Origin: Mobula hypostoma
Lineage: Eukaryota
Length of the DNA stretch: 64,000 nucleotides
Direction of reading: 5' to 3'
Assembly: GCF_963921235.1 (NCBI RefSeq)
Contig: NC_086097.1
Span: forward strand, 48,982,001-49,046,000
Shown: one piece after another, positions 1 through 64,000 of the stretch
Layout of the letters: each line of letters begins with the position of its first letter
Numbering within the stretch: position 1 is the first letter of the stretch
The notes under the pieces: generated by a model
Told to the model about the DNA's origin: nothing
Seen by the model: the letters and a program-made list of their open reading frames with translations, nothing else
The model's database searches: none
Made by a program: the position numbers and the translations under genes

Positions 1-232
1 ATCCATCTTCAGACACCATCTCTCTAGAAACAGTAATTGCACTCACTTCTGCCCTGACATTCTTAAGCTTCCGGCCTACTGCTAGTGTCTTCCATAGTAA
101 CATACTTATTTAGTTTCTTTGTCTCCCATTACGACCTCTCCAGCATCATTTTTTAGCAGTCCGATATCTACGCTCGCCTCTCTTTTACATTTTATATATG
201 TGAAAACTCTTTTGGTATCCTCCTTAATGTTG
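1..232 (-). mobile_element. CR1 LINE ORF2 internal fragment, degenerate
   Basis: Similar to the minus-strand CR1 segment at ~52660-52790 (cccattac..ctctccagc..tcatttt..cagc..atatctac.ctcgcctctc). Confidence 0.7.
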
Positions 233-1103
233 TTAGCTGTTGATATGAATGGCTTTGATTGCAAATGTCAGATTAAGTTACCTAAATTGGAAAATGCAAG
301 CAAGAACTGCAGGAATAATTTATTTTTCTTCGGGGAAGTTTTTAACAAATGCCAATGTTGAAGTGATTGAAAAAAATCAACATGTAAAATGGATTTTGTG
401 ATGTGCCAGAAATCAGTTATACTCTAATAAATCGTCTGAGCAGTGTCCTGATTAATCTACAACTGTATTTCACTTTACTAATAGGGACCTGGTTTAAAAA
501 TTAAAGAATGAAGCAGCAGAATAAAGAAGAAAGTTAATTGATTGTGAGTGCTGGATGTATAGGAAGTACAATCAGATGCAAAGAGCATCTTTGTCAAGTT
601 TGTGCTTTCACTGAAGATTGCTCAATATTGTATCCAGGTAGTGATATTACTGAAGAGGCCACCTGAACAAAGGTGACCAATCAGACTCTGACCTCATCTG
701 TCACCTTTGCCTGAGTGGTTTCGGGAAGGTGCCCCTCGGCATCATCCTGAACCCACTGGATAGAAGGAGTCCATCTCTCCTCCACCAACAACTGCAAAGC
801 AGAGACAGTCGAACATGGGTCATCTGTTGTTACTTCTCTGCATCTACCAATAATAGTTTTCAGTGATAGTTACCTGCATTTACAGAGCATGTTCCATTCA
901 GATCTGCAAGCTGCTTTTAAGTACATTGCACAATATAAATGCCCTTTTTTCTTGCAATTGAACAGTACGAGTAGCAGGTAGTGCTGGTAGCCACCTGCAT
1001 TATTTAAGCAGGGTGCCCAGTGTGGCCTCCACTGCACATGTTTTGAGCAGGTCATCCTATTCTGTGCGTGATTCTGCACGCTTTTTAAATAAAACATGAT
1101 ACA

Positions 1104-1186
1104 GACGTGAGTCGTGTCCCGAAACAAAGACTATTTATTCCTCTCCTTAGATGCTGCCTGACCTGCTGAGTTCCTCCAGCATTTGT
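1104..1186 (+). mobile_element. Penelope-like element 3' terminal repeat fragment
   Basis: cccgaaac...gatgctgcctgacctgctgagttcctccagcattt, the same motif as the PLE ends at 17.5, 22.8, 50 and 63.4 kb. Confidence 0.65.
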
Positions 1187-1857
1187 AGGCTTGATACCAA
1201 ACTTTTCAATAGTTTGCCTTAAACTATCATAATATTGTTTATCATATTGAGCATCATGTTCGATTAGTTGGAAGACCTTTTCAATTGATTATTTTATGAA
1301 GGTGTTGCCTTGTGATAATGAAATTACAACAGTCACTTTCTTTACTTAAGATATGACAGTTGCATACTCAAAGACTCCATAAGATCTTGTCATTAATGCC
1401 ATTACCCAGCAAATGTCCCTTGTTAGTATAGTTGTTTGTAGACCCATCTGTCATGTGGGAGACAGGTTCAATTCACCAGTGGTTTTAGTGCTTCCATATT
1501 AAATGGAATGGCAAGTTGTATTTTGCAGAGCAGACTGGATGGGCTGAATGGTATAATTCTGCTCCTATGCCTTATGGTCTTATATTTAAGGAATAATGGA
1601 TGAACAAGGATTGGTGTCTTGACCCACAGGAAGATTCATTAAGAATAAGAACAATGCCACTCCAATTTGAAAGATTCCAAACAACAAATCAAAAATGTCT
1701 TATTACTGTCTTAAACGGGTAAGATTCAGGTTCAGATACATCTATTTATCACATGTAATTGAAACATACAGTGGAATGCGTTAACAACAAATACAACCTA
1801 AGGATGTCCACAAATGTCGCCACACATTCCAGTGCCGATATTGCAGGCCCCCAATGT

Positions 1858-2087
1858 AACACACACAAAATGCTATCACCTATCACCTGGTGTTTCACTC
1901 TCCCCTCCCACCACCTTTTGAATCTACTTCTCAGCTTTTTTTTTTCCCCGGTCCTGTCGAAACGTTTCAGCCCGAAATGTGGACTGTACTTTTTTTCCAC
2001 AGATGCTGCCTGGCCTGCTGAGTTCCTCCAGCATTTTGCGTGGGTTGCTTTGATTTCCAGTATCCGCAGATTTTCTCTTGTTTGTGA
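1858..2087 (+). mobile_element. Penelope-like terminal repeat with short inverted 5' piece and a decayed hammerhead motif
   Basis: An inverted aacacacacaaaatgct is followed by a pyrimidine-rich tract, cggtcctgtcga...cccgaaatgtggactg and gatgctgcctggcctgctgagttcctccagcattttg. Confidence 0.7.
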
Positions 2088-2744
2088 TACGCACGATGTT
2101 CAGCAGTCAACACAAGCAACATGACAACTGTAAACAAAACCAGCCCCCTTCCTCCATCCCATTCACACACAGACAGGCCTCTAACCCCAGGACAAGCTCC
2201 CCATGGACCTCCAGCCTCCAGGGGACTCAAAGGCTTGCAGACATCAGGCTTCTGACTCATTGGGCTCGAGTCTCACAGACCCTGGGCTTCAGTCATCAGG
2301 CCTTGACTTCTTGACCCACCGACTTCTGTCTTCGCCTTTGAACTTCAACCCTGATATTGACAGAACCCTGAATTCCTAGAATTCCAGATTCACCAACTCG
2401 TCAACTAGAGGGTCACCAGCCATCTTGCCTCCTGCTCACATATATTAAACAGTGGTCTCCAGCTATAGATACCCTCATAAGTAGACATATCCTCTCGACA
2501 TCCACCCTGCCAAGAACCTCTGGAGTCTAGATCTTCCATGTTTCAAAGCACGTCTGCTCACTTGAAGTTCAAGTTCAAGTTTACTTATCATTCAACTATA
2601 CATGAAGACCCATAAATACAGCCAAATGAAACAGTGTTACTCCAGGGCCAAGATGCAAAATACACTACCAATGGCCATAGACAGCACAAAGCACATACAG
2701 CACATATAAAATAACAGGTAAGCATACAGTCACACAAAAAACAA

Positions 2745-3115
2745 TATAACCATATAACAATTACAGCACCAAAACAGGCCATCTCAGCCCTTCTAGTCCA
2801 TGCTGAACTCTTACTCTCACCTAGTCCCACCGACCTGCACTCAGCCCATAACCCTCTGTTCCTTTCCTGTCCATGTATCTATTCAATTTAACTTTAAACG
2901 ACAACATCGAACCTGCCTCAACCACTTCTGCTGGAAGCTCGTTCCACACAGCTACCACTCTCTGAGTAAAGAAGTTCCCCCTCATGTTACCCCTAAACTT
3001 TTGCCCTTTAACTCTCAACTCATGTCCTCTTGTTTGAGTCTCCTCCACTCTCAATGGAAAAAGTCTATCCATGTCAACTCTATCTATCCCCCTCATAATT
3101 TTAAATACCTCTATA
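2745..3115 (-). mobile_element. CR1 LINE 3' end, 5'-truncated
   Basis: ORF 2821-3204 contains IEVFKIMRGIDRVD...TRGHELR...FFTQRVV..WNELP (CR1 ORF2 C-terminus), followed by a 3' UTR and short-repeat tail. Confidence 0.9.
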
Positions 3116-3322
3116 TATAGCCCAAGTCCTTGAGTGACATGTCCTGTAAATTGATGGTGCATGGGTGTTATCAGCAAGAACAAGCAATTTCCAACAATCC
3201 GCACATGAACATATGCACATAATCCGGCCTGTCATTTCACAAATCAGACACTGGAGGGCAGCACTAACAGGAGGGCTAGCCCCCAACCCAGCATGGACAT
3301 TGTACTACACTGCCTCCGGCAT

Positions 3323-3851
3323 TAAGGATTGCCAACTGTCCCGTATTAGCCGGGACATCCCGTATATTGGGCTAAATTGGTTTGTCCCATAGGGGACCGC
3401 CCTTGTCCCGTAGTTCCCCCGCTAAGGTAGAGCGTTCCTATGAAACCATTCATAAGCCAAAATGATGTAAAGCGAAGAAGCAATTACCATTAATTTATAT
3501 GGGAAAAATTTTTGAGCATTCCCAGACCAAAAAAATAACCTACCAAATCATACCAAATAACACATAAAACTTAAAATAACAATAACATATAGTAAAAGCA
3601 GGAATGATATGATAAATACACAGCCTATATAAAGTAGAAATAATGTATGTGCAGTGTAGTTTCACTTAACAGAATCGGGAAAATTAAGCCAAAACCGATT
3701 TGTAGGAAAAAAATCAGCACGTACACGCATGCGCACACAGGTACCCACGCAAGGCTTCATGGTCATGGTGGTCTTTGTCGGGGTAAACACTGTCCCATAT
3801 TTGACTGCTACTTTTGTCCCTTATTTGGGAGTGAGAAAGTTGGCAGCCCTA
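3323..3851. mobile_element. Non-autonomous hAT-like MITE (tagggttgccaact-type TIRs) carrying a Tigger terminal fragment
   Basis: Ends taaggattgccaact / agttggcagcccta are imperfect inverted repeats, with repeated subterminal tgtccc motifs. Flanks ccggcatt / ctggcgtc resemble a decayed 8-bp target-site duplication (TSD). Confidence 0.7.
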
Positions 3852-5726
3852 CTGGCGTCTCCTTCCTAAACTGCTGCCCTCATGAGGCCTAGACCTTGCT
3901 ACAACTGAGGCCATGCAGTTCCCCTGCCATCTGTCTCACAATAAACAATGCAGCATTTTACAATATCAATGTCCAACAGGGTCTTGCAAACACCCACAGT
4001 GAGACTGCACACCACCTTCACGCACTGACTCTGAAGCCTTCCTATAGCAGGCAGTAATATGATCCACTCCGAGCCCAGTTCCTTCACCAAAGAGCAGCTC
4101 ACTGATGGGGTAGACCTGCAGTACCTGAAGTTCTTAATGTCCAGCATTGTCCTACGATCATAAAAATGTTTAAAAAAGACAAAAACATCTTTAGCTGACA
4201 ATTGAGAGGCTGCTGTCTCCAAACGTGCTGCCATCTTACCGGAAACTCTTCTAAACTCAGCAGCCCAGCCTGTCCAATCTCTCCTCAAAAACCAGCCATC
4301 CCATTCCAGGGATACGAGTCTCACCCTGAAGCGTGACTGTTTATTCCCCTCCATAGATGCTTGCCAAGTTTCTCCAGCTTTTTTTAAGTGTGCTTATCAA
4401 GATTTACGGCACCTGCAGAATCTCCTGTGCCTCTGTATATTTGGTCAACCTCCTCTGAATTGATACTTCCTCCCCAAACAGGAAGTGTGTTAACGTATGA
4501 TGAAAGCATGTGAAACCAGACATGGTTTCACCAATATCCTGTATGAACCATGTCCTCTCATGAAAGTTTTCTAATTAATTACCATGCCTGCCTATTAAGA
4601 ATCATATTCTAGATCCCTTTGCATCGCGAAGTTCTACATTCTCTCAACATTTAAATAATATGCTTGAAAATCAAAACTACAGATGCTGGAAATCTGTAAT
4701 AAAGGCAGAAAAAGCTGGAAAACTCAGCAGCTCAGGCAAGCTTCTGAGGGGAAGAGAAAACATCTCTCCTGACCTACTAAAACATTTCCAGCATTTTTTA
4801 ATTTTCATATTTTTTAAATTTTCATGCAAAACTGGATATTTTTGCATTTACTCACATCTTACCTGCGTTTGTCAGATTGTTGCCCACATACTTAATCTAT
4901 CAATAGTGCTTTGTAAGCTCTTCATCTACTTCACACAAGTTTAATTTCCTATTTAATTGTTTGATGTAACAATATCTAAATTTGCAATTGTGATATCTCC
5001 AAACATAGCATGCAAACCTCCATATTGTAACAAAAGAACGGTTAAAGACATATTACTCAAACTCAATTCAAAGAGACACAAGTTACTAAATACGTTCTTT
5101 GTCCCCTTCTTGACATTCATCTCCATTGATCAGGAAAACATAATCATTATTTTTAGATTTCTTTAAATACTCCATGGCATTTGCCTCTTGAAAATTTCCA
5201 GAGCAGAATGTAATTTCGAATCATGATTATACTGACAATCTCCAACATTTTGTGTGTGTTGCATAGGAAAACTTTGAATTGATACAGTATATATACTGTA
5301 CCTTAGTTATTATTGTAGTCTGATATATGCTTTCAAATATTCCTCAAGATCAGCAGATTATTTTAGTTCTAAACTTATGACGGCTTTGGCTGAGATCAGA
5401 GAAATGATGTTATGAGTGAACGTAACATATTGGTTTTAATTGCATAAGCATTTGTCAAAATTGTGTACACTTTGGATTTTTCCCTTCATTGCTCATGTGA
5501 ACTGATAGCTCCATTGGATCAGAAGCCCTTGACACACATTATCCTTTGAAGTCCTGGGAAGTGAGCACAGGCAGGGCTTCAGGAGAGCGTAAACAGGGAA
5601 GAAACATTTGCCAAGTAAAAAAAAAACTATACACAACAGTAGTCCTTATGCAAAAATATATTTTAAAAACTTCCTTTGTATTCACTCCTTCTGATATTCC
5701 TTAAGGTAGAAGGGCCTGTTTGTTAA

Positions 5727-6130
5727 CATAGAATGTAACAGCTCAGTACAGTCCCTTTGGCCCATGAAGTTTTGCCGACTTTTCAACCTACTCAAAGATC
5801 ATTCTAACCCTTCGCTCCTACATAGCCCTCCTTTTTGCTATCACCCATATACCTATATAAGAGTTCTTTAAACGTTTCTAATATATCTGCATCTACCAAT
5901 ACCCCTGGCAGTGCATTGCACGCATCCAACACTCACTGTAGAAACCTCTGATCTCTGACATTCTCCCTATACTTTCCTCCAGTCACTTTAAACTTAAGCC
6001 CCCTCGTATTAGTCATTTCTGCCCTGGGAAAAGGTCTCTGGCTAACTACTGGTTACACCTCTATCTAGTCACTCTTCGTCCTCCTCCACTCCAAAGAGAA
6101 AAGCCCTAGCTCGCTTAACCTATCCTCCTT
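5727..6130 (-). mobile_element. CR1 LINE 3' end, degenerate
   Basis: aacatagaa...acagc...ccctttggccca 3' UTR plus a decayed ORF2 C-terminus. Confidence 0.75.
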
Positions 6131-6564
6131 TGTTCTCAAGGTTTTAATCATCTTCTCACTTTGTTGGACTCCAAGGGGCTTGTTTCTGTGATGCAGTGTT
6201 CTATGTCCTAATTTGTTTTAGGAGTCGGTGATGTTAAAATCTAGTTCCCTCTCTCAACACCCCTCCCCAAGACTTCAATTTCTTTTCTTTTTTTAGATTA
6301 TGGACATTATCACGAAGGTGGGTGATTGGCTGCCCACCTGTGCCATGTGACAAAACACTCAGTGAAACAAGGCCAATTCATACTGTTTTGTATTTTTGTA
6401 GCCTTTATTACTGTAATGACATCATCAATATGGTGAAAGTATCTTTTCCAAGAAGGTTTCCAGCTTGTGAATTCTCCTTTCAACCTTTTTACCTTCATGC
6501 CTGCTGGAGTGCTGAGTGCATCAACAGGAAGCCCTGGGGCCAGGATTTTACTTCTCCAAGTTCA

Positions 6565-6788
6565 TAAATGCAGAAGCTGGAAATCTTGAGCAACGCAAAA
6601 TGCTGGAGGAACTCAGCAAATCAGGCAGAATTAACAGTCAACCTTTCAGGCTGAGACCCTTCATCGCGACTGGAGAGGAAGGGGTCAGAAATCAAAATAA
6701 GAAAATGGTCTATTATCGTCTCCTATCAGATCCCTTCTTCAGCCCTTTACCTCGGCCACCTATCCCTTCCCAATTTATTATTTCATCC
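6565..6788. mobile_element. Penelope-like terminal repeat remnant (inverted arrangement)
   Basis: gctggaaatcttgagcaac..aaaatgctggaggaactcagc...gagacccttcatc..gactgg, followed by the opposite-orientation pyrimidine tract. Confidence 0.65.
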
Positions 6789-6823
6789 TGTCGTGTATGT
6801 GGCCTGGTTACACAACAATGGTA

Positions 6824-8424
6824 CAGGTGCCCCCCGCTTTTCGAACGTTCGCTTTACGAAACCTCTCTGTTATGAAAGACCTACATTAGTTACCTGTTTT
6901 TACTAACAGAAGGTGTTTTCACTGTTACGAGAAAAAGCAGTGCGCGCCCCGAGCAGACGCTCTCCCCCGGATTCGGAACTGCATTCTAGCCGGCATTGCT
7001 TAAACATGTGCCTGTGAGCAGCCATTTGCAAGATGAGTTCTAAGGTATCGGAAAAGCCTAAAAGAGCTCGTAGGGGTGTTACACTTAGCGTAAAACTAGA
7101 CATAATTCAGCATTTCGATCGTGGTGAACGAAGTAAGGACAACGTGAGTTTGGCTTGTGGAAGTTGACGAAGATGATGTTGAAGAGGTTTTGGCATCCCA
7201 TGACCAAGAACTGATAGATGAAGAGCTGATGCAATTGGAAGAGGAAAGGATAACAATCAAAACTGAAAGCAGTAGCGAATGGACCAAAAGTGAAGTCGTC
7301 CAGGAACTGAACGTGAAGCAACTGCATGAGATTTTCGCTGCAATGATAAAGTATGACTTTAATTTTGAAAGGGTATGTCGGTTTAGGGCATATTTGCAGG
7401 ATGGTTTGAGTGCTTACAAAGAACTGTATGATAGAAAAATGCGCGAGGCTAAGCAGTCAAGCAAGCCTTCCACATCAACCACAGCTGACGACAAACCTCG
7501 ACCTTCGACATCGAGGCAGGCAGACATAGAAGAAGATGACCTGCCTGCCATGATGGAAACAGACGACGAGATGACACCCCAGTGTCCCACCACCCGAACC
7601 CCCGGGCCGCAGACGGATACCAATTCGTGGAGAATGTAGTGGTACACGGGACGCATCCAGCACATCTTTAAGAAAAAGCTGAAATAAACAAGCTAATTAA
7701 TTAGGTGCCGCCTGGCACGTAAATGTCGGCCCAGATCAGAGGCGATTGCCGATTGCGTCGCCTCTGATCTGAGCTGATATTTACATGCCGGGCGGCACCT
7801 GAATAATTAGCTTGTTTATTTCAGCTTTTCCTTAAAGATGTGCTGGGTGCGTCCCGGCTGCTGCTGGACACCTGCATGCTTCGCGGATCGGTATCGGTTC
7901 GCTGCCCAGAGGGTGGGGGCCACTGCACCACCCTAACCTCCGACGATTCAGCTTAACATCCCATCATCAGTGTGCTCGGCGCTGTCCCAATTCCAGTAAG
8001 TGATACTACACTGTACATACATTATTACTACTTTATATCGGCTGTGTATTTTTACGTGTTATTTGGTATGATTTGGCAGCTTCATAGCTTAAAGGTTACT
8101 GAAGAGCACTTGCGCCGTGTTTGTGCCAAGAGTGCTTGCGTGAGATTTTCACTACGGAGAACAATGCGGCAATGATTGTGGAATAGTATTTTTACTTTAT
8201 ATAGGCTGTGTATACATCATATCATTCCTGCTTTTACAGTATGTTACTGTTATTTTAGGTTTTATGTGTTATTTGGCATGATTTTGTAGGTTATTTTTGG
8301 GTCTGCGAACGCTCACAAATTTTTCCCATATAAATAAATGGTAATTGCTTCTTTGCTTTACGACATTCCGGCTTACGAACCGTTTCATAGGAACGCTCTA
8401 CCTTCGGGTGGCGGGGGAAACCGG
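6824..8424 (+). mobile_element. Tigger/pogo DNA transposon, internally deleted
   Basis: TA on both sides (6822-6823, 8425-8426); TIRs caggtgccccccgc / gcgggggaaaccgg. N-terminal remnant from ATG 7033 (MSSKVSEKPKRARRGVTLSVKLDIIQHFDRGE, CENP-B/psq-like HTH). Acidic C-terminal ORF 7157-7639 (EVDEDDVEEVLASHDQELIDEELMQLEEE). DDE core missing. Confidence 0.9.
7647..7856. repeat. Long imperfect palindrome (~99-bp arms) inside Tigger
   Basis: cgggacgcatccagcacatctttaag...gatcagaggcga (7647-7745) pairs with tcgcctctgatc...cttaaagatgtgctgggtgcgtcccg (7758-7856). Confidence 0.9.
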
Positions 8425-8861
8425 TATTAATAAAAACACTGGAGACGGGAGCTAAGGTTCATGGTTCTTTACTGGCAGAAACCGAACTCGCACACACATA
8501 CAGATCAATACGCGCCTAATAGCGCATTCACCGACGTGTTACTAAAACATAAAGTAGTCCCTTATTATACTGTAGGCTATACAGTACACTCCACCCCTTT
8601 TATTTTAATAATGTATCAACTGTTTTTTTTACTGGGGCACTATGCTAAACAAATATGTTTGCCCTTAACATAAAAACGCCTACCATTTGTTTAATTAGTA
8701 ACGTAATAATATCAAATTATGGAAAGCTTTTTTTTAACTTTTGGTCTAAGTTAAAGTTAAAGTCTGTCCCGAGCCTTGTGGCCCATCAGACCCATTTATA
8801 ACTCAAGTCTCGGGGGGGGGCGGGGTCTTCTCTGCCTCTCCGGGTAACACCTGTCAATAAA

Positions 8862-9318
8862 TTTAGATTAGATTAGATTATGAGGACACGCAGTCCTATT
8901 TTATTGTTATTTAGTAATGCATGCATTAAGAAATGATACAATGTTTTTCCAGAATGATATCACAGAAACACATGACAAACTGACTGAAAAACTGACTAAA
9001 ACCACATAATTATAACGTATAATTACAACAGTGCAAAGCAATACCGTAATTTGATAAAAACAGACCAAAGTCTGCACGGTAAAAGTCTCAAAGTCTCTTG
9101 AAAGTCCCATCATCTCACGCAGACAATGAACCTCCAGCGCCGCAAACTTGCCGATGCAGCATCCTGGAAGCATCCGACCACAGTCCGACTCCAAGTCCGT
9201 CCGAAAACTCTGAGCCTCCGACTAGCTCTCCAACACCGAGCACCGAGCGCCATCTCTGCCGAGCACTTCGACCCCGGACCCGGCAACAGGCAATAGGCAA
9301 AGCCGAGGATTTCGGACC
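8862..9318 (-). mobile_element. Non-autonomous retroelement (SINE/LINE-tail) with (tctaa)n tail
   Basis: A ttagattagattagatta tail, then an AT-rich 3' region and a GC-rich body. It sits between the SUDS3 3' UTR and the Gypsy pol end. Confidence 0.55.
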
Positions 9319-9417
9319 TTGTTTGTTTTAATACAGATTTCCATATAAAAGTCATGAAAAGGTGACCTCTGAGCATCCGGAATTCAGAAGATATGCACCT
9401 CCAACTTGCTAATAGTT

Positions 9418-11301
9418 CTAGGCAGCAGATCGCCTCCGTATAATGAAGACTCCTCCATGCAGCTGTCCTAGATATATACGTATATTTGTGCTATCACTTG
9501 TCTTCCTTACCCATATCTCATTTGTTCCAACTGAGCTAATTACATGGCTAATCTTTGTTTTCTCCTTAGATTCCAAATAGATAGCCTGACCTTTATGATA
9601 TTATCTCTTATTGCATAATAACTTCCCATCTTCTATTCACGCTTCATATCTTTGTGCTGGTGATTCAGCAGGAGCGCTGGGAAGATGCTCAGGAGAAGAC
9701 GGAGATGCTGTCACTGTTTGTGGAAAACATCATTTTGGGAGTTAAAGAAATACATGATAAATTGGAGAGCAAGGTTGCATTCTACGCTGGTCAACTTGCA
9801 AAGAGTTTGAACAGCAACGCTAAAAGATCCTGAGGGCTCTTTCGGCCGTGATTCAGGTCCTCAGGGACTGTAAAGATAGTGCAGGATGTCTGTTCTTCAG
9901 GTACGATCTGAAAGAATATACAATTTACTTAGGAGAACTCAACGATCCCATCCTGCTTCATTGTGATCATTTTTACGGTTTGAAATGTATAAAGTGGTGG
10001 CTTGAATCAGGATAACAACTCTGCCAACTGTGCTGTACTTCTCTAGATGATAATTATGTACTAGTGGTAACAGAAGAAATAAGTGAAAATGTAGCAAAAT
10101 TATTTCACAAGAGGTGTGATGCATTTTTTGTAGCTTTGGTTTCCATGGTCTGCTTCAAAGATGACTTGCCACAAACAAAGAAGTGGTTGGTGATCTGCTG
10201 TCTCTGCTAGTTATTCAAAAGTCGGGGCAATCCAATAACTCACAGAAAGATCAGTACTTTACCAGTAATCGTTCACCATTTGATGAAGCAGTTGATCAAA
10301 ATCCTGTTGTTCGTTCCATTGTTCTTAAACTGCTGTTAAAGTACCGTTTTGCTGATATTAAGGATGACCTGCAGTGCTATCTGTCTGGCTCAAGAGGGAG
10401 AATTCCTTCAGATGCACATTCAGCAGAAGTGTGAAAATACAACAATAGAAACCTTAGTTTGTTGCCAGAATTCGCCTCTGTTGTGTTGCTCTTTCCCAAC
10501 TTCTTTCTGAAAAATAAGACACATTGCTGAGGATTCAAAATATGTACGTGCAAAAGAAACTTCTCTGCAAAGGATGAAGTGAATGATTCTTAATGGAGGA
10601 AGTGATTGGTTTGAGATTTACCGTGTGGGAAAGCTGTTCTGTTTGACTGGAGATGCTGGACTTCTTGGAGATTTAAGCTTATTGAGAGTTCGCAGATCTT
10701 CCATTATCTGTTCATCTGTTAACAAGTAATTTAACTGCGCAGGTGCAGATTTTCGTCTTTTGTCTGTAATTGGAACAGGGTCATTAGGTCTCTTCCTTAG
10801 TTTCCTTGTCATTATTGGCTTTACCTCCATAGAATCTCCTGTGAGTTCCATTGTTAGCCTCTCATTCTCAATCATCTTTTTCTTTTCTTCCAACTCAATC
10901 TTTTTATCTTCAAATTCCTTCACTGCTGCTTTCTTCTCTTTAATATAATTCCTTTCTCCTTGTTCTGTCTCCAATTGTTGAAAAAGCTCTGCATTTCATA
11001 TTCTTTCCTTGTATTGTTGATCTAGGTTCTTAATCCTTTTCTGATACTCCTGCAAAGTGCCTTCCTGTTACTACTGTAGCTGTCTTTTGCGAAATATCAA
11101 TTTCACCTGGTACATCTGCTCTTTTACTTCCAGGTAGTCTTCATCATCCTGCTTATTGGCAATATCTGTTTCCCTTGCATCCTCTGTATCTTCATCTGAG
11201 TCGCGGCCACGGATACTGCGTTCATCCTCATCGTCGACGCTGTCTAGCTCCTCCTCGTCCTTGTAATAGTCGACAATGGGTGAGTGGAGAGCTGTGGACA
11301 T
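9418..11301 (-). pseudogene. SUDS3: Processed SUDS3 (Sin3-HDAC corepressor subunit SDS3) retrocopy, interrupted at 9711-10648
   Basis: Intronless translation from ATG 11301: [113 protein letters not shown] | [40 protein letters not shown] (stop 9420-9418). At least five premature stops and an apparent 8-codon deletion. Confidence 0.95.
9711..10648 (+). pseudogene. RNF213: Processed RNF213 (mysterin) fragment covering the RING finger and flanking E3 region
   Basis: Frameshifted plus-strand translation gives LSLFVENIILG, ALSAVIQVLRDCKDSA, YTIYLGELNDPILLHCDHFYGLKCIKWW..LCQLC (decayed RING, 9917-10033), RCDAFFVALVSMVCFKD, LLSLLVIQK..SPFDEAVDQNPVVRSIVLKLLLKYRF.DIKD, VARIRLC and [11 protein letters not shown]. 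These are colinear with my recall of vertebrate RNF213 (LFVEHVLLG..CSICLGDAKDPVCLPCDH..SPFNDVVDKTPVIRSVILKLLLKY..VARIRLC..DWHRVYLVRKL). No introns. Confidence 0.9.
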
Positions 11302-11336
11302 CTTCCCCGTTGAGCTGCCCTCCTTCGTTGACACAT

Positions 11337-11740
11337 CTAGTGCCTTGATGGTATGCCAATCCAACTGGATTTTCCTGAGCCATTCACATTCCAGCAATGG
11401 TGGTCTCCATTTTTCAGTACATAGAGGTTCAGCTGCTGTGTTTTGTCTCTGTAGGTCACTGTCACTTTAATTTTACCTTTGGGATGCACTTTCTGTCCTG
11501 TGTAAATCTTTAGTAGTAGTTTAGTTCGTTTCAGAGGCATGTGAGAAAACAGTTGTTTGTAGTCGTGTTCGGAGATCACTGTTAAAGCTGAGCCTGTGTC
11601 CAACTCCATTTTCAGTCTCACGCCCGCCACTTGTGGAGTGATCCATATTACTCTTCGATCATCTGTCTCTTTCATGCTGTGAAGTTGCCGACAAGACAAG
11701 ACAGCTCATTTTTGTCGGAGTCGTTTTCACCATATTCGTT
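11337..11740 (-). pseudogene. Gypsy retropepsin (aspartic protease) region
   Basis: [49 protein letters not shown], then a 1-nt frameshift near 11405 to [14 protein letters not shown]. Confidence 0.9.
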
Positions 11741-11969
11741 TTGGAATATGCTACAAATAAAATGTCACTGAACAGAAATGAAGGAAAGAAATGTTACTGT
11801 TGTGGGAACAGGACACATGACCCGGATGACTGTTGGTTTAAAGACAAAAAATGCCGAAACTGTGGCAGACAGGGCCATATTGGCAAAGTATGCAAAGCTA
11901 GTAAACAGCAGAAAAAGGGCAAAATACAGAGAAACAAGAAACCCCAGAAAGGAAAATACAACAAGGTAC
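11741..11969 (+). pseudogene. Gypsy gag double zinc knuckle, inverted relative to the rest of the element
   Basis: CYCCGNRTHDPDDCWFKDKKCRNCGRQGHIGKVC (CCHC x2) on the plus strand, while the protease is on the minus strand. Confidence 0.85.
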
Positions 11970-12122
11970 AGCACTTTTTGTGTATTTCTCCCTTTTGCCT
12001 ATTTGGAGTACTGCTCCGGACTCATCTGCAGGACACCTACAAATTCTCCAGAGCACATGAATCCCTGACTTACAGTATGACCAGCCCATACATATGAACA
12101 AGCATTTGGGAGACCAGCAGAA

Positions 12123-12350
12123 TGGATTTGCCAGCTGTTTCTGTGGGTGGGAATTTGTAACTTGAGAAGTTTTCTAAAGGTGGACATGTGACCATGTATC
12201 AAATTCCCACCCACAGAAACAGCTGGCAAATCCAAGTCCTCCACAGGTTCCACCCCTGTGAATTGTCTGCAACTTGAGAAGTTTTCTAAAGGTGGACATG
12301 TGACCATGTATCAGACAATTCACAGGAGTGGAACCTGTGGAGGACTTGGA
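12123..12350. repeat. Two adjacent hairpins (35- and 39-bp stems) with a shared 42-nt loop
   Basis: 12123-12157 and 12200-12234 are a perfect inverted repeat. 12231-12269 and 12312-12350 have one mismatch. Loops 12158-12199 and 12270-12311 are identical except for the first base. Confidence 0.95.
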
Positions 12351-13899
12351 ATGGGAAATCTATGGCTTGGGATGTGAAGGGGGATGGGTGGGGAGAGATG
12401 GCCTGGGGGCTAGGACAATTTCAGAGTATAAACATAAATTGCCAGATGACACTGACAGAGGAAAATAAAATTAAATATAATAAAACCACCCTACCTGTAG
12501 AATCATCTGTCTCTTTATGTAAATAGCACAGGCTGGGAGTGTCTTTTTAAGTAGGTTACACTTGTACTTCTGTTATTAATGTCATTGTAAGTACTCATTT
12601 CAACTCTATGTTGTATGAAAATATAAACGTAACATAAATTTAGTCAATGAGATGCTCTTTGTTGTTGTTAGTAATGCTTGATAAATTCATTGAACTAGGA
12701 AAGCGTTCTGGTTGCTTTCAGTAAATTAATGTTTGTGTTTTTGCTCATGTTCACTGAATGAAGGTAAATACTTGTAGTCCCTGCTGCAACCACTGCTGGT
12801 CATGTAAGTCAAGTGAGTTTGCCAATTTTGTCAGATGTGTTTAATTTGCTACGCTCACATCTCTCCGTACTGTGTCAACACTGTCATATGTATGAATCAT
12901 TCCAACAGAGAAATGTGTCAACCCATGCTTCAGGTACTTTTTTGTGATATTTATTAATCTAAAATTTAAGCCCACAGATGAACAGATTAAATACTTTTCT
13001 GATTTTGTTTCTGTTTCAGCAGATAATGGATAAAAAATCCTTTTGTCCTTCGCTTTTCATTTCCATTTCACGATGTGAAATGTGAATGAGAGCCATAATA
13101 GCTTTCCTAATAAGGAACTATTTTGTTAGGAATGAAAAAAGGGCAGAAATCTTGAATTGTTATGCCACCTTTAAAGGCATCCTAAAAATTCTTAACTGCC
13201 AAGGAAGTGTCCTAAGTTTTGTTTGGGACTTGACAGCCAATTTACACATTTTAGACATGTGGGTTGTGGGATATGTATTGTCAAGGACAGGCAATCTATT
13301 ACTGTATCTACTGGTAGAGATTTTAAAAGAGAGAACAGCTTTATTTTGGATTCAGACAGTATGATGGTGGCTGTTTATTTTAAAGAAAAGTATTAGATTT
13401 AGGTTTTTTTAACTTTCTTTAGGATTAACAATTATAAAATCATCAACAATGTGTGTAAATGTATATATTATATTTTAAGGAAATAATCCACATGAAAACA
13501 GAATGATAAAAGTGCTTACTTCCTGGAGGAGCTGCCAATTAGTTTTCCACCCCTACTTTTCACTCAGCCAGGTATTTCACTTTGAAATCTAAATCTGATC
13601 CCCTTTATTTAAACCTGCTATTGGATCTGCTTGAACCTTTTTAATAGCCAGGTAACACTTTTAAGAAATTGACAGAGGAAAGGAGGTTAACAGATTAGTG
13701 GATGAAATTAGAGGCCCGAAATCTTAGTGAGTGGAAGACATGGACTGGGATTGGTGGGAGTTAGATTGGACCTGGTAGCCAGTGGATAGCTATAGGAAAA
13801 GGTTTACAAGGGATTAAAACAAACAAAAATAAATGCAAACAGGGCACTGAGTAGTTTAACCCTAACCCGAACCTAGATGATCAACAAGATGCTGATCAT

Positions 13900-14600
13900 G
13901 ATGATCATCAAGAGAATGGAGGGCAGCAAGGACTGGCCTTGAAGTTAAACATTTGTGGTAGGAAGTGGAATCAGCTAGAAACAGAGAGAGGGATTCTCTC
14001 TTGCAGAATATGGTAATTTTTAAGAATAATGCAACAGCAAAATGGACCAGGTTGCGAAGGAGGGAACCATTCCATGCTCATGATTGAAATGGAGGTGAGA
14101 AACCTTTGGCAGTAGCATCCTGCTGGAAATGGGAGAACAAACCCATTGAATGTAAAGACTGCTGGAGTAGAAGACAGATATAAAGGGAGAATTTTGGTTT
14201 TGGGATTAACTGAGAAATAGTGTTCTGGAAAGTAGGGCAGAATCAGCTAAAGATATGCTTAACAGAGGAAAGGAATCCTTGTCTCAAAAAAAATTGGGAG
14301 AATGATCTGAGATGTGGAACCATTAGAGAGGATGTGACTGATGGGGAAGCTGGGAGATAGAAGTGAGAACCTCAAAGGAGGAAGGTTGTAGGAAATAATA
14401 TTCAGATACAGTAGCTATGGGAGTTGATGAGTTTGGATTAGATATTGCACAGTTTTTCTACGGAAATAGTATAATGTTAGTTGAGTATGTGAAAGGGCAA
14501 ATGGGAGGTAAACCAAATGAATATCGGCAGATGTTGAAAGCAAAGTTTACATTTTCAAAACCATGGAGAAAGTACAAGTTGCACTCTCAGATTATTGATG
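13900..14600 (-). mobile_element. Highly decayed Penelope-like RT/linker remnant
   Basis: gtagctatgggagttgatgagtttggattagatattg (~14411-14447) reads on the minus strand like the PLE motif YKPTDSHSYL. The purine-rich plus strand is typical of these elements. Confidence 0.45.
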
Positions 14601-16020
14601 TACAACAGTGTGTAACAGAAAATGAGGTGCAACATCGAGGTACGATCACGTTAGACCCAGGGTGAGCTATCCAATTGGATATGATTGGCTTGGTGATAGG
14701 AGATGAATGGTGGTAGTGGGGGTGGGGAGTCATCTTTCAGTGACCATTGATGTGCTGCAAGGATCTGTGTTGGATGCACTGTTGTTTGCCTTTTATACTA
14801 ACAATCTGGATAAGAAAGTATGTGGCATGTGTGGTGTATTTAATATTCAATAATATTTGAGTAATATTGTAAATATATTGCTTGATTAAGCATTCTTTGT
14901 TTTTACATAATATTATAGTTTATATGCAATAGTGTGTGAATGGCATATGTGATTTTGTCATATGTGCCAGTCTCACTGAAGTAAAATTAAACATACATAC
15001 TTTCTCGCACTCCTGTGTTTTTTCTTTTGAATAGTTTTTGGAATTACAAAACATAGCAGTGGCAATGAGTAAGTTTTAAAACAAACCTGGGACGACTTGC
15101 TGCCTGTTGAGAAGCAGCAAGATGTTAGAGTTTAAAAAAACCACAGTGCATTTTTTCTTTGAAAGGGGAGACAGAGAGAGAGACAGAAAGAGAGAGAAAG
15201 CAATGTTAGAGTTAAAAAAGAGCATCAAGTTTTTTTCTTTCTTCACAAGGGGAGAAAGATGGTTGAGTTTTTTTAAAAAAGGCAAAAAAAGGATGAAATT
15301 CGCAGGTCCATAAACTTTGAGTACTGAGTGATAATAATAATAAGTTTTAAAAAGCAAAAATGATTGGCTACATGGGAAAGATAGATACTTTTGTTTACAC
15401 GTGATAATTCAGTAATATATACTGAACAAATTAAGCCGTACATTATAGCAAATGAAACAGCCAATGAGAAACAAGTGCCAGATTTTCTGGGTGTGATTGG
15501 TGGAAGAGCATACAGTTGGCTTAGAAATTTGACTGATCCAACCAAACCAGCTGAAATGAGCTTTGCTGATACCATGAACATAATGCAGGAACATTTAGAT
15601 CTGAAGCCGTTGTTAACTGAAGAATGCTTTAAGTTTCATAAATGGAATCAAAAGGAAGGGGAGTCAATTTCAGCATACCTGGCTGAACGGAAGAAATTAT
15701 TTGAGCATTATGAATTCAAAGATGCACTAACAGATCATTTTGTTGTGGAATCTTACAAGAAAGCATACAAAAATGGCTCCTAACTGAAGCACAGATCACA
15801 TTTAAAAGAGCTGTTGAAGTCACCGCAGCAGCAGAGACACAAATGATTTGCAGTCAGAAATGAAAGTGAGCGTGAACAAAATTGCAACATCTCAACAGAA
15901 AGCTGCTTGGCTGAACAAATTGTGTTAAAGTTGTGGCAGATGCTCACATACAACAGAGCAATGAAGGCTTAAAGGCCAAACTTGCAGAAAACGCAACAAA
16001 ATAAGACATATACAAAGAGC

Positions 16021-16133
16021 ATCAAAATCAGGTTTAATGTCATCAACATACGTCGTGAAATTTGTTGTCTTTGCAGCAGCAGTATAATGCAAAGCATAAT
16101 AATAGAAAAAAAACGTTGAATTACAATAAGTAT
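16021..16133 (-). mobile_element. Rex1/Babar-like LINE 3' tail fragment
   Basis: atcaaaatcaggtttaat...gtgaaatttgttg matches the reverse complement of the tail at ~60835-60897. Confidence 0.6.
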
Positions 16134-17250
16134 ATAAAAAGTATTCACCCCCCTTGGAATTTTCATGTTTTATTGTTTTACAACATTGAATCACAATGGA
16201 TTTCATTTGGCTTTTCTCAACGCTGATCAACAGAAAAAGACTCTTTCGTGTCAAAATGAAAACCGATCGCTACAGTGATCTAAGTTAATTACAAATATAA
16301 AACACAAAATATTCTGCTAAATATTCACCCTTTTCAAGTCAGTATTTAGTAGATGCACCTTTGGCAGCAATTTCAACCTTGAGTCTGTGTGGATAGGTCT
16401 CTAGCAGCCTTGCACATTTGGACATTGCAATTTTTCCCTGTTCTTCTTTACAAAACTGCTCAAGCTCTGGCAAATTGCATGGGAATCGTTACTGAACATC
16501 CTTTTTCAAGTTTGGTCACAAATTCTCAATTGAATTGAGGTCGGGGCTCTGGCTTGTCCACTCCAGGACATTAACTTTGTTGTTTTTAAGCCATTTCTAT
16601 GTAGCTTTGGCTTTATGCTTGGGGTCATGTCTTGCTGAAAACCAAGTCTTCTCCCAAGTTTCATTATCTCTTGCAGACTGCATCAGGTTTTCTTCCAGTA
16701 TTTCCCTGTATTTTGCTGCATTAATTTTACCCTCTACCTTCACAAGCCTTCCAGGGCCTGCTGCAATGAAGCATCCCCACAGCATGATACAGCCACCACC
16801 ATGCTTCACGGTAGGGATGGTGTGTTTTGATGATATGCTGTGTTTCGCTTCCGCCAAACATAGTGTTTAGTCTGACAGCCAAAAAGCGCAATTTTGGTTT
16901 CATCAGACCATAGAATGATCTTCCTGTTGATTTCAGCCTCACGCAAACTCTAACCAAGATTTTTTGTGAGTTTTGTTTTCAACAGTGGCTTTCTCTTTTG
17001 CACTCTCCCATATAGCTGTAATTGGTGAAGCACCTGGGCAACAGTTGTTGTATGCGCAATCTCTCCTATCTCAGCCACTGAAGCTTAGAACTCCTCCAGA
17101 GATGTCGTAGTTCTCTTAGTGGCCTCCCTCACTAGTTCCTTAGTTACTCAGATTTTGAGGACGGCCTGCTCTAGGCAGATTTTACAGTTGTGCAATGTTC
17201 TTTCCATTTCTTGATGATTGACTTAACTGTACTCCAAGCGATATTCAGTG
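16134..17250 (-). mobile_element. Tc1-like (IR/DR type) transposon remnant
   Basis: Terminal aaaaagtattcaccccc with an internal direct repeat aatattcaccc. Transposase fragments PTVKHGGGCIMLWGCF.AAGPGRLVKVEGKINAAKYREILEENL and DPKHKAKAT. Confidence 0.9.
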
Positions 17251-17462
17251 ACATGCCGGACATCCAGGCATGATCAAAATAAAAGTGCTGGCTTGAAGCT
17301 TTGTCTGGTGGCCTGAGGTAAATCAGCAGATCGAGCAGCTTGCCATGCACTGTTCAGGATGCCAATATGTCCAGAAGAAAGGTGTCCAGATCTGTCAGTA
17401 TCATTTCCTGCAGTCCCAGAGTCAACTCCTACAACCACTACAAAGGAGACCCCAAAACTTGA

Positions 17463-17685
17463 ACAACAGGAATTCTGCAGATGCTGGAAATTCAAGCAAC
17501 ACACATCAAAGTTGCTGGTGAACGCAGCAGGCCAAGCAGCATCTATAGGAAGAGGCGCAGTCGACGTTTCAGGCCGAGACCCTTCGTCAGTCCTGACGAA
17601 GGGTCTCGGCCTGAAACGTCGACTGCGCCTCTTCCTATAGATGCTGCTTGGCCTGCTGCGTTCACCAGCAACTTTGATGTGTGTT
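17463..17685. mobile_element. Penelope-like terminal repeat insertion forming a perfect palindrome, with 13-bp TSD
   Basis: Arms 17498-17590 and 17593-17685 are exact reverse complements. ccccaaaacttga is duplicated at 17450-17462 and 17686-17698. Confidence 0.92.
17588..17625 (+). ncRNA. Minimal type I hammerhead ribozyme motif (PLE-associated)
   Basis: cagtc CTGACGA a gggt-ctcg-gcct GAAA cg TC gactg: stem I cagtc/gactg, conserved core CUGANGA and GAAA, palindromic ACGU stem III, GUC cleavage triplet ending at 17620. Confidence 0.8.
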
Positions 17686-18837
17686 CCCCAAAACTTGAGA
17701 TTGTTTCACAGCCACAATTCTCCCCTGCCAAGAAGAGTGATACATCTTGTCAGGAAAGATGTTATCCCACAAGAATAAGAATTCTTTAAACCAAGCATCA
17801 TTACTGTGGTCACACTATGGGCACATTAAATGTTTAGGCCTGAATTGGACGATTTAAAATTTATTGTGCTGTGGATGTTTATATAGTAGTTGTGTTGTAT
17901 TATTATATACATGTCCAGCGAGCAATACAGTACATATTTGAGCTGAGATGCATGCTATATTAAATTGGAGTTTATAGGTAAGCAGGGAGTAGTGTGTAGT
18001 GTGTATATTTAATATTTCAGTAATATTTGAGTAATATTGTAAATATTTTGTTTGATTAAGCATTCTTGTTGTTTACATAATTCATTACAGGTTATATGTA
18101 AAAGTACATGAATGGCATACGTCATTACATCACCACATCAAATGTGCGCACCTCACTAAAGGAAAACTAAGCGTACATGACTCCCGGGTTCCTATGTTTT
18201 ACTTTCGATTAGTTTTTAGAGTTACAAGACATAACAGCATGGTTAGTAGGTTTGTGGGTGACACCAAAATTGGGGGAATAGAGGACATTAAAGGAGGTTG
18301 TCTAAGATCTAGATCAACTGGGAATTTAGCCAAGGAATGGTAGATGAAATTTAACTTGGACAAGTGTGGTGTTGTATTTTCGGAAATTAAATCAGAGCAA
18401 ATTGTAGAAAGTGGTGTAGAACAGAGATTTTTAAGGGTACAAGTCCATTATTCCCTGAGAGAGGTGAGATAGTTAGACAGGATAGTGAAGAAGGCATTTG
18501 GTCAGGGCAGTGAGTACAAGAGTTGGGATGTCATGTTTTAGCTGAGCAAACTGTTATTGAGACTGTATGTGGAGTGTTGTGTGCAGTTCGGATTGCCTCA
18601 CTGTCATTATGATGGTGTTAAACTGAAAAGGGGACAGCAAAGATTCTTAAGGATATTGCCAAGACTGGGTGGCTTGAATTAAATAGGGAGACTGGATAGG
18701 CTGGGCATAAACTGAGGGATGATCTAATAGAGCTTTAGAAAATTATGAGGGCCATAGACAAAGAGGATGGTCTCAGTCATTTTCCCTGCTGTAAGAATTC
18801 TAAAACTGGAGAGGGGAAAGATTTAGAGAAATTCGTA

Positions 18838-19753
18838 CTTTAAAATGGAGGCTCGTTCAGTCGCAGTGGCTTCTAAGGGGTCAACCAAAGGTGTTATTGT
18901 CTTTTTTTAACATATTTTATACAGTCGCAAGACTTTGCTGGACATTAAGAACTTAACGTACTGTAGGTCTACCTCAACAGTGAGCTACTCGTTGGCAGAG
19001 AAATTGAAAGAGTTGGGGTCTCGGCCCGAAACATCAACTGTACTCTTCCATAAATGCTGCCTGGCCTGCTGAGTTCCTCCAGAATTGTGTGTGTGTTGCT
19101 TGAATTTCCAGCATCTGCAGATCTCCTCTTGTTTCTGAAGGAGTTAGGCTTGCTGTGGATTGTGCTACTGCCTGCGTCAGAGAGGCATCAGAGGAGTCAG
19201 TGCGCGAAGGTGGAGTGCAATCTAACAGCGAGTGATCGTCTTAGTTGCATTCCTTGTGATCGCAAAACCCTGTTGGATATTGTTAATGTGGAATGCTGCA
19301 AGTCCGATTCACTGATTCGTTGGCAGGCAGCATGGACAGATGTCAGAGGAGCTGCATGAGCTCAGTAATAGCGAAGGCAAGAACTCAGGCCGCGGTGTCA
19401 CGTGTTTACGACCACCCAGGAGAGAGGCATCAAAATCGGTGCAGCCCACATGAGGTGATGCAGTGCAGCGTCCAAGCTGGAGTTGATGCTGCCCCCAGTG
19501 TTCACTCAGCAGAAGACCAGCTGTATTGTGGTCAACTGCAGGCTGCTGCAACATTCATGGACTCTAGGACTTGGACTATTATTTTTTTGTGTGTCTGTAT
19601 TTTACTGATACCTTTTATGTGCTGTATGTGCCTCGTGCTGTGTGTGACTGTTCGAAATCTGTTTTGTACCTTGTCCATGGAGTAATGCTGTTTATTTAGC
19701 TAGATTTATGGGTATTCATGTATAGTTGAATGACAATTAAACTTGAACTTAAA
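18838..19753 (+). mobile_element. Non-autonomous LINE-like/SINE-like element (copy 2) with a PLE insertion
   Basis: Homologous to 2565-4246. Ends ...gttgaatgacaattaaacttgaactt; possible agagaa TSD. Confidence 0.65.
19015..19135 (+). mobile_element. Short PLE 3' end
   Basis: gggtctcggcccgaaacatcaactg...gctgcctggcctgctgagttcctccag...ttccagcatctgcag, flanked by tgaaagagtt / tgaaggagtt (near-TSD). Confidence 0.8.
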
Positions 19754-19825
19754 CCTTACAGAGAATCTGAGGGGCAACTTCTTCACACAAAGGGTCGTGG
19801 TTATGAGGAACAAGCTGCAGAAGAC

Positions 19826-20043
19826 TGACATCCTCTGCACCACAGTTCCCGAGGAGATGTTGGATTGTGTAGCAGGAGAGAGTTCAAAAGAAACCAGCGG
19901 GGGCAGTCGAGTCATTCTGCATGCCACAGTTCCCAAGGAGATGGTGGGCTGCATAGCAGGAGAGAGAGGTCAAAAAAAGCGAGTGGGAGCAATCAGGATA
20001 TTCTGACTGCCACACTTCCTGAGGAGATGTTGGATTGTGTATA
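19826..20043 (+). repeat. ~85-bp tandem repeat (about 2.5 units) at the CR1 5' end
   Basis: ccacagttcccgaggagatgttggattgtg-like unit starts at ~19840, ~19924 and ~20010. Confidence 0.8.
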
Positions 20044-22754
20044 ATTAGGCACTTGGCAAAGTCCAATGAAATTTAAGTGGTGTGGCCAGTTTTAGAGTGG
20101 AGAATTCAGGCTTTGGTGAAGAGAGGTGAAGGCTGTAGGTATATTTTTTTCCTTTTTATTTCTCTTTCTTATTGCACAGTTACAGCAGTGAAGATGATGG
20201 GCAGGATAGTGGAATGCTCCTTTTGCAGGATGCGGGAAGGCAGGGAGACCCCCAGAGTCCCTGATCACCACACCTGCAAGAAGTGCATCCTTCTAGACCG
20301 TGTGAAGGAATTGGAGTTGCAACTGGATCAACTCCAGATCATTCAGAAGAGAGGGATTGATCAACAGGATAAAACAGGGAGAAGGCTATCACACAAAAGG
20401 TGGAGGACGCAAGTAACTGGGTGACTGTCAGGAGGGGGAAAGGGTTAGGCAACCAGTGCAGAGTACCCTCCCTGGCCATTCCTCTCAACAGCACTTAGGG
20501 GGCAGGGAATGACTTAGCAGAGGAAAGCCACAGCAGTCAGGTCTCTGGCACTCAGCCCTCCTGGCACTGTGGCTCAGAAGGGAAGGGGTGTAAAGAGGCA
20601 AGCTGTAATAAAAGGGGATTCAATGGTTAGAATAACAGACAGGAAGTTATGTGGACAAGAATGAGATTCCCGAATGGTATGTTGCCTCCCAGGTGCCAGG
20701 GACAGGGATATCTCAGATCAGGTCCACAGCATCCTTATGTGGAAGAGTGAGCACCCAGAGGTTGTGATCCACTTTGGTACCAGTGAAAAGGGTAGGAAGG
20801 GTGAAGAGATCCTCCAAAATGAGTTCAGGGAGTTAGGAGTTAAAAGACAAGACCTCCAGGGTTACAATCACAGGATTGCTACCCATGCCACGTGCTAGTG
20901 AGGCCAGGAGTAGGAAGATCATACAGTTTAACACATGGCTAAGGAGATGGTGCAGGAGGAAGGGCTTCAGATTTTTGGATCAATGACCTTTCTTCCAGGG
21001 AAGGTGGAACCTGCAGAGAAGGGACACTTTGCACCTGAACTGGAGAATGACTAATATCCCTGGGGGAAGGCTTGCCGATGCTGCACAGCAGGGTTTAAAC
21101 TAGAGATACAAGGAGATGGGAACCAGAGCACCAGAGCAGACGGTGGAGTTGGTGTGGGAAAGATGTTGTTAAGCCTTTATACAAAATCAGGAATTGAAAA
21201 ATTGAACATGGTAGGACTAATGTTCTGAGTTGTGTAAATTTCAGTGTATTGTAAGAAAAGTGAATGAGTTTAGGGCATGGAAGCACATGGAATTATGACT
21301 TAGTAGCCATTACTGAGACTTGGCTACAGGAGGAGCAGGACTGGCAGCTCAATGTTGTTTTAGATATGATAGAGCAGGAGGATTAAGAAAGAGAGGTGGC
21401 ATTATTAGTCAGGCAGAACATTACGGTAGTACCCAGACAGGGAAGTCTGGAGAATTTTTCCACTGAGGTTACATGGGTGGAGCTGAGTAAGGTAGAAAGG
21501 ATGACCACATTAATCTGATTATATTATAGGCCTCCCAACAGTTCACAGGGTTTAGAGAAGCAACTTTGTAGAGAGATTGCAGACTGTTGTAAGAAACATT
21601 AAGTTTGTAATAGTAGGTGATTTTAACTTTCCACATATTGAATGGAACTAACATACTGTAAAAGGGCTGGATGGGATAGAGTTTGTGTTCAGGAAAGATG
21701 TTCAATCACTACATAGAGGTTCCATCTAGAGAATGTGTGATACCAGATCTCCTATTCGGGGATGAGGCACGCCATGTGACAAGAGTTTCTGTGGGGGAAC
21801 ACTTTTCATCTAGTGATTATATGCCATTAGTTTTATGATAATTATGGAGAAGGATAGATCTGGTCCTAGGATTGAGATTCTAAAATGAAAAAAAGTCCAA
21901 TTTTGATGGTATCAGAAACAATCTGGCAAGTGTAGATTGGAAGAAATTGTTTTCAGGTCAGAGAGTAGTTGGTAGGTACGAAGCCATCAAAAACGAAATT
22001 TTGAGAGTACAAACTTTATACAGTATATTCCTGTCAGAATAAAAGACAAGGATAACAGGTTTAGGGAACCTTGGTTTTTGAGAGACATTGAGGCCCTGGT
22101 TAAAGGAAAGAAGGAGGTGAATAACAGGTATAGACAGGCAGGAACGAGCAAATGAGTAATAGAAGTGCACGAAAACACAAAGAAATGATGAGGGCTTAAA
22201 GAAGGCATGCGTTGCTCTAGCAGACAAGATGAAAGAGAATCCCAAGGGGTTCTAAAGATATATTAAGGGCAAAAGGACAGAAAAGGGACAAAATTGGTCC
22301 TCTGGCAGATCGGTGTGGTCACCTATGCATGGAGTTGAAAGATGTGGGAGATCTTAAATGGATTTTTTGCATCTGTATTTAATCAGAAGACAGGCACAGA
22401 GTCTATAGAAGTGAGACAAAGTAGCAGTGAGGTCATGGACCATATATCAGATGACTGGGGAAGAAGTATTTGCTGTATTGATGAACGTTAGATTGGATAT
22501 ATGCCCGGGGACTGTCAAGTTGTTCCCTCAGACCCTCTGGGAGGCTAGTGGAGCAATTGCAGGAGCCTAGCAGAGATATTTAAAACGTCTTTAGCCAAGG
22601 ATGAGGGGCAGTAGGATTAGAGATAGCTAATGTTATTCTGTTATTTAAGAGAAACTCCAAAAATAAGCCATGAAATTATAGGCCGGTGAGCCTGACATCA
22701 GTTGTGGGTAAGTTATTGGATCATATTCTAAGGGACTGGATATATAAGTACCGT

Positions 22755-23380
22755 TTAAAAATGCAAACATGAGGAAATCTGCAGATGCTGTAATTTCAAG
22801 CAACACACATAAAAGATGCTGGTGAACGCAGCAGGCCAGGCAGCATCTCTAGGAAGAGGTGCAGTTGACGTTTTTGGCCGAGACCCTTCGTCAGGACTAA
22901 CTGAAAGAAGAGCTAGTAAGAGATTTGAAAGTGGGAGGGAGAGGGGGAAGATCCGAAATGATAGGAAAAGACAGGAGGGGGAGGGATGGAGCCAAGAGCT
23001 GGACAGTTGATTGGCAAAAGGGATATGAGAGGATCATGGGACAGGAGGCCTAGGGAGAAAGAAAAGGGAGAGGGGAGGGAAACCCAGAGGATGGGCAAGG
23101 GGTATAGTGAGAGGGACAGAGGGAGAAAAAGGAGAGAGAGAGAAAGAATGTGTGTATATAAATAAATAACGGATGGGGTACGAGGGGGAGGTGGGGCATT
23201 AGCGGAAGTTAGAGAAGTCGATGTTCATGCCATCAGGTTGGAGGCTACCCAGACGGAATATAAGGTGTTGTTCCTCCAACCTGAGTGTGGCTTCATCTTT
23301 ACAGTAGAGGAGGCCGTGGATAGACATATCAGAATGGGAATAGGATGTGGAATTAAAATGTGTGGCCACTGAGAGATCCA
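22755..23380 (-). mobile_element. Penelope-like element 3' part (GIY-YIG endonuclease C-terminus + terminal repeat)
   Basis: ORF 23199-23381 VATHFNSTSYSHSDMSIHGLLYC..LRLEEQHLIFRLGSLQPDGMNIDF. Terminal repeat with a mutated hammerhead at ~22862-22899. Confidence 0.9.
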
Positions 23381-23918
23381 TATACGAGGTTGGTCAAGAA
23401 AGTTCAGTTGCTTGGTATTCAAGATGAGGTAGTAAATTGGATGAGACATTGGCTTTGTGGGAGAAGCCAGAGAGTGGTAGTAGATGGTTGGGTCTATGAC
23501 TGGACGCCTGTGACTAATGGAGTGCCGCAGGGATCGGTGATGTTTCCATTGTTGTTTGTTAACTATTTCAATGATCTGGATGATCATGTGATAAACTGAT
23601 TGGGGGCATAGTGGACAGTGAGGAAGACTATCAAAGCTTGCAGTGCGATCTGGATCAGCTGAAAAACTGGGCTGAAAGATGGCAGATGGAATTTAATGTG
23701 GGCCTGTGTAAAGTGTTGAACTTTGAGAGGATCAACCAGGGTAGGGCTTACACACTGAGTGGCAGGGCACCAAGGATTACAGTAGAACAGAGGAATCTGG
23801 GAATACAGATCTGTAATTCCATGGAAGTGGTGTCACAGGTAGATAGTGTTGTAAAGAAAGCTTTTGGCATATTGGCCTTCATAAATCAAACTATTGATTA
23901 CAGGAGTTAATCAGTAGA

Positions 23919-24485
23919 CAGACATCCCACCTCTCCCGGAAGTTCCGGGAGTCTCCCACATATTAATAGTGGCTCCCTGATGCCCTCAAATTATATACAA
24001 TATCATGGAAATCAATTTTTTGAGGGCAAGAGAGAGAAAGCAAGAGAGAGCGTGAGAGTGACCACGAGTGAGAGCAAGAGCAAGCAAGCGAGAGTGCGCG
24101 AGCGACCATGAGAGAGAGCGAGAGAGAGAGAGAGTGCACCATGGGAGAGTGTTCCAAAAAAAGAAAGTATAAAAAGTATGTCACCACAGATGACCCTAAA
24201 GTGTACCCCTGCCTAATAGGGGTCAAAAATAATGACAGTGTTGCTCGCTGTGCTGTTTGCAACAGTGACTTTTCTATTGCCCATGGTGCATTAAGGCTGT
24301 AAAAGACATGTTGAGGTGAGTTTAACAGGTGTCATTCATTCATTAGTATAGCTAATGTTATTTAAACTAGCTGCTAAGGAGCTACTCTATTGCAGATATC
24401 CCACCACTCCCGGAAGTTCCGGGAGTCTCCCACAAATTGATGGTGCTACCTCCCTGAAATGAGTTTTTGCAGGGTGGGATGTCTG
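23919..24485 (+). mobile_element. Non-autonomous hAT element (TIR cagacatcccacc) with N-terminal zinc-finger remnant
   Basis: Terminal cagacatcccacc / ggtgggatgtctg; internal repeat of the 5' end at ~24393-24432; ARCAVCNSDFSIAHG, then CKRHVE after a frameshift, followed by gtgagt. Confidence 0.8.
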
Positions 24486-24736
24486 CGTTGAAGTTGTACA
24501 AGATGTGGGTGAGGCCTAATTTGAACCATTATGTGCAATTTTGGTTACTGCCCCACATGGAAGATGCCAATAAGATTGCAAGCGTGCAGATAAAACTTAC
24601 ATGGATGTTGGCAGGACTTGAGGACCTGAGTTATAGGAGAAGGCTGAGTAGGTTAGGAATTTTATCCATAGAGCATAGGAAAATGAGGGGCGATATGATA
24701 GAAGTATACAAAATTATGAGTGGTATAAATAGGGTA

Positions 24737-25028
24737 GGACGGCACTGCAGCATAATAGTTGGCACAATGCTTTTGAGTATCAGCGACCGGGTTCAGTTCC
24801 TGCCGCTGCCTGTAAGCAGTTTGTACGTTCACCATGTGACAGAGTAGGTTTCCTCCAGGTGCTCCAGTTTCTTCCCACATTCCAACGATGCACCGGTTGG
24901 TAGGTTAATTTGTCTTTGTTTATTGTCCCATGATTAGGCTATGGTTAAATCAGGGGATTGCTGGGCGGTTTGGCTCAAAGGGCCAGAAAGGCCTACTCCA
25001 CACTGTGTCAATAAATAGAAAATAAAAA
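24737..25028 (+). mobile_element. tRNA-derived V-SINE (HE1-like)
   Basis: tRNA-like head with B box ggttcagttcc (24790-24800), V-domain ggtttcctccaggtgctccagtttcttcccaca, CR1-like 3' end and A-rich tail. Confidence 0.85.
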
Positions 25029-26828
25029 ACGCAAGTAGGCTTTTTCCACTGAGGTTAGGTGGAACTAGAACTAGAGGTCATGGATTGAGGATGAAAAGTG
25101 AAATATTTAAGGACAACATGAGGGGAAATTTCCTCACTCGCAGGGTGCTGAGAATGTGCCAGCAGTATTGGTGGATACAGGTTCAATTTCAATATTTAAG
25201 AGAAATCTGTATAGGTAGATGAATAGGAGAGCTATGGAGGGTTCTGGTCCGAGTCCAAATTGATGGGACTAGGCAGACAAATAGTTCAGCATGGACTAAA
25301 TGGGCCAAAAGGCCTTTTCTCTGCTGTAGTGCTCTAATTGAGCACTTCATATTGTTCAGCTGTTTTAGCAGACAAGTTATTTGATTTAGTGCAGAGGTGA
25401 GTAGAACTGCAATGCTTAATAGATATTAAGACAGGTTCATGGATAGTAATCGTCTACAAGAATATGGGCAACATGCAGGCAAATGTGTCTAATTCAAGTA
25501 GTCACCTTGGTCACCATGGATATATCATGCAGAAGGACATTTCCATTCTGTCTAACTCTATGACTCTTTGACCTTGGATTCTGATTCATATTTCATCCCT
25601 TGGAATCCTCTAACCAAAACTTTTTATTTACCTGCAAACTACACTTCATGCACTTTTCTGTGTCATATTGACATTAAGCCATATATCCTTCCTCACATTC
25701 AATGTTCCTACAGATGTCTAGATCCTCGGTTGATGATTCCACTCATCCTTTAGTTCTATGCCATAGTGCACACATTTGCACAACACTCTTACTGCATTGT
25801 TTGTTCTGACTGCCGCCTTTCCACTTCCACTACTCCAGTCTCACAGCCGTGTCTAGTCCACCAATGAATAATACCAGGGAAAATGAACTAGTACAAGAAA
25901 AAATGCAAAATCTACAGAAGTAATTCATGCCAGTGCCTTGCTTTCTCATTAGATTTTACCATATATTAATATTTAACACCAAGAATGATTGCACGTTAAT
26001 CAGGGCACGATGTCATCCTGAGGTAAGTAGTTAAGTAACTTTCTATATGGATATGTATAATTTTACAGTTGATGGACTGAAAATTTAGTCCTATAATAAT
26101 ACAAGGTTTTTGTAGAATGAAAGCACTATTTATAACGTTCCAGAGACATTTCTCCAAAAATTTGTTGAATCGTAATTTTTATTTTCTGCAAGCAATATAT
26201 GCAAAACTAATCACTAATATTATGATTAATAACCAAGTTCTTTATTCACTGTTTTAAATGTGCCAGTTGGTACATCAGGAGTGCAATTAATTTTAATCGA
26301 CAGCCTTTTGTGGTCATAATGTCTAATCTAAGTTAAGGATGACTTTAAATTTGTATAGTAATTGAAACAGTTCATGAAGGATGATTATTATGTCTCATTA
26401 TTCTTAAGCATTTAAGACTGATTAACCACGTTGAGTCAAAGGATTCAAGCCTTTAAAGCTATTCTCTTGTTCAGTCATACAAATTATACCAATCAGTACA
26501 GCACAGTTGGGAAACACGAACAATCAGGGCATTAATCAAACGCAAAACAAAGAATTGATTTTCACTCTGCTGTTTAAACAGTTGCTATTTTATATTGTAT
26601 CTGCAAAGCATTAAATTCATCTGAAATAGTGTCAAATTAAAATATATACAATAAGCAATGCTTCTAGTATTAAATATTCTCCGTCATATGTTAATGGAGA
26701 AGTTCCAAGTAAAGCTTTTTTAAAAAAATAAACCTTTGTTTCTACGCTCTTGAAGGCAGCAAATGACACTGGAACATTTTTCAATCCATAAGAGCTATTT
26801 TTAAAAAAATAGTTGTGTATTAAGTAGT

Positions 26829-28890
26829 AATCGGAATCAGGATTATTATCACTGTCATATGCTGTAAAATTTGTTGTTATCCTTTGTAAATTACTTATAT
26901 ATAAAATAAAGAAATTGTGCAAAAAGAGAACAAAATAGCGAGGTAGCGTATTCATACGGGTTCATAGACCATTCATAAATCAAATTGCAGAGGCACAGAA
27001 GCCGTTCCTAAACCACTGAGTGTGTGCCTTCAGGCGCCTGTAACTCCTCCCTGATGGTAGTTATGATAAGAGGGCATGTCCTGGATAGTGGGGTTTCTTA
27101 ATGACAGATGCCACCTTTCTGAGACACCACCTTTTGAAGATGTCCTTGATGGTGGGCTGACGAGTCTCCACGATGGAGCTGGCTGAGTTTACAATCCTCC
27201 GCACCTCTTCTCCAATCCTGTGCCGTGGCACCTACTGTATGTACCTACCAAACGGTGAGGCAACCATTCCAAATGCTCTCCACAGTACATCTGGAGAAAT
27301 TTACTACAGTTTTTGGTTACAAACCAAACCTCAAATTCCTAATGAAAAATAGTAGCTGGTGTGCCTTCACAATTGCATCAATATGCCGGGCCTCAGTATA
27401 GACCTTCCGAGATGTTGACACCAGGAAATTGAATCTCCTCACCCTTCCCACAGCCGATCCCTCGACGAGAACTGCTGTGCGCTCTACCAATTTCCCCACA
27501 ATCAATTCCTTGGTGTCACTGACATTGAGTACAAAGTTGTTGTTGCGACACTGCACAATCAGCTCACCCGTATCACTCCTGTCGACCTCTTACAGCAGCG
27601 GTTTAAGTATGTATCCTTGAGGTATGCTTGTGTTGACTGTCAGCGAGGAAGAGTTTGTTGGAAGGATTAACCCTCCATAATAATGACCAGTTAGGCACAG
27701 AAAGAATTTCTATTTACTAACAAGTATCTTTATTGGCTCAGCTGACAAACAAGTGAATTTACACAACCAAATACCTGTATCAGACCTACTAGGTTTTCCT
27801 GACCCTCCATAAACAGTCAAAGAAGAGGAAAGGTGATACTCGGGAAAAGGAGTCAGTGCTGGTCAGGTATTCCTCATGGTCCCAATGTAAACCCCACATG
27901 CTTGACACAAGGTACTCCACATCCACAGTGGTTGGTCTCCAGAGAGCTGATGCTGTCTGTGATCCCAAAATCCTCCATTCTTATTCTTATCCTTATCAGA
28001 TCAATATATGCTGTTTCAATTACATTGCCTCAAAGACACCTGATTGACCTTTGTCAGATTCTCATTGGATGTAGCTCAGGGCTACAACCAGTATTGCTTT
28101 TTGGCCTTTTCCTCTAGCCTCATGACTTAGGCAATTTCCTTTGTTTTGTTCTCAACTCAGACCAGTCTAACAGGTCATGTAAATACTAGGCCAAGAAAAC
28201 CAGATCAAAGGCTGTTCCTTCTGTGAGCCTGCATTTTACAGAATAAATAGCTTATTTTTTGCGAATTTATTTCAAGTTTTATACACCATTAGTAAAAACT
28301 CCTTGTGCCTACGTTGAATTGCTTTGATTAAGTTATTCCGGTGCAAGAATCAACTAGTTCACAAAATGGCGCCTGCAAGGACTGTCTCAGAAAATGGCTG
28401 TCTCTATTCCTGCAATCGTGTGGCAAGAGCAAAGACTTCTGTTTTGTCTGCTTCCTCCAGCCTTGCCTCATTTCTGTTCACTGATTTGTAGATTATAGTC
28501 TTTTCCACAGCAACAAGAGGTTATTTCCGATCTGCACTGACAGTGGCCTCCCGATGAAGAAGTCAAAGATCCAGTTGCAGAGGGAATTACAAAGATCTGG
28601 TTTTGAAGCATTGATTAGTACTGAGGGGATGATGGTGTTGAATGCTGAGCTGTAATCAATAAACAGCAGCCAGACATAGATATTGCTGTTGTCCAGGTGG
28701 TTGAAGACTAAATGGAGATCTGGTGAGATTACATCCACTGTAGACCTGTTGGGTGGTAGGCAATTGTTCAGGTACTTACTCAAGAGTTAACCTCTCAAAA
28801 TACTTCATTACTGTAGATGTGTTTTGCTACTGGGCAATAATAGTTGACACAGCTTCCTACTCTTCTTGGGCAGCAGAATGATTAATGCCC
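26829..28890 (-). mobile_element. Rex1/Babar-like LINE RT and 3' end, split by a solo LTR
   Basis: [25 protein letters not shown] (28493-28783) and CRNNNFVLNVSDTKELIV (27317-27556), with a (gattct)-like tail at ~26829. Confidence 0.85.
27656..28515 (-). mobile_element. Putative solo LTR (860 bp)
   Basis: Termini tgttg...caaca; flanks agagtt / agaggt (6-bp near-TSD); cleanly interrupts the Rex1-like RT; AATAAA on the minus strand near 27730. Confidence 0.7.
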
Positions 28891-29577
28891 TTTAGAAGCA
28901 CTGAAAGCATTGATGTTATATTTCCATTATCTTTCAATCAGCACACTATCACTTGGAAATGGAACTTGAGAGATGAAAATAACCACACTTTGTTTTTTTT
29001 ATTTTTCCTCGTTCTCTTTTATTAACACGTGAGATGCCATTAAGAAACATGGCTGTGGCTATCCCAAAGTTAGTGATAGTAGATGTTCTTACCTGTGTAT
29101 GTAACCCTATAGACATAAGGAAATGCAGGTTTATCCATGGGGATTACTTAAAGGGAGTCTATATGTCTAAGTATAGATTTCCAAGAATGGTGCTAAGAGC
29201 CATCATTTAAAGGGCACTCACAATACAATAAATGGACTACTTTCTAGATTAAATTTTGTAACAAATCAACAATTAAGATCTGAACTATTAGATGCAAAAT
29301 TTATGGGTTTTAAGACAGAAGAGAAATAAGGATGTTTCTGAGGAAGACTGTCATTTTGTGTATTTCATTTGGATAAATTGAATTTGCATTTGCCTCTTCA
29401 ATTATGTTGATCTAATAATACTATGTAATAACTTTAAAAATAGTAGATATCTGATATAGTGATTAATACATTAGAACACATTTCAGGACTTAAGAAACAT
29501 TAAATATATTCATAACACTACTCTTCAATACACACTTCGAAAACAGGGGCCCATTTACATTAGTGCAAAAGACAAAA

Positions 29578-29745
29578 TGTAATATGTTAACATTTAAGAA
29601 TAAATTGGACAGATACATCGATGGGAGGTGTATGGAGGGATATGGTCCGTGTGCAGGTCAGTGGGACTAGGCAGAAAATGGTTCGGCACAACTAAGAAGG
29701 GCCAAAGGGCCTGTTTCTGTGCTGTAGTTTCTATGGTTCTATGGT
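29578..29745 (+). mobile_element. CR1 3' end
   Basis: aacatttaagaataaattggacagatac...gggcctgtttctgtgctgtag(ttctatgg)n. Confidence 0.85.
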
Positions 29746-32700
29746 TAATTATCTTCACCATCCCTCATACTTTTAGCAGTTTATTTCAGTGAAAATCATA
29801 TTTGCATTAGACATCATTACAAAATTATTTGCATTGCTGAAAGAGGTGATTGTCAGAGGTAGGTGGTGTGCATAGAACAACTGATTATACTGCTGTTAGT
29901 ATTTCCTGTTTCTGCTTATCAATGTTGGGCGGAATGAGTACACATAAGTATCTCTGATCCAGCAGAAAATCCTCACAAAATTTTCCTAAAATTTGCTTTG
30001 AGAAGGAACATAATTATTGCCTAATTACTCTTCGTTTGTTCATCATCTGAAAGCAAAAATGTAGTTGTATTCTTTCATTATACTAAATGTCCTGCAGTTA
30101 GGCACTATTCATTGTATTGCCAATTTACATTAAATTGGTTAAAGCAGTATATAAAATGAGGGTTTTGACCATGTGCATTTTCCCCTGCCCAGAAACTCAT
30201 ATTCTACACAGTTTAGGTGCCTGTGCACTGTCAAAATTATGCAATAACCATTTACTTTAAAATATTCTCTTTATATCTTTCATTCTGTTCCACATCAATA
30301 CTCAGCCATAACCTTATAATATTCAGTCAAGAGTGGACAGACATGAGAAAGTCATGGGATTCTATTGGAAATGTAGCACTGTTGGAAGATGCATGGGTCA
30401 TTTAGAAAACTGGAGCGATTTCATTAGTATGTATTGAGGATTGGTTGAAGGTCAAAACAGATTTAGAATAAAAGAAACATTGTACTTTTACAAATTATGT
30501 GGTTGTCATGTGGATGTCACAGGGATCAGTTCTGGATTCTCAACCATGCACAAGTTATGGTATTGATTTGGATGAAAAGACAGTGTAATCTAAACAAAGG
30601 AGTTGTGAGAAGGACATAGGAAACTGTATTTAACCTTCAAGGCTTAAGCAAGCGGGGAGAAGATGGGATAAGATTCCAGGTTACAGTCACTTAACCTTTG
30701 ACTTCTTATCCTAAACTTAAGCAATCTAGATTTGTATATCTGTACATTGGACGAAGGTTTCCTATTACCTGCCCACCCTTTGTCGTACTTTTGTATATGC
30801 CAATCAGGTACCCTCTTAGCCTCCTGACTTCAAAGGTAACAAACCTAATCTGTCTAGTTTTCCTTCACAACAGAATTGTTCCACTCCAGACAACATCCTG
30901 GCAAATTTCCTCTTCACCTTCTCCAGCGCAATCACACCCTAGGGTCTAGTGACAAGAAATGCACCCAGTAATCCAGCTTTGGCTGAACAAATATTATTCC
31001 CAATTAATCCATAACTTTCCTGCACTTATATTCCACATCTACTAATGAAGTAAAGTATCTTGTTTGCCTTCTGCACCACCTAATCTACCCATGCTACCAT
31101 TTTCAGTGATCTTTGCACTTACACACTGAGGCCCCCCTATTTCTCAGTACTCCCAGGGCCCGGTCTTCATTGTCTATGATCTACAGTTATTAGTCCTTGG
31201 TTGTACCTGCAGTTTGTTCAATTAAAAATGTTATGAAGCAGCTTTGATTTTTCTTGTTAGACTGATGGAGGAATCAGGCAAGTTCCTTAATTGCCCCCTT
31301 TTAATCGTGTGGGACATTCTGAATTTATCATTGGTAGATGGCAAGGACTGTATTTTGCTTACATAAGTATATTTTACATTTTAAAAATAAATCCCAGTAT
31401 TATTCAACTACGATAGCTTCTGTTTAAATTGCAAGTGTTGTAATTTGCCACCAAAGTATATTTTTATTTCATCTCTCCTGGATTTCCAATATTAACATGA
31501 AGTAAGCATTTATTATTTGTGCTAACATTCATTGTAATTAAATGGTACTTTGCATTAACTACTTACAGAAATAGAATTCTCTATTGCGAAATGCTATATT
31601 GCCCATTTCCCATTCTAAGTTTGCCACAGGACATAACATTTCCTGTCTCTTCCTCTCTATCTCATACTTGTTTGTGTCTGTGAATAAGAGAAATTACCTC
31701 ACATTGGGAATGCTGAAACAAAAGCAGAGAATACTGAAAACACTCAACATACCAGGCAGCTCCTATGACAAGAGAAATAAGGTTCAGGTTTCTGGTTGAC
31801 AATCTTTCATCATGTTGGCAGAGCTAACATTTATTCACAGAGAGGTTCACCCTATATTTTAAGGCTGACCCATCTGAACTTTAGCTCATTAAATTTATCA
31901 TCATGCATTTCAAGTAAAATTGAAGAAATTCCTCCGGCAAAAAGTGCTAGCAACTTAAAAAATCTCATCAGTCTAACTAGCTCAACAGCATTAAATCATC
32001 CTGGGGAATTAAACACATTATACATCGCCAGACTCTATGTCCAAATTCAATTACATCTCCAATTCTTTAAATAAGACTGAAGTTTTAAGGGGAAAAAAAC
32101 TCTAAGGAAGGCATTAAAATGAATCTGATGGGTAAATTATATCATTCTGAAATATGCTATTTTTGATTTACAAACATAAACTACTTAAACATGCTGGTTT
32201 TAGGATCCTCCCTGACTCTTTCTACAACTGACATCCTCCTGGTTTTGTTTAAAAGCCACTTTGGTTTATTGCTGCTTCTCTCATTCACAGCAGGGAGACC
32301 TTGGGGGAAAGAGTCTTAAAAGTTGCTTAAACGAATGCTTAAAAGTTCAATTAAAAGAGTGCCATTGAAAGTGTGTGGATTATACCTACAAAAATAAATC
32401 AAAATCCCTAGTTGAATTTCTATACTGGCCCTGCTTCATATTGAGATGAGATTTTAGCATTAGCATAATTTTGCATAATTAAAATAATAATGGTAATATA
32501 CCTATGCTCTTTTCACTGCCTTCCTTGTCTTTGAATAGGTGAATAGAGCAGCCAGCTAAAGACATGGGTACAGGCTTCTTTAAATATGGAGGTTGGTTTC
32601 ATATTAGATTTTGAAAGCTTCTCCAGAAATTCTAAACCAAGGCCTAATCTGCAAAGGCCTTCTCCAAAATGGAGATCCTGTTCCGGAAGTGTCTCACAGT

Positions 32701-33384
32701 GATAAGCCATTTCAAATGTTTTCATGTTTCTTTGTAGATCAGAGGAAGCAGAAGTGTCTCCTTGGGCTAGCACAGAACTTCGAGCTTTCCTTGCCTTGGC
32801 AGCTCCTGGCTATCTTGTGATGGTAATGCCTAGATCACCTTCAAGGGAAAGCTTTTGGTGGGACACTGATGCTAAGTGACTGAGGTTTGGAATGGAAATC
32901 TCCCAATACTCACACTGGAATTGGAATTGGTTTATTATTGTCACATATGTTGAGATGTAGTAGATAGACTTTATTTTGGATGCTATCCAGACAGATCATT
33001 CCAAACGCAAGTATGTTGAAGTTGTGGAAAAGCAATAACAGAATGCAGAATCTAGTGTTTCAGTTACAGAGAAAATACAGTAGACAAAATGTACAAGAGC
33101 AATGGCAAGGTGGATTGAGACATCAAGAGTTAACATTTATTGGACAAGACGTCTGTTCAGAAGTCTTATAACAGTGAGATGGAAGCTGTCCTTGAGGCTG
33201 GTGGCATGAGTATCTTCAGCTTGGTGTTTTTTTTTTCATCTCATCTATGTGATTTACATCTGAAATTACAATTCAGACCGTGGAGTTCGAACTTCAGTGA
33301 GGTGATACGTTTAAGTGAAGTGATGCAGAGCCTCAACCTAAAATACCAACCGTTCCTTTCCTTCCACAAGATTTGCTTAGACCA

Positions 33385-33980
33385 TCAGGTCATAAGATAT
33401 ATGAACAAAATTAGGCTATTTGGCCAATTGAGTCTATTCCACCATTCAATCATCGCTAGTTTATTATCCCTCTCAACCTTATTCTTCTGTCTTCTCCCTG
33501 TAACCTTTGATACCCTTTATAATCAATAACCTATCAAACCCCACTTTAAATGTATCCAATGACTTGGCCTCCACAGCCTTCTATGGCACTGAATTCCACA
33601 GATTCACACCCTATGGCTAAAAGAAATTCCTTCTCATCTCTGTTCTAAAGGGCTGTCTTGTATTTTAAGGTTGTTCCCTCTGATCCAAGACTCTCCCACT
33701 ATAGGAAGCATCCTCTCCATGTCCATACTATCTAGGCCTTTCAATATTCAAAAAAGTTTCAGTGCAATTCCTCCACATTCTTGAAAACTGCAGCAAGTAC
33801 AAGACTGGTGCCTCTCATACGTTATCCCTTTCATTCCTGGGATCATTCTCCTGAACATCCTCCAGAGCCTCTCCAACACCAGCACACCCTTTAAGGAGTC
33901 CAAAGCTGCTCACACTTCTCCAATTGTGGTCTGAACAATGCCTTATAAAGTCTTGGCATTGCATCCTTGCTTTTATATTC
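33385..33980 (-). mobile_element. CR1 3' portion, degenerate
   Basis: 3' UTR and ORF2 C-terminal text (gaattccacagattcac, cctttcattcctgggatcattctc, gccttataaag). Confidence 0.8.
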
Positions 33981-35391
33981 TTAGTTTCTCCAGCAGTTTG
34001 TAGCCTCTTGTGTCCCAGCTGTTTTTCTTTGATTACTCACAGCTCATTAGTCCTAAAGTTTGGAAAATAAATAAACCAAGACTGCATTTCCTGGAATGTG
34101 CTAAGTCATTAAGTTTATCTACCACTGCCCAGCAGTAGAATGTGCTTGTCCAGTTACTAAATTAAAGAATGCCTCTTTAGTTGTTTTTCCTTTGACTGTT
34201 TCATTCCAACTGTAACAATCAAACTGAATTGCAAACAGCAAAGATTGCGTCGTTATTGATGGAGTACAGAGCCTTTAACCGGCAGTTCTAGCTTGACCCT
34301 CAGTGTTTATCTAAAGTGGCACAGTGCCAATCTTTGGCATCTACTTTTCCTATCAGCTGAGAACTGTGCTTAATGACGTCTTGGCTTATGGTATTTTGCA
34401 ATTGCTGCAGATGAAGGAGGAAGTTGGGACTCCAGTTTAAAGTTTCCGATTCTGGCCCAACTTAGCAGGGAAAATTAACTGATACAACTCCATTATGATT
34501 AACAGGTAGGACTGAAAATGCAATGTGATTATGTGATGACTGCTTTAAACTTTGACATGTTTTTGCTTTGGCTGTATCGGCTATCTGTTTTAGCAGAACA
34601 AGTAATCACACGAACTTTTGTAGGCTGGTTGAACTGCAGTATGTGCGTTGAGATCCTGCAAGACATGCAGGCATTACTCCATATAGAGGCTATCAGTTTA
34701 CGTGCAGTTTACATTTCCAGAGCTAGTGTGAAAGTATCAATAATCTCATCCTGTTGTGGTTTCTTTGCAAGTTGCAGTTCAATTCCAATGTCTGCAAATC
34801 GCATTATTTTAACATTTTACAGTGAATGCCTATACAGTATACAGATTAGTGCGGTTACAATGATCTGAGTCATTGCTTAATCTAGTAAGGAAAATAACAA
34901 TTTCACATTTATATATACTTTCTGTTCAGAATTCTTCTTAATTCACACAGAGAGCAGCATTATCCCTGAGTGTTTCCATATCCTATCTCCAAACCTGAAC
35001 TTTAACCTTCACAAAACTCTATCTGGTCCAATAGATCACGGTTCATTCTTTCTGTCACAAAATGCCCACAATATTACCAACTTCTGTAGGATTCCTCTCT
35101 TTGAGAACGGTCTCAAATCTTCAGCTTTACCTTAAATAACTTTATACCTTCCTGTGTACGCATTGTATCCAGTTGTGGGTGCTTTTATAATTATATTTCA
35201 CTGATACCAGATTACTCAATGCTGGCCTTGGGCATCTGTCTCTTTAGCAGCCATACTTTGTGCTCCCAAATTTTACCTTTGTTCATTGTTCAATTATTGT
35301 CAACTGTAATAGAAATATTCTGTTAATTTCTTTCAAATGGTAAATTGGCCAAGTAAAGCATTCACCCAGCATCACCCTCCCAACTCATTCA

Positions 35392-35424
35392 TACACACAA
35401 ACACACACACACACACACACACAC
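35392..35424. repeat. (CA)n microsatellite
   Basis: Run of acac repeats. Confidence 0.95.
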
Positions 35425-35649
35425 TCTCGCCATATAAATAGACAATGGGTTATTGCTGGACTTAGCAAAGTTTGAATGCTCAAAAATTAATTAGTCTCAC
35501 GGACTTTCTTGCATATTTAATTCCACCTAGCTGAAATTTCAGTTGACCCCACCTTACTCATCTTTATTGGAGCCATGATCCATCAGTAAACACAGAAGAC
35601 TTAATAGTTCAACAATGTCTTGAATATTTATCATGTGTACACTAATTTC

Positions 35650-36270
35650 TAAATATGGAAATAATTCAGAAATTGGAGGTGCAAAGGAACTTGGGAGTCC
35701 TAGTTCTTGATTCCTTTAAGGTTAACTTGGAGTTTGAACTTGCAGTAAACTAGGCCATTGGCATTGCACTGATTTTGAAAAGTCTAGTACATAAAAACAA
35801 GGATGTCCTGCTGAAGCCTTATAAAAAACTGTAATGTTGTGAACAATTTTAGGCCCCATTTCAAATGGAGGATGTGCTGGTCCTGAAGGATTTCTTGAGA
35901 AGATTAATAAGAATAATCCCTGGAATTAAAAGCTTAGTATATGAAGAGAATTTGATGCCTCAGGGCCTGTGCATGATAAAGTTACGAACGATAAGGGTGA
36001 TCTCATTGAAGTCTACTGGATAGCAAAAGGCCTGGAGAGAGTGGACATACTGTAGAGTACGTTTCCATTAGGATGAGTGTGTAGAGTCCAAGGGCATCAG
36101 AATAAAAGGCTGTGGAGGCCAATTCATTGTGTATATATAAGGCAGAAATTGAAAGTTTCTTAATTGGTAAGGAGGTTCAGGACTATGGCAATGCAGCAGG
36201 AAACAGGGGCTGAAAAAAACATCCATGATTGACAAACGGAGCAGCTTCAAGAGGTGAAATGGCCCATTTC
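35650..36270 (+). mobile_element. CR1 3' portion, degenerate
   Basis: ggaggtgcaaaggaacttgggagtcct...aaggttaactt...aaggatgtcctgctgaagcctttataa resembles the RT C-terminus at 54660-55300. Confidence 0.7.
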
Positions 36271-39200
36271 TGCTTGGGTCATTTTGTCCATCGTGTGGAC
36301 AGAATAGGATAAGAAAATTAAACCTCTGCTTTTATGGTCATATCCCATTCTGTCCTCAAAATACAAAATCAGATTATTTCAATATCTGTATAGATATTCT
36401 TTCCCATCTTCCCCTCCAAAAAGATTGCATTATGCTTTTGAGGGCAAGATTAGAGAATATACAGCAGACAAAATTGACAAACAAAGAAGGTGGATGTTAT
36501 GTTGATATAAGCTCCTAGGAAGTAAACATAGAAAACCCTAAAGAGCTTTGTAAAAGCGAGGTGACAAAGGAAATATTTTTCCCCATTCTAAATACAGCAT
36601 TAGTCAATTTCAATCAGGCTGTCATTGGGCAGGCCAAAAAAAGCCTCCAGTTGTAAACTGCGGAGAATAAAACTTTCTTCTCCAAGAACTATCCAATAGG
36701 GCTTGTTGGAAGTGTGCAGTTGCTACTCATTAACAAATCAGCTCACAGTTTTTGAATAGGTTGTACACATATTTGTACTTTTAATGTTGAATGCATAAAT
36801 AATTGTAAGAATTTGCACAAATTTGTGCAAAACTGCAGGCTGCATGAGAAAGTGATGCATGCTTCACTAAGAGGGAAAACTGAAGGAGAAAAGCTATTGA
36901 ATGAATGGGAAAAGGCAAAAGGTTTAAATCAAAATTGAAATGTTTTACTACTGTTGCTTAATTGTGAACCGTCTGTACAGCAGGAACTACATTAAAATTG
37001 TTTTAGTTCTATTCAGGAGTACTCAATATTTTATAGAGCACGGTCAGTGTTAACTTGAAAAAATACCAAAGGTCAAGTGTAGGAAAGAATGTTCTCAGTT
37101 TCTAAATAATTTATAAAGCAATATCACATTAAATCCTGCTGGCTTTAACTGTGGGAATATTAGAGAAAATCAGGATGCTATGTTGATCCAGGAACAATCT
37201 TGAGCTGTATCATTGAAAACGATTGTGTGCAAAATGTTGACAAAGTGCAAATAAAGTTTATGCAAGACCTGTTGCTCAACTGGCCATTGTCAACAGGCTG
37301 GAATATGTGATACCTAACAGGACTTTAAAAAAAAATAGCAATAGTCCCCCAATTCAAAGTAGTGTCCAATGAAATTTCAGTCCAAGATTAGACTGAGCAC
37401 AGTCTGGATGGTGCTCCATCGTTATATTCAGATCGATATAAAACATGCTATAGCATTAAAGAGTATAGATTTTTCCTAATGTCCCGATGAACACATAATA
37501 CTTGAACATCACTAAGCCAATTACCTTTCTCATTTTCGATAAATGGAATTCGGAATCTATAAAATATCTGTTACACCTGTGTACAGAGATTGGCTTTATA
37601 GCAAAGTACACAGGAATAATGCCCACTTAAAGAGGATACAGGCAGAAGCCTAGGTACTCCATTTTGGCCAGGAGTTAATATTGGCTGAACTGGAGAAAAT
37701 CCAAGCGGAAACAAAAAAATCAAAACAAGTATATGTTATTGATATTGTTAATAATAGATTCATTTAGCAGTGGAAGAAGCCCGTATTATATGAATCTATT
37801 ATTAATAATTCCACCTATGTTGTGTCCCCTCCGTAACAAAAAGAATCATAATTTAAAAGTTTGTAACAAACTTTGCAATCCTCTCCGTTCCAGCGCAAAT
37901 GACCTCACTTCGTAACATCAAATAATCAGATTTTCATCACTGGAACTTTAGAGCCAGAACAAACAGCCACATCAGTTTCTCAATAAATCATAAATCTGAA
38001 TTTTGCACAGCATTAGTGGTTAAAAATATCCTTTTCATTAGTGCCTTGTTACCACTGTAAACTCCATGACAACAGTAGACTTAAGCACATTTAAGTTCAG
38101 TAAAGAATTTACTACACTATGCAGGGGATCACAGTATCACAAAGTGATACAGTGTGCAAGCTATTTGGAACTTGAAACCATGAAGGCTGCAGCATAGAAG
38201 GAAACCATCTGGCCTGGTGAATGTGTGCTAGCTCTTTGCCAGTTGCGTTTATCCTGTTCCTTGGTTTTGTTTGTAACCCCATTGGTTCATTATCATTTTT
38301 GGGTAACATGTTTTGTATCTTAAAACACTTTCATAAGTGCTTTAAAGTTTATTCTATTTCTTTTAAATTTATGTTTCCTTGTTAATAACCCACTAGCGAG
38401 AGGCAAGAGTTACTCCTCTGTTCTGTTGAAACTGCTTGTCCTCTTGAAAACACTTTTTGTGCAACCAATTAATCTGCTTGATTAAGGAGTAACTCTTTAA
38501 TCTTTTCAACACTTTCCAGTGATACAGGCCCCTCACACACTGTACCCTTTCAGAAGTTTAAAAATCTTGTTTGCAATATGGTTCCAGAAATTATGCATAA
38601 CATTCCAAAGGAGACATAAGATATACTTGTAGTAAAGTTCTAATATATGATTTGTTTTTTTATGTTCTTTGGCACTCCTTAGAAACTCAAATAAGTCAAG
38701 CTTACTTAAGCAAACAATCAGTTTATTGCGCTACCTTATTATAAATGACATCTATGCTTTATTATAAATGACACAATTTTAAACACAGTCTACAGCATCT
38801 GACGTGCGGTATTCAGTAACCTTGTGGGTACACAGTTAAACAGACACATAGTCTCAGAGCTCAGCAAGCATGCATCTACCTTCACCATCACGTAAGTAGT
38901 TTTTGGAAGGGTGGTGTGAGTAAATGCTGAAATGTCCTTTTCTACCTTTGCCTCATCCAGCTCAGTAACCACCTGGCCACGTGTTGTACTTTGGTGGAAG
39001 CATAACTTGTTTCATATTCATGTGTTTCTGATTCTTCCATCATGAGTGTCGCTAATTTTGTAGATCGTTCAGATACAAAGTCTGAGGACAAAGGCATGCA
39101 ATTTTCTGACATTTTCATCTGTGTCATTTCCAGTGTCCTGGTCTCAAACACTTCCCCTTTAGAGCTTTTATCTTTTCTATAGAAAAATTACAATATTCTG

Positions 39201-39659
39201 AATTTGAATAGTTGCCTGGATGACACTAACACACTTCTCAGCCAAGACCACCCCTTCTGGACAAGTGACCTCATCCAGTGAGGAGACCACACACAAATCA
39301 ATCTCATTGTGTATAGTTTGGAAACATATTGAAGTTGTAGAGTCACAACAGCTTTCGGCAATTCAACAAGGAAGGCACAGATTGCTTCCCTGAGCTTCCC
39401 CCTGCAGGCTTCAAATTGAAACTTCAAACAGTTTCTGAACACGTAATATTGCAACTTAATTGAAATGGTCATCAGCCAGACTACAAGATGCTAGTAAACC
39501 AGTGCAACAAAAGTACATTTGCACTACAAGGAATGGCTATTCCATGCTGATGCCCCAAAAGCTATATTATCTTACCCTTTGGTCAAATCTGCAACACTGT
39601 TGGCACGGTAGCCTTCTGAGTAGGTAGTGAATACTTCCCATGAAGTATTTAAGCCTTCA

Positions 39660-40178
39660 AAAAGTGCTGGATACAGTCTAGTCCATCACAGGAAAAGCCC
39701 TCCCCACCATTCAGCACTTCTACAAGGAGCGCTGCCACAACAAAGCTGCATCCATCATCAAGGACCCCAGCATCCAGGCCACGTTGTCTTCTTGCTGTTA
39801 CCATCAGGAATGAGATATAAGAGCCTTATGTTCCATACCATCAGGTTCAGGAAAGGTTAGTACACTTCCACCATCAGCCTGCTGAACCGGAATGGATCAC
39901 TTCACTTATTTCAATATTCAATTGATTCCACAACCTATGGATGTGCTTACAACTCCTGTCCTCAATATAATTTATTTTATTCTTTATTTATTATTTTTTT
40001 TGCATTTACACTGTTTGTCTTTTTCACATTGGTGCCTTGTCTCCCTTTGTGGTAGTTTTTCATTAATTCTATTGTATTTATTTGTTCTACTATGAATGCC
40101 TGCAAGGAAATGAATCTCAGGATGGTATATAGTGATATGTATTGTACATATTTGATAATTAATTTAATATGAACTTTG
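39660..40178 (+). mobile_element. Rex1/Babar-like 3' end
   Basis: gctgcatccatcatcaaggacccc..catccaggcc...ccatcagg..gagata..agagcct..caggttcagga, like 60535-60650; (gaacttt)-type tail. Confidence 0.75.
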
Positions 40179-42630
40179 ACAACTTCATTTACTCTATGAA
40201 CATCTCAGTGTGTACTGCCATGCACAGTTTTACACGGTTCTTCACAAACTTCTCTTTGCACATCATTGAACTTGGAATGTTCTTGAATTTGCTCAGTTTC
40301 TCTTTCTATAATATGCACATTCCATAACCTTGTGTCCTTTTCACTGGGCTCCTTTGTGTGACACTGCGTATGTGAGGAACTGAACAGGCCAGGAGATCTG
40401 GTCATCATGGCTGTAATGCCAAGGTTCTTCTCAAACGCTTTCAGAAAGCCCCTACAGACAACTGTAAAACCCGGAGAGCAGATCAATCATGTCGTCCTGT
40501 ACATAATGAAGTTACAAGCTTAAAGTCATAGTCACCCTTTAACACCCAATACTAAATACATTACACATTCTTTCTCTATGCCCTGCCAAGTGCTTCACAT
40601 CACACCTTTCCTTAGTAACCTCCATCTGCTGTATGTCTGCCCACTTCAATATCCTAATATCCAAAGCCCATCTTTTTAGCCATCTACTCTTTGTCAGTTT
40701 TTGCTATTATATGCAATACTTGCTATATTTTATTCATTATAGATCGTGATGATTATCAGAATTATTGCTGGGAGCCTTTCCTCATCATTCATGATTGCTT
40801 TGGTGTGGTTTTGTAATTTCTGGCTGGTGTAACACTATGAATGTTTAATATCCTTGATCCTCTTAAAGCATGAGTTTTTAATAGATGCTAACTGCATTCT
40901 TTCCTGAGGTTTGTGATGTAGGTATGTAAATAAAGCACACATTAAACATTCTTACAATACAGCAGTTTATAACTCTGCCTGCTCTGTGAAATGACAAGCT
41001 CTGAATTATCACTACAGCCTAGCGTTTAATTTTTTAAAAAGGCATAACTGTGATGAATAGAGAAAGGGGATTATAGTTATGTCTGTATTAGAATGCTGAA
41101 ACTTAAAATATAATTGAAGAGGAAAATCACTCTTTTCTCTTTAAATTTTGAAAGCTAGTTTCACTAAAGAGAATTATTAATGTGAATGTACAAATCGATT
41201 TTCAGTAGTAAAAATAGTTGCTTTCCCAACTACTTTTTAGATTACTTCTCAGTAGTAGGTGGCCTTTTTAAAACATATCATGATAATCGCATAACCAAAA
41301 TACAAAGTGAACAAGTCTGCCAATGTTGAACACACCTTTACATAAATAATTAATCTACTGTACAATAAAGGTAATCCTACTGATCATCGTAAAGAGATCA
41401 GGTACCCCATCGCAGTGTTGAACAGGAAACATTAGGCATGGTATTTACTTATTTATCATGCTTTTGTTAGTTGGCTTGACCAATTTGAAACAGATGCATG
41501 TAAAATTTATAGTGCAGAAGGAGGCCACTCAGCCCATCAGGTGCATGCCAGTTACAAAAAAAATGACCCAACCTAATTTCATATTCCACTATTAAGTCTG
41601 CTCTTCAAGTCTGCATCACACATGTTGAGGCTTTCTCCTTTACCATCTTTCAGTCGGGAGAGAAAATAGAAGCACAGTATTTATAGAGGATATCATAATT
41701 AGGCAAATAGACACTGGTTCTCTGCAGCTCAGACCCTGAGTCCCAAAGGCTGTGTTGTCTGCCTGGTGTTAAAGTTACTAACATATCTTCTGAGGTTAAT
41801 TTGAGGTTGGAGAGAAGGATCCAGTTGTCATGGCTCACATTTGCACTATTGACAGTTAGGACTAGGAAGGTGGTTCTACTGAGGGATTATGAGGAGAGTT
41901 TAGAGCAAAATTGAAAAACAGAACTACAAGGGTGATAACTTGTTCATTATTCCCTGAAAGACATGCAAATTGGCAAAGAGTAAATAGGGTAAGAGAGGTA
42001 AAAGGGATGTAAATTGGTTTATTGTTGTCATTATTACTGTTATCAGGGTATAGTGCAAAACTTGTCTTGACTACCAAGCATAGAGATTATTTCATTATAA
42101 CAGTGCATTGAGTATAACAAGGTAAACCAATAACAAAATGCAGAATGTCATAGTTACAGAGAAAGTGCAGTTCAGGCATACAATAATGTACAAGGCCCTA
42201 ACAAGGTAGATTATGAGGTCAAGAGTCCACTTTATTGCAGTAGGGGTTCATTCAATGGTCTTAGAACAGTGGAATAGAAACTGTTTTTCAACCTGTCGGT
42301 ACATGCTTTTGGGCTTACATATCCTCAGCTGATGGGAGAGGGATTTGTTACAGAAATAAGTTCCTATTCATGGGCATTGGTATGAGACCGAGGGAAGGAG
42401 AAAGCTGTTCATTGGAGACAAACTTCATCTAAGTTATCCTAGGATCAGTGTCCTGGCAATTCACACAAATATTGTTGGACAAATGATACTTGTGGCATAG
42501 TATATTGAGGTGAAAATTGGCAAACAAAGTGCAACACACTGGAACAAAAAATAATGTATGTAAAATTATGTAGCATAAGGTAAATCCAGGGTTAGTAAAA
42601 TAGGCAAAAAGGTTTATTATTACTTATTTG

Positions 42631-43722
42631 AACATAAGAACATAAGAAATAGGAGCAGGAGTAGGCCATCCAGCCCATCGAGCCTGCCCCACCGCTCAAT
42701 AAGATCATGGCTGATCTGTCTGTAAACTCAGCTCCATCTACCTGCCTTTTCCCCATAACCCTTAATTCCCTTACTATGTAAAAACCTATCTAACTGTATC
42801 TTAAATATATTTAGTGAAGAAGCCTCAACTGCTTCCCTGGGCAGAGAATTCCACAGATTTACCACTCTCTGGGAAAAACAGTTTCTCCTCAACTCTGTCC
42901 TAAATCTTCTCCCCTGAATCTTGAGGCAATGTCCCCTAGTTCTAGTCTCACCTACCAATGGAAACAACTTTCCTACTTCTGTCTTATCTATCCCTTTCAA
43001 AATTTTGTGTGTTTCTATAAGATCCCCTCTCATTCTTCTGAACTCCAGAGAGTGAAGTCCCAGGCGACTCAATCTCTCCTCATAGGTTAACCCCTTCATC
43101 CCTGGAATCAACCTGGTGAACCTTCTCTGCACTGCCTCCAAAGCCAGTATATCCTTCCTCAAGTATGGAGACCAGAACTGCACACAGTACTCCAGGTGCG
43201 GCCTCACTAGTACCCTGTATAGTTGCAGCATGACGTGCCTGCTTTTGAATTCAATCCCTCTAGCAATGAAGGTCAATATTTCATTTGCCTTCTTAATAAC
43301 TTGTTGTACCTGAAAGTCAACTTTTTGCGATTCATAAACAAGCACTCCCAAGTTCCTCTGCACAACAACATGCTGCAATCTTTCACCATTTAGATAATAA
43401 TCTGCTCTTCTATTACTCCTTCCAAAGTGGATGATCTCACATTTACCAGCGTTGTATTCCATCTGCCAGACTTTGGTCCACTCGCTTAACCTATCTATAT
43501 CCTTCTGCAGACTCTCCACATCCTCTGTACAAGTTACTTTTCCACTCAGTTCAGTGTCATCAGCAAATTTTGCTATGCTACACTCAGTCCCCTCTTCCAA
43601 ATCATCAATGTAAATGGTATACAGCTGCAGGCCCAGCACCGACCCCTGCGGCACCCCACTCACCACAGACTGCCATCCGGAGAAACACCCATTTATACCA
43701 ACTGTCAGCCTTCTATTAGTTA
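42631..43722 (-). mobile_element. Young 5'-truncated CR1 with an open RT C-terminal ORF
   Basis: ORF 42728-43774: SGVPQGSVLG..KFADDT..WQMEYN..LYRVLVRPHLEYCVQFWSPY..SQRVVNLWNSLP; (aacataag)n tail. Confidence 0.95.
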
Positions 43723-44085
43723 AATGCACACAGAATTTGCAATAGGATAGATAAGTTAATCCTACAGAGTGCAAAATGTGTGATTGATCTAATAGCTTTG
43801 ATGAAGAACTGATGCAGTATGACTAAGACTGGGTCTTCAATATTCTGTTTTATGTACATAGTTTCAGAAGAAAAAGCCAAAAGGGGAAGGAGACTGGATA
43901 ATATTTTAATCAAAGAAGGTATTGAAGCAATGTCTAGTCATGGTGTAGAGGCAGTGGACAGTAAAGCAGAATCAGTTTAGATTGAAATTATCAACACCAT
44001 AGAGAGAAGACTTTAGTAGGAGTAGTTTATAGCCCACAAATGTGACCTCTTAATAAAGCGAAGCACAGATGGGGAACTTTTCAAG

Positions 44086-44481
44086 TCATGTCTGAAGGGA
44101 TATGCAGTCATGGGCTTTTTGCAGTCATGCTCCGGATGGCTCTTGATGTGAGTTGGCAACAGCACATGACGAACGTTGAGCTCTATAACAATCTACTGAT
44201 GCTTTCCACTAAAATCGAGGCGAGAAGACTGCAACTAGTGGGGCACTGTCTACACCACCCCGAGCTACCTGCCAGCCTAGTCATCATATGGGAGCCCAAG
44301 CACAAGAGGATGAACCCTGGACGCCCTCCCAAGACTATGGTCAACATGCTCTTAGAAGACAGCAGTGCGGCTAGTGTAGATGAACTGAACACACTGATGA
44401 GGGAGAGGGAGAAGTGGAGAGTCTGTCATCGTGCCCGACGCCGGCCCCCTAGGCCTGAGTCGACATAGTAGTAGTAGTAGT
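44086..44481 (+). mobile_element. RTE-clade LINE 3' end
   Basis: LRMALDVSWQQHMTNVELY..RRLQLVGHCLHHPELPASLVIIWEP..GRPPKT..MREREKWR followed by a (tag)n tail; inserted in a decayed CR1. Confidence 0.85.
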
Positions 44482-44779
44482 GGCGGCTTTTTCAATCGAC
44501 TCATTGATTGGACAAACTAAATTGGCAAGGTACTGTAGAAAAGGACTTGTGAAATGCATCATGGGTTGCTTCTAAGAGCAATATGTTGTAGAACCACCTT
44601 AGAACAGGTTATATGAGATTTGGTCATGAGTGAAGCAGAAGGATTAATAAGAGATCTTGTGGTTAAAAATACCCTCAGAGGTAGTGACCACAATGCTGCT
44701 TGAAGGTGAACACCTCAGGAATGAAACCACGTTCTAGAGCAAAAATGACAACATTTTAGCAGACTGGTCCATTAAGTAG

Positions 44780-45680
44780 GCAGGAAGATAAGCAACAAGT
44801 TGGCCTTTATTGTAAATGGGCTGGAGTTTAAGAATATGGAGATTCAGTTGCAGTTTATGGACACTGTAATACAGTGGGCTGTTATGTTCCCCTTGCCTAC
44901 AAAACTATAAAATTGCATTGGAAGCCATCCAAAGAGATTCACCAGCCTAATTCCATGGATGAGAGGATTCCCTTACCAAAAGGGACTAGAGCATTTGGAT
45001 CTGTATTTCTTTCAATTTAGAAGAATGAAGAGGAACTTTCTTCAAACATATAAGATCCTAAGGAAAGTTGACAGACAGCACATCCTCAGAATAAAGGGAC
45101 ATTACTTTAAAACGGAATTGAGGAGGAATTTCTTTAGCCAGAGGGTAGTGAGTCTGCAGAATTCATTGCCACAGATGTCTGTTGACACATAATCATTGGG
45201 TATATTTAAAATGGAGTCTGATAGGTTCCTGATTAATAAGGGTGCCAAGGGTTACAGGGAGAATATAAGAGAAAGTGGTTAAGAGGGATAAACCAGCCAT
45301 GATGGACTGGTAGAGCATCTCAGTGGGCTGAATGGCTTAATTCTGCTCCTATGTCTTGTGGTCTGATGGACAGTGTAGATGCAGAGATGCTTTCACTAGT
45401 AGGAGAGACACAAACTGGGGACGTAGCCATAAAACAAAAGGCCTGTCACTTAAAACAGGTGTGTAGCAATCTAATTTCTCAACTCCTGGTGAATCACTAT
45501 TCTCTGTACCTGAGTGAGGTGAAGGCCAGATCATTAGAAGTATTTAAAGTGGAGAGAGATAAATATTCTAAAGATTGAGGAACTGTGGATTATGGGCATA
45601 GAAGAATTGTGACCAGTATGATCATATAGAAAGGTAGGATATGCTTGAGGGATCTGGTGATCTTCTTCTGCCATTCTGAT
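44780..45680 (+). mobile_element. Two tandem degenerate CR1 3' ends
   Basis: FRRMKRNFLQTYKIL..FKTELRRNFFSQRVV; 3' UTR ttctgctcctatgtcttgtggtct; a second partial copy follows. Confidence 0.7.
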
Positions 45681-46618
45681 AATTATCTGCATATTCTTTT
45701 AGCTTGATGCATGTCTCCAAATGCATTAAATCCCTCTTTTCTGCCCAACTGACTTGACCATCTATGTCTTCCTACAATGTGACATCTTTCTTTCTCACTC
45801 TTAACTGATATTTGTATTATTGCAAATACCTTTACCATGCCCCATCCTCCTCCCTAAATTTTAGTTTAATTCATTGGCATATGTTACAGAAAACAAGAGA
45901 CTAAGTGCACGGCTGTGTGGAACACCACTGGAAAAGCCATTGATTCACTAAATCAAGTTTTGCTCCCTGCCATGAGCCAATAATACTCAATTTGTCACTC
46001 TCCCTCAAACCTCCTGGGATCTTATCATCCTAACCACTTTGCACGAGGAACATTGATAAAAGTTGTTAAAATCAAAGTGATCTATTTCAAACCCACGGTC
46101 TTTATTGACCAGTTCAGAAAATTCAGTCAGGTTGATAACACCATGGTATTTTCTTAGCAAATATATACTGAATATCATTGACTAAAATGTGCCTTTCTAA
46201 GTGAAGGTCAGAATGCAATTGAATAATTTTCCCACCACCAAAGTGAAACTGTCGTTATTTGGTTTATTCCCTAAAACTATGGTACAACAGCACTTCTCCA
46301 ATCCTCTGTCAAGGCTGACCATTTCAGGGATATAGAGGTACTTTTTAAAAAGAAGAAAGAGGTGCAAGGCAAGTACAGACATCCCACCCTGCAAAAACTC
46401 ATTTCAGGGAGGTAGCACCCCCGCCCCCCCGCAACCCCATATTCCACCCCCCCGTCGACCTCCAAGGGTGTATATAATACTTTGTTTAGTGATTTTGTCT
46501 AATCTGTAAACCAAATTGGGTATATGCAGCAAATGTGGCATTAAAATATGTACTTATATTATATTATCATGTTTATTCTATTACAACTTTAAGCAAGTCT
46601 ATAGGGAGTTTGGCCTCA

Positions 46619-46935
46619 TCCAGAACGAGGGGTCACAGTTTGAGGATAAAGGGGAAGCCTTTTTGGACCGAGATTAGGAAAAACTTCTTCACACAGAGAG
46701 TGGTGAATCTGTGGAATTCTCTGCCACAGGAAACAGTTGAGGCCAGTTCATTGGCTATATTTAAGAGGGAGTTAGATATGGCTCTTGTGGCTAAAGGGAT
46801 CAGGGGGTATGGAGGGAAGTCTGGTACAGGGTTCTGAGCTGGATGATCAGCCATGATCATACTGAATGGCGGTGCAGGCTCGAAGGGCCGAATGGCCTGC
46901 TCCTGCACCTATTTTCTATGTTTCTATGTTTCTAT
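46619..46935 (+). mobile_element. Young CR1 3' end
   Basis: SRTRGHSLRIKGKPF..NFFTQRVVNLWNSLP; (tttctatg)n tail. Confidence 0.92.
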
Positions 46936-46989
46936 CACGTAGGACATCAATAGCATAGCTCCTTGGCAGCTAGCCAGCTAGTTTAAAAT

Positions 46990-48091
46990 CAGGGGTCCCC
47001 AACCTCTTTTGCACCGCGGAACGGTTTAATATTGACAGTATTCTTGCGAACCAGCCGACCCGTGGTGGGGGGGTGTTAAACTCGACCGGAATATAGGTGA
47101 TAAGTCAACTATAAGTCACTTGTAAGTGGCTAATACACTCAATTTCATTTCTAAAGGGATTTATCTAACGAATTTAATATTAAACACACAGCACATATTT
47201 TCCTCACATGAATGTAGTGATAAGTCGTTGCAGTGGTACAACGGTGGCCGGAACGCACCCAGCACATCTTTAAGAAAAAAGCCGAAATAAACAAGCTAAT
47301 TGATTAGATGTCGCCTCTGATCTGGGCCAACATTTACATGCCAGGCGGCACCTAATCAATCAGCTTGTTTATTTCGGCTTTTTTCTTAAAGATGTGCTGG
47401 GTGCGTTCTGGCCACCGCTGTATTCTTCACAGCCCCGAGGTTGGGGACCACTGAATTATAAGTCACTTATAAGTCAATAGCATCATAACATTTTAAGTTA
47501 TGTTTGGATGTTAAACACACAGCACATATTTTCCTCATATGAACATATAAAATCATTGCAACACACCAATATCGCTGAATCAGTGGGAGCCCTGGGCTTG
47601 TTTTCCTGCAACAAGATGGTCCCATTGAAGGGTGATGGGAGACAGCGATACTCGAAGGGGGTTCCTTATGTCCAGTCTATTCAGCAATTTAGTTTTTGTT
47701 GCATTCATCGCAGAAAACTCCACTTCGCAGAAATATGTTGGAAATGGAAGCAACGTTTTCAGTGTTTTCGTGGCTATCTCAGGATATTCAGCCTTGACTT
47801 TGATCCAGAATGCCGGCAGAGATGTTATGTCAAACATACTTTTCAGCCCACCATCACTTGCAAGCTCGAGGAGTTGATCTTTTTTCCGCGCTGACATGGA
47901 TGATTCACCGGGGACATTCACAAATGGGTCACGGACCCTTTCCTTTGCACGTCTTGGGTCACTGATGACCTCGCATGTGTTAAAATTCAACAGTCTGTGA
48001 CAGGGTATGAGGAAAGGTGCAGCTGACTCATATTGTTTTATATTGCCGAATCATATTGTTTTCCTCATGGCCCGGTGGTTGGGGACCACTC
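46990..48091 (-). mobile_element. hAT-Charlie (MER1/Charlie3-like) deletion derivative
   Basis: TIRs caggggtccccaacc / ggttggggaccact. ORF 47580-47990 is a hAT dimerisation domain (SLPAFWIKVKAEYPEIA..LLPFPTYFCE..FSAM..TKTK..NRLD..LRVSLS..KQAQGSH). An extra internal TIR lies at 47439-47453. Confidence 0.9.
47239..47420. repeat. Palindromic module flanked by TA, homologous to 7647-7856
   Basis: caacggtggccggaacgcacccagcacatctttaagaaaaaagccgaaataaacaagct ... agcttgtttatttcggcttttttcttaaagatgtgctgggtgcgttctggccaccgctg. Confidence 0.85.
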
Positions 48092-49819
48092 TTAGCACGA
48101 AGAGAAACCAATCAGGATGCTCATTCTCCCTTTCCTTCTCCCTCTCAAAAAAATCTATTTCCGGGATATCGTATATAATTTCCGGGCGTCAGGGAGCCAT
48201 ATGCGGGAGACTCCTGGAACTTCCGGGAGAGGGGTTTCGTAGAATAGTACAGCACATTACAGGCCTTTCGGCCCACAATGTTGTGCCGACCCTCAAACCC
48301 TGCCTCCCATTTAACCCCCCACCTTAAATTCCTCCAGAGGTGGGATGTCTGCAAGTACAGGCAGCTGAGAACAAATGAGGTATAAGAAATGCAAGAGAAC
48401 AATTAAGAGGGAAATCAGGAGGGCTAAAAGAAGGCATGAGGTTGCTCTGGTGGACAAGGTGAAGGAGAATTCCAAGGGCCTCTACAATTATGTACATTAA
48501 GAGCAAAAGGATAGCAAAGGACAACATTGGTCCACTGGAAGGTCGGAGTGGTCATCTATGCATGGAGCTGAAAAAGGTGGGAGAACTTAAAGAGATATTT
48601 TGCATCTGTATTTTCTTGGGAGACGGATATGGAAGGTGAAAATTGAATGTTGAAGGATGTGTTTTAGTGCTTGTGAGGCCACTGCAATATTGAACCAATA
48701 CTTTAATTCCTATCTTTCTGAAGGATTTGCAGGTTTTGTTAGTCCTCTTGAAGGCCAAGAACTCCCATCAATGTTACAACTGAGACAGACCTGTAACATA
48801 CATATATAGCTCATGACATTAGAAAATTGCCTCCCTATAGTCCATTAGCTTTCGAGGCCAAATGCAGATGTAATATTGTTGGGTTCATGTAGCCCAGCAT
48901 ATCAGGTCCACTTATTAAATGTTCATGCATGATTCAAGTTCAGGAAAACACCTGTCAAATTTAAAAAAATAATAAAAATATTAACTGCAGAAGAAAGTGA
49001 TGCAAGTAGGGATCAAAAATAAACTGATAAAGAGTCAACTGATGTTTCTGAAATTATTTGAGAAATCATCTGCTGGTCATTTATGGAAAGATAATTTTTT
49101 ATTGCATCTGATGCTGGCTTCGTAGAGAAGTATTGCATATATCTTGAATTAGATTAGATTTACCCTGGAAGTTATGTGATGTAATGTAACATTGATAGTA
49201 CTGAAGCTACCTCAGTGGTGTTACTGCCATGTAAAAGAGAGTTTTACAGGACCTCAATGCAAGAGATAAAATATCACAAGCAATCTAGAAGCCCTGAGTG
49301 CTGATAGCAATCTAAAGTTTAACACGTACACATCAGAAAATTATTCCTTTGGTAAGTCTACTTCTTGGAATTAAGCAGCAGCAATATTTCTAATCAATGT
49401 AAAGAAAAGTATATGATCTTGTACCAATGTACTTAGTAACTCTTAAATTGCAATAACATCGCCATTTCAGTTTTATACATTAATTTTCTGAACACTGATG
49501 CACAAATTTATCCATTTAAATGACATTTTTCATTTTAAAATTATGATTGTTTTCTAGGTCAAATTTTGCATTGGTGAGGAATGTATTCCATCGTCTGAAA
49601 ACATCTGACAACAACAGCTCTATAAACTAACCATAAGAGCAAAGCTTGTTCTATGTCCAATGATAACAGGTAATTTAGATTTGAGTGTTATTTGTGACAG
49701 TTCACTGAAAGTAAAAAGATGATGTTCTGGGACATGTCCCAAAGTTATTTTTCTGTAGGATATATTTTAGAGCAAGGTCTCACAATATTAACCTGGGCAA
49801 GTCAATACAACTTATTTTA

Positions 49820-50422
49820 AAACGCAAACACGTGGAAATCTGCAGATGCTGGAAATTCAAGCAACACACACGAAATGCTGGTGGAACGCAGCAGGCCAGG
49901 CAGCATCTCTAGGAAGAGGTACAGTCAACGTTTTGGGCCGAGACTCTTCGTCAGGACTAACTGAAAGAAGAGATAGTCAGAGATTTGAAAGTGGGAGGGG
50001 GAGGGGGAGGGGCAGTGACCTCTCTAACATCAGCTAATGCCCCTCCTCCCCTTCTTATCCAATCCCTTATTTATTTATTTTCCCCCCTTTCTTTCTCTTT
50101 TTCCTCCCTCTGTCCTTCTCACTACATGTTCCTCTGGTGCTCCCCTCCCCCTTTTTCTGCCCCTAGGTGCCCACCCCATGATCCTCTCCCTTCTCCAGCC
50201 TTGTATCCCTTTTGCCCATCATCTTTCCAGCTCTTAGCTCCATCCCTCCCCCTCCTGTCTTCTCCTATCATTTCAGATTTCCCCCTCCCACTTTCAAATC
50301 TCCGACTATCTCTTCTTTCAGTTAGTCCTAACAAAGGGTCTCCGCCCGAAACTTCAACTGTACCTCTTCCTATAAATGCTGCCTGGCCTGCTGCGTTCCA
50401 CCAGTATTTTGTGTGTGTTGCT
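49820..50422. mobile_element. Penelope-like element, inverted pair of terminal repeats
   Basis: 49820-50007 (minus) and ~50020-50422 (plus) are partial reverse complements of each other. Both hammerhead motifs carry core mutations. Confidence 0.85.
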
Positions 50423-50524
50423 CAAAATAAATTATTCTGTTTTTGTAAAGACCATGAGTAATGCATTTGGATTTTGCCTGCACCTTTAAGCATGCTACTT
50501 CCTAAAGAAGATTGGCAGGCATTG

Positions 50525-53500
50525 GAGACCACAAGACCATATGTCACAGGAGCAGAATTAGGCCACTCACCCCATTGAGTCTGCTCCACATTCCATCATG
50601 GCAGATCCATTCTCCTGCCTCCTTCCCATTACCTTTGACATCCTGACTAACCAAGAAACTATCAACCTCTGCTTTAATCTGAAACAATCAGCCTCCACTT
50701 TAAATATATTCAATGATTTGGCCTCCACCGATTCACCACACTTTGACTGAAGAAATTCCTTCTCATTCCTGTTCCAGCTGGACACTCCTCTATTCTGAGG
50801 CTGTGTCCTCTGGTTCTAATCTCACCCCCTATAGGAATCATCCTCTCCACACCAACTCTGTCTAGGCCTTTCAATATTCAATAGGTTCCAAAGAGATCCT
50901 CCCCTCATTCTTCTAAACTCCAGCGAGTACAGGCCCAGAGCAATCAAATGCTCCTCATATGTTAACCCTTTCACTCCCATGATCATTCTTATAAACCTCC
51001 TCTGGATCCTCTCCAATGCCAGCACATCCTTCTGTAGAAAAGGAGCCCGAAGCTGTGCACAATACTCCGAGTGCGGTCTGACTAATGCTTTATACAATCT
51101 CAGTATTGCATCCTTGCTGTTATATTCTAGTCCTCTTGAAATGAATGCTACCATTGCAGTTGCCTTCCTCACACTGACTCAACGTTCAAGTGTGTGAAGG
51201 GAATCCTGCACAAGGGCTCCCCCTGCGCCTTTTCACCTCTGATTTTTGAATTTTCTCCAAGTTTAGAAAATAGTCTATGCTTTTATTCCTTCCAACAAGG
51301 CCTCGGTAATTCCTCAATAGTAACTGCCTCTCCACCAATCTTTGTATCATCTGCAAACTTGGTCACAAAGCCATCATTTCATCATCCAAATCATTGTCAT
51401 ATAATGTTAAAAGAAGCCGTCTCGATACTGACCCCTGCAGAACACCACTTGTCACTGCCTGCCAACCAGAACAGGCCCTCTTTACTCTGACACTTTGCTT
51501 CCTGACAATCAGCCAATCCTCTATCCATGCTTGTATCTTTCTTGTAATACCATGGCCTCTTATCTTTTTAAGCAGCCTCATGTGTGGTACCTTGTCAAAG
51601 GTCATCTTAGAATCCAACATCCACAGTTTCTCATTTTGTCTATCCTGCCTGCTATTAAAGAATTCCAACAGATTAGTCAAGCGAGATTTCCCCATAAGAA
51701 ACCATGCTGGCTTTGGCCTACTTTATCTTGTGCTTCCAAGTACCCTGAAACCTCATCCTTCATAATGGACTCCAAAATCTTCCCAACCAATGAAGTCAGG
51801 CTAACTGGCCTATAATTTCCTTTCTTCTGCCTGTCTCCCTTCTTAAAGGCGGGAGTGACATTTACAATTTTCCAGTCCTCCAAAACCATTCCAGAATCTA
51901 GCAATCCTTGAAAGATCATTACTAATCCCTCCACAATCTCTTCAGCTATCTCTTTCAGGAACACTGGGATGTAGTCTGTCTGATCCAGGTGGCTTAGCTA
52001 CTTTCAGACTTTTCAGCTTCCTAGACACCCTCTCCTTAGTAAAAGCAACTACACTCACTTCTGTCCCCTGACACTCTCTGGCATTCTGGCAGTGTCTTCC
52101 ACAGTTAAGACTGACGGAAAATACTTCAAACCTCAAAGTTCAAATTCAAAGTAAATTTATTATTAGAGTACATACATGTCACCACAAACCTCTCTGAGAT
52201 TCTTTTTCTGTGGGCATGCATAGCAGCAAGTAACTGTATACAGGATCTGTAAACTGTATATATCAGGAACTGTGAACTGAAAACAAAGCATGCAAAAGCA
52301 GATAATAAATAAATAGCAATAAATAACAACGTAACAGAGTCCTTAGATGAATGTAGTTATCCTCCTTTGTTCAAGAGCCTGATGGTTGAGGGGTAGTAAC
52401 TATTCCTGAACCTGGAGATGTGAGTCCTGAGGCACCTGTACTTTCTACCTGATGGCAGCAATGAGAAAAGAGCATGGCCTGGTTAGTGAGGATCTTTGAT
52501 GATGGATGCTGCTTTTCTCCAGCAACATTTTGTGTAGTTGTGCTCAATGGTTCAGGGCTTTACTGGTGATGTACTGGGCTGAATTCACAACCTTTTATAG
52601 GATTCCCCTCTCAAAGTCATTGGTGTTCCCACCCCAGGCCGTAATGCAGTTCACCATTTCCTTGTCCCCCATTACTACCTCTCCAGCGTCATTTTCCAGC
52701 GGTCCCATATCTACTCTCGCCTCTCCTTTACTCTTCATATATCTCAAAAATGTTTGCTATCCCCTTTGATATTTTTGGCTAGCCTACCTTCATATTTAAT
52801 CTTTTCTCTCCTTATGGTTTTCTTAGTTGCCTTCTGTTGGTTTTTAAAATCTTCCCAATCCTCCAACTTCCCATTATGTTTTGCTATATTATATGCTGTC
52901 TTTTGCTTTTATGCTGTCCTTGATTTCCACTGTCAGTGATGGTTGCCTCATCCTTCCATTATAATAATACTTCATCTTTAGGATGTATCTATCCCGCACC
53001 TTCCAAATTGCCCCCAGGAATTCCAGCCATTGCTGTTGTGCCATCATCAATGCTAGTGTCCCTTTCCAATCACTTTGGCCAGTTTCTCCCTTACGCCTCT
53101 ATAATTCCCTTTACTCCACTATAATACTGATACATCTGACTTTATCTTCTCCATCTCAAACTATAGGATGAATTCTATCACATTATGATCACTGCCTCCC
53201 AAGGGTTCATTTATCTTAAGCACACCACACTTATCAAATCTGGTTCAGTACACAACATCCACTCAGAATTCCCTTTCCGCTAGTGGGCTCAACCACAAGC
53301 TGCTCTAAAAGCCATGTTGTAGGCATTCTACAAACTCCCTCTTTGAGATCCCACACCAATCAGATTTTCCCAATCTACCTGCATATTGAAATCCCCGATG
53401 ACTATTGTCGCATTGCCCTTATTACGTGGATTTTCTATTACCCATTGAAATCCATATCCCACATCCTGGCTACTGTTTGGAGACCTGCATATAACTCTGA

Positions 53501-53670
53501 TAGGGTTTCTTTACCCTTGCAGTCTCTTAATTCTACCCACAAAGATTCTATATCTTCTGCTCGTATGTCACCTCTTTCTAAGGATTATGATTTCATTTAT
53601 TTTTACCAACATACTCACCACACCCCCTCTGCCTACCCCACTGTCCTTTCAATCTTTCAATACAAGTTGT
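50525..53670 (-). mobile_element. Degenerate CR1 ORF2 (APE to 3' end), with a Rex1-like 3' fragment inserted at ~52125-52650
   Basis: ORFs 50822-51172, 51363-51695 and 51677-51964 carry RT motifs (GNYRPVSLTSLVGKILE, FDKVPHMRL, LYKALVRPHSEYC). Confidence 0.9.
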
Positions 53671-56262
53671 ATCCTTTGTAGGTGAAGTTAAAAAATTGCA
53701 AGGATAAAAAACACATTATGGGAATCATATATAGGCCTCCAAATCGTTGCCAAGATGTAGGGTTGAGATTGCAAAGGGAGCTGGAAAAGGCATATAATAA
53801 GGGTAGCGACACACTTGTAATGAGGGACTTCAATATGCAAAGGGATTGGGAAAATCTGGTTGCGGTCAGATCACAAGAGAGGGAATTGACTGAATGCCTA
53901 CGAGATGCCTTTTTAGAGCAGCTTGCGTTTGAGCCAATCTTAGATTGGGTGTTGTGTAATAACCCAGATCTTATTAGGGAGCTTAACGTAAAGGTACCCT
54001 TAGGAGGCAGTGATCATAATATGATTGAACTCATACTCAGTTTGAGAGGGAGAAACATACCTGGAGGCATATGACAAGATAGGCAGAACTCAGCATGGAT
54101 TCCTTAAAGGAAAATCCTGCCTGACAAACCTATTACAATTTTTTGAGGAAATTACCAGTAGGCTAGACAAGGGAGATGCAGTGGATGTTGTATATTTGGA
54201 TTTTCAGAAGGCCTTTGACAAGGTGCCACACATGAGGCTACTTAACAAGATAAAAGCCCATGGAATTACAGGAAAGTTACATACGTGGATAGAGTGTTGG
54301 CTGATTGGCAGGAAACAGAAAGTGGGAATAAAGGGATCCTATTCTGGTTGGCTGCCGGTTACCAGTGGTGTTCCACAGGGATCAGTGTTGGGGCCGCTTC
54401 TTTTTACATTGTACATCAACGATTTGGATTATGGAATAGATGGCTTTGTGGCTAAGTTTGCTGACGATACGAAGATAGGTGGAGGGGCCGGTAGTGCTGA
54501 GGAAACGGAGAGTCTGCAGAGAGACTTGGATAGATTGGAAGAATGGGCAAAGAAGTGGCTAATGAAGTACAATGTTGGAAAGTGTATGGTTATGCACTTT
54601 GGCAGAAAAAATAAACGGGCAGACTATTATTTAAATGGGGAAAGAATTCAAAGTTCTGAGATGCAACGGGACTTGGGAGTCCTCGTACAGGATTCCCTTA
54701 AAGTTAACCTCCAGGTTGAGTCAGTAGTGAAGAAGGCGAATGCAATGTTGGCATTCATTTCTAGAAGAATAGAGTATAGGAGCAGGGATGTGGCGTTGAG
54801 GCTCTATAAGGCGCTGGTGGGACCTCACTTGGAGTACTGTGGGCAGTTTTGGTCTCCTTATTTAAGAAAGCATGTGCTGACGTTGGAGAAGGTACAGAGA
54901 AGATTCACTAGAATGATTCCGGGAATGAGAGGGTTAACGTATGAGGAACGTTTGTCCACTCTTGGACTGTATTCCTTGGAGTTTAGAAGAATGAGGGGAG
55001 ACCTCATAGAAACATTTCCAATGTTAAAAGGCATGGACAGAGTGGATGTGGCAAAGTTGTTTCCCATGATGGGGGAGACTAGTACGAGAGGGCATGACTT
55101 CAGGATTGAAGGGCGCCCTTTCAGAACAGAAATGCGAAGAAATTTTTTTAGTCAGAGGGTGGTGAATCCATGGAATTTGTTGCCACGGGCAGCAGTGGAG
55201 GCCAAGTCATTGGGTGTATTTAAGGCAGAGATTGATAGGTATCTGAGTAGCCAGGGCATCAAAGGTTATGGTGAGAAGGCGGGGCAGTGGGACTAAATAG
55301 GATAAAATGGATCAGCTCATGATAAAATGGCGAAGCAGACTCGATGGGCCGAATGGCCTACTTCTGCTCCTTTGTCTTATGGTCTTATGGTCTTATAACC
55401 CATATGTATCAGTATTGCAATGGAATAAAGGGAATTACAGAGGCATGAAAGACGAGTTTACCCAGGTGGATAGGAGCAGGATACTGACAGGGATGATGAC
55501 AGAGCAGAGATGGCTGAAGTTTTTAGGAATAACTCACAAGATGCAGGATTGCTATCTCCCACAGAGGAAGAAGTTCTCAGATGGCAGGGGTAGGCAACCT
55601 TGGCTGACAAAGAAAGTCAAGGATTGCATAAAAGCCAAGGAAAGGGCATGTAAGATAGCAAAAGTGAGTGGGAAGCTGGATGATTGGGAAGCTTTTAGAA
55701 TCCAACAAAAGACAACTAAAAAAACTATAAGAAGGGAAAAGATTAAATATGAGGGCAGTAGTATAAAGCAGGATCCAGAAGTTCTTTTCAGTTATATAAA
55801 GAGTAAAAGGGAGGTGAGAGTTGATAACGGAAAATGATGCTGGTGAGATAGTAATCGGGGACAAAGAAATGGCAAATAAACTTAATGGGTGCTTTGCATC
55901 AGTCTTCACTGTGGAAGATACTAGCAGTGTGCCAGAGGTCCATGAGTGTCAGAGAGTAGGAGTGAGTGCCATTGTTATTACAAAGAAAAAAATGCCAGGC
56001 AAACTCAAAGGTTTTAAGATGAATAAGTCACCTGGGCCAGATGGACTGCATCCCAGAATCCTGAGAGAGGTTGCTGAAGAGATAACGGATGCATTGGTCA
56101 TAATCTTTCAAGAATCACTTGATTCTGGCATGGTCCCGGAGGACTGGAAGGTTGCAAATGTCACTCCACTCTTTAAGAAGGGACAGAAGCAAAAGAAAAG
56201 AAATTATGGGTCAGTTAGCCTAACCTCAGTGATTGGGAAAGTGTTGGAGTCTATTATTAAGC
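53671..56262 (+). mobile_element. CR1 ORF2 (APE to RT start), interrupted by a younger CR1
   Basis: MGIIYRPPN..RDFN..ILDWVLCN..LGGSDHNMI; QPWLTKKVK; KSPGPDGLHPRILREVAEEI..DWKVANVTPLFKKG. Confidence 0.9.
54058..55395 (+). mobile_element. Young 5'-truncated CR1 with an open 371-aa RT ORF
   Basis: ORF 54181-55296: DVVYLDFQKAFDKVPH..SGVPQGSVLGPLLF..KFADDTK..FFSQRVVN; (ggtcttat)n tail. Confidence 0.95.
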
Positions 56263-57619
56263 ATATATTCAAAAAGGAACAGAAAATAAAAATCATACAA
56301 ATAAGCTCATTTAACAAATCTAAAAATGGTAGCAGCTACCTTGATCCTTTGCGATTCTCCTATACTGAAATGAGTGGAAGTGCTCCAAGGCAAATGGCGA
56401 ATGGAAGATTTGGTAGCTCAGTTTTCACATATGTGAATCATGAACCTCCTGACACTAAAAGTTCGGGAGAAGTAATGCAGACATTTCCCTGCAAAATCCA
56501 TCACAATGTGGATGCATATAGTAAAGGGTTTTCTTGCCTTTATGGATAAAAAACACTTCACACAGTCTCATAGCAGCATTAAGTGGATTGAACAAATTAG
56601 TTAATTAGACTTCATAAGGCCCTGTAAGTAATGAGCTAAGCTAATATTTTCAGTTCTGCAGTTTTTGTTTTATTGTTTTAGGAAGTACTTGTCAGTAAAG
56701 ACTGGGCCACTATTGAAAGGAAGGTTTGAGCTCTTGACTTCTGAGTGCAAAGTCATCAACAAAACAGGTAATATTGTTTCCCTTACTGCATATCTGCAAA
56801 TGTTATTAATCTAATGTATTTTCTGGATTGTAATGAAAAGCCATTGAATCCTAGCTAGAAACTGCTCTGACTTTGTACTTTCTATGTGTATTTTTGCACT
56901 TGATGTGTTTCTCAATTTAATTTTGCCTTATGTTTATCATGACTATTCATTTGTTTTTTTAAATCCTTTTATGTTTTTGTTACTTCTGTGATATATACTT
57001 TTTCTTTAAAAATATGATACACTAACAAGAAATCTAATGTTTTGCAAATTGACTTTTATCCCTGAGCAGTAATTCTTTGAATCTTGTTCTCTTTCTTCCC
57101 TCCACTGAAGGTGTGGTTGCCTCAATCCATTAGATCCCCAATTGTTAATGGTTTCATCTTCTACGGTGGCTTCTCACCAGCCACCCTGCCACTTCAAACA
57201 AAATCGCCCAGGTATGCACAGGCTCTTTCTTTCTTCTGTTGATCCACAAAACCAGCTGTCCTTGTTGATTCATGAATTTAAATCTATTTTTCTCATTTCA
57301 CTTTTTCTTTTCATACTTTACTGTCTTTTCTCAGATTAATTGCCATCCTTTAATGCCATCTGGTGCTAAATTTTCCGTTTCCTGAAACAGTCCTTAAAAA
57401 CTATCTGCTCTGAGACCTACTTGTATGATCTCTGGTCGAAGTAGTCTTTAGACACCATCCACATCCACCAGGTTGAACTTGCTCGCACCTTAAACAAACT
57501 TGCCGTTGACCTCACTCACAAAAAACATGATTGCGAAGCCAGTGCGTGGTTTTCATATTATATTGGAGTATCTTTGCTCCAGCCCTGTTCAGCTTCCATT
57601 TCTCACTCATTCGAGCTAA

Positions 57620-58360
57620 TATTATGGCAGGAAGCTACAGCCCAGATAGCTAAAAATACACAAAACAATTATAAAGGACAATTGGAAAATACCAACAGGA
57701 TTAGACATAGTCAATGCAGACTTCCGGAAAGGAAAACATGCTTGACAATTGCATTGAGTATGTTGCTGAAGGAATAGGAAAATGAAAACCACTGACTGTA
57801 AGACTATAAGACTGGGGGTTGTGTATGTAGATTTTGCCTTTGACAAAATTCCACAAAGAAGATTAGTGTGTAAAGTTAAAGCACATGGGATTGTGGATAA
57901 TGTATTGGTATGCATTGAAAGTTTATTTTGGTTGACAGGAAACGAAGACTGGACATAAATGGATCCTTTTCAGGGTGACTGGTCGATATGATAGTGGGGC
58001 TTGTTATATATAATGGTTTGAATAAGGGAATTAAATAATATTTCTAAATTGGCTGTTTACACTAAAGAGATGGGATTGTAAATTGTGAGGAAGGTGCAAA
58101 GAATCAAGGTGACTCAGAATGAGCAGGTAGACAAAACATAGGAAATGAGTTAAATGTGGATTAATGTGAAGATTTTTTTTACGTTCGTGGAAAAACAGAA
58201 GCAATAAATTATTTAAATGCCATTAGATTGAGATGTGATGTACAAAGAGAATGAGGTGATTTTTGAATACCTGTTACGTGCTAATTGTGAGATTCTGCAG
58301 GTTTTGGATTGTCTTCACGGTAAGATAATTTGAGTGAAGGAACAAGAACCTCTTGCTACA
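57620..58360 (+). mobile_element. Old CR1 RT fragment (apparently continues at ~60900-61310)
   Basis: gttgtgtatgtagatttt..gcctttgacaaaattccaca..gcacatggga; resumes after the Rex1-like element. Confidence 0.6.
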
Positions 58361-58371
58361 ATTATACAATT

Positions 58372-60897
58372 ATAATATATCGGTGTTGCCCCAATTCTGC
58401 TTACCAGATCTGGAATATCTCACAGTTAAGTGCTTTCCATTTTACCTACCATGGGAGATTTCCGTGATCATTTTGGTAATGGTATACAATCCACCTCAAG
58501 CCAATGTCAATCAGGCTTTACATGATCTGAGCAATGGGATCAACATGCATAAAACAGTATACCCTAATGTCTTCACCAACATTTTGGGGGATTTTAACCA
58601 GGCCAGTCTGAAAACAAAAATCACTAAACGATTACCATCAACAAATCACTTGCAATACCGGCGGAAACAACACGTTGGACCATTGTTACACCACCATCAG
58701 GAATGCCTACCGTGCTATTCCACGCCCTCACTTTGGGAAGTCTGATCACTTGGCTGTACTTCTACTCCCTGAGAATAGGTAGAGACTGAAGACTGCAGCA
58801 CCAACAGTGAGGACCAAGAAGGTATGCACAAGGGAAGCACAGGAGTGCTTACAGGACTGTATTCAGGGATTCATGTTCGAATCTGGATGAGTGTGCTGCA
58901 ATTGTTACCAACTTCATTAAAACCTGTGTGGATGAGACTGTGCCTACAAAGATATGCTGTACATTCCCAAACCAAAAGCCGTGCATGAACCAGGAGGTAT
59001 GTCATCTGCTGAAGGCTAGGTTTATGGCATTCAAGTCTGGCGACCCAGGTCTGTACCAGAAAACTAGGACTTGCAGAGTGCTATTTCAAGGGCAAAGAGA
59101 CAATTTCGAATGAGGTTGGAGGCGACATCAGATGTACGACAACTCTGGCAGGGTTTGCAAAACATTACTTCCTACAAAGCGAAACCCAATAGCATGAATG
59201 GTAGCAATGCTTCACTACCAGATGAACTCAATGCCTTCCATGCCCGCTTTGAAAGGGAGAACACAACTACAGCTGTGAAGATCCCTGCTGCACCCAGTGA
59301 CCCTGTGATCTCTGTCTTGGAGGCCGATGTTAGGCTGTCTTTAAAGAGGGTGAACCCTCACAAGGCAGAAGGCCCTGACAGATTACATGGTAAGGCTCAG
59401 AAAACTTGTGCCAACCAATTGATGCAAGTATTCAAGGAAATTTTCAACCTCTCACTGCTACAGGCGAAAGTTCCCACTTGCTTCAAAAAGGCAACAATCA
59501 TAACAGTGCCTAAAAAGAATAACGTAAGCTGCCTTAATGACTATCGCCTAGTTGCACTCATATCTGCAGTGATGAAATGCTTTGAGAGGTTGGCCATGAC
59601 TAGACCGAACCCTTGCCTCAGCAAGGACTAGGACCCACTGCAGTCTGCTTATTGCCACAATAGATCAATGGCAGACACAACCTCAATGGCTCTTCACAAG
59701 GCCTTAGACCACCTGGATGACACAAACACCTATGTCAGAATGCTGTTCATCAATTATAAATCAGCATTTAACACCATCATTCCCACAATCCTGATTGATA
59801 TGCTACAGAACCTGGGCCTCTGTATCTCCCTCTGCAATTGGATTATCGACTTCCTAACCAGAAGACAACAATCTGTGCAGATTAGTGATAATATCTCCTC
59901 CTCTCTGACGATCAACACTGGTACACCTCAAGGGTGTGTGCTTAGCCCACTGCTCTACTCTCTCTATACCCATGACTGTGTTGCTAGGCATAGCTCAAAT
60001 AGCATCTACAAATTTGCTGATGATACAACCATTGTTGGTAGGGATCTCAGATGGAGATGAGAGGGTGTACAGGAGCGAGATAAGCCAACTAGTGTCGCAG
60101 CAACAACCTTGTACTCAACATCGGTAAGACAGAAGAGCTGATTGTGGACTTCAGGAAGGGTAAGATGAAGGAACACTTTCCAATCTTCATAGAGGGATCA
60201 GAAGTGAAGAAAGCTGCTGGGTGTCAAGATCTTTGAGGACCTAACCTAGTCCCAACATATTGATGCAGCAATAAAGAAGGCACAACAGCATCTATACTTC
60301 ATTAGGAGTTTGAAGAGATTTGGTATGTCAACAAAAATACTCAAAAACTTCTATAGATATACCATGGAGAGCATTCTGACAGGCTGCATCACTGTCTGGT
60401 ATGTGGTGGGGGGGGGAAGGGGGGATTACTGCACAGGACCGAAAGAAGCTGCAGTCGTAAATTTGGTCGGCTCCATCTTGGGTACTAGCATACAAAGTAC
60501 CCAGATCATCTTCAAGTAACGGTGTCTCAAAAAAGGCAGCATTCATTATTAAGGACCTCCAGCACCCAGGGCATGCCCTTTTCTCACTGTTTCCATCAGG
60601 TAGGAGATACAGAAGCCTGAAGGTACACACTCAGCGATTCAGGAACAGATTCTTCCCCTCTGCTGTCTGATTCCTATATGGTCATTGAACCCATGAACAC
60701 TACCTCACTTGTTTAATATTTCTGATTTTTAGCACAATTTTTAATCTATTCAATATACATATATCATAATTGATTTACTTATTTATATTCTTGTATTGAT
60801 TTATTCTTCTTCAGTATTATGTCTTGCATTGAACTGCTGTTGCTAAGTTAACAAATTTCCCGACACATGCCGGTGATGATAATCTGATTTTGATTCA
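58372..60897 (+). mobile_element. Rex1/Babar-like LINE, 5'-truncated, frameshifted APE-RT
   Basis: [103 protein letters not shown]; (tgatt)-type tail. Confidence 0.92.
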
Positions 60898-61312
60898 GAT
60901 ACTACTTAGTGAGACCACTGTGAGTATTTAATGCAGCTTTGGTCGCCTCCAAGAGGGAATGCAGTAATGGCTCACAGATTGATTCCTGTGATCGCAGCCC
61001 TGCCTTGTGGGGAGAGATTATTGCAACTACGTTTGCCTACATCAGAATGTAGAAGAGGGAGAAGACATCTTCCTGCTCTAAAATGGAACTTACAAAAACT
61101 GACAGGGGCTTGACAGACTGAGTGCTGGAGAGATGTTCCCTGGCTAGGGAGATTTAGAATGAGGGGGTCATCATCTTGGGTTACATGGTAAGAGATTTAT
61201 GACTGAGGTGAAGACAAATATCTTTATGCAGTGGCAAAGTGAACCTCTACAATTTGTTAAGACAGAGCACAAAAGTCACCAGGTCACATAATATATTTAA
61301 GAAAGGAATAGG

Positions 61313-63310
61313 GTCATAGAGTCATAGAAAAGTACAGCACAGAAACAGGGCCTATGGCCCATCAAGTCTGTACCGAACCATTTAATCTGCCTACTCCCAT
61401 TAACCTGCACTGGGACCATAGCCTTCCTTACTCCTACTATTCATGTATTTATCCAAACTTCTATTAGACGTTGAAGTTGAAGTCGCTTGCACCACTTGTG
61501 CTGGCAGCTTGTTTTCACATTCTCACAACCCTCTGTGTGAAGAAGTTTCACCTCGTGTTCCTCTTAAACTTTTCAGCTTTCACCTTTAACCCATGACCTC
61601 TGGCTGCAGTCTCACCCAACCTCAGTGGAACAAGCCTGCTTGCATTTACCCTATCTATACCCCTCATAATCTTGAATACCTCTATCAAATCTCCTCTCAA
61701 TCTTTTATGTTCCAAGGAATAAAGTCCAAACCTATTCAACATTAACTTATAACTCAGGTCCAGCAAAATCCTTGTAAAATTTCTCTGTACTCTTTCAACC
61801 TTATTTACATCTTTCCTGTAGGTAGATGACCAAACTGCACACAATACTCCAAATTAGACCTCAACAGTGCCTTATACAACTTCAACGTAACATCCCATCT
61901 GCTGCACGTGATACTTTGATTTATGAAGGCCAATGTGCCAAGAGCTTTCTTTACAACCTTATCTACCCGTGACACCATTTTCAATGAATTATGGACCTGC
62001 ATTCCCAGATCTCTTTGTTCTATCGCACTCCTCAATGCCCTACCATTCGCTGTGTAAGACCAACCCTAGTTAGTTCTACTGAAGTGCAAGATCTTGCACT
62101 TGTCTGCAATAATTCAATCTGCCATTTTTTCAGCTGGCCCAGATCCCGCTGCAAGCCATGGTAGGTTTCCTTGTTGTCATCCACAAATTTGCTGATCCAG
62201 TTAACCACATTACCATCCAGATGATTGATATATAAGACAAACAACAACAGACACAACAACAGTCCCTGCGGCACTACACTAGTCACAGGCCTTCAGTCAG
62301 AGAGGCAACCATAGAATCTACTACCCCTCTCTGGCTTCTCCCACAAAGCCAATGTTTAATCCAATTCATTATCTTACCTTGAATGCCGAATGACTGAACC
62401 TTCTTGACTAACCTCCCTTGTGAGATCTTGTCAAATAACTTGCAAAAGCCCATGTAGACAATATCCACCATCTTGTCTTCATCCCCTTTCCGGGTAACTT
62501 CCTCATAAAACTCTATAAGATCAGTTAGACGTGCCCTACCAAAGTCATGTTGACTATCCTTAATCCGGCCATGTCTGAACAAATACTTGTATATCTGGTC
62601 TCTTAGAATATGTCAGCCTATAATTTCCTACTTTATGTTTAGAGCCTGACTTAAATAGTAAAACAACATTGGCTATCCTGGTACTTCACCTGTGCTAAGG
62701 ATGATTTAAACATCTCTGCTAAGGCCAAGGCAATTTCTGCACCTGCATCCTACAGGGTCCGAGGAACATTTTGTCTGGCCCTGAGGATTTATCCACCCTA
62801 ATTTTCCTCAGTACAGCAAACACCTCCTCCTCTGAAATCTGTACAGGGTCTAAGGAATCAATGCGCTTTGCCTCACTTCTAAAGACTCTATGTACATCTC
62901 TGAGTAAATACAAATGCAAGACATTAATTTAAGATCTCCCCCGTCTCTTTTGGCTCCACACATGGATTACCACTCTGATCTTCCAGAGGACCAATTTTGT
63001 CCCTTGCAATTCTTTTGCTCCTAACATACCTGTAGAAACCCTTAGGATTCTCTATCAGCTTGTCTGCTAGAGCAACCTCATGCCTTCTTTTAGCCCTCTT
63101 GCTATCTTTCTTAAGTGTTCTGTTGTACTTCTTAAACTCCATAAGCACCTCATTTGTTCCTACCTGCCTATACCTGCTCTGCTCCTCTTTTTTTTTACTA
63201 AGGGCATCAACATCCCTTGAAAACCAAGGTTCCCTACACGTGTTAACTTTACCTTTTATTCTGACAGGCTTTGTACACTCAGAATTGGACTTTTGAAGGC
63301 CTCCCACCAC
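61313..63310 (-). mobile_element. Degenerate CR1 ORF2 and 3' end
   Basis: Successive ORF fragments 62924-63310, 62283-62582, 61805-62035 and 61548-61844 carry CR1 motifs; (gtcataga)n tail. Confidence 0.9.
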
Positions 63311-63379
63311 TTTTACTTATATACCTTTTACTTTATCTTCCTCCTTCTCTTTCTCCTTCCAGCATATTCTTCCTTCTGC

Positions 63380-63915
63380 AACACACACACACACAATGCT
63401 GGGGGTCTCAGCAGGTCAGGTAGCATCAACGCAAATGAATAAACAGCTGACTTTTTGTGCCGAGACCTTTCATCAGGACTGGAAAGGAAGGGGGAAGGCG
63501 CCAGAATAAGGAGTTGGGCTGAGAAGAAGGAATCTGATCAGAGAGGAAAATAGGCCATGGGAGAAAGGGAACAAGGAGCGTCACCGGGGGAGGTGATAAG
63601 CAGTTGAGGAGAAGAGACTAGAAGCCAGAGTGAGAAATGGAAGGTGAGGGAAGGGGGAGGGGAAAAGAGAAAAATAATTACTGGAATTTGAAATCGATGC
63701 CATCAGGTTCGAGGCTACCTAAATGGAATATGAGGTGTTGCTCCTCCACCCTGAGAATGGCTTCATCATGACAAAAGAGGAGGCCATGGATTGGCATGTC
63801 AGAATGGGAATAGGAATAGGAATTAAAACGGTTGTCCACTGGGAAATTCCGCTTTAGGCAGACGGAGCTGAGAAGCTCGAAAAAGTGATCCTCCAATTTA
63901 TGTTGGTCCTCCAAT
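63380..63915 (-). mobile_element. Penelope-like element 3' part (GIY-YIG C-terminus + terminal repeat)
   Basis: FNSYSYSHSDMPIHGLLFCHDEAILRVEEQHLIFHLGSLEPDG; mutated hammerhead motif at ~63445-63482. Confidence 0.85.
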
Positions 63916-64000
63916 GTATGTTTGTCTTCTGTTTGCTGACATTGTACTCTGTTTGAACCAACACTGTACCTTATTTTCCCAACCTTGTCTAGGTACATTA

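Follow-up and report, generated by a model that had tools for sequence, protein, structure and literature searches.

In a ray genome, positions 6789-11970 of the window (the whole stretch of DNA analysed, 64,000 nucleotides) very probably represent a dead, rearranged member of a family of non-autonomous LTR retrotransposons of the Ty3/Gypsy type that carries a captured host gene, SUDS3; the sense of this copy is on the minus strand. In the SUDS3-bearing element about 2.7 kb of pol, comprising reverse transcriptase (RT), RNase H and integrase, is replaced by spliced host SUDS3 mRNA, which starts 19 nt before the ATG, ends at nt 113 of the 3'UTR and is in frame with gag-protease. The features listed in a first-pass annotation of this DNA (protease, SUDS3, 3'UTR, a SINE-like insert, the end of pol, a polypurine tract and an LTR) all occur on the minus strand, in the order given there, within 6789-11969.

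Read in the sense direction, the window copy begins with the nucleocapsid segment of gag (11742..11970), which has two CCHC knuckles and lies on the plus strand, in the opposite orientation to that seen in all 12 other copies compared. The part upstream of it (the N-terminal part of gag, the PBS and the 5' LTR) has been lost, and only the 3' LTR is retained. The gag-pol linker and a complete retropepsin with a DTG motif follow on the minus strand (11321..11732; ORF from 11705 to 11321), as read from the ORF and by comparison of copies. This retropepsin is frameshifted in the window copy and reads into SUDS3 in frame in other copies. A three-way comparison places 12 nt of captured 5'UTR and the 7-nt microhomology of the 5' fusion, GGGCAGC (11320 to 11314), at 11302..11320 on the minus strand.

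Comparison with the parental exons showed that the SUDS3 coding sequence lies on the minus strand in two parts. Nucleotides 1-677 (exons 1-9, spliced) occupy 10649..11301, with the ATG at 11301 and without 24 nt (eight codons, KENLIAEL); nucleotides 668-960 (codons 223-319 and the stop, exons 9-12, spliced) occupy 9418..9710, with the stop at 9420-9418. Between them is a 938-bp fragment of RNF213 (9711..10648, plus strand) from the RING region, recognised by a match to RNF213 in the PDB (E 3e-26) and antisense to the element. It is bordered by a 10-nt duplication of SUDS3 sequence and is a feature of a subfamily; a search for the parental RNF213 locus did not find it. The earlier description of a complete intronless SUDS3 coding sequence was correct in that all 12 exons are joined with no introns, but in the window copy the frame is broken after codon 226 by the RNF213 fragment, lacks the eight codons and contains five in-frame stops.

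The first 100 nt of the captured 3'UTR, delimited by comparison with the parental mRNA, are at 9318..9417 on the minus strand. The end of the captured 3'UTR, including the 3' fusion point, is at 8849..8864 on the same strand, as judged by comparison with the parent, pol and other copies. The microhomology at this fusion, CAGAC, is present in all three and is mutated in the window copy. Comparison with other copies showed that the two parts are separated by a copy-specific SINE-like insertion with a (TAATC)n tail (8865..9317, minus strand), whose flanks meet without a gap in 6 of the 12 other copies compared; repeats that resemble it were found elsewhere. Downstream of the cargo, a three-way comparison with autonomous copies identified the last ~16 pol codons and the stop (8796..8848), and homology to the autonomous copies resumes in a 3' non-coding internal region common to the autonomous partner (8607..8795), both on the minus strand.

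A polypurine tract (8589..8606, minus strand) was read from the sequence immediately upstream of the LTR, its position being fixed by the LTR start. Comparison among copies gave the proximal 164 bp of the 3' LTR (8425..8588), starting TGTAC at 8588, and alignment to the LTR ends of other copies, with limits from comparison of 5' and 3' LTRs, gave the distal 35 bp (6789..6823), ending in ACA at 6789, which is the end of the element; both are on the minus strand. The 1.6-kb sequence that splits the LTR (6824..8424) is a DNA transposon with imperfect terminal inverted repeats of ~22 bp and a TA duplication. It is absent from other copies, whose LTR runs unbroken across the site, and is a later, copy-specific insertion rather than part of the SUDS3 family. 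The RNF213 insert, this transposon, and the lost 5' end with its inverted nucleocapsid piece are three features of the window copy absent from the first-pass annotation. Judging from its relatives, the window copy was itself probably inserted by integrase.

The parental SUDS3 gene is present in the same genome, with 12 exons, introns of 150 bp to more than 10 kb and a product of 319 aa, and was the single genomic match to the eight codons absent from the family. The cargo joins all 12 exons and is 93-96% identical to the parental spliced mRNA. Authentic SUDS3 mRNA contigs from three public runs part from the window sequence exactly at 11320. At the 5' fusion, the chance of a microhomology of at least 7 nt was 0.0006 in simulation, and at the 3' fusion of the short form the chance of at least 5 nt was 0.006. 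A second 3' junction type, the long form, carries 342 nt of 3'UTR and has a microhomology of 2-3 nt (chance probability 0.06-0.17). No poly(A) was found at the 3' end of the cargo, as the first-pass annotation had noted; the 3'UTR breaks off before its natural end, at nt 113 or 342, where pol sequence follows directly. No target site duplication (TSD) was found directly around the cargo, the flanks of which are two pol positions 2.7 kb apart.

The autonomous partner was located in the same genome. In all 12 RT-bearing loci that were fetched, gag-PR is 86-93% identical to that of the family and the match breaks off at one and the same base; in 9 of the 12 homology resumes at the same 3' point. 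A related polyprotein, P0002, has the order PR-RT-RH-IN, and the autonomous copies of this genome align collinearly to it. The ~2.7 kb of pol is absent exactly between the two fusion points, so that the cargo replaces element sequence rather than interrupting it. The family element retains the CCHC knuckles and the retropepsin DTG and has no RT, RNase H or integrase of its own, in agreement with the earlier reading: SUDS3 fills the entire interval from the end of PR to the last ~16 codons of pol, which makes the element non-autonomous. An RT probe of the autonomous form gave 1159 first-look candidates.

A mobile SUDS3 family, with identical junctions and different flanks, had been predicted from the window alone and was found on many contigs with different 5-bp target duplications. 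A 521-bp probe across the pol-SUDS3 junction had 40 scored genomic matches, at 91-93% identity, and every one covered the junction, a recurrence far beyond chance. With an 80-aa probe from authentic SDS3, 150 of 150 scored matches, among 463 first-look candidates, were intronless, and 149 of them were 207-216 nt long against the 240 nt expected, which indicates that the eight-codon deletion is common to these. A cargo DNA probe gave 418 first-look candidates. The family has at least 150 scored copies and ~420-460 candidates, the latter being first-look counts and not a census. All scored SUDS3 copies derive from one capture. Proteins with the same eight-codon deletion are annotated in other ray species.

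In other copies the LTRs are 200 bp long (TGTAC...ACAACA) and occur at both ends, with TG...CA termini. Five of the nine copies examined have clean, different 5-bp TSDs beside these termini, and in the other four the LTR ends are too degraded for a TSD to be read. A stretch starting with TGG after the 5' LTR marks the putative PBS position. The family tree is star-shaped, with none of 17 inner branches supported. Open frames of 397-497 aa still span the junction in three of 12 copies.

The capture is best explained by template switching during reverse transcription, as the first-pass annotation had proposed; the junctions common to all copies examined and the microhomology at both fusion points support this reading. 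In this model the RT of the autonomous element, synthesising minus-strand DNA inside a virus-like particle, would have copied the last ~50 nt of pol and then jumped, at the 5-nt match CAGAC, into nt 113 of the 3'UTR of a co-packaged, spliced SUDS3 mRNA. After copying the whole SUDS3 coding sequence, it would have come to the 7-nt match GGGCAGC, 19 nt before the ATG, and returned there to the element RNA immediately downstream of the protease. The predicted product is an element of ~3.3 kb (LTR-PBS-gag-NC-PR-SUDS3-pol tail-PPT-LTR) in which one reading frame encodes Gag-PR-SDS3 and RT, RNase H and integrase are lacking. This chimera would keep all cis signals, and the enzymes of autonomous relatives with about 90% identity in gag-PR probably copied it in trans, a single burst leaving several hundred insertions made by integrase. 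Additional switches within this lineage probably produced the second 3' junction, with 342 nt of 3'UTR, and the antisense RNF213 fragment.

Co-packaging and switching at the RNA level are what we infer from these sequences, and sequence alone cannot separate an RNA-level from a DNA-level switch. Both microhomology-mediated end joining (MMEJ) and replication-based template switching (FoSTeS) also typically leave microhomologies of 2-7 nt. By either process a SUDS3 cDNA or retrocopy could have been joined into the element, which was then transcribed and retrotransposed, and the antisense orientation of RNF213 would be easier to obtain at the DNA level, or else from an antisense transcript. Such an origin demands two precise breaks in one element and a free spliced cDNA, however, and we consider it unlikely. 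A precise internal swap of pol that keeps the frame and the cis signals is the product expected of copy-choice during reverse transcription, and at least three separate switch products in one lineage fit a recombination-prone RT. The swap also matches animal, plant and yeast cases documented by Tan et al. (2016, PMC5131818).

The SUDS3 cargo is best regarded as a passenger, and no evidence for selection or exploitation of it was found in the copies compared. In-frame stops occur in 15 of the 19 copies examined, and the singleton differences (92 synonymous, 272 non-synonymous) are as expected under neutral decay. The family-wide deletion of eight codons, a length that is no multiple of a heptad, falls inside the SDS3 coiled coil solved as 4ZQA. 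With these stops, this deletion and neutral singletons, the copies lack the intact ORF, preserved domains and purifying selection of a functional SDS3 paralogue.

It is similarly improbable that the cargo was selected because the Gag-PR-SDS3 fusion or the antisense RNF213 aids the element, for instance through titration of the Sin3-HDAC repressor or weaker activity of an antiviral E3 ligase. Such selection would fit the capture of SUDS3 whole and in frame with gag-PR, the frames still open across the junction, and the ratio of ~420-460 first-look candidates for the derivative to ~1160 for the autonomous RT probe. The pN/pS of copies against parental SUDS3 is 0.16-0.44 and the fixed differences are 10 synonymous to 1 non-synonymous; these substitutions are unpolarised, and such values would follow if the changes took place in the parental gene, which is under constraint. 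Three non-synonymous changes and the coiled-coil deletion had reached fixation, or come close to it, before the burst. Among the shared variants, recurrent CpG changes predominate (39 of 95), and a star tree offers no internal branches on which selection could be detected. Shorter non-autonomous derivatives of elements can spread without any cargo function.

RNF213 is an interferon-induced antimicrobial E3 ligase. In a stronger version the cargo would be a weapon: the lineage would have prospered because Gag-protease-SDS3 bound or misdirected Sin3-HDAC, and in a sub-lineage antisense RNF213 would have knocked down a restriction factor through double-stranded or small RNA. We consider this more doubtful still, and the earlier suggestion that the element exploits its Sin3-HDAC cargo is unsupported by a star-like burst of neutrally decaying copies with a family-wide coiled-coil deletion. 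If the weapon version were true, the element would be a vertebrate example of an anti-silencing and anti-defence module carried by a transposon.

Intronless gene copies in vertebrates stem by default from LINE-type retrocopying, and the truncated 5' end and inverted segment of the window copy superficially recall L1 twin priming. It is nevertheless very hard to credit that the family began with a processed SUDS3 pseudogene, made by a LINE, inserting into a Gypsy copy already in place, and that this copy later amplified. The inversion is private to the window copy, the 12 others being collinear; microhomology is present at both fusion points; and the idea is contradicted by the missing poly(A) and flanking duplication and by the replacement of pol. 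The first-pass annotation had expected a LINE-driven insertion to show a TSD and poly(A) around SUDS3 with contiguous pol on both sides, and none of these is present. Repeat-rich regions are prone to misassembly, but an assembly artefact, or copies that are merely segmental duplications, can be dismissed almost entirely: the junctions are the same on many contigs, where the flanks are unrelated and the TSDs differ, contigs from independent public runs carry family-type sequence, one of them bridging the junction, and the annotated ray proteins share the deletion.

In acutely transforming retroviruses host mRNA replaces pol by template switching and is expressed in a Gag-fusion frame, and the resulting viruses are replication-defective and helper-dependent. 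The SUDS3 family resembles these gag-onc viruses in all of these respects, but it has no env and no sign of infectivity or cellular effect, and it is a germline-amplified endogenous element rather than a somatic pathogen. Retroviral gene capture is reportedly treated by Swain and Coffin (1992) and by Goodrich and Duesberg (1990). Bs1 is likewise a non-autonomous LTR retrotransposon with several transduced pieces of host genes; it is a copia-like plant element with 1-5 copies and fragments of three genes, whereas in the SUDS3 family at least 150 copies were scored, the backbone is Ty3/Gypsy, and the cargo comprises a complete coding sequence plus an antisense fragment. LARDs and TRIMs (PMC13317346) also keep LTRs and PPT, together with a PBS, which in the SUDS3 family is putative, and need the enzymes of a partner. 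They have neither a host gene nor, as a rule, gag or protease, unlike the SUDS3 family with its gag-NC-PR and host coding sequence.

The capture mechanism has already been described for animal LTR-mediated retrocopies (Tan et al. 2016, Genome Res 26:1663, PMC5131818), and the SUDS3 family has the features of that class: an intronless cargo from an intron-containing parent, internal replacement, and microsimilarity at the fusion points. In the cases of that paper, too, intronless host mRNA replaces an internal part of the element ORFs, the 3'UTR is truncated with no poly(A), the microsimilarity has a median of 6 bp (7 and 5 in the SUDS3 family), and there are chimeras of more than one host gene and secondary retroposition as a pseudo-retrotransposon. 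In the HERV-K capture of human FAM8A1 (Jamain et al. 2001, as cited there) an LTR element of a vertebrate likewise took up a host gene, with microsimilarity at the fusion points, but that case is described there as a single untranscribed processed pseudogene and not an amplified family. The SUDS3 family differs from those retrocopies in that the whole coding sequence was captured in frame with gag-PR, that the chimera multiplied in a cartilaginous fish into a family with hundreds of copies, and that the parental gene, the autonomous partner and the alternative junction forms are all recoverable. As an instance of a gene-copying route that is already known, though rarely amplified, it is well documented: an element exchanged its own copying enzymes for SUDS3 and yet reached hundreds of copies.

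The window contains one copy of a non-autonomous Ty3/Gypsy-type LTR retrotransposon family with a captured SUDS3 mRNA, at 6789-11970 with its sense on the minus strand. From 11732 down to 6789 the family parts read in order as the last part of gag, a retropepsin carrying a DTG motif (open reading frames and Pfam aspartyl-protease matches), an SDS3 reading frame (ATG at 11301, stop at 9420-9418; open reading frames and Pfam Sds3), 100 nt of SUDS3 3'UTR directly after the stop and, after a (TAATC)n repeat, a short pol tail, a purine-rich tract and the LTR end. This order had been proposed in the first-pass annotation and is confirmed by the open frames, by Pfam and by comparison of the family. 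The proposal that the copy lacks reverse transcriptase (RT), RNase H, integrase and a poly(A) after SUDS3 also held when the window sequence was read: none of the three domains lies between the protease and the LTR end, and there is no A-run 3' of SUDS3.

The window copy was compared with twelve 10-kb stretches around genomic matches to a 521-bp probe that runs from the protease across the junction into the start of SUDS3. The block 10650-11732 is common to the window and all twelve loci. Private to the window copy is a (TAATC)n-tailed, SINE-like repeat at 8865-9317, inside the captured 3'UTR, whose flanks abut directly in six of the twelve other copies; repeats resembling it occur in loci L016, L017 and L021. 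Also private is a 1.6-kb DNA-transposon-like insertion (6824-8424) that splits the 3' LTR, with TA at both ends (a TA duplication) and imperfect inverted termini of about 22 bp. It holds a 163-aa plus-strand ORF (7148-7639), for which a Pfam search gave no match, and a 99-nt near-palindrome at 7647-7856, and portions of it recur inverted at 3417-3680. The CCHC nucleocapsid piece (11742-11970) lies on the plus strand here and is collinear with the protease in all twelve other copies. Twin priming was rejected as the cause of this inverted 5' piece, since U5 is complete at the end of the copy and the inversion is private to it. The N-terminal part of gag, the PBS and the 5' LTR had no match anywhere within the 64-kb window, and a search for LTR pairs within 1-24000 found none; the LTR was defined from other family copies.

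The window has other repeats. Beside the broken 5' end of the element, 12119-12350 consists of two tandem units of about 112 bp, each with inverted arms of 42-46 nt; it is probably a hairpin-forming MITE-like repeat, and its matches to microRNA families were all sub-threshold. A perfect 93-nt inverted repeat, with arms 100% complementary and 2 nt apart, occupies 17498-17685, with related copies elsewhere, at 22766-22901 in the window and within other loci. Rfam matches were limited to hairpins below threshold, lying on unrelated palindromes. A core of 40-90 nt (…GATGCTGCCTG.CCTGCTGAGTTCCTCCAGCATTT…) recurs in both orientations at 1144-1184, 1996-2087, 6593-6632, 17634-17674 and 19046-19138, and probably belongs to an abundant SINE as its conserved core.

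The suggestion that SUDS3 is carried by a mobile family with identical junctions was borne out. The 521-bp probe gave 975 first-look candidates, and all 40 scored genomic matches (the window itself being one) span the junction, at 91-93% identity. This and the following abundance figures are first-look candidate counts, not a census: 418 for a cargo DNA probe (40/40 scored matches at 92-94% identity), 463 for an 80-aa probe from authentic SDS3, and, for the autonomous form, 1159 with an RT probe. In other copies the LTRs are 200 bp long, start with TGTAC and finish with ACAACA. Clean 5-bp duplications surround the LTRs in five of the nine copies examined (ACTTG, ATAGT, GATGG, ATAGG and GATAG, all different), and the LTR ends are degraded in the remaining four. 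The element is 3.3-3.9 kb long, later insertions excluded. Open frames of 397, 427 and 497 aa that read from gag across nucleocapsid and protease to SDS3 persist in three of the twelve copies, and the ancestral product was therefore a single Gag-PR-SDS3 frame. Locus L019 has about 200 bp in gag (element positions 824-1025) to which none of the twelve autonomous loci aligns; either a duplication or an insertion private to this copy would account for them.

The database polyproteins closest to the family are 56-61% identical to it and about 1310 aa long, with the order PR-RT-RNaseH-IN. Their homology with the family stops 12 residues past the LDWHTIKAL motif of the protease region. A genome search with one such polyprotein led to RT-bearing loci, and in all twelve that were fetched the LTR, the 5' region and gag-PR match the family at 86-93% identity, the match breaking off at one and the same base. 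In nine of the twelve it resumes at a common point about 50 nt short of the pol stop. Given these common points of break and resumption, the family is the autonomous element with about 2.7 kb of pol replaced by about 1.05 kb of SUDS3.

Authentic ray SDS3 proteins have eight residues, KENLIAEL, that are missing from every family-derived "SDS3-like" protein. A degenerate pattern for this stretch had exactly one match in the genome and none in the control. From that match we read outward and, with a second pattern matching the end of exon 1, assembled the parental SUDS3 gene: 12 exons with normal introns, encoding 319 aa. The reading covered all but about 14 kb inside intron 1. The intron between exons 6 and 7 (L041/L043, contig G000:C78) starts with ATATCCTTT and ends with AC, which is a U12-type AT-AC signature. 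The cargo consists of all 12 exons joined, and 19 copies are 93.3-95.6% identical to the spliced parental mRNA. The 24-nt deletion of the family sits within exon 5, between two TGAGTTA repeats, and does not represent a splice variant; the eight codons fall inside the region whose structure was solved as the SDS3 coiled coil. The expected match length for the 80-aa authentic probe is 240 nt; 149 of the 150 scored matches measure 207-216 nt. The sole cargo match of 234 nt (G000:C58:4449776-4450009, 82% identity) could be older than the rest or carry a different deletion.

With donor and partner both recovered, the fusion points can be read directly. At the 5' junction the parental 5'UTR reads ...GGGGGC GGGCAGC TCGGCGGGGAAG ATG, the autonomous pol reads ...AAAGGA GGGCAGC AAGGCT..., and the family reads ...AAAGGA GGGCAGC TCGGCGGGGAAG ATG. 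This three-way comparison places the crossover within the shared 7-mer GGGCAGC, 12 nt before the ATG. Contigs from three of the four public runs compared, whose status as RNA is a guess, have the 24 nt deleted from the family, as representatives of authentic mRNA would; they depart from the window at 11320 and run on through 185-255 nt of parental 5'UTR. Since they continue upstream past 11320, the 5' switch was internal to the UTR and not at the end of the mRNA. In run X4, also of guessed RNA status, one contig spans the pol-SUDS3 junction, with 34 nt belonging to pol, and it was not counted as evidence of transcription.

The 3' junction has two forms. In the short form, which 13 of the 16 readable copies have (the window among them), CAGAC is common to nt 109-113 of the parental 3'UTR and to pol. 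The long form, found in three copies (L016, L018 and L038), keeps 342 nt of 3'UTR and joins pol 23 nt further downstream with a 2-3-nt match. A simulation of random junctions on the real sequences gave 0.0006 for microhomology of at least 7 nt and 0.006 for at least 5 nt. Because each form contains sequence absent from the other, simple deletion accounts for neither; both have the same 5' junction and the same loss of 24 nt. One form was probably derived from the other through a further switch with autonomous-element RNA or host mRNA. LTR-mediated capture, as first proposed from the window alone, is thus supported by the parental gene, the autonomous partner, and the microhomology at the 5' and short-form 3' junctions.

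Some copies carry a second host-derived segment. A 938-bp RNF213 fragment (9711-10648), on the opposite strand to the element, is a subfamily feature: among the twelve loci it is full in two, partial in one and absent in eight, with the remaining one unassigned. It codes for the RING region of RNF213 (matches to RNF213 chains in the PDB, E 3e-26, and RING Pfam matches) and has 10 nt of SUDS3 sequence duplicated on either side of it. First-look candidates numbered 156 with an RNF213 DNA probe and 407 with a RING peptide probe, the latter including pieces split by frameshifts. When parental RNF213 was sought in the genome with DNA and protein probes, the scored matches were family copies only. 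A PDB search with the ORF adjoining the fragment boundary gave no match.

A maximum likelihood tree of 19 cargo copies, rooted with the parental mRNA and with CpG sites masked, was star-shaped, with none of 17 inner branches supported, a median terminal branch of 0.028 and a stem of 0.011; it resolved no first form among the long-UTR, short-UTR and RNF213 forms. K2P distances between LTR pairs were 0.08-0.23 in six copies. Together, the star tree and the LTR divergence point to a single old burst. A dN/dS-type comparison of cargo with parent gave pN/pS of 0.16-0.44 (pooled 0.30). The 11 differences fixed in at least 85% of copies comprise 10 synonymous and 1 non-synonymous, against 92 synonymous and 272 non-synonymous or stop changes among singletons (Fisher p 1e-5). 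Made against the parent alone, these tests combine constraint on the parental gene with any on the cargo. Most simply, the fixed synonymous changes would have arisen in a constrained host gene while the copies decayed neutrally. Clearly cargo-side changes are S43R, P187T, S263G and the 8-codon deletion. Shared variants of intermediate frequency are mostly recurrent CpG transitions (39/95). The idea that the retroelement exploits its Sin3-HDAC cargo is not supported, and we saw no positive evidence of selection on the cargo.

"SDS3-like" proteins with the 8-residue deletion and S43R are annotated in two devil-ray species and a stingray, and the shared deletion implies that the family extends beyond one species. 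Those bearing the deletion (P0121, P0122, P0126-P0130 and P0238) look like gene models on retroelement copies, and two such proteins start with pol-derived or unrelated residues. Because they carry the diagnostic deletion, the many "SDS3-like" proteins of devil rays and the stingray most likely represent retroelement copies and not host paralogues, and ray gene-family counts need correcting for them.

The capture mechanism itself is already known, and the SUDS3 family is a clear, well-resolved further case. Tan et al. 2016 (PMC5131818) describe the same mechanism in animals, with internal ORFs replaced by retrocopies, microsimilarity at 25/29 junctions (median 6 bp), multi-gene chimeras and secondary retroposition; a 2026 review of plant gene capture (PMC13317346) deals with the same subject. 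Our literature search, partial in coverage and thus weak evidence, returned no paper linking SUDS3 with a retrotransposon. Here LTR-mediated gene capture is documented at single-nucleotide resolution, in one genome, where the donor gene is found together with the autonomous element, the product and no fewer than three further switch products. Bs1 of maize has 1-5 copies, as cited in Tan et al. 2016, and the animal retrocopies in the passages considered here are also few, whereas the SUDS3 family numbers in the hundreds; a gene-capture chimera is thus able to grow to that size in a vertebrate. Compared with the cases in those passages, the family has a whole CDS fused to gag-PR, in a cartilaginous fish, and the difference is one of degree and completeness, with every actor recoverable.

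Follow-up and report, generated by a model that had tools for sequence, protein, structure and literature searches.

Retrocopies mediated by LTR retrotransposons were described by Tan et al. (2016, Genome Res 26:1663; PMC5131818), who found that such copies hold partial mRNAs, show microsimilarity where the template was switched, can combine several genes in one chimera and may be retroposed again. Templated insertions are divided in the account of Onozawa and Aplan (2016; PMC5110952) into class 2, with microhomology and no poly(A), and class 1, with target duplication. According to a 2026 preprint (10.64898/2026.06.26.734816), SUDS3 is one of the leading parents of retrocopies in cartilaginous fishes, and the number of retrocopies is linked there to non-LTR elements. 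Among the papers listed on SUDS3 or RNF213 retrocopies, none describes a SUDS3/rnf213-carrying element. The element described here is a non-autonomous LTR retroelement of ~4.2 kb that has a SUDS3 retrocopy as cargo and is present in hundreds of decaying copies. One copy lies in the window, by which we mean the whole 64-kb stretch of DNA that was analysed, and holds a second cargo: parts of eight consecutive rnf213 exons around the RING finger, spliced, intron-less and dead.

The carrier consists of a 5' LTR, PBS, gag with a CCHC knuckle, protease, SUDS3, polypurine tract (PPT) and 3' LTR. Copies elsewhere are bounded by two LTRs of ~190-225 bp that have TG..CA ends and stand about 4.2 kb from each other, and they possess a PBS and a PPT; the order of the element parts was identical in every locus fetched, 12 of 12 in one set and 16 of 16 in another. 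The rnf213 piece extends the first cargo (SUDS3) and replaces no part of it. In window terms rnf213 is on the + strand and gag, protease and SUDS3 are on the - strand, a relation that recurred in every copy fetched. The 3' LTR (8425..8590, - strand), the sole LTR of the carrier family in the 64-kb window, has its inner end at about 8588-8590, is missing its outer ~40 nt and matches both terminal repeats elsewhere; the PPT (about 8589-8601, - strand) adjoins it. Next comes an unrelated repeat (8865..9317, no strand assigned), a private insertion from outside the family, as position 8864 abuts 9318 in most other copies that have the region. Beyond SUDS3, a stretch comprising the SUDS3 leader and an aspartic-protease remnant (11302..11732, - strand; Pfam gag-asp_proteas, E 3.8e-4, below the cut-off) is colinear in all other copies. 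The gag CCHC zinc-knuckle piece (11740..11970; zf-CCHC, below the cut-off) is inverted in this copy and lies on the + strand; its orientation was opposite to this in seven of 12 and 15 of 16 other loci, the remaining loci having no such piece. Family homology ends there, and no further gag, PBS or 5' LTR was found in the window. The window copy is thus additionally broken, with no 5' LTR, an inverted gag piece and a foreign insertion.

The SUDS3 retrocopy lies on the - strand in two parts. Its N-terminal part (10649..11301; start codon 11299-11301; ORFs 10618..10995 and 11071..11466) reads ...KSPRSPASP up to the right junction, and the reading resumes as ASPSSPEH... at the left junction in the C-terminal part (9418..9710; stop codon 9418-9420), which was likewise delimited from ORFs and ends in the left copy of a 10-mer. 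The two parts are contiguous in insert-free copies. Since Pfam gave no match on the SUDS3 pieces of the window, the identification was made on an uninterrupted copy, which scored 28.7 bits for Pfam Sds3 (cut-off 25.4) and matched PDB SDS3 chains with E values of 1.6e-37 and 3.1e-29. A genome-wide search with the 60 amino acids encoded at 9421-9600 returned at least 150 matches (150 scored of 336 candidates), all of them full-length; the matches examined were all element copies, and the parental SUDS3 gene was not located with this C-terminal query.

Between the two parts, 938 bp (9711-10648) read on the + strand, opposite to SUDS3, as the RING region of RNF213, with frameshifts. RNF213 is an innate-immunity (antimicrobial/antiviral) E3 ligase, a protein of about 5000 amino acids. 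The translation of 10165-10434 matched nine distinct RNF213 sequences in the PDB (best 6tay_A, residues 3512-3582, E 1.8e-15), and residues 399-761 of an RNF213-like protein of the little skate were aligned with 9708-10651 by tblastn in two frames, with stops and gaps. The RING stretch contains an in-frame stop and its first two cysteines are replaced; all Pfam RING matches on the insert were below the cut-off, and an intact C3HC4 RING in an open frame was not found in the 0.94-kb insert. The insert is not a functional RNF213 RING E3 ligase gene. On either side of it stands the exact 10-mer GGAGATGCTG (9701-9710 and 10649-10658, + strand). These are the only two matches in the 64-kb window, where 0.06 are expected, and two or more occurred in none of 100 shuffles. 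The last 3 nt of the left 10-mer (CTG) double as the first 3 nt of the rnf213 homology and the first 3 nt of the right 10-mer (GGA) as its last 3 nt, and the processed fragment, antisense to the element, was delimited at 9708..10651 (+ strand) by blastn against the parental gene and tblastn with the skate protein. Inspection of the sequence revealed no A-run at the RNF213 3' end (10648).

Compared with the genome's own rnf213 gene by blastn, 9708-10651 resolved into eight exon pieces of 86-96% identity that span 23,016 bp in the gene. On the + strand of the window these are A (9708-9803), B (to 9906), C (to 10083), D (to 10260), E (to 10344), F (10346-10388), G (10385-10526) and H (10526-10651), and the fragment ends inside exon H. 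Six rnf213 introns are gone exactly at canonical AG/GT borders, which shows that the fragment derives from mRNA; the seventh disappeared in a deletion that also took 124 nt of exon sequence. In contigs from sequencing runs guessed to be RNA, sequence colinear with 9708-10172 runs on past both ends of the capture into parental exons, so that the captured exon order is that of the real mRNA. A capture of genomic DNA, whether as a fragment or as a single-exon region of rnf213, is refuted to the point of being negligible by the eight pieces joined at canonical splice borders, given that the source-gene introns between the captured exons measure 0.7-8.7 kb.

A preliminary description of the window had reported a 938-bp antisense, frameshifted RNF213 RING fragment inside a SUDS3 retrocopy, flanked at both junctions by an exact 10-mer and devoid of poly(A). 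All of this is borne out: the insert is RNF213 by the PDB and skate-protein matches, the SUDS3 reading is interrupted exactly between the two 10-mers (9701-9710 and 10649-10658) and 10648 is followed by no A-run. Its proposal that the piece was taken from the interior of a long, spliced rnf213 transcript is supported by the exon pieces and their borders. It had asked whether a protein other than RNF213 would match best and whether the region is a single exon in this lineage; the best match of the insert is RNF213, and the region comprises eight exons over 23 kb. It had also suggested a search for further copies of the SUDS3/RNF213 junction. At least 23 other places match 9500-10860 end to end across both junctions with 87-91% identity, and the capture did not take place at this locus. 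What lies in the window is a member of an amplified LTR-element sub-family. Each of the two junctions, upstream and downstream, was retrieved from 11 of 12 copies, at unchanged breakpoints.

Copies with and without the insert were compared in the best 40 places with the SUDS3 C-terminal part after the window, from 150 scored of 336 candidates. Among these 40 SUDS3-bearing copies, 34 are empty with a single 10-mer, four have the insert and two are unclassifiable. SUDS3 was uninterrupted, with one 10-mer, in 16 of 16 further loci in one set and in 30 of 32 in another (the other two being unclassifiable). The 10-mer is single in 46 of 46 classifiable insert-free copies and is therefore a true duplication of its SUDS3 target, and the insertion came after the capture of SUDS3. 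The element already carried SUDS3 and was multiplying when one copy gained the rnf213 piece. The chimeric element then kept retrotransposing beside insert-free elements, which gave dozens of copies and several deletion or recombinant variants. A tree of 29 rows built from the SUDS3-N/protease region is a star (median terminal branch 0.045), none of its 26 inner branches being well supported, and it has no sub-family structure; a single origin of the insert-bearing copies is thus neither backed nor rejected by it. Contigs were compared from three runs guessed to be RNA and from one DNA run. Those of the guessed-RNA runs have SUDS3 in its uninterrupted form (joint from 9700 to 10649) and include genuine rnf213 mRNA; none of their listed pieces crosses a SUDS3/rnf213 junction, in contigs that drop rare forms and from which expression cannot be inferred. 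Among the listed holders of 9400-10900 there were no runs on record as RNA; parts of the stretch are present in runs under several species labels.

The acquisition duplicated a short SUDS3 stretch and made use of 3-8 nt of microhomology at each junction. The window form has CTG and GGA at its two junctions (3 + 3 nt); by our own calculation 3 nt at one junction is weak, since it arises by chance in about one in 20 random joins. A sister form, variant B (L040-L043), goes 12 nt further into SUDS3, retains the whole of exon H (+72 nt) and holds the 124 nt that the window form is missing; its junction has 7 nt of microhomology (CTCCTGA), or 8 nt on the assumption that the next exon had been spliced on in the mRNA. 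The 124 nt correspond to an internal deletion that took away the end of exon F (~70 nt), the start of exon G (~54 nt) and the intron between them, and its joint (10385..10388, + strand) has a 4-nt microhomology, CTGG. Variant B cannot derive from the window form, as it holds 72 + 124 nt more of rnf213. A single deletion of 84 nt between TCC repeats is enough to convert the variant-B junction into that of the window. Because the sister variant keeps more of SUDS3 and rnf213 at that junction, the 10-bp repeat is probably the remnant of a longer duplication of ~22 nt. The direct repeats of the preliminary description are thus a real target duplication, but their 10 bp are probably a leftover; of its overall interpretation, the mid-transcript capture of spliced mRNA stands, whereas the event was not local to this site and 10 bp is unlikely to be the original duplication length.

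The window form and variant B might be two independent rnf213 captures at nearly the same SUDS3 site, a reading that we regard as very improbable. Their upstream junctions do differ, with 3 versus 7-8 nt of microhomology and positions shifted by 12 nt in SUDS3 and by 72 nt in exon H, and the common ancestor, with a long exon H and the full downstream part, was not found among the places listed: none of the 23 full-length copies listed is longer by 84 or 124 nt, and none of 40 places with a long exon H lies within 2 kb of 38 places with the window-type downstream junction (best 40 of about 300 candidates each). The two forms nevertheless have the orientation, the SUDS3 region and the overlapping exons C-H in common, and the single TCC-repeat deletion of 84 nt turns one junction into the other. 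The identical CTGG joint occurs with the long-exon-H junction in L044 and with the window-type junction in L045 and the window, and the identical downstream truncation occurs with both upstream junctions. L044 and L045 mix characters of the window form and variant B, as is expected from recombination between co-packaged RNAs. We therefore favour one acquisition, and consider it likely that this was a microhomology-mediated capture of rnf213 mRNA, driven by reverse transcription and antisense to the SUDS3-carrying LTR element, followed by retrotransposition. The standard model of template switching during minus-strand synthesis predicts cargo in the orientation of the element and no duplication of the recipient; both predictions fail here, so that a less usual step is needed, either a switch during plus-strand synthesis or a cDNA template. 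We know of no direct precedent for such a step. In the plus-strand route, DNA synthesis in the particle would have proceeded until the growing strand left its SUDS3 template at ...CTCCTGA and annealed to a co-packaged rnf213 mRNA at UCAGGAG. About 1.15 kb would then have been copied towards the 5' end of the rnf213 mRNA before a jump back to SUDS3 about 22 nt upstream of the point of departure, and later slippage deletions at TCC and CTGG would have given the window form with its 10-bp repeats. This route would account for the antisense orientation, the missing poly(A), the microhomologies and the flanking duplication.

We infer that the joining was carried out by reverse transcriptase, but it may have taken place elsewhere. 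A reverse-transcribed piece of rnf213 mRNA could have been put into an integrated, transcriptionally active master SUDS3 element in the nucleus, from which the sub-family then arose. This could be the work of a LINE reverse transcriptase that used microhomology to prime at a staggered nick, or of end-joining repair at a double-strand break with staggered ends. Either orientation would be equally likely in that case, and the orientation problem would be gone. The duplication, 10 nt now and about 12-22 nt as reconstructed, is within the range of LINE-1, whose target duplications measure 7-20 bp. A recipient duplication of at least 5 bp is given as a hallmark of LINE-type insertion (class 1; PMC5110952), and the repeat of 10 bp exceeds this; at the same time there is no poly(A), the fragment stops short of the mRNA 3' end and the target ...GACGGAGATGCTGG... 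is not T-rich. Double-strand breaks can take up fragments of spliced mRNA that have no poly(A) and are attached through microhomology (class 2, PMC5110952; Ono et al., 2015, PMC4516963), and microhomology is there, but the SUDS3 recipient was duplicated and not deleted. The nuclear route further requires that an active element of 4 kb was struck by chance in 3.5 Gb of genome, though any other strike would have gone unamplified and unnoticed, and the carrier family has joints of the reverse-transcriptase type elsewhere, in its SUDS3 cargo and in three microhomology deletions. A switch inside the particle and an insertion into an integrated master copy are indistinguishable from the sequence; on the points listed we hold the nuclear route to be possible but clearly the less likely of the two.

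All copies decay neutrally, and the RNF213 part keeps pace with its flanks: the mean pairwise identity over 12 rows is 0.918 for SUDS3-C, 0.924 for RNF213, 0.919 for SUDS3-N and 0.919 for the protease. The antisense cargo could in principle function through transcripts in the sense of the element that would pair with rnf213 mRNA or, as the preliminary description suggested, feed piRNA or endo-siRNA, tuning the E3 ligase or aiding escape. The window copy shares 99 exact 21-mers with the parental exons (longest run 43 nt); 18 other copies tested are 87-93.5% identical to these exons, with 58-228 exact 21-mers each and runs of 34-114 nt, and complete copies keep both LTRs. In mouse oocytes, endo-siRNAs derived from pseudogenes are directed against the parental gene. 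Small RNAs from a moth retrocopy that target the parental gene are also described (PMC9674220). A function is nonetheless highly unlikely, as the RNF213 segment and its flanks have diverged alike (0.924 versus 0.918-0.919), insert-bearing copies are a minority (four of 40) with no separate or later burst in the tree, and all copies are old and decayed, that of the window being without the 5' LTR that would drive sense transcription. That the cargo might lower RNF213, as a counter-defence of the element or as a regulator adopted by the host, appears marginally less likely still.

One genome here retains the source gene, many elements with the site still empty, elements with the site filled, and several forms derived from these by deletion or recombination; as a natural record of an LTR retroelement picking up host messages this is unusually complete. 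It shows that a second capture can enter backwards and duplicate its target. As the minus-strand model predicts neither the reversed orientation nor the duplication, the case points to plus-strand switching or nuclear patching. Should antisense rnf213 RNA be made and act on its gene, the cargo of a transposon would be tied to an innate-immunity gene in a way that is rarely seen.

The features that the element has in common with the retrocopies of Tan et al. (PMC5131818), as these are described there, are numerous. A partial mRNA without introns lies within an LTR element whose own coding part was replaced, the fusion points have short matches and no poly(A), more than one host gene is carried per element, and copying continued by secondary retroposition with the switch points unchanged. 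The differences from their minus-strand model are that rnf213 lies antisense in the element and has recipient sequence (10 nt of SUDS3) repeated on its two sides; the word 'orientation' does not occur in the main text of that paper. Maize Bs1 (PMC5131818) and retroviral oncogene capture likewise involve a defective LTR element with several host-gene pieces. Unlike in these, the second cargo here is antisense and interrupts the first. The cargo of Bs1 and of the oncogene captures is sense-oriented and partly expressed as a fusion protein. Most of the animal cases in the Tan survey are reportedly single loci. Copies number in the hundreds here, versus one to five for Bs1 (as quoted in PMC5131818). 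The insert resembles templated insertions (Onozawa and Aplan, 2016, PMC5110952; PMC4516963) in being a spliced cDNA of several hundred bp from a distant gene, which may lie in either orientation. It fits neither of their classes fully (PMC5110952), having a duplication without poly(A) or a T-rich site, and differs in that the recipient was itself a retroelement, which then spread the patch. Like the PxyMasc retrocopies of Plutella (PMC9674220) and the pseudogenes behind mouse endo-siRNAs, it is an antisense host-gene copy in repeats with long exact matches to the parental mRNA; unlike in those systems, the rnf213 insert shows no sign of constraint. Finally, whereas the preprint on cartilaginous fishes (10.64898/2026.06.26.734816), whose main text does not mention RNF213, links retrocopies to non-LTR elements, the SUDS3 copies described here ride an LTR element.

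The 938 bp at 9711–10648 of the window (+ strand) interrupt a SUDS3 retrocopy on the − strand and are flanked by the 10-mer GGAGATGCTG at 9701–9710 and 10649–10658. Just two occurrences of this 10-mer were found across the 64 kb window (0.06 expected; none of 100 shuffles gave two). The − strand SUDS3 reading reaches the right junction at ...KSPRSPASP and picks up again with ASPSSPEHLPSAPAES at the left junction. The identity of SUDS3 was checked on an uninterrupted copy, which matched Pfam Sds3 at 28.7 bits (cut-off 25.4) and PDB SDS3 chains with E values of 1.6e-37 and 3.1e-29. The + strand of the 938 bp translates as RNF213. One open piece matched mouse and human RNF213 structures (top hit 6tay_A, residues 3512–3582, E = 1.8e-15), and residues 399–761 of P0001, a little-skate RNF213-like protein, were aligned to 9708–10651 in two frames with stops and gaps. 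Within the RING of the insert there is an in-frame stop, and the first two cysteines are missing. An A-run was looked for at the 3' end of the RNF213 fragment and is absent. The located repeats, the PDB matches and the P0001 alignment thus confirm the preliminary description of an antisense RNF213 RING fragment, lacking poly(A), within SUDS3 between 10 bp repeats, and RNF213 is the best match of the insert.

Contig C1 of the 3.48 Gb assembly contains the window. Two rnf213 genes were located on contig C68 using the part of P0001 outside the captured region. The closer one (about 48.81–48.85 Mb) was compared with the window over 30 kb (L021–L023), and window positions 9708–10651 were resolved into eight pieces (exons A–H) with 86–96% identity, spread over 23,016 bp of the source gene. 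At six of the seven joins canonical parental borders (AG before the exon, GT after it) fall exactly where the window sequence changes piece. The seventh join lacks the intron together with ~70 nt from the end of the exon before it and ~54 nt from the start of the exon after it, and has CTGG common to both sides. Runs guessed to be RNA contain contigs that are colinear with 9708–10172 and extend past both capture ends into parental exons, so genuine rnf213 mRNA has the exon order of the window. The insert therefore derives from rnf213 mRNA and, as it starts and stops within exons, comes from an internal stretch of a very long transcript; the earlier proposal of a spliced capture from mid-transcript holds against the species' own gene. 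C68 also carries the more distant rnf213 paralogue (G000:C68:41296520-41309968), 7.5 Mb away from the source gene; its amino-acid identity with the skate protein is 40–57%.

Other copies of the SUDS3/RNF213 junction, which the preliminary description had suggested seeking, were found using 9500–10860, a query spanning both junctions: scoring the best 40 of 430 first-look candidates gave at least 23 other end-to-end matches at 87–91% identity, plus partial ones. Comparison with twelve 10 kb loci gave common homology at 8425–8864, 9318–11732 and 11740–11970. Other copies have direct repeats of ~190–225 bp with TG..CA ends, roughly 4.2 kb apart; the 5' repeat is followed by a TGG... primer-binding site, the 3' repeat preceded by a purine tract. 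The repeats enclose, besides the SUDS3 retrocopy, what remains of gag (with a CCHC knuckle) and of an aspartic protease. The carrier is a non-autonomous LTR retroelement with SUDS3 in place of the pol region. In two insert-free loci (L024:2569-3726 and L025:2549-3718) one frame is open for 385–389 residues, from the protease end through the SUDS3 leader and the entire SUDS3 coding sequence; this putative protease–SUDS3 fusion would recall gag–onc fusions.

The window copy is damaged. Its sole LTR is the 3' LTR, with the outer ~40 nt missing. A private foreign insertion of 453 bp (8865–9317) belongs to another repeat family, similar sequence (71–78% identity) occurring near copies L010, L014 and L027. 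The gag CCHC piece (11740–11970) is inverted: of 12 other loci seven have it in the opposite orientation, as do 15 of a further 16, and the remaining loci are without it; compared with the 22 loci that have it, only the window copy has it inverted in place, with ~21 nt lost at the breakpoint (11733–11970). Family homology ends beyond 11970, with no more gag, primer-binding site or 5' LTR in the window. Inverted repeats of ~225 bp (3417–3642 and 8187–8411, 86–92% complementary) enclose ~5 kb of sequence with its right end next to the shortened LTR, which may be another transposon whose insertion cost the LTR its outer ~40 nt. A T8 run at 8623–8630 (+ strand) reads as A8 on the element sense strand, where the purine tract and 3' LTR follow ~32 nt downstream. 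The run is kept in L010 and may be what survives of a poly(A) tail that SUDS3 brought along at the first capture. A short repeat containing GATGCTGCCTGGCCTGCTGAGTTCCTCCAG also occurs several times in the window (1995–2087, 19046–19138, 17462–17685 and 22766–22901), one pair forming a perfect 93 nt palindrome (17498–17685).

A search with the C-terminal 60 residues of SUDS3 gave at least 150 scored matches among 336 candidates. All 16 loci picked for long open frames are without the rnf213 piece, window position 9710 adjoining 10649 with a single 10-mer. A second sample, not picked by frame length, took the best 40 rows after the window itself: 32 newly fetched stretches (30 empty, two unclassifiable), four more empty sites from the first 16 loci and four known insert-bearing places, giving 34 empty, four filled and two unclassifiable. 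Empty copies contain the 10-mer once, so the repeat at filled sites is a genuine target duplication; the SUDS3 element was present and multiplying earlier than the rnf213-bearing form, and also side by side with it. In run X1 (DNA contigs) the summed depth over the SUDS3 flanks was ~5–20 times that over the insert, which agrees in direction with the 34:4 ratio, contig depth not being equal to copy number.

As for junction microhomology, the bases common to source rnf213 and SUDS3 are CTG on the left side and GGA on the right, so the duplicated SUDS3 stretch is 4 to 10 nt, since shared bases can be assigned either way. The breakpoints of either junction recur unchanged in 11 of 12 other copies, which fits a single origin followed by copying. 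A whole-protein search revealed further intron-less rnf213 pieces, forming a second set (residues ~500–790), and four fetched loci (L040–L043) proved to be another form of the same element, variant B. Here SUDS3 extends 12 nt further, to ...CAGCATCTCCGTCTTCTCCTGA, and antisense rnf213 begins at the final base of exon H, giving 72 nt more than the window fragment; the 124 nt absent from the window form are kept. The piece ends in the third exon, joined to the element 3' region; exon pieces A and B are lost, as is the C-terminal part of SUDS3. The upstream junction of variant B has 7 nt in common (CTCCTGA), or 8 on the assumption that splicing had joined the following exon to the mRNA. Variant B cannot derive from the window form because it holds parental sequence that the latter lacks; the window upstream junction does follow from that of variant B by an 84 nt deletion between two TCC triplets.

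L044 combines the long exon H, and L045 the window-type junction, with the 124 nt deletion and a truncated downstream part. Once the inferred ancestor is counted, all four long/short and full/truncated combinations exist, which requires recombination or recurrent identical deletion; recombination is to be expected where two RNAs are packaged together. In the simplest history a single capture, with a ~22 nt duplication (12–22 nt allowing for shared bases), was followed by slippage deletions. The 10 bp repeat of the preliminary description thus stands as a duplication but is probably the remnant of a longer one. No copy of the ancestral form was found: the 23 full-length copies (best 40 of 430 scored) include none with an extra 84 or 124 nt, and among the matches listed no long-exon place (at least 40) is near any window-type downstream junction (at least 38).

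A spliced mRNA was inserted into an element already carrying SUDS3, with duplication of the target and microhomology at every joint, and retrotransposition went on after capture; the enzyme and place of the rnf213 capture we infer. The SUDS3 cargo of the family was probably acquired by reverse-transcriptase template switching, as in Tan et al. (2016; PMC5131818). The model as outlined there is switching in minus-strand synthesis on RNA, which predicts sense cargo and no duplication. For rnf213, the growing plus strand would instead quit its DNA template at ...CTCCTGA, anneal to UCAGGAG in a co-packaged rnf213 mRNA, copy it towards the mRNA 5' end and go back upstream of its departure point, a route that fits the antisense orientation. 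We give this switch within the particle about even chances. A patch made in the nucleus, in a master copy that had already integrated, would account equally well for orientation and duplication. It would have been made by a LINE enzyme acting at a staggered nick, or cDNA would have served to repair a break (classes outlined in PMC5110952 and PMC4516963). We consider this nuclear route rather unlikely: LINE-class insertions come with poly(A) and a T-rich site, both absent here, and insertions of the repair class have no duplication such as is seen here. Taken together, with the particle and nuclear routes both included, our account is probably correct.

A tree of the SUDS3-N/protease region (29 rows: 11 filled, three variant B and 15 empty; L016, L017, L042 and L033 were left out for short coverage) is a star, with none of 26 inner branches well supported, a median terminal branch of 0.045, and filled, variant B and empty forms not separated. 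Among 12 filled copies (L017 left out) the mean pairwise identity is 0.918 for SUDS3-C, 0.924 for rnf213 and 0.919 for both SUDS3-N and protease, so the rnf213 piece decays like its surroundings. Copies share 87–93.5% identity with parental rnf213 exons, and LTR pairs within single copies 75–95%. These values point to a burst of considerable age; at the substitution rates usually assumed for vertebrates it would date back tens of millions of years, a reasoned figure and not a computed date. Antisense RNA against rnf213, an innate-immunity gene, is on complementarity only possible: 18 other copies share 58–228 exact 21-mers each with parental exons (exact runs of 34–114 nt), and the window copy 99 (longest run 43 nt). 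Function is counted against by the neutral decay, by the minority of filled copies (four of the best 40 rows), by the lack of a separate burst of filled copies in the tree and by the missing 5' LTR of the window copy.

The claimed origin by mRNA capture is supported and extended. No published description of this SUDS3/rnf213 LTR element was found in the literature; a 2026 preprint (10.64898/2026.06.26.734816) places SUDS3 among the top retrocopy parents in cartilaginous fishes, and RNF213 is unmentioned in its main text. The insert-bearing element belongs to a known kind, the LTR-mediated chimeric retrocopy, from which it differs in that the second cargo is antisense and flanked by a duplication, and in its unusually high copy number.
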